From: Paraglomus brasilianum
Taxonomy: Eukaryota
Reading direction: 5' to 3'
Length of the DNA stretch: 64,000 nucleotides
Assembly (NCBI GenBank): GCA_910592345.1
Contig: CAJVPI010000043.1
Location: forward strand, 1 to 64,000
The notes under the pieces were generated by a model that did no database searches, was not told the origin of the DNA, and worked only from the letters and a program-made list of their open reading frames with translations. A program made the translations under genes and the position numbers. Shown here one piece after another: positions 1-64,000 of this stretch (position 1 is the stretch's first letter; each line of letters opens with the position of its first letter).

Positions 1-928
1 CACCAAATACAACATCAGTACTCCAACCACTGGACCAAGGAATCATTTATAGTTTTAAGGTTAATGTTTTATGTTAGCGTATTTGTGTTATAAGGTAGAA
101 AGTTTTAAAGTTTTAAAGTAAATATCTCGTTTATTAGGCGCAATATAGGAAAATCTTATGTAGGGAGAAAATCTTAACGTACGAGCGGCTGTCAAATGAA
201 AATGACGATATTCCTCAAATAACGATTTACGATGCAATTCACTTCGTCGCTCGTGCGTGGGATAATGTAACACAAAGAACGATATGCCACAGTTGGCAAA
301 GAAGTGGAATTTTACCTTTGCATCAGTTAAGCGACAATGAAGAGCAAGGGGGAGACAGCAATGGTTGCGATGAAAAACAACAGTTGGAGAATGATTTAAC
401 TGATTTAATTGTCCAGCTTCCTATTTCGGAACCTCTTTCCGCTGATGAGTATATTCGTTGTGACGATAATGAGGAATATGGGGAAGAGGCAAGCGTTAAA
501 GATATTGTTGACGTTGTAAATGGGGTGGGAGCAGTAGATGAGTCAGACTCGGAATTGAAAAAAGAGGTTTCCACCAGCAACGCATTAGAATGTATCACAA
601 CTCTCATTGATTTTATTAATCAAAACGATTATGAGATAGACGCTAGTTGCATGTACAGTTTGAACAAATTGAAGAGAGCAGTAATCCTAAAAAACATAAT
701 GAAAAAGAAACAAACGAATCTTGATCAATTTCTTGTCTTTGATTACTGACAAATATATACTTTTACCGTGTACATTGACAAACTTAATAAATATCAAGTA
801 ATAAATAAAAACCGTTATATCAAACATTTTCTGAGCTTGCTATATCGGATTTTCGGTAAAACGGATTGTCACGATATAACGGTTTTGGTGCCTGTCCCGA
901 CGAATCCGTTATATCGACTTTCACTGTG
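1..928 (+). mobile_element. 3' part of a pogo/Tigger-type (Tc1/mariner superfamily, DDE_1) DNA transposon, including the right terminus
   Basis: Transposase coding sequence is followed by a terminal region ending ...CCGTTATATCGACTTTCACTGTG and then TA (929-930). Subterminal CCGTTATATC/GATATAACGG motifs are repeated at ~812-915. Confidence 0.85.
3..749 (+). CDS. pogo/Tigger (CENP-B-related) DDE transposase, C-terminal part, cut by the window edge, with one intron (60-137)
   Basis: 3-59 reads PNTTSVLQPLDQGIIYSFK (DDE_1 'LQPLD' motif). After a GT..AG intron, 138 onward reads AQYRKIL...TIYDAIHFVARAWDNVTQRTICHSWQRSGILP, in frame with ORF 318..749, which ends KKKQTNLDQF. Confidence 0.88.
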
Positions 929-2706
929 TATACGGTGAAGAATACATGAATAATAGTATCACGTGAACGGGTGTTACTGTAAATGCACCATTTGCATTGT
1001 TCTCTAAATGCACAGTTCCAAACTCTCAGTCTCGAGGGTGCATTTAGGGAGTTGAGAGTGCTAAACTATCTCCCTTATCAATTTAGTAAATCGAAGCGTT
1101 ACCAATTCTAGTAGGGGTACGGACGAGAGCATCCATAAACAATTACAGTACCGAGTAACTTCACTGCCGATAAATCACTCGAGCCCGTAATCATTTAAAA
1201 ATTTAGAACACACCTTTCGGAGCGCGTCGTGAGCAAGCAACAGTCATACAAAGACAGCGACAGGGATGCAGTGACGTCAGTGCTAAAATAATCTTGCAGA
1301 CGTCGAAGAGTACTTGATAGGTTCTGACTCGTTTTTTTACAACGGCGCACATTAACTGGTCACATATAACCATATGGACAATTTGACATTCCAGCAGTAG
1401 TTATTTCAAGTAAGTAAACTCACAATAGTAATAGTTTTGGGGGAAAAAAATTGTCTCATAATTGGAAATTTCTGTAATACTGTATTCAGATGCAACAACA
1501 AAAATGTATACGAGTTTAGGGAATATCGATATATCACATGCCCGTAGACAAGCTAAATGCATATCCCTATTGTCAAAGACTGAGCTTAATTCATCACATA
1601 ATGCTACTGCCATACGACTTCGTGCAGCTGCAATAGATTGCTTTCACTCATGTAATATTGAGGGCAATTACAGAACTACAGCTGTTTACAACACGCGATG
1701 GCAGTTCGTAACCTCCTGATATTTCTAATTTTCTCAAGGAAAAACAGACGATCCTGCATAAAGAAAGCGGGATCCTACAAAAACAGAGGTTGATCGAGTT
1801 GACAACATCGATGGTTTCCACGCCAACAAAGCGGCGACCCAAGCGATCAAAAAGGATAGACAGTAGTTTCATTCCTAACTATCCATTTAGTTAAATGCGA
1901 GTATACTATATACCAGTTTAAACGTAACATTTATTCAGATAATACAAAGTGATATCTGAAATCTTGAGAAAGAACATGTTGTAATAAACCTTAGTGTCAC
2001 GTCTCCATTGTCTTTCGCATTTGTGTAGGTGCCATTTAGCCGATCAAAACTCTGTTTCCCAAATCACCATGTTTCAAACCGAGTTAGCAATGTCGAACTG
2101 GTGTAGCTCTGACAATATTATCCTAAAATATATGGTTAGTAAGATAACCATCTTATTGTTCAGATCAATGTAGCACGTGTTCAGATATCACACTCATTAC
2201 TAATTTTGTCCAATTTCTTCTTGACGAACTTACTGCGCAAGTCTAATTAGTTTGACGTTTCTATTTGAACTCGCGATAATCCTGTACATTTAGCATACAA
2301 TGTGACATGTTTTCCTCTATTGTTATTTTGCAGGGCTCCTTTTCACTTACCCTGTTCACGACGATATGATGTCATTTGATACCACAAATGCTTTCTGGCA
2401 AAGAGATGTTGTGCTCCCTGCAGTTAAAGTTAAATACAATATACAAAGCGGTCTGTTTCAGAGCTCGATTGGTTGCTTTAAAAACGGCTTCTAGCTGATA
2501 ATCGCAGCATTTAAATAGAGAACAAGTTGTTTATTATTTGTACATGGTAAGAAAACTGAACCTGTCAGTCTATGATACTAAGAATTAAGGTTGAGATGGA
2601 TGGATCAATAAATAAATAATACTACAGATGACTATTCGCAACGAGAATAATGCTATCATTTTTTGGAGGTCTACAATAAATTACTTTATCAACTATCTCC
2701 TAAATA

Positions 2707-3549
2707 TTATTCCTTGTATACAGATTCAACATCGTTAGGCTTGTTATTGTTCTTCAACCCATGTCTCAATTGTTCTTTAGATAACTTAATCATCATTGGA
2801 ACCATGGTCAATTCCACACTAATAGCAATAGCAAAGAAGAATACACTTGCTGTTCCGTCCGGCAATACAGCTCTCATAATTCTAGCAAATGTAGTCACTA
2901 CCATTCCTATAATCGCATATTCTATGCTGACATGTAAAAATCTTCTCAATTTCACAGCATGATCGTTAGTTGGTCCATAGATATGGCCCGTGGTCAGTAA
3001 CCCCCTTTCGCGTAGATGTGATATTGCTACGTGTGACATGTATCCATACCAAACAACGCTTACGATTGCGAACAATATGTTGAATATCTGTCGACGAAGG
3101 GCTACATTCTTCAACAAATAATATTGGTTCAGTCCTATCGCCGTTTCGCGGGGCTCGTCTACAACCGCAAAAAGCACAATTTTTGTTATAGCTGTGATTC
3201 CCCACATGATTCGTGTCGTCAATATACTCTTGCTGTACGGCACGATTCTTAGGAACAGTATCACATCGTTTATCGTAAATGCGATTATGTTGGTCACCAG
3301 GATTAACGATGTAATTGCTACTTGAGACGAATCGGGTAGAGACCAGTCGCATAGACCAACTATTAAACGAAAGATGCTAAAGATGCAGCCGGTCAAGGTG
3401 ATGAGGAGAAGTCTGGAGCGCGAGTAGTACCAGTATGAGCATATGTGGAGAAATATCGTTATTAGGAGAAGAAGAGCGCCGCCAAAGATAGCAGAGACGA
3501 GAGAAAGGAGAGGGAGGCTGGATGCTGGTATGTCAACTACCTGAGGCAT
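2707..3549 (-). CDS. Intronless 280-aa polytopic membrane protein, about 7 predicted TM helices (GPCR-like topology)
   Basis: ATG-to-stop ORF with seven hydrophobic stretches of ~20 aa, short loops and a polar C-tail. No family recognised. Confidence 0.7.
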   Translation of the reverse strand: MPQVVDIPASSLPLLSLVSAIFGGALLLLITIFLHICSYWYYSRSRLLLITLTGCIFSIFRLIVGLCDWSLPDSSQVAITSLILVTNIIAFTINDVILFLRIVPYSKSILTTRIMWGITAITKIVLFAVVDEPRETAIGLNQYYLLKNVALRRQIFNILFAIVSVVWYGYMSHVAISHLRERGLLTTGHIYGPTNDHAVKLRRFLHVSIEYAIIGMVVTTFARIMRAVLPDGTASVFFFAIAISVELTMVPMMIKLSKEQLRHGLKNNNKPNDVESVYKE

Positions 3550-5716
3550 CTTTGTTGTGGTCTGTTGTGATTTTTTCCAGAGTGGTGCTGATATGTTGGT
3601 AATATGTCGTTAAAAGTCGTGGTTGTTAAATGTGGCTTATTCTCGTTGTTTGAATGAATTCCCTCGGTCTTTGTATTAAATGAGCGAGATATTATTAGTA
3701 ATAATGATTATGAGATAGTTTATTGATGAATAAAATGTTGGGTCAGTCTGCTATTATATACTTGTACACGGGTACATTCGGTAATACATCCTACCTTAAC
3801 TGTGTGGTTATGTCTTCAAATAGACTTCTAGTGGTTGAATCTCATATTCTTTGTCGTCTGTTTGTGGATGAATTTCGCTTATTTGTCCGAATACTTGGTT
3901 GACTTTATATGTATTGTAAATCGTGTGCATACAAGATGTAAATAGAAATGAGCGCACTTTTCTTTCTTTGTATGAAACACAAGGGAGATGTTATTTCTAG
4001 GCATGTTATAGAATGCTATGCTTCTAAGTATAGACTGATTAACCCTTGCCTAGTTTATCAGCCAATCATTGCATTTCGTATTGGAAATAATATTAACATA
4101 CCTTTGTGCGTACCTATTGTGACGAAAATGCTGTCTTATGTTTTATGGCAGATCAATAATTATTTTACCAGGTCAGCAGACCGAAGCAGCAAGTATGCAA
4201 GCTGCACCAAGTGCGCTTACGCTATCTGATGTTATGTGTCGTTTGGCATACGAAGAAGAAGAACACATACATGTATGTAGAGACAGTAATAGTAATAATA
4301 CAGTATGTACAGTATCTTCGTTTCCGTTGTTGTTGAAAAGGAGAGTAAGATGATCAAGGCTTTGCACATTCTCTCGTTGTGGGTAATGAGTTTTATATGT
4401 GTCATGCAAATGTTTCAAAGTGCATTGGGATAAATTAAATTGGATAAACTAATATCAGATTACCCGTCTAGCATTAGTTTACTGCGCCATGTTCTAAATG
4501 TAGTATTCTATTAGTATTAGTATTAATATATTAGTAAACCGCAAAATCCGATTTGTCAGCTTTTTTCCCTTTTTTTCGCTTGTATAACCATGAATGCATA
4601 CAATTATGGAAGAGAAGGCGTGGATAATTGTTCAGATGAAACAATACAAAAGTGAATTTAGACCCGCCCGAGTTCAACGATGGAATATATCGGTAACCAC
4701 ATTAATAAATAACACTCGTTGCCATAATAATAATCGGAATACCGGAACAAACGGGTGACATTTTGTTGTAAATAAATTCTTACTGACTGGTCGTCCAAAG
4801 CTCAAGAATTACAGAGAATTAACCAAATATATGCATTAATAACATTCCTTATTAATATTCGAACGCAATAATAATAATCAAAGAATGATATTTATTGCAT
4901 TTAATTATTTTTGTCGCAATATAAACTTCCAAGGGCTGCTGCTGGTTCTCTTTTTTTAACTAAACTTATCATCACTAGTGATTGGTACGTAATTAATGAC
5001 TTATTCATCAAGTTTCCCGGTAAATAATTGATAGTGCATTAATGCTTACAAAAGTTCATTTCAGATCGGTATCCCTAACTTCATGTAATACGTCACGCCA
5101 AATGACGTCTTTTTCAAGACGGGTCATGGCAAGACAAACTTGCTTAACTAAGTTTTACGCATTTGTAATTACTAATAATTTAATTATGTAGTCGTACTGT
5201 ACGCAGCGCAATGGGTGACGTACCGTGCGCTGCTATTATTGTATCTGCTTTGACGGAAAGACGTAATCTAAAAAAAGTCTTCACATGACCTGGAATACAT
5301 TTTGATTAATTGCATAATTGATCCCGTAATTCGAATTACAGATTTTTTTTACCGTCTTCCGAAATTCGAGTGTAAGGGAAAGTTTTATTGTTCGCATAAA
5401 TCTGAACAATGGTATCTTTACGTTCAAGCCATTCTAGTTGCTGTATAACGTAAACTCGTACTGTGACATCAGAAAAGTACAACCAATCAGCTTCAAATAT
5501 ATAAATTGTAGCGCAGTTTAAATAAATGATAGGTATTTAGACCCCTGATAACCAAACTTTATATATTTACATATGCAGTATCTTGACAAGCCACAGCTCT
5601 CAATTTAATCTAAGTCAAATGAATGTCGTTATAATAAACACGGTAACCGTGTCCTTTGTCTACAGTGACATAAAATATCTGCAATCATATAAAATGGTCT
5701 AATTATTTAACATATA

Positions 5717-5903
5717 CAGTCAACCCTCTTTATAATCACTTCCTCTATAAGCACATCATATAGAAACCTTTTTATCAGCACACTATGTTTGAGAACCAAT
5801 TACTATTGAACTTATAGAAAAAAAAACCCTCTATATAGTCACACCTCTTTATAAGCACATTTTCAACAAAAGCTGTATTGTGTAACTATAGAGAGGTCGA
5901 CTG
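5717..5903. mobile_element. pogo-like MITE (187 bp)
   Basis: TA|CAGTCAACCCTCTTTATA ... TATAGAGAGGTCGACTG|TA, i.e. imperfect TIRs with a TA target duplication. Internal CCTCT(T/A)TATAAGCAC repeats. Confidence 0.85.
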
Positions 5904-7221
5904 TAATATACTCTTTAGTTTACCAAGTCACGTTTCCAAAGATGAAAAAACTCGCCTCTATTATAGACAGCCAATTCTCCGTGTCTTTTTAAATAAAGAC
6001 CTTTTATCATTATCGCTAATCAAAATTTCTCAAGTGGGGGAATAAAACCTAGCTTTTTATCCAATTATAGAAGTTATTTGTAAGTAAGTACGTTGATACT
6101 CAAGCAGCGTAGTAATACTGCTTGTCCGCCTGCGCACGGCTCGAGTAATTACTGCTTGTTCGCCAGTGTCTTATGCTCAAATACAAACATTTTTTTGCAA
6201 AATTACAATTAACAACGTTAGCATTAGGGTATGAACTCTTCTGATTGTTAACACGCGATAGTAGTCTTTAAATTGTCTTTCAGGATTTGACAAGGTCAGA
6301 AATCCAGATATTGACTTGTCAAAAAAAGAAAAGAAATTCGTAGCCATAAAATCTCCCGTGTTTGGCGTGTAAATCCGTTACCAAAAAATTTAATTGTATT
6401 AGTATAGAAGGTAATTGAAGAGAATATGAAACAACACCTTTGCACAAGTCTTGGAAAATACTGGTCAAACCCAAATTAAATTTTAATTCTGTAGCATCAT
6501 CTTTTTAGGAGGAATTGCTTTTGCTTGAAAGATGACATTCCGATCCGAGAAAGGATAAGCTATTATAGCGCGGATTTCATCGAAAGTTATTGGTAAAGTG
6601 ATGACTGTCTAGTGCTTTCGAAAAAAATAAGCAAGTAACTGTGGCAATGCAATGAATAGATGAGATCATTTGACATTGATATTTTTTATTGATAACATCC
6701 CAATGGCAAGCAAAGAATCCTTTTGATCGAATAGATAAACAGCTCTGATCCCTGATTACAGCATCTACGTTAATCACCATTTGTTTTAAAAAGGGACATG
6801 ATTTTTTGAGTTAGTAAAAGATTGGGAAACAGAAAATAAAAAGGGTATTTATATTACAATTACCGCAAGGTCCGGTAATAGTAATATGAACCCAAAATAG
6901 CTATCACTGCGTCCGTTTAGTTTTATATAAGAACACATCCCATTTGATTAGGCTTAATAATAATAGTTGGAGTATTCCAATGATTAATAGTTAACTCGAC
7001 TGGTTTGCAATTATGCATAACCTGAAAAAAGGTTTTAATAATTCATTAAATAATTTACGACATGAGAGGGGGGGGGGGGAATCGACCGAATACTAAATTA
7101 TCATCATGGTACTTATTCTAGCGTCAACGAGAACCAGACACTAGTCCGTCGATTCGTAAAAATGTCCTTTTTTGAATGCCTCTTCGCCGACTGCACCGTA
7201 TCGTCCCGAGCGTGTCATCCA

Positions 7222-7746
7222 TCACTCTATTGTCAGATTCACCAACGACACATCTATAGACTGATCCTCGGCAGAGGGTTGTCCAACACTGATCAATTGA
7301 CCCAACTCTGTGAATTCACTCAACTCTGCATCTCGCACAATTACGGAATCACCTTCTCTCCTCTCATCACCATTCCTAATATCTCCATCCCCACCTGCAT
7401 TCACGTCTATATGAACCAAAACATCCCTATTCTCGTTTCCATGATTTCTTTCCTCCCCGTCCTCTCTAACGACGTCCTCGTATTTAGGCGGTTCATCGGA
7501 ATAATATCCGTAACCTCCTGCTCCCTCTCTTCTTTCGTTCTCCTCGTCCTCAACAGCCATCATGTAACTCTCGTCGTCTGGGCTGTATTGATACACATAA
7601 ACCACTCGTTCCTCTTGGTTGCCATATCGAAGCGGAAAGCCGTTGTAGTCGCGGCGACATATTCGTCGGCATAGACAACAACAAAAAGTAGGGAGTGCGA
7701 CAAGTAAAGGGAACATTACAAGTGGAATGACAAGATTTAGAGACAT
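7222..7746 (-). CDS. Small single-pass membrane protein with a juxtamembrane Cys cluster and a PPxY motif (Rcr1/WBP1-like architecture)
   Basis: 174-aa ORF: N-terminal hydrophobic helix, then FCCCLCRRICRR, then an acidic tail containing EPPKYED. Confidence 0.65.
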   Translation of the reverse strand: MSLNLVIPLVMFPLLVALPTFCCCLCRRICRRDYNGFPLRYGNQEERVVYVYQYSPDDESYMMAVEDEENERREGAGGYGYYSDEPPKYEDVVREDGEERNHGNENRDVLVHIDVNAGGDGDIRNGDERREGDSVIVRDAELSEFTELGQLISVGQPSAEDQSIDVSLVNLTIE

Positions 7747-9813
7747 AATGTCGTATAATGGAGTTAGAGTGTATATATGTATATATATTGCAATGTGTGT
7801 ATATGTGTATTATGCTTTGACAGTGTATGTAAAAATAGGCTATATGCACAATATGTTCTAGCAGTCGTATCCAAACAATTTAGGGAAAGGCTTTATTTTC
7901 TACTGAATCTGGAGAAGCTCGTATTGAGATGCTATCTAACGCCTTTGGTTAGACCTCTCTTCTAATTTGGTTTTTGTAAAAAAATCCACTCACGAAAAGC
8001 TGTCAATCCTTTATAAACTATTTGTGTATTCTTTCATGACACTTTTCTTTGATGATTATACGCAAGCCCTATATTACGTTTGTCCCCTTGCCCCAGTTTT
8101 GAGTGTCCACAATAACGATAACAATAGCATACATTCTCCATATCTGGCAATGAAGAATAAATAAACTATTCTGAGATTTCCTAATTCAGTGTATTAGTCC
8201 GACAATGAAATGACGATGGTGTAACAGGACTACAGCCACTCATTTGATGAGGAACAGGAATGGGCACGCGTTTTGGGGATCGATACGGAAAAGAACACAC
8301 ATAAATTAAATAAAGTTTCATTTCCATATAACCAGTAATTTTCTAGGCTCGAGTATTATGACCATTAGTGTGAGATCTCAATTCATATATAATGTCTATA
8401 TTTCGTGAGGATTTCGCTATTACTATCAACTGTTCGGCTCTCACAGTCACTCTTCACTATATTTATGGCTTGTTTACTATTCAGCATTAATAATCATGTC
8501 TTCTAAATAGGCCACCAATATTGGATTTACTGTAAAGATACCCAGAAAGTGAAGATCAATATACCAAGAACATGCAAGGGGGGCTGCTGATAAAACACAA
8601 GCTCTTATTCTTCCTGTTGAATTCGTGGTAACCAAGCCAAAGACTGCGCATGATAATCATTTGTTCGCCGTATTAGAAGTCTTGGATAAGAACAAATAAA
8701 TAAACGTGCATCTAATACAAGTGTTGCTTTTCATTAACTACGGGATCATATGAAAGCATGTTTTTACCACCCCTTAGTTATAGTGCTGAAACGCCATGAT
8801 GATACAACAAGGTATTGACTCTTTTTCAGCCTCAAAGTTTCATCTTCTGTGATGCCTGATTTGTTTGAAATCCATTTCGTTGGTTTGTGTGTATATTATA
8901 ATTACAACTTTTAATTGCGTATTAAACGCGGACAACGTATTATCAGAATGTTTCATGAAGCGTGATTTATACCGAGCTAAAGCAAGGGTCCAACCCAAAA
9001 TCTATTATACGTAAATAACATTAATGATATATTTCTACGAACAAATTAACATGAAACAAAGTGGAAACATTGCACGTCTTTAATGCACAATACCAAGTAA
9101 AGATCATTTTAAACAGTGCTAGTCAAGATCGAAACTGTCAGATTTGCGTGAACTAGTTAATGCTATTCTGCTGACTATAGACAAGCGATACACTTATACT
9201 TGGAGCTGACAAAAGAGACGAACAATATTGGAAGAATGTCTTAAATTAAAATAATGTGCGCGCAATTTTTGCATCATTCCCATCTTACCAACGGCCTTGA
9301 AAATACTGTGCACCACGTCAATTGAAGACATGGGGTCTTCATGAATATTAATTTGATCGTTCCCATATTGACTGCTACTTTTTTATTTCCTCCACTGCTA
9401 CTTTTTTTATTTTCTACTAGCGAATCAAAAGATCATCGCCGTAGGCCCTCAGGTATTCTTTTCATTCACGCCTAAACAGACTTTGTGATTGTTATAATGA
9501 ACTATATAACTGTAACAGCTCGTTGTAGTTGTATATGTGGTTATATATGAATAATCATATACAGCTTTCTTAATATTAATTAATAAATCCGGTACTTCTG
9601 TGTATTTTACTTTGGCCGTCACGGTCTATGCATATAACCGACGAGTAAGCACATTACATCCACTTGTATTTAAAGTTCCTAGTTTATTGTAAATACATAC
9701 AGGTCATAGCAACCAAATAAGAAAAAAAAAATTTACTACAACAAAGATATAGATTATAATACACCACACACAGAATTCGACTACCATCACTGTATAATAT
9801 CGAATGTCATTCT

Positions 9814-12800
9814 TTACAATTCAATAAGCAACGGAGTTTCCTTTCTGGGTTCTTGCTTCGTAATAGAAAGAGGGTAAGATTGTTCTGACTGGTATGATTG
9901 TTGATGATAGCCATTGGACTGCTGCGAAAGAGGTTGTGATTGATCTAGCTGATATGAATGTTGCTGTTGATAGCCATTAGCTTGTTGCTGAAGAGGTTGT
10001 GATTGTTCTGGTTGATATAACTGTTGCTGTTGATAGCCATTGGCCTGCTGCAGAGGAGGTTGCAATTGTTCTGGTTGATATAGCTGTTGCTGTTGGTAGC
10101 TGTTGGCCTGCTGCTGCTGAGGAGGTTGCGATTGTTCTGGTTGATATAGCTGTTGCTGTTGGTAGCCATTGGCTTGCTGCGGCTGCGATGGTTGTGATTG
10201 CTCTGGCTGATATTGCTGTTGGTAGCTGTTGGCCTGCTGCTGTTGAGCAGGTTGCGATTGTTCTGGTTTATATAACTGTTGCTGTTGGTAGCCATTAGCT
10301 TGCTGCGGCTGCGATGGTTGTGATTGCTCTGGCTGATATAGTTGTTGCTGTTGGTAGCTGTTGGCCTGCTGCTGCTGAGCAGGTTGTACTTGTTCCGGTT
10401 GATATATCTGCTGGGAAAGAGGTTGCTGAGGAGGTTGCTGCTGAGAAGGTTGCGGAGTAGGCTGCTGTTGAGGAGGTTGTTGTTCTTGTTGCTGCTGTTC
10501 TTGTTGTTGAGGAAGGTGTTGGGTGAATCTGTGTAGCAGAAGAGAAATATACGTAAGTTATCTGACATATACATGGAGCAAATCATCGACTTTTATTAAC
10601 GCTCACCCAGTAAAACCCTGTCCATTATATCCGCCAACACTCCCCTGAGGAGTATATACTTGCTGCTGTTGTTGTGGTTGCTGCTGTGGTAATGGCGGTT
10701 GTTGATGTGGTAATGGCGGTTGTGATTGTGGTAATGGCGGTTGTTGTTGTTGTGATTGTGGTGGTGGTTGCTGATGTCCATTTGCATACTCCGCCTGTCT
10801 AACACCACTATCTACGTTTTGCCCATATCCACCTTGGCTAGCAGAATATCCATATGAATACTGCGGCTGACTTGCCGAATAACCAGTTTGCTGTCCTGAT
10901 ATCATCCCTTGTTGCATGTCGTGCTGTTCCTGAATAAATTGCTGTCTTGCTCTCCCATCGCCAAATTCACTTCCCGCATACTGGGTTGGATTAACAGTCT
11001 GATGATAATATGTAGGTGACGGAGCAGGCGCAGAGGCCAATGGATATGACGTGTTATGGGAGGGAGTGATCGAAGGATAGGTAGGCGCCGTAGAAGGCGG
11101 GACTGTGAGCGAAGGTGAGATAGTGCGGAGGGTGGGTTGGGAGTACACTGATGTGCGACGCATGTAAGCTGATGACAGGCGTTGTTCAAGGAGACTGTCA
11201 TAGAGTTTTACAACTTGAGCGAGTTTATCGTGCATATCAGCTAGCTCCTCTGTATTTTCGGAGAATAGCAAATGAGTATATATAGTTTGGGGAAACAAAG
11301 TAGCAAAGAGAAAGCGCTGTATACTTACGGTGTTTTTGTATCGCTTCAGAGAGTGATTTAGTTAATTTTGGTTTAAGCTCACCAATTCTATCATACAAAT
11401 CCTGCCAGGTTAGAAGAATAGAACGTTAAAGTGTCGAGACTTACATTCCTTTTCTGTTAACTATCTACCCACAAATGTTTTTACAATATACTAACCTGAA
11501 CTTGTCGGTCCCGCATCAAATCTCCTCCCGTATATTGCAACCGATCAACCAGGTCTGTGAACTGATAAATATTCTCCGTTTCTAAAGGCGTCAGCTCATT
11601 TGCCGAATGTACTACCGAATTATTCGAGAAACTACTCTCATACGTTGTTGATTTCGGTTTGTATCCTCCGATTCCATATTGACTTTGCCTCTTCTGATTA
11701 TTCTCCATGTCTTTCAATGATGCTGCAATAGCAGCAGCCAACTCTTTATCTTCCTCTTCAGCAGCCTTCTTCTCTTCTTTCTTAACTTCTGGCTTTTTTT
11801 GGGGTGGTGATGTGTATCGACCACGTGACGATTCGGCTTCTTTGAGTGAGAGTTCAATGGCTTTCTTGATGTCTTCATCGTCTTCATCTTCCGAGAAGTG
11901 TGATTTGCTCGCAGGAGCGGAAATCGTTGGCGGTAATAAATAGGGTTTGGTGATATTTGGGGATAGGTCGAGGCTAGCACTATGAAGACGTAATTCTTTT
12001 TGTTAAAAACTGCGATAAAACATAAATAGTATTGGGGCTAATACTATTTGGAATCTTTCAAATCCAAGCGTTTCTTGCCATACCATCACTGCTTACCTCC
12101 TGTTTCTAAGTGTTCTTCTCATAAAGCACGAATCGCATACTCGCACAGGCTCGTTTATTCCGAAATGAGGGAGGGCTATAGTCTTTGATGAACATTCTCC
12201 ACAAAATGTCTGGCCGCAATTGCGACAATGGTGTTTTCGGTTTGTTAAAGTGAAGGGCGTTCGACATCGCATACAGACATCGCTATCTGACCACTCGGGA
12301 GCCTATTTAAAAGTTTGAGGAAGAGGAGGAATGTTTGAGAACAAATGCATAAAATTGTTGCAGTAGACCTATATTATAAAAAATACTCGATTATATAGTA
12401 TGATTAGAGGAGAATTATTGCTTACAGTTTCTGTGTCAATCATTACCGCCGTTGTCTTTTCTACCTTTGGGAATGGGAAGCCTTTAATTTAGCCCAAATA
12501 ACGAGAAACAAATTAATACTTTGGTCAACTTGTATAGAAGTCACAGATACGGGTAGCAACTGATATTCAATCAACTCCATTCAATTACCTTCCGATTTCA
12601 ACAGCCTATAAGTATCAGTCATATATTGTAGCTCAGATTTACCATCAAATGTCAATCCCCAAGATTGAACCAATGCTAGAATTTTGTTTTTAACATCTAA
12701 ATTCACACCCATCTGAAAAAGGATGAAGAGAAGTAAAATCAGTCGGAAGAATTCTCATTGTTCGGTTATTAACTGAAACGGAATCTTATACGTAAACTGC

Positions 12801-13542
12801 ATGGCACAAAATACATAATTCATACTATATACTTACGGGGGCCTTGATTATAGATACAAGGTTGTCAACAAATTCGCGAGAAGCAATTTCTATCAGGAAA
12901 TGCGAGCCGCCATTCTTTACGCATGTATCAGTGAGCTAAGGAAAGAAAAGCTTGGACAGTTAACATCGGATCAAAAAATAAAACCTAGCTCAAAGAAAGT
13001 AGACTACATATAAAGTATAATTTGGATTGAAAACGAAAAAGTTTGAACATATCGCTCAGTTTTGTAGACCACCACACATTCCAGCCTATTCTCAACAATC
13101 ACTTATTCACCTCTTTCTCATCCCTCCGCCAAGAACCAATGGATCAACCAATTAAATAAAATACCCACACTTAAAGCCAATAACTGCACATTCGGATTAC
13201 TATGACCAATCCTTTTTTTTAGCGATCTCATGGCATCCCTGGGGTAGACGGTTTTACTGCGTATCTGGTCACTAATCTCGCAGTTGGTTGCCAAGTCTTC
13301 TTGACCTCTTGGAAGCAACTCCGAGGTTGCTTTTTCTGGATACGGGAACAGATGGGTAATTATATGATAGTTGAGTGAGTAAATAAACACACGGGTACAT
13401 TTAACAGTCGGTGGATATATGCGTAGAAGGAGAAAAATTATAGAATGTCATCAGGCATTGTTTTCGTCGTATTATATACAGGAATGTAACAGAACTTACC
13501 AACAAGATCATCAAAAGGATTGGCAAACAGCCTCGATATCAT
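9814..13542 (-). CDS. VPS27: ESCRT-0 subunit Vps27/Hrs (VHS-FYVE-UIMx2-GAT-Q-rich tail), multi-exon
   Basis: Spliced start [49 protein letters not shown] exon at ~12100-12300: [27 protein letters not shown]. UIMs [13 protein letters not shown] and [13 protein letters not shown]-terminal clathrin box LLIEL*. Confidence 0.96.
9895..10385 (-). repeat. Coding tandem repeat (~54-60 bp unit, ~8 copies) in the last VPS27 exon
   Basis: Recurring unit encoding approximately [19 protein letters not shown]. Confidence 0.9.
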
Positions 13543-13952
13543 GTTTACAAAGTCTTTATTCTTTGAATGATCAAATTTAAACCACGGACTTAACTATTGG
13601 ATAGTAATATTTGTCGTAATTCTAAAATTTCGAGTAAAAGCAGTCAGCCAACAACTTGCTGCGCTCTTTTTATTAATTGAGTATAGCGACAAGTTACAAA
13701 AGGGGTTGAAGGAAGTATTAAGCGAATTTACGAGCTGACTGAGGAAGGCTTTTGCAATGTAGTGATCTTAAATAAGCTTGAGTCTGGTGTAATGGTGTTG
13801 CAGCTGGTTAGAATGTACTGATTACGTAGTTGCATCACCCAAGAAAGACATGCTGGGCATGCTTGTCTCGTGATCATGGCAAAAGTATCACGTGGAAACC
13901 GTGATATACACTGACGCGAACACTCCCAGGCAAAAAAGTAGATTAGACAGAA
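13543..13952. promoter_or_regulatory. Probable bidirectional promoter between VPS27 and the SPC19-like gene
   Basis: Head-to-head start codons only ~410 bp apart. Confidence 0.5.
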
Positions 13953-16084
13953 ATGTCGCTAACAAGGCCTGCAAACTACGCGTATTATAATCCTCAGCTA
14001 CCACCTGCATATATTCAGAGTTTAGAGAAGTGCGTAGAGAAGTTGCAGAATAGCAGTTTATTGGTATTAAGCCTGTTGTTTGTTTAAATGAAACGTGTCG
14101 AAAATAAAGATGTTAATGATTATTAGTATTAATGGAATTTATCCGCTATCTACGCTTACGCCTCTCTGCGCATATCCATACTTATATCCGGCTGATTATA
14201 ATCTATATTCTCAACATCTTTCACAAACGCTCAGCTTCAAACCTCAGTTAAAAAATTGGAATACGATGCACGCGAATTCTCTCGATTGAACCAAGTGTTT
14301 CGATGCGAAAGGGTTGGTTTAAAAGGCAATTCCAATCTCATTCTCTATCATCTCAATTCATTAATATTGCTTTCCTGTTCATTGAATGTAAGCTCTCCAT
14401 ACCCCATTCCAACCCGTGACGTTCTTTTATCTACTTTGTTAAACAGTATTATGAGTTAGTGACAGATAAGGATATAGGCGAGGCTCAGAAAGCATTGGCT
14501 GCAGAAATAGCCCCCGAGGTGTCCCGTTTAATAGCTCAAGTTGAAGAGGAGCTGACAGTTTTGGAAATCAAAGAGAAAAAGCTTCAACTTGAGGTAATCT
14601 CTTATTTATTGTGAATTATACTACGTAATTGTAACTATATGATACACAAATCAATCGCCTACTGTGGTTTTTTTTTCCACACCTCATTCTCTGCGAATTC
14701 CCTTCATCACAATACTAGGTTGATGAACGTGAAGCTGAGCTCGAATCATCCAAACTACCTCCATCATCCTCTTTATCTGCTTCCAAAAGCCAACCTAATG
14801 TGCATCCCAACTCTCAACCAGCACAGTTGAAGAAGAAACTTAAAACTTTGAAGATGAAGAAAGAGAGATTGGCCCAATTTGTAGACAACTTGGTTGAGGA
14901 CATTGCGAGAAAGGTTGGTGAATTACTGTGTAAGTGAAATGTGAGTGACGAGTATAAACAACTGAATTGTTCTTGCGTTGGCATATTATAGGAGGCTGAA
15001 TTGCACCAACGGACGAGATCGACTATAGAAGTTCCAGCCATGGTTAAATATCATATTGATAGTCTTTGCAGTGAAAATGTTTATACGCACGATATGATAC
15101 ATCTAATACTATTATTACCAGTCGCTAACCCAGCAGCAGATAGAATCTGTTGAGAAACAAATAGACCAGCTTCAATCTCATACCGATGAACGTCGTCAAG
15201 TATTGCAAGAGAAACAGTTATCGTTTGACAAGCTGCAAGAACCAGCAGAACCTACAACTAATGACGATGGTACTCTTTATGGTAACAGCGATAGAACGCT
15301 GTTATGTGTAATATCGTAATTATTAATATTATATTATTATCGCAGCTCTACTCACTGTTATCTTTCACGCCTTAGCTGACAAGAGATGGAAAGAGTACGA
15401 AAAACAATTGGAGTTCTTTAAAAATAACCGTGAAGGAGGGAAACGCGTTCTTTCTGCGCAATGTAAGATTTGAAAGAATTATTTTAATATGATCCATACG
15501 AACCGTAACTTTAACTGACTGTCTGTCTATCTATATACCTATTTTTTACATTAACCCCGTTAATATAACAAAGCTGACTTGATTAAAGATTTTGAATCTG
15601 CCTGCAATATTTATCTAAAGGCAGTAAAGAAAGACCAAACAGAGGTAAATATGTACATTTGGCTGTTTATGGTTTTTCGCATCAGCCGGACTCGTGATCC
15701 TATTCCTCATACATCGACTTCATTTTTTTTACGCAGACAGCATCTCTAGTCCAAAATCTAAACCGAACTCGCGCTCGCAGTCTCCAAAATACCCAACTTC
15801 TCACCAAAGCTCTCTTTCCTATTGATAATCTTGGTTCAACCATTTACCGAATGATCCAACTACTTCTTGACTCTGATAAAAAGGAAATCTCAGTGAAATC
15901 ACTTATTACAGAATTCCCCCCAGGGCAAGAAAGGAAGCATAGGTTACATTGTGCCATCAGCACGTTGAATGAGTTTTCGATTTGTGAGACATTGGCTGTG
16001 TGTAAGGGCGATGGTGAGAACGTGAATGGTGACGAAAAGGAAGAGATCATTTTGAAGATCACATTCAGGGACATGGAAGGGTAA
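13953..16084 (+). CDS. SPC19: DASH/Dam1 complex subunit Spc19 homologue with a long C-terminal extension (9 exons, ~425 aa)
   Basis: Exons 13953-14063, 14235-14312, 14447-14593 and 14719-14913 give SLEKCVEKLQNSSLLLQTSVKKL..EFSRLNQVFRCERYYELVTDKDIGEAQKALAAEIAPEVSRLI..LKTLKMKKERL, matching the Spc19 pattern. Five more GT-AG exons stay in frame to the TAA at 16084. Confidence 0.8.
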
Positions 16085-17578
16085 TTTGTGAGAATAAAGT
16101 TACAACTGACTTATGCTGGCCGGCTGAGATATCGCTATAATATTGTTTTCGAGTTGTGCGAAATTGTGAGTTTCGACTGAATAGTTTGTTATTTGTGGTG
16201 ATTGAAAATTCTCTAACCATATTGTCACTGTAATTATCTAGCACTTTCCAATATACATATGCCAAGTTTGAGTGCAATCTTTCCTTGTCGTTAGAAAATC
16301 TATTTCAAACTATCGCTTGACTACTCATGCTGAACTATTCAATTACGGATCCAAACATAAGAAAGCTGCACAGGAAGACGCTAAGATTTGGTGATCGCTT
16401 CAAGTGATTATCCATTCTTCCTCCATTTCAATGACAATTCAATTATCATAAACATACAGTGTATAGTAGAACAACATAAAATGTACTGTTAGTACACGTA
16501 CGAGAAGATTCGCTGAAACTAGTTGACCAGCGACGTACCATGTATCGAAAAATCGTGATAACAGTCACAGTTTGTTTGATTTTGTACCGTTTCTTGAGGG
16601 ACTTTCATCATATACATAATCATTGCAATTCTAGAACGTATGCTTTGGATGTTATTGCAAATGATTTTCTCCCATTGTCATTTAGTTTTTCAGCGGCTGG
16701 CAAAGTTGGGTTTGCAATACATTAGTTCATTCACAAAGTCAGTAATGACGTCTTGCCCGTTTAAAAAGATTCCACCTCAAGCCCTCATTGTTGGATGCGT
16801 CTTTGTGCCACTCACACGAAAGTCGATAAAGATTTGTTTCAAGTTAGTGACATAACTTAAAACGCGTATGTAATATAATCTTTGTGCCATAATAACCATT
16901 CTTCTATCGACTAATTTTTACGAAAACATCAGTAACTGTCGGCTCGCTTTGTTTGTTGGACAGACATTTTCGCATTGAATAATATGCGGGAATGTGCTAA
17001 AGCAACTACATGTGAAAACACCAAACATTTTCTACTGATGTTGCTATAAAAAATTCCTACCAATCAACATACATTTGTTCTTATATGGCGGTACAGTAAA
17101 TCTTATTTTACACGTTCTAGAATTACATTTTTGTTCCTTTATAGTTATGCGTCCCATAACATAAGAGGTAATTCGGTTCGTTACAAACATCTATGCATGC
17201 GAATGTTGTTCAAGTCACACGAAAATGCTCGGCATAACGTGCATTATGATGGGGTAGGTGCCCACACAGAACGTTCATATCACACGTAAAAAATTATTCC
17301 TATATTGCTGGAAGGAACTCTTGTTTGATCTTCACTACTGGAATCAAAGAAAAGAAAGTTTTTCTAGCTCCACTTAGATAAAATTAATTTTAAAACTACA
17401 GCGCTGTGCATGTATGCGCGGGAAAATAAAGCTAACAAAGTGGATATCATATTGCATAGGTGCTATTGTTATTGCTATCATCGCGTTTAGTTTAAATTTT
17501 TACTGCGTGTATTAGTATCTGAAATGGTACATTTAATTCGAAACGCTCATGACAATACAAAAACAGTCGTCCCTCATT

Positions 17579-17780
17579 TGTAACCCCCTTATTGTAACCC
17601 ACCCTCGGATATATCCCGGCTTTAGGATTCCCTCTATTATATCTCAGTATAAATTTCCCTCAGTTGTACCCAATCGATATAACCCTATCCCCAAAATTCA
17701 CAGAGCCCGGTTTCCCATATTAATATCCCACAACGATAATGATCATACTTTACCTTACCATATATGTTAATGGTGTTACA
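17579..17780. mobile_element. Possible solo LTR or small TIR element (TG...CA)
   Basis: TGTAACCC ... GGTGTTACA ends around a C-rich 202-bp core. No target-site duplication found. Confidence 0.3.
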
Positions 17781-18858
17781 TAAACATTATGCTATTTCTA
17801 TCTATTATTAAGCTATCCCTTGTTGGTTAGTACACTAATGCCAAGCATTACATATGGTCTGACCGAACGTGTGCATGTTATATGACCTGATCTTTTAATT
17901 GCAATTCTCATTTGCTTCAGTCTATTGCAAGTAGTAACTAAACAATCACAGTCAATTGAGACAGCCAACCCATTTTAGAACAAAGAGAATTTACGATAGG
18001 AGATATAATTCGTCGTTTAGATGAGTTGGTAGAAAAGTTAAAGCGCCAAACTTCATTAACAGAGTATAAAATTTCTTGTACTGCTAAACTAAAAATGCAT
18101 ATATCCCCAAAAAGTCTCTGTCCCGAAGTTGGGGTATAAACGATGGACAGTATGGCGTAATGTATGTGTCACACTACAACTCATATTCTACTATATATAG
18201 GACGGCGTGTATTCTTTACCATTGGTTTTATTGCAAATTCACACTCCTTTATGCATAAATAACAACATTTATACTTATACGGTAGTGTGCGACAACGTTT
18301 AATAAAATCAAACATTAACCAATTGGTCCATCAATACGCGTCATTTTTCATCATCGAGCACAATTATTTATCAAGGGTTGCTATCAGTTGTACCAATTTC
18401 TGATTCAAATGCATGGAAAGAACCGGCCAAGTTGCGTCTGGGTGCATAGAGTATATGAGTATATGAGCATTCACGTTCCGCATCTGAACGACTCGGCAGT
18501 GAAGAGATCCCGGCCGGATCTGAGAGTGGGTCATATACATAAGGGATGCCCGGAACATCTTCTTTTTTTATTACACCGCCCTTTGGCTACGGAAAAGACG
18601 GTTTGGTAAGTATAAGGTTAAATGCGCATTGCTTTACGATTAAACAAACGCTATTTCTTTCTGTTTTTCTTCCTTGGTGGACGTGGAAGGGTTTGAGGGA
18701 CTGATTCGGTGTCTACTTAGCTACCTGTTAATTTGAATTGTTGTGACGACAACTTAATGTAATTTTTATAACAACAGGTAATTATAATAATTGAAAAAGT
18801 AGGGGAAAAAACTTGAAATATTGTAAAATGATGAAAAAAATTTAATCGAAACTATTTA

Positions 18859-19118
18859 CCGTATTCCTCCGACATGTGTACCCGGGGCATTCCTCTAGTT
18901 CATTTAGTACCTATAATGGGTATATATCTTGAGATTTATTTATTTTCAAAATTTGAATTTTAATTGGCTGTTTATTGGCACGTTATTAGTAGGGTACAAC
19001 TCACGGGGGGTATATATGCTGGAGGAATACCGTAACTAATGCCCGGTATAAATCAAAATTTGGCATTCGAAATTGCAGGGTATAGCTCACAGGGGGTATA
19101 CATGTCGGAGGAATACGG
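18859..19118. mobile_element. Tc1/mariner-superfamily MITE with CCGTA termini (260 bp)
   Basis: TA|CCGTATTCCTCCGACATG ... CATGTCGGAGGAATACGG|TA, a perfect 18-bp TIR. An internal degenerate copy of the right end lies at ~18991-19033. Confidence 0.9.
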
Positions 19119-22092
19119 TAATTGGTTTTATCTAACTACAGATGTAATCGTATAATGTTATAACAATATGTACATAATAAACGATGTATTTCTTATATGA
19201 CAATAGTCAAACATTGACTACAGCAATAACATTAACAGAGGCTTACCTTATAATTAGTACCATAACTAATTTGTAATTTGGAATTCAGTCAAACTTCGGA
19301 AAACCGGACCAATATCGTAAAATCAAAAAAAAAATTCCCAATTCTCTTACTACCTAATTAATGCTAATACGTTAGATTTTGAAACTTCGATAATTAACTT
19401 CTTTGGCTACTCTTAATACATCAATAGCTATAATAAAGTTACCTGAGAATTCCATCTGCCAAGCGAAAATGTGGGCCGATTGCTATAATTAACGATTCTA
19501 TTATCTCATGATCTCTGTTGGCTTTTTACGTAATATCTTCTGATCATCGCAACTGTCTCGTCAAGACTATCTATTTTATAGCATTTATTTGGTCGGGTTA
19601 TTTAAATAACATACTGAGTCATCGACACGAGATAAATGTTGATTGCGCGGGTGTGGTCGTGGGTACTACACCAACACTCCCAGATTCGGTAGGAAAGCTT
19701 CGCGGTGTCGGACTGTTCTGTAATAGGGCACTTATACTGTTATTCTCTATGGAAATTAGCACGGGTATTCTTCACTCCAACTTTTTCTGGAGGAAGCGAT
19801 TGCTACAATTCTCAATTTGCGGTTAAGTTTGCCGTCTCTTGCTTTGAAACTTTTGTGGAACAAATTTGGATGAGTAAGCACAGATAATTCCCAGGACACA
19901 AAACGATGTCTCGAAAAATCGATAGAGAACATTCCATCAACTGCACCAAGATCGATCTACAGAATAAACATTATTTGTTACTCAAGCGCATCATTCCATT
20001 AGATTTCTACAATTGTACAATTTCATCATTAAGTGATCGCCGTGTTGTAACGCCAAATGATACAATAATATGATATAATCATTAATAAAATAATATTTAC
20101 TGTTTACAATATATAAAAAAAAGTTTTTAATTCAATTATGCAGTTGATCGACGAACATTTATTAGAAAAGACAGAATAGGGAAAGTAAGAAAAAATCAGC
20201 CCAAAAAGACCGCCCTGTAGTAGTCAGTAAATGGAAAACGATCGAGTCAATCCGACCCTTCACTGCCTCCCGTCTGCGATGAGAATGTATAATCACGTTA
20301 CACTATTTATCGTAAAGCATCTTATTCTGAGCGGTTTGCTGCATATATTGACCAACTTCTCAAGAGTTTGAAATACAGAAATAGTGGGAAGAGGTAAAGT
20401 GTTTTTTGAGATCAGTACGGTCTAACAGGCCGAGCTCCGATTTCGGACGTGTCCGAAAATCGCGTAACCTGGCGGTTACACGTATCTTGATAAATTATTG
20501 GTTGGAATTTGGTAGCACAGAAAATTGATCTGCCGATCGTACGTGTAAAGTATAGCTGACTCGTTACAGATCTCGATTCTGGTGTCATGCTTTGGCGTAA
20601 ATTGGCAATAGAGGTAATACAAGATGACCAAAGGTGCGTATAAACGAAGTGATGGAATTCGTACGTAACTAACATAATATACCGCCCAGGGCAATCAATA
20701 ACTTAAACTGTTATAAATAGCCGAAAGTTTTCGTCGCCCACTTTTCATCCCTCCGCCGAGTCCTCGCAGTAAATAGGCTAACATAAACAACCTGACTATT
20801 ATAATAAAAGTCATAACAATAAGATTATGCGTATACCTGACATCTGTTGCAAGAAAAAAAAACCGGTTAATAGAATAACAAAACTCTTTATACTCTTTCT
20901 TAGTTTAGTCTTGAGGTATTAACCGCCGAGCGTAACCTCGTTGAATACAACCATAGGACTATATCTTTGTCACAGGCTAACGATATCCCTAAATAATATC
21001 AGAGTCTTCCGGTTCAGTAAATTATCCAGCAATAATAATTATAAACACTCACCAATAAATTGATGAACAAAGTTAACGGTCGAATATCTTCCAAGAGAAA
21101 TTTCCAATCATCCAACGTGAGATGCGGAGGTTGAGTCACTCCTTCGGTGTGACAAGTGGAATAACAACATACTATCAAATGGCATGTAACTATGGAAATC
21201 TGTATGTGTGTATATTGCGTGTTGCAAGCATCTTGGTTAGTGTTAGACTGTACTTTGGTGGCTATATGACTGAAAAATAAAGCTTGAAAACAGGTAAATT
21301 CCAAGGCCAGTATTATAATAATAGCTTTCCCTTACATACGGGAATCTGAAGTGAGTATATATTCTATTCTTGAATATAATTATTTGCGTCGGTTATGAAT
21401 TTGCCCCATTTCTCAACTATGTATATATATATATATATGCGGACTAATGTAAATCGCCTTGGAACAATTGTTTAACATTGGATTCCAAACATGTCAGGGT
21501 CTTTTTGTGTACATCAGCCAATAAGAAAGAATAAATACTAAGTGCTGACCATCTATTATACTCAGTCTCAGGTGCTTCTTAGTTGGTTATGTTTTTTTAG
21601 CTATATTATAATAGCTTTACCGGACAATCCTCGGTAATAATTATTATTGTTATATTATCGCTTTTCAAATTTGCACAAAACTCTGCTATTAACTTTTTTT
21701 CGAAGGTAACAATAACATGTGAAGACAAACAAAAACCCTGTAGCTTCTGCAAGTCAGCGGTTGTTAATATTGATTTGTTTAACTGATTAATAATGGGATC
21801 GAGAATATAAACTGTTAGTGGATGATTATGAAACAACGACAATGTACAAGGTACTGGTCATTGTGTGTAACATGCTTACCATTGTAATTTTATTGGCTGC
21901 TAATTACCTTTGTTCTATTTTCGTTGTCTCGAAAAAGATTTGATCTTTATTAGGCGCGCTTGTAGTTGACCACTATTTATAGCGCTGTACCATTCAATAA
22001 TAGTGAAACGGTTACAATTTTCTTAATCAACACATGTTTGTGTCAAGCATGAAGTAAGTATTCAAAAAACACATTCTGATAAACAAACGAAA

Positions 22093-22152
22093 ATTCTAGC
22101 TCAAAAGTGTCCTCATAAAGAATGTGAATTTTCAACTAGAAATATTTACGCA
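22093..22152 (+). repeat. Dispersed ~60-bp repeat, copy 1
   Basis: ATTCTAGCTCAAAAGTGTCCTCATAAAGAATGTGAATTTTCAACTAGA is nearly identical to 36101-36150. Confidence 0.75.
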
Positions 22153-22842
22153 TCATTTATATCATGTGTTTGTTGGAGCTATCTCGTAGGTAGTAGAAAG
22201 AGGGCACATGAGCTTAGGCTCTAATGAAGAAATTTCTTCCGATTATCTCTTAGATTGAGGGAAAGAAACGAGGAATGGTTAACGATCACAAAGAAACAAC
22301 TGCTAGGCATTACTCCTGCCATGAAAAAGCCGAAACAAGCAAGAAATAAACTTCTCTCAAATTTCGTTCGAACATTTAACAGTAAAGTTTTCTATTTGTT
22401 ATTCAAGTAGTTGATATGCTATCTGTGTACCATGACCATGAACTCACCAGACAAAATTATCTATCAAACTTTATTTCTTAGTAAGAGCAGTAAAACGAGA
22501 AAGTTTCTTACAAACATACATTTAGTTGCTACATGTCTGTTGTAGATAAAACTTAGTATGTATGAAAATGAGCCAACTCTCAACCTTATATTATATATAT
22601 CCTAAGACTGTTATTAGCGGCCGTTTAAAATCTTTCTTTACAGAACTTGACTTATTATATAGAGAAACATACATACGTACATACATACATATATGTTCAC
22701 TTGTTGTTTCCTTGCATAATATCCCATTGATTGGATCGTATAGTTATTGGTGATGCCTATATTATTTGTACGCTGTAGTTTGTGGATCAGAAAGATAGAT
22801 TAAATCAGTATGCTATGTATGCCTCATGAAAGCAAGCGGTTA

Positions 22843-23735
22843 TCAACAAAAGGAAGTTTTCAAAAACGCACAGTAGTTATTTTCTCTTAGGTATTCTAAC
22901 AATGGATCTTTGAAATCTTGATCCATAATAATGCCAGGATCTGTCATGTATATACATGCACCTTCAGTACAAATTAGATCTATGTAATAACAATTCTTAG
23001 TTAATAAACGTAATTCTAGTTCGTCAGCATCAAGATTAACGACCCGAGTCATACCCATATATTGCGGATAAAATTCCCATGGCGTGAGAATGACATAGTT
23101 TAATGGAGTGTCCGAGGAGGACTGATGGTTAACAACGTCTTGTGGTTGATAAAAGTATGGATCTGTTGGTAACATGTATAATTGGTCATTAACAAAGTTT
23201 GTCATTCGGAAATTTTTAATAACGCTTTACATGACGTCTTACTTGTATCGTGCTCTGGGACTGTTGGTGCATCATCCAGTGGGTAGTATTCATCTTCGGA
23301 AAAATCTTCTGGAAAATCTTCAGAACGCGCAACAGTATCTTCATTGATGCATGGTTGATTTTGATTATGCAAAATCCGTTTGCACCATTGGTCAAATACA
23401 AAATTCTTGGATTTCAAAAGAGCCTTTGTGTTTCTGTTGAGCGTTTGATATAAGGCTTTCAAATCATCATTCACTAGACGCCACGACTTTAATGCAAATT
23501 TTTGCACTTCATATGGCTTGTAAGGTTCGTCCTTCAAGCCTGTAACAAGCGTCCTGTGGAAGATTCGAAAAGCTGTGTAAGCGGTTCCTTTACATTCTTC
23601 GATAATCTGCTCCGGCGTGGGTATCTTAATCCTTTTTGGTTGTCCATTTGGTAGTTTAAGATGAATGGCTTTTCCATCTCTCGAGAGAGTGACCGGATTA
23701 GGCTGTTGGGAATAACGAGGAAATCTAATTTTCAT
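22843..23735 (-). CDS. Divergent HMG-box (MATA-HMG-like) protein, ~270 aa, one intron (23163-23242)
   Basis: PTPEQII..YTAFRIFHR..VQKFALKSWRLVNDDLKALYQTL fits HMG-box helix spacing. A GTAAGA...CAG intron joins the two ORF-track ORFs in frame (..EHDT-N-PYFYQP..). Confidence 0.7.
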
Positions 23736-26700
23736 TTCGTATAATTAAATGAGCGTGCGTTCGTGCGTGGGGTATTTACGTTAATGGCTTAAATCAAATT
23801 GTGCGTTGAATGGAGATGATTCTGCGTATATATGTGTTTGCGTGTGTATTGTATGCGTATTTGTTCGCCAAGATAAAAAAAGAATAATCTATTCATAGAT
23901 TAGTGAGATGTAGCATAAACAAAATAAATATACGACATTTGTTAATTGCGTAATGTATTTAATTAATAAAGTATATAATAATAATATCAGGTAACTAAAT
24001 GTGTTTCAATATCGACCAGAAAACCGGTTGTACTGTTGCAGGCATATCCTTTAATGGGATATAGAATAATAAAGAGCGTAGTACTCATTTTTATTTTGCT
24101 TTCTTGTGCATAAACAATTTCGTATACTCCTTTTTGACGGTAAGTAATCTTGACTGATAGTGCTTCTTCATTTTGTTTTAAATAAAATTTGAACGGCATA
24201 CTAATAGCTCACATTCGTAACGTTATCGTATGATACCAGCGGCAAAGTTTAATGATTTGCAATTGATTTTTCTTGGCGCGGCATAACCGTGGTTTCCCGT
24301 ATTTTGGATCTTTATTATCTTGCATCTCTTAACCAGGGGAGACTTTCAAAGACTGGAAAGGAAAGATTTTCGAGGATGCAGATCTTTTCCTTGCAAAAAA
24401 TTTATTAAATTTTTGGAGCCATTCATCGTTGTGTCACTAGCGTAAGCCATATCAAGTAGGTCTCGGACTGACAACAATAACCGCTAACAATACAAGTCTG
24501 ATTGATAGAAACATACGCACCAAATTATTGTCATGTTGCATGACTAAATGTGTGGCAAATTCTTGACATTGTCTCATATATATACTATCAGAAAATGGAC
24601 CCGCTATCCAAAATATTTAATTTTTATTTTAAATAGAATTACATAAATTATCTTATTCTGGTAATTCGTTTAATTAATCGTGCAGCGTAATCTAAAATAA
24701 ACCGTTCCAATATTGCGCACAGTTTATTGGTCATATTAATATTTAATTCGCGTTTTATGGCATGCAATGGTAAATAGGGACCCCGACGATTATTAATGAG
24801 CACGGGGGACAACAAAATAATCCCAAACTCTTGTGATAATTCCCAAGTATTCACAGCCCAGTCAATCTATCCGAGTATACAATCACTCGGAATTATGTGT
24901 AACTCAATACTCTGTTATAAATTCGGGTATAACTCTATACTGATAATGCATGTTTTCGAGTTGTAGACCGACCAACAATGCCATTCTGATAACATTGTTT
25001 TTGCTGACCTAACAGCTTCAATGGGATACTACATTGGACCGTCATTCCCTCATTAACGGTTACATCATATCAAACTTACTTTCCGGTCATACAATTTTCC
25101 TATTAAACACGTACAAAGACCATATAGTCTACTAGTCAGGGCTAAACGAGAGAACAGGCTTTTCCCATTGTTTTTTCCTGTTCCAACTCAGTTGCACAAA
25201 TATCTACTTGCATATACAGGTTATAAGCTCTAGAACAAGAAATGTGGTTTTATCTGAGCGCAGTGTGTTACCCACTAGAATTTGAGCCCCCTCCTTATTC
25301 TCCGGTCAGCCCTCATTAATTCGTTAATACATTCTGGTTACACCTTTTGGTATGTTCTTCGACACTAAATGTGCTGCATTCATCATTCCTTGGAATTTAT
25401 ACGTTTCGTGTAACTTTTGGCATGTAAGTCAATATTTTCACGCGATAAGCAAGGTAAGAAAGCTAGCGGTTTAACAAGCGATGAATACACACTCTGACGA
25501 GTCTTCCTTATTATTATTTTTACCGGTTCGGGGGTTTCCGGATTTTGTTTCGTTAAGATAAGAACATTGGTTGTACAATTCTTATCTCTGCAGGTCCATG
25601 CTTTCTTTGTCAAAGTGTAGGTATTATTAATGACATGTTGTTTATCATTGTTTTCATTAGACCTTAGAATTTTTTTCATACAGTTTTTCCATACAGTTTT
25701 TTCCATGCGGTTTTTCCATACGATTGTTTAGATAATGACTTAATAATCAGTCTGGGCTTCAGTTTTCATTATGTAATCATCATATACGCTCTCATTACTG
25801 TAAATACGTTTTGTTTGTATCACAACGCTACGTTCTGTTCACATTGACCATGTGATCGACACCTACTGAGATAGCTTCCCCCACCAGCGCTTGAACGAGT
25901 TATCGCAAGAAGAAGGGATCCGAGAGTAATCAACCACTCACGAACAAGGTGGTCTCAAAACATAGTTTCTAGAAAGATAGAGCATATCTTTGAGCACTGG
26001 TGACGTTCGTAATTTGGTCTCGATAAGCAGTATTACAATATTGTGGCTTTGCAGGTATTTCACAGTGGCGGGGTCAACAAGTCGGTCAGTTTTGGTGTTC
26101 ATTGAAAAAGCTGCAGGTATCTTTTATATGTTAATGCGTGTATTTAAAAAAATGCCCTCCACCACTCGCGTTAACTGCGCTCGACACTCGGAGCATGTTC
26201 GAAATACTATTTGCTGAGATATCCACCCCATATATTAATTGTTTATTATCAAACTGATAATGGTGTTAGAATCATTAACCAGATGCCAAGCACTCTCGCA
26301 GAATTTGTCCCCCATGCATAATGTCTTTGGGAAAAAACCCCCCCTACGTTCTGAGAACTCTTAGTTATTGTTGACGCTTTTTGGCAAAGTTGTGCATGTG
26401 CACATTCCTACGGCCAAGTCAAACTTTGTGTGAGATGAGAAGTTTCGATCACACATCAAAATTTTATTATCCGCCCTTGGAGTAACATTAGGTTAGAGTG
26501 TCCAAAGGCGTTGGGTACCAAGATAGCATGTCAATCGATGAAAGTGTACAAGTTTGTTGCGGATCGACAGTAATAATCGCCGTTCATCATCGAGGGAGAT
26601 TTACCAATCAAAGAGCGATAACTAGCATAATGTTTACATATTTCTTGCATAGACGTATACTTTTGATCGAACTAACTAGCTAGTCCTTGTCATAACATGA

Positions 26701-28182
26701 GTTTCGATCGATATACAGTTAATTTCTAGCCGAAATTGGTCAAAATTAAGAATTATCACAAACAAACTAGTATGCAGGATTATGAGCATTGGGGTACAAA
26801 CTGCCGAATTTGCGTAAAATTGATATGTGTAAGATGTTGCCTATCCCGATTTGGGAGATAATAGTAAACAATACTAACACGTCATTCTGGCGTAAATAAT
26901 ATAGAATAAAGATGTATAAAAATCTAAATGTTGGTGTTACCGATACGGGGTCGCTCAAGGGGTGAGCATATTTTTGCTGTCAGTTACTGAAAGAGGAAAG
27001 AAAGAAATAAATACATTTCACAGCAAGCGAACGTTGAGGCGTAGGGCAATAGAGGCTTCGTCCATGTTATCATGTAAATAAACGTTATCTTTGGTCAATT
27101 TTGCTAGTCTTTCGCTCGCTCTAACCCAAAAGCCACGATTTAATATTCTCATCGGATGACCGAGATATACATGGCTTTGCAACATTAATGTCTGAGGCTT
27201 TCAACGAACGATTTTAGTACTCAAAAATACAGAGTAAGCAGCTGTCGTTTTTCTGCTTTGATTATTATGCTAATACAAGCACTATTAGATTTGACAGCGA
27301 GGTCACCTTTACGATAAAAGAAAGGCTAATCATTATCATGACGAACTCGCTTTGTGCAGATTTTGACTGGGGAACGCTCATGATTATAACAAAACTCGGA
27401 AATCCAACACCTGACGAAACCCACAGACTTTGGCACTGCTTTAATGTAGATAATAATATGTGACATTCGTTATTGTTAATTATGTTAACGAAAAAACTCG
27501 ATTTATTTGTACAAACATCTACGTGTATTGATGAACGGAAAGCCAGGTATGCCTAGCTTTCCCATTAACGGACCACCATTAACCAGGTAATTTATGGGTT
27601 CGGCTTATTTGAGGGGAAATAGGTTCTAATTATTCTAATACTAATCGATCCTGAAGAAAAAAAAACACTTTTCATTCAGAATGCTCATGAATCTATACAT
27701 CCTTTCGCATATAGTCAATTAGTTTTAACGATCAGTCGATTCTCTAATTATTTAGGAGAGGTTTTCAACCTGATAATATGATTATCTTTATAATGTTACC
27801 CGAACGCTAATCTAGCGTTTCTCCCATCAACGAACCATTTATAGCGTTCTAATTCCAGGAATTTAGAACAATTCCAGGCAAGCAAGTTCTTTGATATAAT
27901 TATGTGCAACGTATTCCATTCATCCTCGTATATCATACTTGGTTTTTTTGCAAATAACAAAAAGGCATAGCATGGCTATGTTTCGGGAGCAAGTTTCTAC
28001 TGATAAATTAACTTGTTCGTTAACAGTTTTAATATACTATCGATACCAAGACGAATTTATCTTATTACACATGTCTGTCACCATTATTTTCAACTACCAA
28101 GCAGATATAATGGAAAACTTGTTTCATTGCGCCCATCATGCCCCGATCGACCTTTTCTTTCTTTGTCTAAGCAACAATGACA

Positions 28183-28330
28183 AAAGCAATAATGACAACA
28201 ATAACCATCACAACTGAAACAATAACAATAACATCTGCAACTGCAGCTGCAACTAACTGCAACAACAATCACAACGGCAACAACCACATAACAACGACAT
28301 CATCATCAGCAACAACATCAACGACAATAA
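28183..28330. repeat. Degenerate (CAA/ACA)n trinucleotide tract
   Basis: Visible CAA/CAT/CAG-rich run. Confidence 0.7.
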
Positions 28331-28343
28331 TTTGCGGTAAATA

Positions 28344-28500
28344 CACAGTTTAACGAAGGTCCGGTTTAACGAAGATGGCTTTATAACGAAGTTTTTTTTG
28401 GAACCGTTTCATTAAAAATAGAGCCCGCTTTAACGAATAGTCCGCATTAACAAAGTCAGGCGATGGAACGGAACACTTTGTTAAACCGGACTTTACTGTG
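28344..28500. mobile_element. pogo-like MITE with CACAGT...ACTGTG termini (157 bp)
   Basis: TA|CACAGT(ttaacg)AAGGTCCGGTTTAACGAAG ... CTTTGTTAAACCGGACTTTACTGTG|TA. Internal TAACGAA repeats. Confidence 0.85.
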
Positions 28501-30012
28501 TATAACGAATGCTATGCACATCGGCAATATGATGGTTTTAACCCCTGCGTGTCTATAGATGGCTTTCTCTTTATGAAAGGTATTTCATTTCAGGCTATTC
28601 TTTGTCGGATAACTGGATGCGAATCTGAGAACTGGCATTTCTGATGTTGCCATGAAGCTGATTTTACTAGTTAGTGCGAGTAATGATACTAATACTTGTT
28701 CAAACTTTGGTTCTTTGTGAAAAACTATAGTTTCATTCTGATTGGCTGTATCAATTATTTCAAGTTTCAAGTCAACCTCCCAGGCTCGAACATAAGACTT
28801 AAACCCGAAATGGGTTCGCAGTACGAAATATGGCCCTTTGTGTAGCAATATAACTGTAATTACAACCAATGATGTTTGAACAACCTCGCGGAAGCTTCGT
28901 TGATCAGAGTTTATTCTCCGACATACCTTCATAATTTGAAAGTGTCAAAAGCAAGGACATTTTTCACTTTGTAGTTTTAAGGATAATATTCCATTAATGT
29001 ATTGTAATCAAATAATATATTATAAACTTTCTCTACTACTACTCGATCCTTGAGGTACTGATATTGATTCTACTATTACAGGCAAGATTGAGTCATAGAA
29101 TATTTCTTCTGGATTTGTGTGTTATATGAATCGCCCAAGATATATTCCTCACGTCTTTTCATCTCGACCACCTTGGATTGTGGATTTATAATATTCACTC
29201 TTGTCAATGAGTTGTCAATCGAGATATTATTTGTATGATGCATCAGCCAAATCATTACTGTAAGTACATTGTATACTGCCTCGTGCAAGGTTTTTGTTTC
29301 TTCTCTCACAATAATCGAGAAACGATATTTTTAAACAAGTCTCGTGATTTTCAGCGTTACTTACCCAGCATGTATCTAAATCTTTCACCAAAAAAGGAAA
29401 GACATTACATTCTCTAGCCTGAATGACTTGTGGAAGAATTAGTCCCTATTCCTATATATATGAAAATGGAGCTGTTAGGGTATATTTTAATTTCCGATAA
29501 TGCTGTGTAAAAACCGTTTTAAACTTAATAGTAATAGTATACCAGATCATTCTCATCCTTAGAACAGTCCGCCAAGTATAATTTCACGAAAACAAAAACA
29601 GTCAACATTCCGGTTGGATTACAATACTAACAGTCCTATGAGCTATGAAGGAAACTTGTTAAATGAATAACACACGTAATACTTGGAGATGAGCAGTCAT
29701 TTAGAAATTAAAGCAAACCTATTCTTATCCAATTTGCAAGCATAATTGTATCACACTAAAAACAGCGTCCAAATCACCTGATCAAAATCCTATTCAACCC
29801 ATCTCTCCCCAACGAACTTTGCCAATTCCGGTCTCCCAATTAACGAAGTAAGTTTTTTCTTAAGATACTTGCTCAACGCTTTCTCCCTTCTCTGCACATA
29901 CGTTGTCAATTAACAAATTCTCTTCTCCTGTTACAATAACTTTTACATTTTGATACAAAATACCACGTCCCTTGTTCTGCGCCCCAACACCAATCTTATC
30001 AATTTCACAACC

Positions 30013-32940
30013 ATGAAGAGAAAACCCAAACGTCGCCTATCCACAACGGACTCACACGCTTCTTCTAGCACTTCTACTTATACGCACCCAATTTCCAGTA
30101 ACATTAGCTCTTCTTCTTTGCCTCTTCACAAACGTTTTCGAAGACACGCCACACGAGGGACACCCGTTCATGCACCATTCGTAAGTGATCCTGCGTGTAT
30201 AGATCATTCAGACGCATTTGACGACAACGACGACGACACAGAAGTTTATAGAAAGCACAGAAACAGCATGAATGATACAGTCAGTGTATCTTGCGGAAGC
30301 GAGAAAGAGAATAAAGAAAATAAAGAACGAATGGATTGTAAAGAATGTAGGGAAAAAGAGGATAATACAAAAGATCTTGATAAAGAGTCATGTAAAGCGA
30401 ATGTAGTAGGGAAAGAGAGAGAGAAAGTGAAAGAGAATGGTGAGAGAGAGAAAGAGAAAGAAAATGAAAACGATAAAGAAAAAGAAAAAGATAAAGGTAA
30501 AGGTAAAGATAAAGGTAAAGATAAAGGCAAAGATAAGGATAGAGACAAAGAAAGGGTCAAAGAGAAAGGCAAAGATGCGAAAATCCGAGGTAGAGATCGC
30601 GAAAGAGAAGCAACACAAGATCGAAGCGAGCATGCTTCGATGCTGCGGGCAGCGCAGGAAGAAATATTGGAATTGAAAAAAGAGATTAAAAGATTACAGG
30701 CAGAAGTATCGTTTAAAGATCAAGTGATCGAAAGTTTACACGCTCAGAGCAAGAAGCCTAAACCTGGTACGAGTTGGGTTGATGGGAATACTTTAGATTG
30801 AAGGGAAAGAGAGTGTTGACAAAACCGTAAATTGCTGTTGCAGGCTTGACGTGTGTAATCTGTGTTGAGTATATGAGTAATCCGTGCACAATATCCTGTG
30901 GACATACATTCTGTTATGAATGTTTATACGATTGGGTATGTTATTTAACAATCATTCTTGAGCGCTTTGTGCTCCTCAGTCTCGTGCTGTTTTTGTTGGT
31001 CCTTTTTTTTCCCCCTTGCGTCGTATTTACACAACTTTTTGCATCCTCTTGGAACTTAGCTGAAAATCCGACGCGAATGTCCAACCTGTAGGAAGAAAAT
31101 ATCTCAACGGCCGACACTTTCTTTCGTTGTAAAAGAACAAGTAGAAACTTACGTCGAGCAACTGGCTCCTGATGAACGCGAATCCGCTAAGGCTCGCTTA
31201 CGTGATAAGGAGGCTTCGCTGAAAGAACAGAGTGATCCCTGGAGTGAGGTATTTGGAGGTCACACGGTAGCAGTCATTGTGGATGATGCTGATGGAGTAA
31301 GGTTAGTATGTTATTGAGGGCTTCACTTTCCGCTTTTACTGTGATAGTATAGAAGTATTGGATGAAAGAATATGGAGAGACAGATCACAGATTAATAATC
31401 CGGTAGAGGAATATTCATTTGAGGAAAAGACGTCATTTCATAAATGTGCTTTAAATGATTTATTCACTCTTAATAGTCAAATTATTATAAGCAGTTTTAT
31501 GTTGAAATCTTCATTCACAATATCGTTCACAATATCATTCACAATTAACTGACTTTATATGACTTAAATTCGCAGACGATGTTCAAGGTGCGCTTGGGAA
31601 GGCAAGTTTCTCAGTGACTGGATTGGGTGACGGGAATAGGAGGACAATTGCGTAGTGTAATTGATAGTTGACCGTTATTGGGAATTTAGATACTCTACGT
31701 CCATTGTGAATGTGCATTTTATCCCTATTGTTTCCTAGTCACACCTTTTCATATTTCTTGTTTTAATCCAAGCGCCTTAATCTCTTCAGCATAAAATTGA
31801 TAATATTAACAAGTTTCAAATAATTTATATCATCCGCAACCTCAACGTTTTCCAGTAATCGGTAATGTGTGTGTACATTGTGGGGTTGACTACCGTGAGC
31901 GCACATACCGATTAGATGAAAGCGACCATGACCTAGGCCTTGACAGTGATGAATTCGACGACGACGATGATGACGATAGTGACGGACATCTCTTGTACTT
32001 CTATGAGAGAAATTCCTTCAGCGGCGGACGGGACATCGACTCCTATTCGGAGAACGACAGCATCCCGGATATCTTATCAGCCCGGGAATCGGATCCATAC
32101 GAGACAGATTCGACGGATCGATCGTATACAAACTCTGATACGCATAGTTTTATACAACAGCAATTACGGACACTATGGACTCAGGAATCACAGATAGAAC
32201 CTATATATGTAAATACATCTTCGCAGAGCTCAAACAGAGGACATCGTCGTGTGCCTTTAGCAACGTCAACAAGGAATTCATCCAGGCGTCAAGATAACGA
32301 GGATACTCCTCGTGGGAGCGAATCGTCTGATGGATACCATCCGTCTTCGTTGACAGTGTCGGATGATGACGAAGAGGAAGAGGAAGGTGAAGAGCATGGG
32401 AGTAAATCTGCTCGTTACCCTCTTCGATCAAGGAATTATTCTATCGTTTCAGATGATACTTCAGACGCACCTCGCACTCATCTAGCTCTTTCTCAAGGCA
32501 CACAATATCGTTTAAGATCTCCGATACTAGCAGCAACTATTCGTGGATCACCGGGATCATCGTCGAGATCACGCAATCAAGTACGTGAGACTGAAGACGA
32601 CGCCGACGACGATGACGACACCACCGATTCTGACCTTTCTTACCATAGTCACGATGATATACATTCTGATAGTTTGATATCGGATGATGCTGACGATGAT
32701 ACCTCTTCCAGTTCATCGGATGACGATATTAGCTATGAAAGCGGGCGACACTCGTTGTCTACTCTGGTCAGTGATGATGCAGAAGATTTTGATATACGCC
32801 GTCAACTACGCAGTATTGGAGCAGGACAAGTTCGACCATATGTGAGCGGAGAAAATTATACATCCGCTACTCGAAGCGGGGAAAGTTATACATCCGCTAC
32901 TCGAAGCGGAGATAGGAGGAGATGGATGGCAAGAGGATGA
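30013..32940 (+). CDS. Psh1-like C3HC4 RING E3 ubiquitin ligase (K/E/D-rich N-terminus, RING, second Cys cluster, acidic/Ser-rich tail)
   Basis: Spliced RING: LTCVICVEYMSNPCTISCGHTFCYECLYDWLKIRRECPTCR. It is followed by DDADGVRRCSRCAWEVIGNVCVHCG and a long acidic tail, the arrangement seen in fungal Psh1-type proteins. Confidence 0.8.
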
Positions 32941-35532
32941 GCATGGGAACGGACGAAGATGGAAGATGGTTGATGATAGGTGGTGTTACAACACGTGTAT
33001 AGGACGTGCTGTATGCACGTTCCTTGCCGACTTGAATAACCAATTGAAGACTATGTTGACGAGATATCCTGTATCTCGAACATTTCATTCCTTCAGGACA
33101 ATGGAATGATGGTATTATGTGGCCTTGCTCGGAATTTACAGATATAGAGTCGGTTCTGATCAACAAACTATCTATGACACTTTACAAAAAAAATAGACGA
33201 TAATATTGATTATGGTGATGATAAGATGGTGATAAGGTAATGACAAGATAACGAAGAAAGAAGTCAATTATAATGAGACAGCGATGTATTACGCGTTTGT
33301 CTGTGGCAGTAGACAACTTATAGATAGTTTGCTATTTATAGCATAGGGAAGTTTGATTTCATTGGTTTACAATAATCAGCATCTAAGAAGGAATATAATT
33401 GGTTAATAAATTTATGAACAAGCTACTATAATTTGAAGCTTCCGCTCAAAAATTCTTTCTATATCAATTTACCTCTGAGAGTAAAAGTGGCTTACGCTTA
33501 CCTGGGATAGCCAGACGAAATATTCCAGAAAGATTAAGGTTCATTACTAAACGCACAAATTGCACGTCATATTTTTTTTAAATAAAAAGCAAGTCACAAA
33601 CAAATTTAATTTTGAGTTATACTGTGCAGACTCCATTTGTCATAGTTTGAGTGAATGCAATGTTTTTAGAATAAATAAAAGAATAAGAATAAGAGTAGTA
33701 TCATCAGATTCAATGGACTTTATGCCGACTATGTAGACACTCCATTTAGTCCTGGCACGCGCATTTTCGAGTTTAAGTTCTTACCAGAATGTTCTTTATT
33801 TAATAGACTGAACGTTGGAGTTTTGTAGCATCCAATGGATGGTGAGTTCCATTTGCTAAGGATGAAATACAAATGTCACGTTTTCAGGTACAGCAAACGC
33901 CGAACGTTTATACAAGAATAAACAAAACTTGTACTCCTATGAGATAAGTGATAACGCGTTCCAGAGGCCATTTTTGTCCGTCCCGCGGAAAATGACGACG
34001 AAGGAGGGGAGCTCGTAACTCTCCACTCATTTCACTCACTCGTCAACCGACAGCAGCAGATGGTGCGGTCAGGCTAGAGAGAGCTACCTCCAATAGGGGG
34101 CGATAGAGGCCTCACGTTCACCTCACACGTCGTTTTTGAACTACCCCAGCAGCCTCAGCAAAAAAGCACTACTATCGCGAAGGACTTTTATTCAACAAAA
34201 CGCGTTGCGCTCACACTGTGTATAAGTACCCAGCAATGATAGTTGATTTGTGGCATGTGCATTACTGAGCGATTTATACAGCGAGTGAAGATGATATTGA
34301 AGCTGTCCAAGAGACACTGGTTGCACTCACCAAACAAGTGGCATCATTATCAGAAGAATTTCGGCAATTGCCGACTTTAGTTTGTTTACAGAGACTATCA
34401 AAGCCAAAGAAGATGATTTGGACAAAGTTTCTGCAAGGATAAAATTACTAGAAAATTTCATGGCATGACAAAACTATGTGGCATGTAAACAATTTCAAGC
34501 ATGAACTCCTACTCTTCTGTCTCGCATGCACTCCATTGCGTTGCCAGTTAGGCTTTAGTCGGAAGTTTAAACTCACCAGATCTCGCCAACTAGTATTGAT
34601 TCGACCCTATAATAATGGTGCTCAAGAAAAGGAAACATAAGAAACTGTACTGTTTGTGACTACTACATCAACACTTATCCTTGCTAAGCGGAAAAAGGAC
34701 CGAAAAAGTATCCACCTCTTCAACTTTGACTCTGATACATCAGAATGGATCTCATATACCTTGCCATTCCGTATTTCTCTAACAAGCTCTCATGTCTTGT
34801 TTACTATTTTGTGAAAATACATTACGCTCGATTGGGGGGTTTTCATTTCGAATACCAACCGTGTTTTCCTTAGAAGCATTAGAAAAGTAGCCTCCCATCA
34901 TAGGATAGATAAGAAAATCGCGTAATAATGCATCATGAAGACGGCTCCATGGAGACTTACATGGAAATAGATGACATTGAAAATGACGGGGCGGGACATT
35001 CGTCTAATAATCAGACGGCTTAGTGGGGTCATTCGGATCGTCTAAAATACGGATGGCTGAAAAGTTATTGACCTTTGTAGGCGTTGTAGAAGAAGAAAAT
35101 ATTACTATGACGCAACATGTCGTTGTTACTATGACGCAACTGATGGAAGAAATCCGCGAAATCCGCGATATTAATATTGTCAACAACTGACGTCGTGACT
35201 GATGCTACGGTGTAAACGGTGACGTATTCTCCTGAACTCCGACGCAGTAACACCACAGCTGACGTATACTGAGGACAATAGCTTAGACAATTAGTAATAG
35301 CAGCTAAAATAGATCAATTAGTCTGCTCGAAAGATATATAAGTAGCGTAGATTTCAGTTGGATAGAGTGTCAGTGCATGTGTAGAATGTTCTAATTACTT
35401 CGATTCCTTTATTATTATTGTAAATAAATGAGTAGTTCTTTATACTCTGAAATACGTTGTTAATGATGCATTCCCTGGTAACTTATCGGTATAGCTGAGA
35501 AACCGCTAATCCCTATATTAATATCGATGAAA

Positions 35533-35870
35533 TCCCTGTTCAGCTGCTCTCTCATATAACTCAAGTGACTCAAGTGCCTTTTTAATATCTGCTTGTACTC
35601 CAATTCCATTTTCATAATACAGGCCAAGAACATATTGTGCATAAGGATTTCCTTCTTTAACTCCTAATTGGCACAATTCAGTTACAACACTAATGTCAAC
35701 ATCTAATGTTTTTAACTTTTACTGACAAATGTGCTTGTTTTATCGCACTATCAACTGCTTTTGATTATCTTTTCTACTCCAGTTCCATTTTCATAACATA
35801 AAGCAAGACTAAATTGACAGTGGCAAGTCCTTGTTCAGCTGCTTTTTCGTTATAGTAGAATCCATGTATA
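35533..35870 (-). pseudogene. Decayed Sel1-like repeat gene fragment
   Basis: Frameshifted repeats: YNEKAAEQGLAT/QFSLALCYENGTGVEK and YAQYVLGLYYENGIGVQADIKKALE..LYERAAEQG. Confidence 0.85.
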
Positions 35871-36100
35871 AATGCACGAGTACTAAATAATGAAAAAACT
35901 TTTTCAGCGTAAACAGTGTTACTAAATAACTTAAACAATTTTACATTCCTAACATTTATCAATTTATCCTTGTCGCCACCTTCCTTCAGCTCAACTAAAC
36001 GGTTACTTCGTCTCAAGCACTCGACCAATCCACCCTCCGACAAACATTAACCACACTAAACTCACTTACACAAGATTCCTTCACTATTAACTATTAACTG

Positions 36101-36177
36101 ATTCTAGCTCAAAAAAGTGCCCTAATAAAGAATGTGAATTTTCAACTAGACATATTAATATTTACGCGTTTGTTGGA
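36101..36177 (+). repeat. Dispersed ~60-bp repeat, copy 2
   Basis: Matches 22093-22152. Confidence 0.75.
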
Positions 36178-38836
36178 ATTAACTCAATATATGCAGTTGT
36201 ATAGCAAGCTGTACACATCGGAGACGGTATGTACGTGATGAAATTCGCCGTACGTTAATACTGTAAGATAAAGCTTAAAATAAAAATAATTGGTTGTCCT
36301 TGCTTGCGATGTTACTGTTGTTTTGGCTGGTTTCACTATGTTTATATTTCTTATTTTGCGAAAATAACCCAGTTTGGAAAAAGGCGAGCGGGCATGCTGA
36401 CATCAATTGGTTTATTCTGCTTTATACTTACGTTCTATGTCGGACATACAAGTTGACATTCTTCTTAACAGACTGATAGAATAGAGAACTTGAATACTAC
36501 TACTGCGTGATACGCCTATAAAATTGGGTTTGTACAGAAATACTTTAAGCAAAAGGTACAATATACAATGTTTATATTGTAGTATTAATATAGGTACTGT
36601 ATTTCGTTAGAAATTACTGTATTTATTAGATATAATTGGTTGTGGTGGGAAGATGTGTATACACGTACATTAAAGGAAGTTTTGACAATTTTGGAGTTTT
36701 TTTTTGTGTTGTGACGCTGTCGTTCTGAATGTTAATTTGTTGTTTCGTCGCCTTGTTTTCCAAATCTTCTTTTCCACCCCAACATGTCACTACACACGAG
36801 GAAGCAAGGTACGAGTCTACATATTTTTAATTCTCTTTCCCAAAGGAATGTTTCATGTTTTTTGGTAGCCATGATCTACGTGGAATGTTTCTTGGCTACC
36901 AGATAAGAGGTTTATTCTTGGTATTAGTCGAATTTGTAAATATGTGGTTTCGGATAATCTATGTAACGTTTGTTTTCTGTCAACCACGTCGTTTGTTCGT
37001 TGTCTCAGTTATGTGGTATTCCTCTCGGTTGGAGAAGTATTCCCTTATCCACATTATTTAATAGTTTGTTCTTGCATTGTTGTCTTTCGTTCTATTTTGA
37101 GCTGATTTATATCTTTTATCAAACTGTATGTATGCAGTTATGTCTGGGATTAGTAAGGACATGGAATACAATGTTTACACGTTGCGTTCAGTTAATAGTT
37201 TTGCTCGTGTGAATATCTATGTCAATGTATCATATATGAGATCGCGAATGATGCAGATACAGTAGTTATTATTCGAAAGGTTTAGATGTCGGATTATTTC
37301 TACCGTATTAGTATGGCAAATAGAGAGAGGTAAATCTTTCAGCTATGTTAATAAATTGTGCATGAGTTGATTCTTCTCTAATTCTCCATAAGTGTACGAT
37401 TCAATAAAAATTTCCATATAAGTACTGTCAATATTGTTAAATTGGTCAAGACAACCTTGAACTTGGATATCAACCCGATGACTGTTGGATATTAATGGAC
37501 GCGGAAATGTCTTCAAAGATTAAGAGCAGTCCAACAGCCTTAGTTGTTTTCAAATCCTGATTATTATTATTGGAGTTATTTACTGCTTTTGCAGTGTCAG
37601 TCTTACGGGGAATTATGTCTTATTATAAAACAATATTGAAATATCCCCTAAATGCAGGCTTCACTCTAAGTACTATTAACCCTAACGACCTGTACTTAGG
37701 AAGAGTCCGCTGTAATAAATTTCTACATAAATAATGCGCTTCCACAATAAGATCGTTGTAATGTTATACAATCTCTTGTTAAAATAGCGACCGATTGTTA
37801 AAAGCGCGCTTTCTTTGAAAAATTTTACTTAACTTACGAGCCGATTGACAATGGTACGAACTCTGACTTTAATTTGAAGGAATCTCTTGAAGATAGGGTA
37901 TATATTTGTATGAACATAATATCTGTGCACATAATAAGGTTAAGCACAATAATAGAGATATGGTTGATTAAACGGTGTCAAGTAGTATATGTTGTGCGTA
38001 AATGTTTCTTCAATTTTCGTACATGGCAGGTAAAATGGTCTTGGGTAAGTTCAACGTAATAATAAGCACAACTTACTAATGATTTTTAATTTGACTTTAC
38101 CTGGATTTATGATCTAATACTAACTTTTGAATCGAACGTTGTTTATCTGATGTCGTATAATAGTTTATAGTATATTGTATTATGCTATGAAAGAACCCAC
38201 TTCTTCAAAAGACACGAAGCAACAAATGTCTTATTTTTCGTATTGAGATGGGATGCCAAAAGTCATAGTTCGGGATAAAATTTCTGTCAATGTTCCAACA
38301 AATCTTGTAGCGACACTGTACATGACAACAATAAAAAGTCGTAAATGATAGCGATAATTGGTGTAAATCTTCTCGGTTAACCACACCCCTTCCTCCTCAG
38401 ACTGTTTCCATTTATCGATTGTTGAGCAAATAAAGTTCATAATAATAATAATAGAAATTCTTCCAGGATTCAGTCTTCTTTGCATATTGGCTTGCAGACA
38501 ATTCATGATAAAAATGTAAATGGTAATAGTATATAGTTGGTCACCAATAGTAATACTCGGCACGAAAAATCGGTTTATCGATGGACGTTGAAAAAAGTGA
38601 CATCTGCAAGTATTTGTTTTGTGCAATGTGCACAATGCTTCCAAGTTTACCTACCTTCCATCTATTGTGATACGACCCACCCAAAAAGGTCAAATTGTGG
38701 TACATAACTGGAATCAGTAATCGCTATCTGGCCTATATAAAGCGTAATTTCGTCTCTTCGATTATGCTCAATTTGATTTTCCCGTGTTTGTCACTTTGTT
38801 ATAGCCCTGATCCGTAACAACCACACATAACAACGA

Positions 38837-40315
38837 ATGTCTGAAAAACGGAAAAAACTGGAAGAGCTTGCAGCCAAGAGAAAGGCAGAGCAGGCAGACG
38901 AGACTAATCAAAAGTGAGTTCGGAGGTGTAGAATTATAGTTAGCGTATACTAGATCAGTCTCTTTGCATTTGGGTAATAAAGTGTGTTTTTGATACCGCT
39001 GTATGCATTATTCAACGTAATTACATGTAATGATACTCATCAAATGGATTGCTATTTTACATGTTCAAGACAAGCAGAAAAGGTCAAGCCTAAGCCGCAA
39101 GCACAAGTACAACAAAAGCATAAAACAGCTTCTAGTGGAACTTCCGCTGGACCTTCCAAGAAAATCTCAGCTGGAGGGACAATGCGCTCTTCAGCTAAAC
39201 CAGCTGCGGCTCCACCCCGTACAAATGCTAAGCCTTTTAGTGGTCGTCGGCTGAACGAGGATGATTATGATGAAGGAGATGGCTTTATAGTGGATGATGA
39301 CGAAGGTACGTTGATGTCGGATAACGCAGCAAAATACAATCACATTGCGATATGGATTTTTGCCAAAAATGCAATAATAAGAGAAATCAGAGAAGAAAAT
39401 GTCGCAGCATAGGTGCTCAAACTGCGTGGATTGTTCTTATTTGTGCTTGTTTATACGTGTATTTTGTGGTCTTTCAGTAGTTAATTGCTGTTGTAAGAGA
39501 TTTTTTTGCACAAGATTGGGTTTTATGACTTGCTGGATTTATTTACCTCTATATTGTTACACTTGATCTTGAATTTTTTATAGGTGAAGACATAAACGAT
39601 GGTGTTCACAACTGACTAGGTGGCCTAACATATAAATGCATATTTCTGGTTTTCTGTAGATGAGGTTACAACATCCTCGAGCGATTCAGAAGACTATACA
39701 TCGGAGCCATCTGGTTCTGATGAAGCATTGTCCAAGAAGAGAAAGAAATCTGGCTCGACGAGATCAAGGAAGGTATAATGAATAGCCAAGTGATATTAAA
39801 TTGATATACAAAATTGATTTCTTGCCGATACGTTTACGCGTGAACGTTTACTATAAATTGGCTTTTTTTTTTTTTTACGTGCACCTGTGTTTATTACACA
39901 TTGAACTCTCAATGGCAACAGAAAATTAAAGGGAAGCCTAAGAAGAAAGTATCGAGTGATGATGAATCGGATGATGTAATGAGACAAAAGCAAAAGTCAA
40001 GGACGGTTGACGATGAAGTCTATGATAGTGATGAAATAAGTGAGTGGAGGTTGACTTTTGAATTTTAATTATCTGCTGACACGCTAAGCAAACTATGGTC
40101 AATTGATACAGAACAAGATGCTGCAGATCTAGATGCTTCCAACATTATAACTGGTGGCAGAAGGACAAGAGGAAAGAAAATAGATTTTTCCGTTTTTGGT
40201 CCAGGTGAGAGACGAATATCATCAAGAATTATTGTTGTTAGTTTGTCATTTGTTTCGTACCGTTGACGACATTTATAAACGATGAATCGCATTAATAGAT
40301 CCAGAAGACGAATGA
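38837..40315 (+). CDS. CHZ-motif histone chaperone (Chz1/HIRIP3-like), multi-exon
   Basis: Starts MSEKRKKLEELAAKRK and continues through charged low-complexity exons (including DGFIVDDDE). The penultimate exon reads DLDASNIITGGRRTRGKKIDF (CHZ motif). Ends PEDE*. Confidence 0.8.
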
Positions 40316-40903
40316 AATTATCTTCTGTTGTCTGGTGTCAATGTCTCTTAATCTTCCTGTCATGTAAATATTTAGGAAGATGAACAGATGCAACCAATAT
40401 GCTAACTCGATACCATGACATAGTCGATTACAGCTCATAGCATTTTGTAAATTTTACAGCTGACATCTTATCATCCCTTACTTCATTATTTGCTGTCGAG
40501 GTGTGGATATTGGTGGGAATTATCTGCTATACATCAAGTTGGTTTATTAACAAGTACTCTGATTACTCCTATCTCTTTAGTATCTCCAATGTAAAGAAAT
40601 GAATATTACAACTGAGATATAAATTTGCAATTGGCTCATTCGACTGAGGAGTAGAAATAATGCTCTCTTCATATGTATTTGCTTTTTCTAACCAAATGTA
40701 AAAACTATGAGATTTAATTCATGTTAGAATTGAATTAATGTTCAATAATGATAGGTTAGTTTCAACTGATATAAAATCCATTTACAGAGACATTTGTATA
40801 TAAAATATATCTGGTGTCAACTTTTAATGTCCCACATGATAATGGGATTTTAATTGAGAAATATTCATAAATAAGTATATAATAGTTGTCATATTATCTA
40901 AAG

Positions 40904-42498
40904 TCAAGTATCACTCCTATTTTGTTTGGCTTTGCCTAAATCTTTTTCGCGACGAGCGAGTCTACTGACAAGTTCTTTTTGAATTTCAGCTTGTTTCCTA
41001 GATTCAATTAGAGAGTCCACTGATCTCAAACCATTGACAATATCTCTTGTCTTTCCAAAATACACTTCTTGAAGAGAATTACGCATTTTCAGTTCCATAT
41101 CTTCAATTATACGTCCAATATTAGCGATATGGGCCTGTGGTTCATCGTACGGATAGTCAGCCTCAGTCTACACAAATGTTGCAATTTTAGAACCAATAAT
41201 GAGTCACAAGAATCAACTAAAGCGCATGTTTCACATAAATCCAGCAACTACAGAGCGCTTACTTGTCTTGTCATGCTGCCAGAGAGATTCAATTTGCCTG
41301 TTTCATCTCTATCGGTGATGGTATAAAGCATTATTGTTGATGTCAACTTGTAGTGTGCATTGCGTCCTCTCTCCGTAGCTCTAAAAACATGAATAGAATC
41401 CCATGCACCTTTCATCTTTCTTCCATCTTCGCCGACTGAAATGGTCAAGATCTAATACTTAGTATCCATCTGTGGAAATAGTGCAAGACACTAGGGAATA
41501 AAGTGATAGACATCTGACCTTTTTTGAAGAGAACAGCCCCAGCAAATGCATCATTATCATCATCCCAAAAATATGCAGAAGACACACCTTTTTCGTAATA
41601 CCTAAAATAACATAGTAAGATGAAAAACACGATAGGATCGAAAGATACGCACGCGTATGACCAACGTATCTTGAACCAAAACACCACTACTGAATCAATC
41701 CTTACATTTCTCTATACGTATCGAACGCTTCATTAGCAGCTATTTCTAGCCTGCGTAATTTGGGGGAAGGTACAGGGCTTTCCATTGAAGGAGGGTCATA
41801 CTCGTTGGACCAAGGAGATCTATAGCAATGGCAATGATAATTATGTCAATAAATATATAAGAGTTGTACTGTCATACATTTGGAACTAATTATCGTTTCA
41901 TTCGTCAGTAATAGTAGTAGTCACATTTTTTCAAACTTAGGAAGAGCGAGAAAATGACACTGAAATGTTGACCTACGATAACCTGAACGCGATGATAACA
42001 AAAACACACACACCACACACCATACACATACACGCAAACACCACGCACACGCACACGCACACGCACACCACACACACACACATATTGTATAAACTAGTTT
42101 CGATGTATTGCTTGAATTACTTACCTACACGAGTCACCGTCCCTGTTGAACTCGGATACAAGATAGTCTCTACCTTTAACCTTGCATCTCTGGACTTTAA
42201 GTGGCTGGTCAACATTGTTGAGTAAATCATCTTGAAGGTGAGGAGCTAGATCTATTAACTGGGACAAATTCTCTTCCATGTTCTGAGGTGGAAGACGGCG
42301 CATGAGGTCCAAAGCACAATCAAATTGGTCGCCCTGTATTTACAAACGCTTTACATAAGTAATAAAGTTATATACATATACTTTTTTTTCCCCTCATTTT
42401 GACTTTCACTTTTCACTTTCGCTCTTTTATATAGTATTATGAACTAGCTAGGCCTTTGCTTGCGTTGGTAGAATGACCACGTTCTCGTAACTGACCAT
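40904..42498 (-). CDS. CAP2: F-actin capping protein subunit beta
   Basis: [105 protein letters not shown]. The first coding exon is the ATG alone (42496-42498), followed by GTCAGT. Confidence 0.97.
42003..42082. repeat. CA-rich microsatellite inside a CAP2 intron
   Basis: (CA)n/(CACACG)n run. Confidence 0.85.
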
Positions 42499-44098
42499 CT
42501 TGTGTGTCATTAACTTTTGAAAAAATTTCTGAATCGATGACAATTGTGCAGTTTCTGGGCAGAGATACCCTGTGCCTGCTGTAGGTAATAATCTATGGGT
42601 CTGGTGGCAAAAGGGGGAGATCGTATTGGTGGCCGCAAAGTCATTCACGAATGATCGGTCGCGATTGTTTCTCACGACATCTCGTGCCATGACTATTTAT
42701 ACAAACAGACAAGGGAAAGCACCATGAAAAGGATGATAAGAAGCAGAGATTTTTTTTTTGCTCCGCTTCTACATCATTATGTTCCGAAATTGAATGATGC
42801 ATTGCCACGTTGTGCGATGTCTAAACTTTGTATATGTTTTGGATCGAAGCAAAAATGGGAGCGCACAGAATAAAGGGCGTTTGTACGCTATTGTTTAGAT
42901 TGGAATACTGATGTAATGACAGGTTTCGAACAGTTTGGTCCTGCATACATGATTGATCGTCCCACTATCTGCCCCTTTTTTTTAAGATGAGTGGGGTTTT
43001 TTGTTTGTATCTACATCGCATCGCTGTAGCATCTGACGATGTTGCCTCTTGTATAACATTGATTAAGATGCATGGGGAAGAGGGAGTCAGGCAAGGTTTA
43101 AGTAATATTGCCAGTAATAAATACCAGCCTGAACATCATTGTCCTGTCACAGTTACTTGCACAATAAATCCGGTTTGATAAAATATCCCATTGTAAGGGA
43201 GAAACAAATGATCCAAATTCGTAACAACAATGAGATAATATAATTCACCGATCTGTGTTTTCGCTCGTGAATTAGATACTAGCAATAACTTTCTTATAAA
43301 AGGGGCCACTAGGGCTATATTAAAAGCAAGTATATACTGGATGTCAAAAAATCAACCTTCGAGCTACAGTATGGTAACATATCAATAGTACTTTTCTCCG
43401 GAGAGAATCAAGGCTCCATCAAGCAATGCCCGGAGAAAGATTCCCCGAGCGCCATTTTCATCTCGATCCATTACAGTTCCACAATTCCGGCACTTGTACA
43501 CCTCGGACCCTCCTATTTTTGAACAGCTGCAAGTTTTGGTATAGTAATAGGCCTCGTTTTGGATAATAACACGAACCCCTAATTCTTCTGCTTTAGCCAC
43601 CAGGCGGTGGCGAAATTGATATTAATAGTGGCCCCAGCAGAGCATTTGAGAACCGTTTTTCGTGTTATTTTTCTTGTTTTTCGATTTATCATATTCGACA
43701 CCTCAAAAGGAGGGATGATAACGGCATCGAATTTGCGAGTGAAAAATGCGACACTTTTTTTATAAAGTTCGCTTTGCAGGTGTTTGACTTTTCGTCGCAT
43801 CCAAGAGATTGCCTTATCAAGTCGCGAGGCCTGTTTCTTCTTACGTTTCGAGCCAGTTTGTCCTTTACAGAAAGGAGATTGCCCATGTCGTATTACCTAC
43901 GCCTCTTTGGTGGGAGAGTACCAGGTGAGGGGTGTACAAACGCCAGGATCGATGGAAACTGCATGAATATCCGCTTGGGTTTCGCGAAGTTGTTTTTGCG
44001 TCTCGTAAACCCACGAAAATTTCCACTCGTTGGTTTTGCGAATATATGTAAGCTTACAGTCGGACGTTATTTTGTGAGGAACAGGTCACTTATTATTA

Positions 44099-44272
44099 CA
44101 AGTGGCTCTCGATATAAGAACCCTTTAATATAAGAAATTTTCGATATAAGAAAGTATTTTTGCTGGACCCGATTTAAAATCTTATAACAAATGACTCTCG
44201 TTATAAGAGATTTTCGATATAAAAAAGGAATTTGTTGGGCCCCGATCACTTTCGTATATCGAGAGCCACTTG
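44099..44272. mobile_element. MITE (174 bp) inserted in the Fanzor coding sequence
   Basis: TA|CAAGTGGCTCTCGATATA ... TATATCGAGAGCCACTTG|TA, a perfect 18-bp TIR. Removing it plus one TA restores the Fanzor frame. Confidence 0.93.
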
Positions 44273-44942
44273 TACTATTACGCCTTTTTTTTTCGAAATG
44301 AAGTGGCCACAAATCGCGTTTTTCGTTCAGAGTGATAATAGGCTTATGGCGGGGTGCGGAAAGCATGACATAGAATCGGTTCCACGTGGATTTTGAAAAG
44401 TTCTGCGCGCGAATACGAATTGTCATTGTTTGTCGCAAATCTTTTCGGAATCGAAATGACAAAGATGAACTTTTTTGCTGATTCGTGGTTGATCCTATAT
44501 TTTGATTGATCATCTCGTCCCTAGCAGTTAACGCTTTATCAATCGCCTCGTCGATAATGTTTGCAGGCGCCTTGCCCGTGTGTGCCTTGAAGGAGCATTC
44601 CAATACGCACGACTGTTCGCATGAATTTGTGTTCACCCCATACACATGATCTTTGTAGTCTCTTATCCTCACGCTCATTAACGTCTTTTCCTACACGAAC
44701 GTAAAGTTTAAGCTTATCTTCAATGGGTTGAGATTTTAGCCAAACCCGTCGTGATGGACCAGAATGCAAATTTTTTGTATGGAAATGGCGGTATCGACTC
44801 CAGCGGACAACTGCATTATAGGCATATCTTGACAAGCCCATCCACCGTTTCAATAGCTGTTTTTGAGGGCGATCTGGATATACTTTTATTGGCAGCGTAC
44901 AGTTGAGGGCTTTCAAGTGTTGTCGTTTGTTGTGTGCTGCTG

Positions 44943-45139
44943 TTATGTTGTCCTGATTTTGTACTTTTCCCCTTGTTTAGGGTTCTCGTCAGGCACTCTT
45001 CTTCCTTGCTCGCCGGAGGTCGCTTTGTTGATGAAAGCCATAAGTTTTGTAGTATGGGGGGAGTGGATGAGGTTGTGGCAGAGTCGGTCACAATGGGCAA
45101 CCACAATTCCGAGACCATGCTGCGACTTTTCCGTTCCAC
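44943..45139 (-). pseudogene. Remnant of an IS607 TnpA serine recombinase catalytic domain, overlapping the Fanzor 5' region
   Basis: IVVAHCDRLC resembles the resolvase motif VVVAHxDRLxRF. Restoring one A near 45107 gives VERKSRSMVSEIVVAHCDRLC. Confidence 0.6.
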
Positions 45140-45382
45140 TTACGTTTATAGGTTGCGGAGCTGACGAGTTATTCGAAGGTTGCGGAGCTGAGGACCTCCT
45201 TTTGTATGGACCCTTTTTTGGCGGCGGCGGCGGCGGTGGTGTTGTTGTTAGCACTGAGGGGAGAGATTATGTGTTTATGATTTGGATTTTCAAATGAGCA
45301 AAATATTGCAATGGTTAAAAGAGCATGGGGGATAATGTCTTTAAATATGTTTATGGTTGTCGGCATTTGAATGGCGGAACCG

Positions 45383-45470
45383 AAAACATGCATAAAACAT
45401 GCAATCTTATATGGAGACGCGCATAAAACGTGCAATCTTATATGGAAGCCTACGCGCATAAAACATGCAA
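45383..45470. repeat. Three direct repeats GCATAAAAC(A/G)TGCAA(TCTTATATGGA) upstream of the TnpA/Fanzor region
   Basis: Copies start at 45390, 45421 and 45456, with a partial copy at 45383. Confidence 0.85.
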
Positions 45471-46199
45471 ACACAGACTATATGATGGATCGCGGTCACA
45501 AATCGTTATTATTGGTCACATTTGCTGCACACGTATCTTAATAGACACTTGCAATTCCATGCAATTCGAATTTTTTTGATGCGTTCCGTTGTCTTTGTAA
45601 ATATATTAGAGGGTTAAACAAAATTGATATTAATTTTACATTAACTCCGATTATAACATCGTAAAATCCATCCTAAATTTTCTATTAATTAAAATTATTA
45701 CGATAATAAAACAGCCATCTCCACAAAAATCAAAATGCCTTCGCGTTTTGAAATCACGTGCATGTGACAATTATCACCTGTCAAGAAAATATTTTGCCTC
45801 TGATATGAGCACTATTACTGTATATGCAAAATCAGCATATAATCATTTATTTCCCCAATACAGATATGAACACACTGGTTAAAAGTCAGTACTGTAGTTG
45901 CGTTTTTTTGAGATACCCGGGATACGTCCATTCAGTTGCCTCAAAGTATTGTTGGGCTGTAAAATGATAATAATAAGACCATGTCAAGTCAAAACGAAAA
46001 ATTAAGTGATTGACATACCAGCATGCTTGTATGTAGTAATGAAGAGAATTTTATTCATTGCCAGTATAAATTGGTTGTGGACAAGTAATGTCTTTAAATT
46101 CGTCTCTAACAATATTATGATAAAGATATTCTTTTATAATCCAAAGGAGGAGGGGTTGGTACCAGGAACCAGGATGGAAAAGGATTTAATTTCTTTGGC

Positions 46200-47480
46200 A
46201 ATTTCGGAAACACTTGTTTTTCTAGTTTTCAACAAATTAAATTCTGCATAAGCACCATTAGCAACCAGCTGGGTTTTGACAAATAGAAAATGCTGATATT
46301 TTTGCAAACCATTTAAATTTTTAAAAAAAATTCCCAATATAAATATAGCATTAAGATCTGAATATCGAAACCCTTTCCATTGCCATAACACTGAGTCTTG
46401 TTTAATCCAACTGTAGTTAATTTTTTCACAACCTCAACGATATGATCCACGCAATCTACTGTTGTCTTTCTATAGAACTTTTTAATTAATCCAAAACTTC
46501 CAACACACTTGAATTTAGTGCGTCCAGGTACCATAAAATTTAATTCAGTACTTTCATAATAACCGCCAATTACTAAATATAGGTAAAATCAAATGGTAGC
46601 ATTATTCTTATTCTGACCTCCTGCATTATCACAAGTAATCTTTAGACATTTTTGGCCTTTATTAAATTTTTTTATTCCGCCGAATACCATGTTCAGTGTG
46701 CCATTAGGGCCTTTTCTTATAATTTCGTCCTCATCAAGTACGTAATTAATTTGCTCGCGTACTGCTTCATCTTGAATACCAAATAAATGCACTTTACGTG
46801 GACCAAGATAATAGATCTTACTTACTTGTTGATCGGAATGGGGCCGTAACTGTTAATGAGCAGCTTTGCCTCTTGTTATAAAATAATCATTTCTGTTGTT
46901 CTGCTAATTTCGTATTTTTATTGTAATAATTTCTCTTCGACTTGGCTGTTCTTTGTATTTTTTCAGTAAATCTTTCGCTTCTTTTTCCTTACGAGAATTT
47001 CCATTCCGAAAATGTTCACATTAATCTGTTCTTGAGTTCATAATTTGAATATAAAGTGTTAATTGGCGCCATAACTTGCGGGATGCGTCATATTTTAACA
47101 ATTTCAACGTGCTACCGTTTTCGAGACCTGCAATAAAATCACGATATACAGTAACTCGATTTTTTGCTGGTAAAAATACGAGCGATTTGAGTAATGTGAG
47201 TAACATTTCTACCATAAACACGCGGTATTAAATGCTTTAACGGGACACTCTTTTCTCGAAAAAAATAAACGCAAGTTGAACTTTAGCTAAACCACCCAAA
47301 TTAGAGCAATGAAAATCAGAAGCAAACGAAGATGGGCCAATTACACGTGGTTACTCTCGGTTGAACCAACCTTGATCAAAGAAAAACGTGGAAATGACGG
47401 CATTATCACCATTAAAAATTTAAGATGCCCCAACATTATGGCCAAAGAATTCTTTTATTTAGCATTATTCTTTTATTGGA
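46200..47480 (-). pseudogene. Decayed Sola-like DDE transposase
   Basis: Fragments HLFGIQDE..NYVLDEDE..KGPNGTLNMV..LKITCDNAGGQNKNN and FMVPGRTKFKCVGSFGLIKK match the DNxxGQNKN / GHTKFxxDxxFGxxK pattern of Sola-type transposases. Many frameshifts. Extent approximate. Confidence 0.7.
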
Positions 47481-47879
47481 TAAATGTGTCATTCCTTTGC
47501 ATTGTTTGAACCGTATATCTACTCGAAGTTGACCCCACACTCGACGAGTGACACAGTGACATTCTTATCAACATTTCGTTTTTGTAGGATGTAAACATTC
47601 CCCTTTACGTCTACTACATTACACAAATATAATAATAACGAAAGAATCGGTCTAACTTAATTGGGCCTTAACAGGTGAAAGTTATTGTTTATTTGGACGA
47701 GAACCGATGTAAATAAACTAGCCAGGGGGTCAGACGCCACATTCTGGAGCTAAAACGTGTGTCCGCTATTGGATATCTTTGAAGAAACAAATCAAGAGTA
47801 AATAAGTAAACCTTTTTTGATTACAGAGAGCTATTAACAAACTTTTGCAAAGTCATTATCATACATAAATCTTATACTC

Positions 47880-50437
47880 ATGGCCGCTATTAGTTCTCCT
47901 TGGTACCCGGGTTCAGTTTCTGATGCAGTGGCGGAAGCAAATTCAAAGAATGCCGTGTTCCTTGTGTATATATATGGTCAGAGTTATTTACTATTCTTCG
48001 AAAGAGCCTAGGCAATATTCTTATTCGTAATAATTCTTTGTTATGTAAATTATAGATGAAAGCGAAGATGGTCAGCGCATGACTGAAATAACTTCACGAC
48101 CCAAGGTAGTAACTTGCTTTTATCGTATAGCAAAATATCATACGTTCCATGGACATAACAAATTAATACATTGTGATGTATTTGTTCTCAAGGCAGCAGC
48201 AGCCATCAAAGAAAACACAGTCGCATTGAAGCTCGCTCGCGTTTCAGAAGAGGCGAATTTGTTTGGTCAACTTTGTGAGTATTGGAGATCTAAAGGGGGA
48301 AGGGGTTTGCTGTATCGAAATTAAAATGACATTACTGATTCCTGAATTTCTCACTTGATATAATTTATTTGTGACTTAGTCCCCATTGTACAAGTACCAT
48401 GCATATATATGATTCGGTAAGAGAATGTCCCGTCTGCTGCCAGCATCACTGGATTTTCTTTTTCCATATCTATTTTTCCGTACAACGTTAATTTCTTGTC
48501 GTCAGTTCTGGAGCGGTATGTGACTACGCATCAGGCATTGTTACAGAAGACGATCTTGTCATGAAGATATCTCAGGCTTCCAATACGACTATGGGCGCGA
48601 ACACGTCGTCAGCAAGCACAACGACAGCAGAAGCGTTATCAGGAGCAACAGCATCAGCGGTATCACTGGCCGATTCACCCTCGGTGCCATCGTCATCTGA
48701 TAACCAAACAACGCCAGCCATAATAGTATCGGAAGGTCAGGGCTCAAATCAACAAGATGAGAAAAAGATTAAAGCTGATAAGTAAGTTCCTCGTGCATAC
48801 GAGCAAAGTGGATTGTGTATGTGTCATGAAAGTGGCGGCAAAAAGAATTAATATTGATAAATGACAAGGTCAATTCAGTGTTATTATAGTCTATACTGAT
48901 ACATTGGTTATCTCTTATTACTAGAGCGAAAAAACTAGTCGAAGAACGACGCCAGCAGAGAGAGAAGGAAAAACAAGAGGTTTGATTAACAAACAGGACA
49001 TATTCTGGATCTGTTTTTACTGCCTGCTTGCTCCTTCTTTCTCCAAACTACGTATTAATATATAAATCTTCTACCATATAATATCAGGCTGACAAACAGC
49101 GCGAATCCAATCGGCGTGCGCAAGGTCGTACGATGCAACAAGCGTACGCACATCATGAAGATGCAAGAGATAAGAAAGCGGCAGAAGACTATGCGAGGAA
49201 ACGAAAAGAGGAAGCGGAAGCCAGACGTCGGGTGAAGGAACAAATCGAAGCAGACAAGGTCGAGAGGCATGCGAGAAAATTAGCCGAAATAGCTTCGAGA
49301 CAGCAACAGCAGCAACTAACAGAAGGAGAATCGCATAAAGCGTGTGTAGATAAACAAAGCAGTTCGTTGAGGTTTGTTGGGAGTTTTGGTATTAAACCAA
49401 AAAAAAGGGGGGGTTGTTATCATAGGTGGTCCTAGCCATTGACCAAGTTTGATACTTTTGATTTTTTAGTTATGAATATTGTGATCTTAATATACGTTTG
49501 CTTGACGGAGATACAATACGTAATAAGTTTGGCACGTCGACGACTTTGCTGGATGTTACAAAATGGGTTGAAGAGGTTGGATCATTGATTCCATTATCTT
49601 TTTTTTATTTATTTATTCTATAATATCTCAATGTAAACCGTGTTGATCTATATACTTACTGCTATTACTGTTGTTTTGCTTACTCTTAACTTTGAACCAT
49701 TCGATTCTACATCCAGTTCTAAATTTTTCTTCTTCTTTCATTCACATGTTTTCTTCTATGAATTTTTTTTTATTTATGTGTCTTTTACGCGGTCCACTTT
49801 CCGTAAAAGAATCGAACAGATGGGACAGCACCATTTTCTCTGATTCAGCCATTTCCATATCGTCAATTCACTGCCGAGGAGAAGCTGTTGACCTTATACG
49901 AGCTTAACCTTTGTCCCAACGCTACATTAATATGTAAACCAGCAAAGGTTGTTGTTGGCACATATGATCCAGCAGGAAATACTTGGAGAATATTAGAGTA
50001 CAGTTTCAGGGCTGTTGGAGGAATCATGGGAAATATCATAGGAATAGTGTGGAATGCATTAGGATATTTAAACCCATTTAGCTATTCTCAGCGTGCGAAT
50101 CCAAACAGAGGAAGAAGAGCAAACGGGGTAGATGGAGCAACGAGCGAGCGGCAGAAACAAGAACAAGCGCGATTGTTGAGAGAACAGCAGCGACGCGAAG
50201 AAGTGGCAAATAGTAGTAGTGTTGTTGAGGAAGTGGAAATGAGGTGGGTATTAATTAGACGAAACGAATGTTGTTACAGGAATCGATGGTCGCAAAAGCT
50301 GAAATATAACATTTATTATTTTATCTCGTAGACGTCGATGGGGGGACAATGTTAAGACATTGTCTCGTGATGGCGATGAAGATGATGAAGAAAAGAGACG
50401 ATGGACTTACAACGGCAATTCCACCAATCAAGAATGA
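47880..50437 (+). CDS. UBX-domain p97/Cdc48 cofactor, UBXN4 (erasin)/Ubx7-like, multi-exon
   Basis: N-terminal WYPGSVSDAVAEANSKNAVFLVYI; coiled coil EARRRVKEQIEADKVER; UBX CDLNIRLLDGDTIRNKF...PFPYRQFT..TLYELNLCPNATLI; hydrophobic hairpin; C-terminal WTYNGNSTNQE*. Confidence 0.9.
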
Positions 50438-53400
50438 CACCTAATTAATACTTGTGTCATTGAAATGTGAATCTTTTGTTACAAATTTATTATCTAATGT
50501 TTTTGCTTTACTTTTTTACGCAAAAAAATTTTTTTCCTTTTCATTTGATTTTGTGAATATCATTGTTTGGTGACTGACCAGATAATTTGAAGAACATTGG
50601 TGATCATATGGTTATGCTAATAATCTTTCTAATGTTTGGTTGTCTGTTGGCAAAGAGAATGATTTAGCCTAGGGCTTTGTATTTGGTTTTTTGGGTTTTT
50701 TTTTTGTTATATATTGGTCTGGCCAAATATTATTAAGGCAAAAAAAAAAAAAGTTCTCTAGCTATTGACAAGAAAGCAACTTTAAATTTTCCGAAGAACG
50801 TTCTAGTTGTAGTTGGTATTAAATATTAAAATGAATATTCTATATACATGGAGGAAAGAAATCTAGTCTCAAATCACATTACCCTTCTGATCTTAATAAT
50901 GAAAACATGGTAAAGGGGTTTAATATGGACACCAGTTTCATTCTTACAGTATTCTCAACAATTGTCTCCCCAAACCGACATTAATATGGGAACAATTTTT
51001 TCTCTTTTAAGTTGGACTGTAATCATAGTTCGATTGTTGGTTTTATTCGTATTCTATTTTATGTTTGCTTGAATAATCATACAAGAGCCAAGAAAATATT
51101 ATCACTATATTAAGAGTTAGTGATAAGACTGTCAAAATAGCTTTATATTAATAAAGAGTGCTTGTATATGTGTCAACATAGTATTGCACAATTTCTATGT
51201 TATCATTCAATTATCCGTGGCATTTCAATAATATTTTCGGAACTGTAAATAATCTCGCCCGTTTACCTAATTATTTGTTGGATTGACCTAAAATCAAGAC
51301 TGCGTATTTGTTATTGTGGCGATCCATTGGGCTTTCGATCTTCGACTTTTTTGTATAGATAAATCAAATAGTAGGAAGCTTCAACGGCTTTCTGTCATAT
51401 TCCGTAATATTGTTGATTTATTTTTTTTTCTAGAACATTCATTGTAAAAATTGTGGATCAATATTCTTACTAGTGACATTTTACATGCATTGTTCACTCC
51501 CTTTTCCAATCATACTAAAAAGGAATAGTATAATATATTATGCATAAGCTCAATCAGAACACAAAAAAACCTGTTGGCGATCAGTATCCATACCATGATC
51601 GATACGGGGCTTTTGTAGCAAGACTGGCTTGTTCGGTTATTTCAATTAGACTCGTAGACACGCTCCCCATCCATCTTTATAATATTCTTCGGGAGCTGAC
51701 AAATTTTATTGAAATTACAGTGCAGAACATATACGCTTTGAAGCCAAGACTCTTAATAATTCGAGCATCTTTATCGTACCCAGCCAGCCAAAGACTCGAT
51801 GATGATATGAAATAACAGTTGTTTGTTTTGTTTTTTTTTACAACAGTCTTTAGCATCGGATAACTTTGCTTTTCGATGTCCTTCTCAAGTTTGCTGAATA
51901 AGCAACATAATCTGGCAATTTCTTTTGGCTGTATATTATCTAATATATCACAGACATATTTATACAGTGATTATTTTAAAAAGCTTATTTGCAATGACGG
52001 TTGACGCCAACTGTCTAGACCAGAGTTTAACCAAAGTAAGTATGCAAAGGTCGTCATAAATTTGTTACAGTCGCGCCATAGTTAGTCAACAAGAATCGAT
52101 TTTTATTACCTATGACCGCGTTAACCAAGTCAACTTTTGAAACCCATTGTCACGATAATTCACAAATACAATCTATTTCATTTACTCGTCTCACAGACTT
52201 TTTTAAATCAAAAAGTCATTTATTCGACTTGTTTATTCGACTTGGACATACCTCACAGTTTACTTTACTTGGACCGGGAACCAAACTTTCCCCCAGCCCT
52301 CGCACTGGTGGTGAGATCACGTTGTACAGGTTGGCCACGATGTTTGGCATAAAGAGGCTGTCATATGCTATTCGTAGGTACGACTCTTATAACCGTTCCT
52401 ACTTTTGCATTTTTTGTAGTATTAATGGTAATGATCGGTGGGAATGAGTAGCATTTCTGCATAATATGTGTGATAAGACGCAAAGCATGATATGATACGA
52501 TATGCCTTTATCATACGATGATGGTTTTTATTTTTAAACTTGCTCGTTCGATTTTGCGACATGAATTAGTGGGAATTGGCGACAGGGTTTAACGATAACT
52601 GGGCCAATACTAAGTAGCCTCTCTATCTAACAAATGAGACAACATGCCCACACACATAATGTTAGGTGGTTTTATATTTTGCAATAAAATTTGTATAACA
52701 AACCTGCATACCCTTTAACAAACATGGCATGGGCGTGGGAAGCTACGAGAGGGGGCTATTACTATGGGGATACAATCAAGAGCGGAAAGCGAGAGAGAAG
52801 CAATGATAAGAACAAAAAGAATAAAGTAGGAATAGTGGCCGAACAAGCAGATAACGACAACCTCATATTTCTTTATTCTAATTTAGCCTCAATGTTTATT
52901 ATTATATCAACGTACAGTAAAGTACATGTACATCATGTTGTATCATTGTCTAAATTTGTGATAACAGCGTACTAACTTTTTTTATTTGGATACACTAACG
53001 CCTTCTTAGGTTATTGTTGTAGTATTGTTTATGTATTAATTATGCGAGTTCTCCTTTGCAAGAAAGCTTGTGACGGCAATACTAATTAATACAATAGACT
53101 GGGTATGACCAAAGTGAAAAGAATGCCCCCACCTTTTCCCCCCGATTCTTTTGCTTTTTTTGTAAGTCTACAATTAGCGAAACCTGGCAATTGAGCTCAT
53201 GACCACTAAACGTAAAAACAAATGCTGAACGTACTAATTGCTAATTCGTTCATTTTGTTTCTTGGGAAGCAAAGCAAACAAGTGCAGACATCACCTGAGC
53301 AGTAGCAACAATGATGGTGACAATAGTTGGTATATTCGAACATACTTTTCCGTTTCACAATTTCTATTTTACCCACGCAATTAGAATTCCTTTACTCTGC

Positions 53401-53724
53401 ATAATCGCCAGTTCAGGATTAAACACTTTTGTAAATATCGTAATGTCGGATCACATTTTAAAAAAGCGACACTATTCATGTGATGTCTAAACGCCACAAC
53501 CACTGATAACAATGTTGCATCAATATATCCTTTTATTACAATTCCTTTGTCGCTTGTCTGTATATATAAAGCATGGTCTAACCCACACGAAAACCAGAAA
53601 ATATCGTCTGAAACTGCAATTCTCGTAAACTGTTTAAAAATAAAAAAAAGAGCCCTGACCACACAGACTATAAAGAAAAAAAGAGCACTATCCTCTCCTT
53701 TTACTCACTTATCGAAACCAAAAA

Positions 53725-54260
53725 ATGACATCCAATCTTCCTATCATGTTGGCAAGAAACTTTCTTGGCGTGGTTCGCGCCAACTACGAAGACGACGACT
53801 CTAGCTCTTCATCTCCCGCTTCTCCCACCTCTCCCACCTCTCCCACCTCTTCTTCCGCGCCTGCGTCACCCAATACCACCACTCCGACGTCCTCTTCGTT
53901 ACCCAACGCCGTTTCGAGCTTCTTCTCGGGACAACCCACTATGCCTCAATTCCACCGTCGAGCCTCCGAGAGCGGGCCCGCCGACAGTACCATAGTCGAA
54001 CCCAAAAGGCTACTTGCGCGTAGGTATACGCTTCCTCCAAGAATCGATCCATTTGCAAAGTTTGGAACCCTGCAAGGCGAAGACAAGGGAAACAGAGTGC
54101 CTATGGCGAGGTTCTGGGAGGCTGGTGGTAAAGAAGACTCATCCGTTCAACTTGCTATGGTAAATATTGCACACGTCTGCTAGTAATAGACGGTATGGAC
54201 GAGCTTGATATTAATTGAACATTTTAATTTTATTAGGAACATGTTCAATTCGGGTTCTAA
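53725..54260 (+). CDS. Small Ser/Pro/Thr-rich protein of unknown function (152 aa, intron 54160-54236)
   Basis: GC-rich ORF with SPT repeats and RRAS/RRYT motifs. A phase-0 GT-AG intron gives the C-terminus VQLAM-EHVQFGF*. TATA-like TATATATAAA at ~53561. Confidence 0.7.
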
Positions 54261-55650
54261 ACACAGCCAAAAACAAAAGAACCAACGACAATCAATTAGA
54301 GATAAAGTCAGTTGTAACTGGACTGGCCGGGCTGGGCTGATATGGTCAACCTGGCTGGGCTGAAATGGTTCGGGGCTGTAATCTCTATTACCTATGGCAT
54401 TATTGATGTTCTAACAACGACCTATAGAATATACCGACCGGCTGATGGAAACTTTGGCTCTCTCAACATGGTAATCGTGCAGTCATTACGGTGACTGTTC
54501 AGATGAAAAACACTTGTATCGACTACATCAAGAATCACTCACATTTGAAAGATGTATATTTCGTAGTAAGCGCGAGAAACTGTAGCATAATGCAATGCTT
54601 TTTGGTCCAACTTATACTATATTTCACACTATATATATATATACATATATACATATATACCATACAACTTCCTTTTAGTATTTACACGCTTTTCTTGTAT
54701 ATAGGTTTTTGGCATCACATCCACCCTTTTCTTATAACCGTAATGGTTTCTGCGAACACTTGTAAAACGATGGATATTACATAAAGAAACAGAATTGGCT
54801 TACTGTAACTAGTTGTAATCCCGTTAGTATGTGATATATAACATTTAATTCCCGAATTATGTGTGTATGTTACAGACGGTGATGACCCATCGCTATATTG
54901 AACCTGATTTTCCGATGTTTGTAATGTAAAAGGAGAGAAAGTTTTTGGTTGTAGCAGGGAAATCTGAACATTTACTTTTTTTTCTTTTTCTTTTTCTTTA
55001 ATTTAATTTATTTTCTTATTGGGTTTTTCGTTTAATATTGGTTCTCGGGGGAAAAAGATTTGTAATGTACTCGTATCGTAGCCCCCGAATTGGTTGCAAA
55101 TATAATAAAAAAGAAAATATGCAGTTGTCTTGGGCATTTCCAATCAGTATCGTGTACAATTTGTTCACACTTGTCTCCGACTATACACGATTGTTAGGTT
55201 ATAGCATACTTTTCCCTATATAACATATATATAACTTTATCGCGTTGTCCCGGAACAAACACTTTTAGACAGTCATTTCGTCATAACTAAATCCTGGTAT
55301 TATTACAAGTATTGTCGTGAATGAATTGTAAACGGTAAGCTATTGTTACGTCGAACGTAACTAACTAATTGACGCCTTTCCTCGATCCCCTTTTTTTATC
55401 AGAAAGCTTATTTAGTTAACAAAGAACGCGTCAGCCGCATGATTCCACCACCCCCCGAACTTTCAGCAATGCAAGGTAATTTGTATGCATCTTGAGATGC
55501 TGTGTGTGGGGAATTTATTTTAACCGAGTGTTCGCTGCCCTAATTAATATTAATTACGTTCTCTCTCCGCAATTCCCTACAGTTGGGAAATGTTACGCAA
55601 AACTTACGCAAAACTTTCACGCTGATTTGGAAAGGGGGAAGTGTGGGGTG

Positions 55651-55709
55651 TGGGAGATGGGAGATGGGAGATGGGAAATGGGAAATGGGAAATGGGAGAC
55701 GGGAAATGG
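55651..55709. repeat. 7-bp tandem repeat (TGGGA(G/A)A)n
   Basis: About 8 copies of GGGAGAT/GGGAAAT. Confidence 0.85.
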
Positions 55710-56559
55710 CAAACAACTTGTGTGCGTGCTTGAGAATGAGCGCCAAACCGAAAAATACACATCAAATATGAATGACAAAGTATTCCACATTTTTATTCCT
55801 TGCATCATTGAAAAATTCAGTTTCAAACATCCAAAAAAAAAAAAGCTAAAACAAATAAAAATAACAAATAATGAGCCATTCGACTGTACCACTTGCAGGA
55901 TTTCTGCCAAGTTTAACACAAATCTCTACAAGTTCAATACTGAAAAGGTAAAAAGGTATAGAAGAGATACATGAATAATAAGTAGAAACATTTCCATAAT
56001 ATTTCTATCATGGAAGGTATAGAATATAATAAATGGTGCGAAAATATAGTGAAAATGATATGTAAAACTGAATAATAAACGAGATAATAAACTAGATGCA
56101 CGACGTCTGGATAATAAAAGCCGTAAGTCGAGGAGGGACAGGAATTTCATCACCTCACAACCACTACAACCTACAACACCACTACAACCTACAACCTACA
56201 ACACCACTACAACCAACAACTAGCACGAAATAAAAGATAGGAACGAATGTAAAAAGAAATGAAAAAAGAAAATACATACAAGAAATAAAAAAAAAAGGTT
56301 TCAAGAGAGATTTTAAAAAAGTGTCCTATTTTCTCGTGGCAAATCTATTTTTACAAAGAATGTTTATGCAAACAAGCTTAGACCTCATCGATAAAATCGG
56401 CAAGCCACTTGACGCGAAAGAGAGAGAGAGAGACATGGAGAGAGAGATGGGAGAGTAAACGAAAAAAATATAATACAAGGAAAGGTAATGGTAGTAGGAT
56501 GTAAAAGTTCTCTATAAGTAGTCTAGTTTTCATCAATAGTTCAATGTTCGATTAATGTG

Positions 56560-59500
56560 CTATATGCTATTTCGTCGTACCCAAGTGCGGGCCGGAGGAA
56601 CTGTACTCGATCTTTTCCTTTTCTTTGCAACCGTCGAGTTTCTTGCACATTTCACTGTACCATCTTTTTCACTACTGCCACTACCAGACCTAATTTTCGC
56701 CGTCTTCATTACCCATCCATCAATCTCACCAAACGGTCCTCTGCTCGGACGACGTATTATGACACTGCGCACACGCCGAACATTTTCTTTCTCCTCGGTC
56801 ATCGGTTCATACGACGTTGAAGGGGTCCAACGGAAGGCTGCCGGGAAAGATCCAGGAATGTCGAGTTCGATTTCATCGTCGTCGATTGGCGATGATAAAA
56901 GAGACGCCGAATGATGGTCTTTTGTCAAATTGGGGTCGTTTGCAATGTTCATGCCAGAGTCGTAGCAATTTTCCAAATATTGATTTACCCCCGAGTTTGA
57001 CGTTTTTCCTATTTGCTTGCCGAATCCAAATGCGTGTTTATCACTTGACCGTTCCATAGGACGCCCATTTATAGACATGGTTCCCTCTTTATTCGATTCC
57101 GAGTTTTTGAATGGTCGCTGTCTGACGTGTCCCGCACGCTTCGTATTCCTATTTTTAGTAATCATCAATTCGTCTTCATTATTATCCGACTCTTCTTCTT
57201 CTCCTTCGTCTTCACTGCTGTCGAACCAATCTACAATCTCCCATTCTTCTATTTCTTCGCTCCCCTCGTCTTCGTTTTCTTCTTCTATCCAATTTCCATG
57301 TCCACTCCATTTACCACTCGTTAGAAATCTTCCACTTCGTTTGCCAAAGCTCCATACTCCCGCTGCACCCTCTCTCCACCAACTTCGTTTTCCTATCCCG
57401 CTCCACGCTACGGCTTTTATTTTAGGACGTGTGAGAAAATTGACGTTTTTTTTTTTACCGTCATCAATTGTTCGTGTAGAATCTTGATGAGATTGGTAGT
57501 CGTAGGAAGAATTGTAACTTACGTATGGGTTATAGTAACTATTACTGTATCCATTGTTTAGTAGTCCGAATGGTTGAGTAGGTTTCAGCATATCGACCAT
57601 CCGGATGACTTGCCTACCAGCAACCTCACATAACCAAGCATCCAACACTAGCGAACCGAGGGTAAATAAAAACGTCCAGTACATCAGATTCATGAACGTC
57701 CTAGTCGTGCTCGTGACAGTTCTCGGTGCATTAGGATTATTCGTAGCTTGCAGCGATTCTGACATGAAGGAATGTGTTGCGTGCAAAAAGGGTAAAATTA
57801 TTGCACGAGTGACTAGTCTGCATTGCTGTGCGAAATCATCCAAATCAGCCAAGTCGCCGCTTGGATTGTTGATCAACTCTTGAGTAGAATCAGCATAGTT
57901 GACCATAAGTTCTCGTGGTTTGCGAGACTTGTCGTGGGCAACTACCGAGTCCTCATCATCCATAACCTCGTTGATCAAATAAGTCACTTGAGTGAGACTA
58001 TCATCCAACTGTTTATCGAGGGATGCCATGCAATCTACAAATTCTTCTTCTTTTTTAGATTTTTGACGACGATGTTCTCGTTTCTCGCTCTTGCGTTCAC
58101 GAGGTGCGACGGCTACACCGACAGGTTCCGTCGCCGCCTTTTTGGTCTCGTCTGCGTTTGGATCCTCTTCTTCAATATCCTCGCCAAATCCTTCCCAATC
58201 AAAGTCTTCGAAAATATCTCGCGATTCTATGCTCGTAGTTGACAATTGACGAAACTTTTTTTCTCTGCCCTTGACGGGTGCTTCTACAGCAGTTGTTGCT
58301 TCAGTCAAAAGACTCGAAACCATATTAAACATGCGAGCAAATGCGACATCTTCTTCGCCGTTATCGTCTTCATCGTCTTCATCTTTTTCTTTTTCTTCAC
58401 CTCCGTCTACTTTTTCTTCGTCATCTTCTTCTTCGCCAGTTGTCTCCTCGTTGATAGGTGGAATAACGGATTGTTTTGGTTTTGATGCTTTCATCAATGG
58501 AGACGTTGGTAACGAGGGAATATTTTTCGGGAACGTCCCCGAGAGAGAAGGAGCGCGTGCTGGAGATACGGCACGAGACGGTACTCTGGAGGAAGGACGG
58601 GATGGTGCTCTGGATGGAGCTCTGGATGGAGGACGAGATGATTGTCTTGATATGGTATGTGATGGAGCCAAATAAGTCGCCGGGGCTGTAGGTGAAGGCG
58701 ATAAATGTGATGTAGTCTCTTCTTGTGATTGTAGTTGGATGGGTTTGTACAGAGCTGTCATTTCCAAGTCTTCTAAATTTACGTCTGGTTTTATGAGGTT
58801 TGCCGCGGCTGCCAATCTTTCGTCGAGTTGTCGTTTGATTTCACTTGATGCGATGAGATTCTCGGTGAGTGCCTGGGGGTGAGATAATTACAAAAGGAAA
58901 TTTGTTATGAACGTTCAAATTCGTAAACTCTTTGAAATGCTCGACCAATCGATGCTTGTTAAAAGTAAGCATTTACCTTCATGGTGACAACTTGCTTCAT
59001 GACTTCTTCGCTTGTTATTGTTTCTTGCTTGTCTTGCATCTTTTTAAGAACGTTTTGGACACTGATAATAGAGAAACATATGGTTAATAAGACGGTAATG
59101 CATGATGATGACATCAGCATAATACGACTTGCGCGCGCGCGACTTACTCTGACAATTGAGACTTGAGATCATGCATAGAGGACGTTTGATCGCTGAGTAT
59201 AGTTTGTAGTGACGAAACTAGAGATTCTAACTGCGTCATCTACAAAAAGCGAACAAGATGATGTCAGCAAACTGATAGACTATAATTGTGTAACAATACG
59301 ATTATGTAATAACAATAACAAGTGATGAACGGGTGGTGGGGAAGTGGGGGAAAGGGAAAGGGAAAGGGAAAAAGGACAAGCGCGAAAGAACGTTTTCGCA
59401 AAGATAAACAGGGATACGTCTTTGAACCTCTTGACGGTATCGACTCTGTCATAGTTGACAGTAACATCCTAATAATAATAAGGCATTTATAATCACAACA

Positions 59501-59850
59501 ATTGTTCACATGCATACCTTATCGAGCATTTCACCGTCCTTGATAACCGTGTCATGATCCGTAAGCATTTCACGACCTTTTTGGAGTAACTGTTCTAGAT
59601 CCAAAGTGTCCCACTGTGAGTATGGAGGTGGAGGAGTCTGCAATTCATTGGGGGCCTCCAAGTCCTGTTTCAATTTATCCACGATTGCAGTGGGTTCTTT
59701 GGGTGCAGCAAGTGCATTTTCATCCTTGTTGTTCTCTGCGAGGTTTGTTGGCTTTTCTTTAATGTCGACTATTGGAGTTGCAGAGATGATAAGCTCTGAG
59801 AGCAGTTGGTCAGTTTGTTCTGAGAGCAGTTGGTCAGTTTGTTCTGCCAT
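56560..59850 (-). CDS. Large multi-exon protein of unknown function (coiled coil, RAPS repeats, acidic tracts, one hydrophobic segment)
   Basis: First exon is ORF 59506..59850 (donor at ~59517). Small exons lie at ~59148-59238 and ~58977-59061, and a terminal exon of >750 codons ends at 56560. Hydrophobic segment FMNLMYWTFLFTLGSLVLDAWL. Confidence 0.75.
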
Positions 59851-60879
59851 GGTAATTGTGGTTGAGCAGAAGATATGATTCCGTTGTTGTCGTCGTCGTT
59901 ATTGGTATCAATTTTGTAGTAGCTAATTGACTGTTGGTTATATGTTATAAACTTGAAATTATTGATATGCTCGCCCAGCGAAGATATAGTGATAATTTTT
60001 TTTCCAGGTTTTTTACAAGTGTATATTACAGTAGAATAGGTACGAGCAATGAATGTAATTCACTTTTAGCTGGTAAACGCGTTAATTTTGTCTTGTAGTT
60101 TCCTTTCTTTTGTCAATTATTTTGTTCAGCGTCTACAATCGAGTTTAATGACAGGCCCTTAATATTTTTGTTATAAGTCTCCAGTTATATGTAAGTATAT
60201 ATATATGGAACGGTGTATATATATATAAATTTTATATATCTATGTGAATTGTAGTTTTTTTTTTTTGGAGGGTTTTGTTTGAACGGGAAAAATTTTTTTT
60301 AGAGAGTTTTAAATTATATGGTATTATATATATAGATGTCTACTGGATAGCGGGCGAATTTGTCCTTTTTTTTTTCCCCTCAAAGGTCAAAGGAACAAAA
60401 CGGGGGGGATGGAACTCAAGCACGAGAAGAAACGGTTAAAAGGACGGACAGGGAATTCGTAATCAGCTGGGATGAAAAAAAAAAATAATCCGGTAATGGG
60501 GACTTTGTGTTAGGGAAATCTTCTTTTTTGTCGATGATATGTACGAAAACTGCTTACGGGGATTGACATTAGTATAAATGGGGATGAGGGAGGGGGAAGA
60601 GGGAAAGGGGGGGGGGGTCGGGTGATAGAAGTGATATGATATAATTGAATAATACAATGTTTTAGTTCGAATAGTCACATTTACATATGATATTCATATT
60701 AATCCTGTTGCATATCATATGTACAACAATCTTGTTTGTCTTATTATTATTGCGGAACGTTGCTGGAACACAAAACTGATGACGTTTTATCAGGGATTGA
60801 TGTTGGCACTTTGAGTATAGTCAGCCACACACACAGACTGATAGTGTGCAATGACTTGCATATGAAGAAAAGGGGGCCT

Positions 60880-60985
60880 ACATGATCATGATCATGATGA
60901 TGATGCTGCTGTTGTTATTGTTGTTACTGTTATTGCTGTTAGCTGTTACTGTTGCTGTTGCTGTTGCTGCTGTTATTGTTGATGT
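60880..60985. repeat. Trinucleotide/hexanucleotide microsatellite (ATG, TGT, TGCTGT)
   Basis: Visible low-complexity run in intergenic DNA. Confidence 0.8.
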
Positions 60986-63900
60986 AGTTTTGTATTTTGT
61001 AATGGAGTAGTGGTGATGCTGATAATGCTGATGAGGATGTGCGAGTGCTAAATATAAAGAGAGGAATATAATGGAATACAGTAGAATATAATGGAAATAG
61101 TAAGCGTATATAATAATAAACACACAGCGTATATAATAATAAACACACAACCTGCATAAAATAAATATAAATAACTTGCATACAATATATTGTACGTTCT
61201 ATTATATATCGTCCTATCGTAGCAAGTGTCAGTTTGTCTTGTGTTGTTTGGCCCTTGAAACCCAACATTCTGACAATTTGTGACAATTGCATCGGCAAAG
61301 TGCGACATTGACCTTGTAGCAAAAATGACTCCACTGTGCATGTGCTCATCTTTACAAACACCACATCGACTGCGCAAGCTGCGAATTTGAAACTGCAACG
61401 AAAAGTAAAATAATACAACAAAACAAAATAAATAAAATAAAAAATTAAAAACACTCGTCTCGTCTGGAATTCTCTTGGAATTATAAAGCATAGAATTATC
61501 GCTCTTGTATTAAACCAATTATAGAGACTTTTGTGTTTCCCTCCCCTCCAAACTCTCTCGCCTTTTTTCTTTCTTCAGGAGATGTGTTCTTCGTCGCACT
61601 ATCTCGGGCCATTTTGTCCCTCCTTGATGACACAGCCTTTTTTACATAGAATGGATAACAAATACAGTGACAAGATAGACTGATATCACGGATAAGTGAT
61701 TATTGGGCGATTATCAACCAATGCCGTTAATTGGTTCCCCCGCTTTACTATAACACTTGCTTATTTGACAGCGAAAATTCTGCCTAGAGCAATGTCAACA
61801 TGGCAATTGCTGTTATGTAGAGTGAGTTTAATTCATTTGTTGTCAATTCCATTCGTTCGTCCATTCATTCAATTGTATTTTTGTTGCAGTAGTTGGCGCA
61901 TTGTTTCGTAGTTCACTGTCTCGTGAAAATGATGGTATGCGCATGCCCTTCAGATGAAATTCATGACTACTATTATTAGTTAACTCAATTGACAGCTTCG
62001 TTACTATACATGGTTATATTGTTCTGTGTTCCATCTGCCCAAATATATTGGGGTATTATTGATCGAATGCTTTAAAATGTCCAATTGGCATTCACAAACT
62101 TTTCGATAAAAACTAAAAGATACAGCTCGCTCTTTTAGTAAATGACTTGAATGAGTCGAAACGAGCCTAGTCTCGACTGAATTGACGGCAGTGAATGGGA
62201 TGTTGGAATAAGTAAAGACCGCCCCCATCACCACCCCCCCTTTCCCTCACCTCTCCCTCACCTCTCCCTCATCTCTCCCTCATCTCCCCCCCTCCCCTTT
62301 TTCCTCACACCCTCCTCCATCACATCCAACTGTGTTACTCGTAACATAAAGTATAAATGGTTTCATTGTTGTTATTGTTATTGTGATGGATAATTATTGG
62401 CAGATGCATCACTTAAATTCAGCTCAATTAGTCACTTAAATGTTATCCGACACATCTACATCAACCAAAACAATACGCCGCAAGAACTAGACAATTATTA
62501 ATATGTTATTAAATTAACAATTGTACTTAATAATTGTAACAATTGTTGACAGTGTTTATTAAAGCAGTTAACGAATATTCGTTTACTATCAATCAATCTC
62601 TATCATCACTCGATCAATTCATTCATCTGAGGCGCGCAACCTTTTCATGCACTCCGCTTGGACGAACATACACCCAACAAGCAGATGACCGGTTTTTTTG
62701 ACTGCTTCTCGACCAACCGTCAACGGATTAATCGCCACCTGCAGGTATTATAAATATCGATCGACCACGATATACTGTATATTGATAGTATTTATTACAC
62801 ACTGGCACTAGTAGGTACTAGCAGTATATACAACATACATACATACATACATATATGTATGCATGTACATTACTCGTATTGGCGTTGTATAATGATTGCA
62901 AATAATACGTAGTTGTTTACTTTATTATTGCTGCTTATTATTGCTTATTGACCACACCCCATTTTCTTTTCCGATAATACACGACAAGGTGTCTCGTGAA
63001 TTGTGTGTAATTGTGTGTGTAACATGGCAAGAATGTGATTTTTTAAAGTTCTTCTCGCGAGGAAAAAACTTGTTGTCTGTCAACAAATTCCAACTAGCCA
63101 CACGAAAAAAAAAATTAATAATTTAACTTTGTACAATGAATCGGAAGCACAAATGACCTGCCTTTGCTCCATAGTATAATAGATATATTGTCGTTTCTTA
63201 TTCTTGGGACTTTTGTGTCTCGCAAAGCATGGCGGTTGAACCACGCATGTGATATTACGATTTTGTATTACTAGGTAAGGGTGGTGGAGTGAATGGATGC
63301 ATACCACCACATTGATATATTTAGATTCTTATTATAACCGGAAGGGCAACAACAACAACAGCAACAACAACAACAACTTCTCAAGCCATTCGAGTTTTAC
63401 TTCTTTTAGTTCATACAGTGTATAATATCATTGGAGACTGTACATGTCCCCAATTGCACACAAACGTTAAACTCATCATGGTTGCACCGCAAAACTCTCA
63501 AATGAACGATCGTGCTTCACATTCTCGTACGCAATTCCTACTCGTTTGGCTTTTTGTCTTGTTGATCAGGGGGGCGGGACCGAAAATCGATATTTTCAGC
63601 TCTTTTTTTTTTTTTTTTTTTTTGTTTGCTAAATTCGTTATGAACACATGAAATTCAAACGCTTACCGATTATTATAGATTTTAGGGCTGCTCTTTTCTT
63701 TTTATTTTCTTTTCTTGAGAAAGGCCAAGTGTAATCACGATAAACTTGGCTAAATAAAAAAGAGAGCTTAACCAGTCAACGGAAGGAGAAAACCGTTTCT
63801 TTTACAAGATTCCTATGCCATTACATTGAATACGTCATAATTGACTTGACACTTTAAACCTGTTCCTGGTCACAAATCAGACAGTGAGTGTGACATTACG

Positions 63901-64000
63901 AATTTTTGAACCGGGTTTCGGTGAAATCAAGGGAATACCAAACATTATTGAATGGAAAAACGTGACTTTGGAACAACATATCAGAAATGTTTGTTTGGAA

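Follow-up and report, generated by a model that had tools for sequence, protein, structure and literature searches.

A dead, truncated IS607-type transposon with a Fanzor2 gene, likely in the nuclear genome of Paraglomus brasilianum, and the anatomy of its family

The window (the whole 64,000-nucleotide stretch analysed, from a Paraglomus brasilianum contig) contains a TnpB-fold nuclease gene broken into six pieces on the minus strand (about 43395-45140), interrupted by a MITE, accompanied by a transposase remnant and lying between a capping protein gene and a UBX-domain gene. The features are as follows.

40907..42336, minus strand: F-actin capping protein beta gene (CAP2), intron-containing (PF01115)
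43371..43390, minus strand: possible right-end remnant; 17/20 nt match to locus L001, not significant alone (37/500 shuffles as high)
43382..43648, minus strand: Fanzor2 piece 6, with relocated Glu, damaged zinc finger and RuvC-III RD-NGARG (PF07282, E 1e-15; best PDB match 9b0l)
43395..43445, minus strand: 5′ segment of the predicted omegaRNA scaffold, within the end of the ORF (GATGG strand, 43420-43416)
43651..43886, minus strand: Fanzor2 pieces 4-5, bridge helix and RuvC-II IIPPFE; 40-nt and 10-nt deletions, -1 frameshift near 43649
43909..44094, minus strand: Fanzor2 piece 3, WED end and RuvC-I (SIDPG); premature TGA at 44088-44086, +2 frameshift near 43909
44099..44272, no strand assigned: 174-bp MITE with 18-nt perfect terminal inverted repeats, inside the Fanzor gene (repeat match, MITE-free joint)
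44283..44576, minus strand: Fanzor2 piece 2, REC to WED, up to the MITE; 70% to relative P0010, in-frame indels
44578..44976, minus strand: Fanzor2 piece 1, WED start/HTH_OrfB_IS605 and REC start (78% to P0010, PF12323); +1 frameshift near 44577 at its end
45008..45253, minus strand: IS607 tnpA remnant, serine recombinase catalytic domain (blastn, alignment, tblastn)
49807..50328, plus strand: UBX-domain gene exon (PF00789, E 7e-7)

The motifs that the initial annotation had named in these fragments are all found on the minus strand: SIDPG (Asp codon 43950-43948), IIPPFE (43719-43702), NEAYYYTKTC (Glu codon 43555-43553) and DRDENGARGI (second Asp 43462-43460). Pfam profile searches, of the kind it had proposed, returned HTH_OrfB_IS605 (E 8e-6) over 44542-44976, an N-terminal TnpB-like architecture, and Cas12f1-like_TNB over 43385-43621; in tblastn against the window, residues 1-461 of the 469 of P0010 are matched in four HSPs with 58-78% identity, and the same query found no second Fanzor copy within the 64 kb. 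DPG is present at RuvC-I, and D342, P343 and G344 are conserved in family profile A3; the canonical RuvC-II Glu is absent, IIPPF placing a Pro where canonical TnpB carries Glu, and a relocated Glu (Ealt) is found instead.

Damage to the nuclease gene comprises five frameshifts, two stops, the MITE and a damaged zinc finger; a TAA in piece 6 was created by a 6-nt duplication near 43627. The zinc finger and NEAYYY motif of the earlier description are indeed present, but the first CxxC of the finger is now CxC because of a 12-nt deletion, and a 3-nt duplication accounts for the extra Tyr and for a Glu 7 residues before the first Cys, compared with six residues ahead of the zinc finger in relatives (EAYTSKTC). 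With this spacing and the CxC, the window copy departs from the strict pattern of Yoon; the intact C4 zinc finger and open frame that it lacks are present in relatives L002, L005, L009 and L051. Contigs of run X1 that are identical to the window, at flank-like depth, cover 43692-44017, 44224-44608 and 44672-45205, so the lesions are present in reads. Judged from its sequence, the window copy is a dead Fanzor2 pseudogene; its frameshifts, stops and MITE, and its CAP2 and UBX flanks, agree with the original reading of a pseudogene in a fungal chromosome.

The MITE, which that reading had also recognized, has inverted repeats with three matches against 0.02 expected by chance, and flanks compatible with either a TA duplication and a 6-nt slip or an 8-bp duplication. 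Run X5 contains a MITE-free joint with 182 nt skipped; other MITE contigs fit only from the TA at 44097. Viral matches to the MITE terminal motif (three near-identical viral contigs) were rejected as chance, the second TIR being absent.

The nuclease part of the extent first given (43382..45139) stands, but its end does not: the element reaches about 45253 and includes a TnpA remnant that the initial annotation had not reported (about 44990-45253). This retains a poly-Thr/Ala linker, KKG and an IVVAH-DRL motif of the catalytic domain, has many deletions, lacks the HTH part and matches L002 at 74% over 151 nt (blastn, E 2e-21). The same bases match TnpA (E 0.001-0.008) and, in a different frame, the Fanzor N-terminus (E 3e-7) in tblastn; the +1 frame is a remnant of the Fanzor2 N-terminal extension (WNG..LWLP..QNLWLS). 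Neither the left end nor the TnpA HTH was found by local alignment over 45200-47500 or blastn over the 64 kb, and scores of three left-end probes over 45200-47500 were equalled by 5, 130 and 162 of 200 shuffles. At the other end, the GATGG strand is the one whose partner, in intact relatives, is a right-end CCATC; the window copy has lost some 40 nt of scaffold together with the terminal CCATCCG. A right-end-like match at 21608-21657 (E 0.001) was set aside, the CCATCCG end being absent there. Given the TnpA remnant, the element is therefore of IS607 type and truncated: its left end is gone, as is most of the guide-RNA end. Its own TAM is unreadable because the left end is absent and the right-end remnant is matched by so many shuffles.

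The neighboring genes (CAP2, CHZ, UIM, and UBX) form a eukaryotic setting, with read support on the CAP2 side only. The window CAP2 is identical to P. brasilianum P0279 at 273 of 279 aligned residues, to P. occultum at 271 of 293 and to four other Mucoromycota at 197-203 of 278-307. This comparison makes the arbuscular mycorrhizal genus Paraglomus the likely host. If the element were instead a bacterial pro-Fanzor IS607 from an endosymbiont or contaminant, mis-assembled into a fungal contig, one would point to the best GTDB relatives, which have the same layout and about 45-53% identity over the RuvC part, and to the fact that no single record spans CAP2 to the element. Against this, an X1 contig is identical from the unique flank at 42750 to 43422, 28 nt into family-conserved sequence (short of the 31-letter bridging standard). 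In the direction of CAP2, a contig of run X6 spans the poly-T gap. The soil runs X5-X7 leave 43259-43362 uncovered and are hence silent on the right junction. Element GC (0.39-0.42) is that of the flanks, a eukaryote-type MITE is inserted in the gene, and one relative (L015) is surrounded by fragments that resemble LTR retrotransposons (motifs of a chromodomain, RNase H, and integrase, by eye). In trees, the window copy sits next to P0004 within a fungal-type clade (SH 99) that also holds Diversispora and Cetraspora proteins; the closest relatives (70-85%) cluster there too, apart from all 12 named bacteria. Geosiphon members carry the same C-terminal signature. Such a mis-assembly of bacterial DNA is highly improbable. 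Other family copies occur in the same sample, in line with the earlier suggestion that this lineage hosts or hosted an IS607-type system.

Sequence profiles and structural models support the assignment of the gene family to Fanzor2 of IS607 origin, as first proposed. Searched against PDB, profile A1 finds 9b0l (ApmFz2) at E 5e-32 (next 2e-15) and profile A3 finds it at E 7e-61 over residues 77-509; profile A2 aligns the N-terminal extension (NTD/RuvC-R) to 9b0l 78-171, TnpB chains aligning only from the WED strand. With a model of the intact relative L002, Foldseek ranks 9b0l first (E 2.6e-21) and the Fanzor1 SpuFz1 (8gkh) 36th (E 1.2e-6, TM-score about 0.3); VIA-align scores 9b0l (Z 21.3, rmsd 4.8, 432 aligned) and the ISDra2 TnpB 8h1j (Z 20.6, rmsd 3.4, 348 aligned) as a tie. 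In place of the canonical IS200/605 TnpB features (D-phi-G, canonical Glu, and Y1 TnpA), the family has DPG/Ealt and a serine TnpA. Of the phylogeny proposed earlier, the separation from canonical TnpB was recovered, with the family inside the DPG/Ealt radiation, in two trees whose rows include neither Fanzor1 nor characterized Fanzor2; close relatives carry published FZ2 labels.

Because the trees contain no Fanzor1 rows, the separation from Fanzor1 is drawn from profile, fold, and published labels. In principle the gene could belong to Fanzor1, or be a Fanzor that a eukaryotic TIR transposon has captured (Fanzor2*), DPG with a relocated Glu being common to Fanzor1 and Fanzor2. Its carrier, however, is an IS607 tnpA, in family and window alike, and not a eukaryotic DDE, Helitron, or Crypton element as for Fanzor1; the HTH is present, the family profile aligns to ApmFz2 77-509 without the Fanzor1-type REC insertion of about 150 aa, no Fanzor1 structure ranks above 32nd in Foldseek, the two ends of the element do not form inverted repeats, and a published tree already places close relatives with Fanzor2. 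Such an identity is extremely improbable. Fanzor1 structures also do not occur in the profile lists (E up to 10) or among the first 50 VIA rows, an absence that is not counted as exclusion; two viral scans for further viral Fanzor2 or Fanzor1 yielded nothing beyond the query loci and one near relative.

The family has the layout LE-tnpA-Fanzor-RE in about 2.1-2.25 kb; in L009, MerR (E 7e-7) and Resolvase (E 4e-17) domains are found in the upstream ORF, which identifies it as tnpA ahead of tnpB. The right end is sharp, with CCATCCG followed by variable flanks, and CCATCC[G/A] is found in 22 of 38 loci examined. Among 13 loci with upstream sequence, the left junction is CCG|T in seven and CCA|T in one, and five have no readable left end. 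In L032, L033 and L043, which form one subfamily, the element is shared and the flanks differ. By inspection of loci other than the window copy, where this is not readable, CCG precedes the left end and closes the right end; the family has no TIRs or TSDs and has the same short motif at both junctions, as in IS607 (IS607EU). The predicted family TAM is 5′-CCG.

A pseudoknot-like pairing joins GATGG inside the ORF end with CCATC at the right end. Among 95 distinct loci, positions 4 and 5 of this covarying 5-bp pairing are paired in 73 and 81, where shuffles give 45.6 and 51.4; none of 2000 shuffles attained the sum. Related bacterial loci dominate the count. The predicted right-end scaffold is roughly 125 nt, and single right-end folds have z from -0.6 to -4.3; the RNAalifold consensus of 17 right ends contains only two 5′ hairpins and not the long-range pairing. 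Rfam gave no matches in five loci or in window positions 42400-47500, and RNA records of the region have shares of 0.06-0.11.

Taken together, the locus very probably holds a dead 5′-truncated IS607-type transposon (tnpA and Fanzor2), likely in the Paraglomus nuclear genome, whose intact kin are predicted to insert after 5′-CCG and to use a right-end guide RNA to cut the sites they vacate. By analogy with IS607/TnpB biology (PMC10711439, PMC13565253), TnpA would move the element out of and into sites through a crossover at a short motif inside CCG; transcription continuing past the right end into the flank would yield an omegaRNA with the 3′ flank as guide; Fanzor2 would cut 5′-CCG plus a guide match, that is, the empty donor site; and repair from an element-bearing copy would restore the element there. 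An intact family member is accordingly predicted, by this analogy, to be an RNA-guided DNA cutter. The window copy is incapable of such activity: its protein and zinc finger are broken, and so are the left end and the 3′ strand of the pseudoknot.

The family may be ancient debris in these fungi, left by a single entry and later amplification and without any active copy today; its open relatives would then be recent survivors of decay or belong to other metagenome organisms (most family loci are metagenome contigs). Nine of 13 fungal-type loci spanning the gene are interrupted, most of the named Glomeromycota proteins are fragmentary or come from mis-joined models (e.g., P0035), 179 of 245 X1 contigs are less than 99% alike and an internally deleted form is seen, and changes from CCG to CCA at the ends (L003, L028, and L033) fit CpG decay. 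The remaining four loci are uninterrupted. Against the debris reading, L009 (2.1 kb) has both ends, an open tnpA with the YARVS motif and an open 596-aa Fanzor, L005 has both frames open, and L002 and L051 have open Fanzor ORFs; proteins P0212, P0227 and P0240 are 593-643 aa, and the L032 subfamily occurs in different flanks. We give the debris reading somewhat less than an even chance.

More speculative, and on balance doubtful, is the proposal that arbuscular mycorrhizal fungi carry a still-mobile, bacterial-style IS607-Fanzor2 with a nuclear dual-coded layout, in which about 600 nt would serve both the transposase and a guide-RNA-binding N-terminal domain, possibly through leaky scanning of one mRNA. 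If so, intact copies such as L009 or L005 would encode fungal Fanzor2 nucleases that are active and recognize a CCG TAM, and, since CCG contains CpG, host DNA methylation could gate targeting.

The overlap itself is widespread: of 92 loci whose tnpA is intact, 86 have a Fanzor frame that overlaps it in +1 over more than 300 nt; only three of the 92 are fungal-type (one, L008, is fused in frame 0). In 54 dereplicated loci, the +1 frame has seven stops in the overlap against 406 expected, the +2 frame 352 against 488, and sequence outside the overlap 64 against 49, so the overlapping Fanzor frame is under selection against stops. Among 30 loci from three genomes, none provided a canonical IS607 control. 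Downstream of the tnpA start codon, the next ATG lies in +1 in L002, L003, L004, L008, L009, L017, L032, L033 and L043; in L019 it lies in +2 (10 loci read, four skipped). Leaky scanning as a fungal adaptation was dropped, because 30 of 41 non-fungal loci also have a +1 first ATG. Literature searches on IS607, TnpB overlapping frames, and Fanzor overprinting found no description of this overlap; in the part of Gilbert and Cordaux 2013 (PMC3673617) available, two ORFs are said to overlap, with nothing further. The present data extend the overprinting of a Fanzor2-specific N-terminal domain on tnpA to a fungal nuclear genome, which poses the question of how both products are translated by eukaryotic ribosomes.

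The initial annotation had treated a fungal Fanzor2 as a surprise, which it is not: Fz2 "is found broadly in fungi" (Saito 2023; PMC10432273), and Bao and Jurka 2013 already listed yeast Fanzor2. Supplementary Table 1 of Saito labels as FZ2 proteins of Geosiphon pyriformis (KAG9286232.1 and KAG9289801.1), Diversispora epigaea (RHZ45176.1) and D. eburnea (CAG8448100.1), with no Paraglomus row; the Geosiphon rows share HAVSIDPG..PFTWYSPTKG and LILSGDHAG with the window's subfamily (by eye). Table S5 of Yoon 2023 (PMC10711439) lists as Fanzor Diversispora RHZ87106.1 (P0030) and Cetraspora CAG8580437.1 (P0035) among dozens of Glomeromycota rows, including one from Paraglomus whose C-terminal signature (NGARNILLKYL) differs from that of the window family. 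Since this copy is a fossil whose family these tables already contain, the known Fanzor2 range is unchanged. The available portions present the Glomeromycota entries as table rows, giving no ends, TAM, tnpA link, or omegaRNA; what is new here is the family anatomy, namely the CCATCCG right end, the CCG|T left junction, the covarying pairing, and the uninterrupted metagenome relatives. Searches on arbuscular mycorrhizal Fanzor (hits judged by title), IS607 transposons in Glomeromycota, and TnpB among Paraglomus transposable elements found nothing relevant, and no characterized fungal Fanzor2 was found in the portions of the literature available. With ends, predicted TAM, scaffold, and complete relatives (L009) in hand, a TAM and cleavage test of a fungal Fanzor2 becomes possible.

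ApmFz2 of Acanthamoeba polyphaga mimivirus (PMC11832414), the best sequence and Foldseek match at about 22% identity, shares with the family the DPG/relocated Glu/RD triad, the zinc finger, and the N-terminal extension, in which the family's SW motif aligns with ApmFz2 78-91; Asn82 and Ser83 of ApmFz2 contact the omegaRNA pseudoknot. The fungal family differs in its nuclear fungal host, REC/WED insertions, and a poly-Pro N-terminus read from the tnpA linker, and the window copy, unlike ApmFz2, is a pseudogene. IS607EU elements (Gilbert and Cordaux 2013; PMC13565253) are likewise eukaryotic serine-recombinase transposons without TIRs or TSDs; they include yeast and Ustilago copies, and the sections of these sources available name no Glomeromycota. 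Pro-Fanzors and bacterial IS607 with DPG and Ealt (Yoon 2023) have in common the tnpA-tnpB layout, the +1 overlap, and GAT..ATC pairing, but form a separate clade with GG at both ends where the fungal family has CCG. The TAM measured for NlovFz2 of the protist Naegleria lovaniensis, 5′-CCG (Saito 2023), equals the predicted family motif, a sharing that may be convergent; a PFW..LW..WF motif at the NlovFz2 N-terminus resembles the overprinted one (by eye).

The window holds a decayed copy of an IS607-type Fanzor2 element. The nuclease fragments described in the initial annotation are present on the minus strand (approximately 44976 to 43382); the Pfam matches among them are HTH_OrfB_IS605 (E 8e-6) and Cas12f1-like_TNB (E 1e-15), with two of the eight scanned minus-strand element fragments passing the curated cut-off. 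Lesions were listed from an alignment to six close loci, and are given here with the tnpA remnant:

approximately 45008-45253, minus strand: remnant of the tnpA catalytic domain, with several deletions
near 44577, minus strand: frameshift, +1
44099-44272: MITE of 174 bp inserted within the Fanzor gene
44088, minus strand: stop codon TGA
near 43909, minus strand: frameshift, +2
near 43889, minus strand: frameshift, -40
near 43852, minus strand: frameshift, -10
near 43649, minus strand: frameshift, -1
near 43627, minus strand: stop codon TAA, created by a 6-nt duplication

The alignment also reveals several in-frame indels, a 12-nt deletion that destroyed the first CxxC, and a 3-nt duplication of which NEAYYY is the product. 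All three catalytic codons are retained, yet they are split between frames or lie behind stops. Contigs of sequencing run X1, a possible source of the assembly and hence not independent of it, cover 43692-44017, 44224-44608, and 44672-45205 with zero differences at flank-like depth, so the lesions in these stretches are not assembly noise. Used as a query, the 79-aa final piece matched 62 of 142 candidate proteins at E 1e-8 or better (top matches 70-81% identical), three of them with named sources: Diversispora epigaea, Cetraspora pellucida, and a planctomycete.

A profile built from 20 close relatives matches the mimivirus Fanzor2 ApmFz2 (PDB 9b0l; E 5e-32) well ahead of Cas12f (2e-15) and ISDra2 TnpB (3e-10), and a 66-row profile matches ApmFz2 at 7e-61 over residues 77-509. 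For an AlphaFold model of L002, a relative with an open reading frame (pLDDT 77, pTM 0.75), Foldseek ranks 9b0l first (E 2.6e-21), with SpuFz1 entries at ranks 32-41 (8gkh, E 1.2e-6) and PpFz1 at 50; VIA-align gives a tie of 9b0l (Z 21.3, rmsd 4.8, 432 aligned) and TnpB 8h1j (Z 20.6, rmsd 3.4, 348 aligned), and 9b0l is alone among its top rows in aligning the N-terminal extension. Trees were built with FastTree on 121 rows (251 dereplicated to 117, plus four viral rows; the partial locus L015 was omitted) and with IQ-TREE (LG+G4, quick) on 43 rows. The window copy adjoins protein P0004 in a clade (SH 99) with Diversispora and Cetraspora proteins, separate from the 12 named bacteria and, in both trees, from canonical TnpB. 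The rows of these trees contain no Fanzor1 or characterised Fanzor2; for this reason, and because support is weak at the deep branches and long branches come together, the trees do not name the donor of the family. The identification as an IS607-related Fanzor2 made in the initial annotation stands.

The novelty attributed to such an element in a fungus does not survive comparison with published lists: Yoon 2023 (PMC10711439) includes RHZ87106.1 (Diversispora) and CAG8580437.1 (Cetraspora) among its Fanzors and tabulates 25 occurrences in Diversispora, 21 in Gigaspora, nine in Rhizophagus, and one in Paraglomus, and four yeast Fanzor2 families are listed by Bao and Jurka (2013). Supplementary rows of PMC10711439 and PMC10432273 contain at least a second Fanzor2 family in Glomeromycota (C-terminus NGARNILL[KR]YL; Gigaspora, Ambispora, Rhizophagus, and Paraglomus), some with attached TnpA sequence.

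Related loci came from a metagenome scan (80 of 459 confirmed stretches kept), a GTDB scan (80 of 478), and a viral scan (41 loci), and they define the ends of the family. Close loci carry an ORF upstream of the Fanzor gene with MerR and Resolvase domains, which is, judging by these domains, the IS607 TnpA; in the window, its HTH part and the left end were searched for and not found. Three 19-31-nt tandem copies (45386-45470) occupy the expected place of the tnpA start and left end. The right end, CCATCC[G/A], occurs in 22 of the 38 loci examined (20 G, 2 A), 109-185 nt past the NGARG codon and with unrelated flanks except in one duplicate pair; the other 16 lack the C-terminal motif (six), are cut by a contig end (four), are of bacterial type (four), or have no such end in range (two). 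Among 13 loci with upstream sequence, the left end reads CCG|T in seven and CCA|T in one, and is unreadable in five. Complete copies measure approximately 2.14-2.25 kb. By IS607 logic as set out in PMC10711439, the ends predict 5'-CCG as the TAM of the family, the same as the TAM measured for NlovFz2; bacterial multi-copy relatives, in contrast, have GG at both ends. In locus L032, a lone right end of a related subfamily (L028 type; 20-175) lies 5 nt upstream of the CCG preceding the left end, an arrangement that may reflect clustering of elements or ghost omegaRNA ends left behind. Part of tnpA is inverted in L011 (507-839; blastn match on the opposite strand).

At the right end, the 5-mer starting at an Asp codon near the ORF end pairs with the 5-mer preceding the terminal dinucleotide (GATGG/CCATC, GATAC/GTATC, GATTC/GAATC, and GATCA/TGATC). 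Positions 4 and 5 are paired in 73 and 81 of 95 distinct rows (shuffled means 45.6 and 51.4), counts that are inflated by kinship of the loci and for which the pattern often took an earlier ATC in fungal loci; the rows were drawn from 201 loci after removal of 58 without the motif, 13 without GAT or an end, and duplicates. Among single folds, those of L001, L015, and L032 contain the pairing, as does the L002 centroid, and that of L009 does not; an RNAalifold consensus did not recover it. The window copy has kept the GATGG strand and lost its partner.

The family is dual coding: of 92 loci with an intact tnpA, 86 have a Fanzor/TnpB frame that overlaps it in +1 over more than 300 nt. Across 54 loci that are less than 85% alike, seven stops fall in the +1 frame of the overlap vs 406 expected from synonymous recoding; the counts are 352 vs 488 for the +2 frame and 64 vs 49 for the +1 frame outside the overlap. 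The fungal-type loci among the 54 are L005 and L009 only (0 stops vs 4.0 and 8.0 expected). PYW, LWLP, and SWF motifs are conserved in the overprinted stretch, whose profile (E 1.5e-10, not extension-only since it takes in the WED start) places SWF on ApmFz2 residues 78-91; Asn82 and Ser83 of ApmFz2 are reported in PMC11832414 to contact the pseudoknot. A short N-terminal motif, KPWW/RPFW, is retained in chlorovirus-like Fanzor2s mostly without tnpA (L096-L117), which fits a need of the nuclease for the overprinted segment. Both overlapping frames can still be traced in the window copy. Our literature search found no published description of the +1 overlap, which the supplements of Yoon's bioRxiv version may discuss; the passage on IS607 in Gilbert and Cordaux (2013) mentions two overlapping ORFs and says no more of the overlap. 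In L008 (323-2278), a frameshift past the overlap fuses tnpA and Fanzor into one 652-aa frame, and the Cetraspora protein also starts with TnpA sequence; such joined sequences could be a decay product, an artefact of gene modelling, or a hint that frameshifting is programmed.

The element lies among genes for intron-containing CAP2 (F-actin capping protein beta), a CHZ chaperone, a UIM protein, and a UBX protein. In a tree of 25 CAP2 proteins, a 96%-identical proxy groups with Glomeromycotina, apart from Mucorales (100/99); the protein cluster to which this proxy belongs includes two Paraglomus proteins. Over the window CAP2 exons, 273 of 279 aligned residues are shared with P. brasilianum and 271 of 293 with P. 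occultum; with Geosiphon, Ambispora, Funneliformis, and Mucor the counts are 197-203 of 278-307. An identical X1 contig extends from 42750, in unique flank, to 43422, which lies 28 nt inside family-conserved sequence and is short of the 31-letter bridging standard; its overlap with the neighbouring contig on the CAP2 side is just 10 nt long, in a poly-T, and is bridged by a contig of soil run X6. No single record among the run contigs compared covers the whole CAP2-element stretch, and the contig support for contiguity is on the CAP2 side. X1 yields 245 contigs, MITE copies included (66, 53, 85, and 41 in the 99+, 95-99, 90-95, and under-90% classes). Depth is higher over the element than over the flank, individual lesions of the window copy are missing from some variants, and one joint skips 1522 nt; together these indicate other diverged, partly deleted copies in the sample, for which the contigs give neither number nor intactness.

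In the predicted cycle, TnpA would insert the element after CCG, the right end would yield omegaRNA, and Fanzor2 would cut vacated sites, restoring the element, as in the homing model summarised in a 2026 OMEGA review (PMC13565253). These steps are testable, because four of the 13 fungal-type loci spanning the gene are uninterrupted and L009 is complete.

Other repeats occur in the window. Degraded minus-strand ORF pieces at 46000-46900 (weak DUF7869 match, E 0.024, with a CDNAGGQNKN motif) are surrounded by a 21-nt inverted repeat (45692-45712/46912-46932), and are probably another dead transposon beside the missing left end of the element. A stretch at 21608-21657 weakly resembles the right-end scaffold of the family (74% over 50 nt, E 0.001); it lacks the terminal CCATCCG and was set aside, being either a chance match or a very old fragment. 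A second MITE of approximately 280 bp with 35-nt inverted repeats (91%) lies at 18849-19128, and a remnant of a DDE_1 (pogo-like) transposase at 138-746 on the plus strand (E 4e-4).
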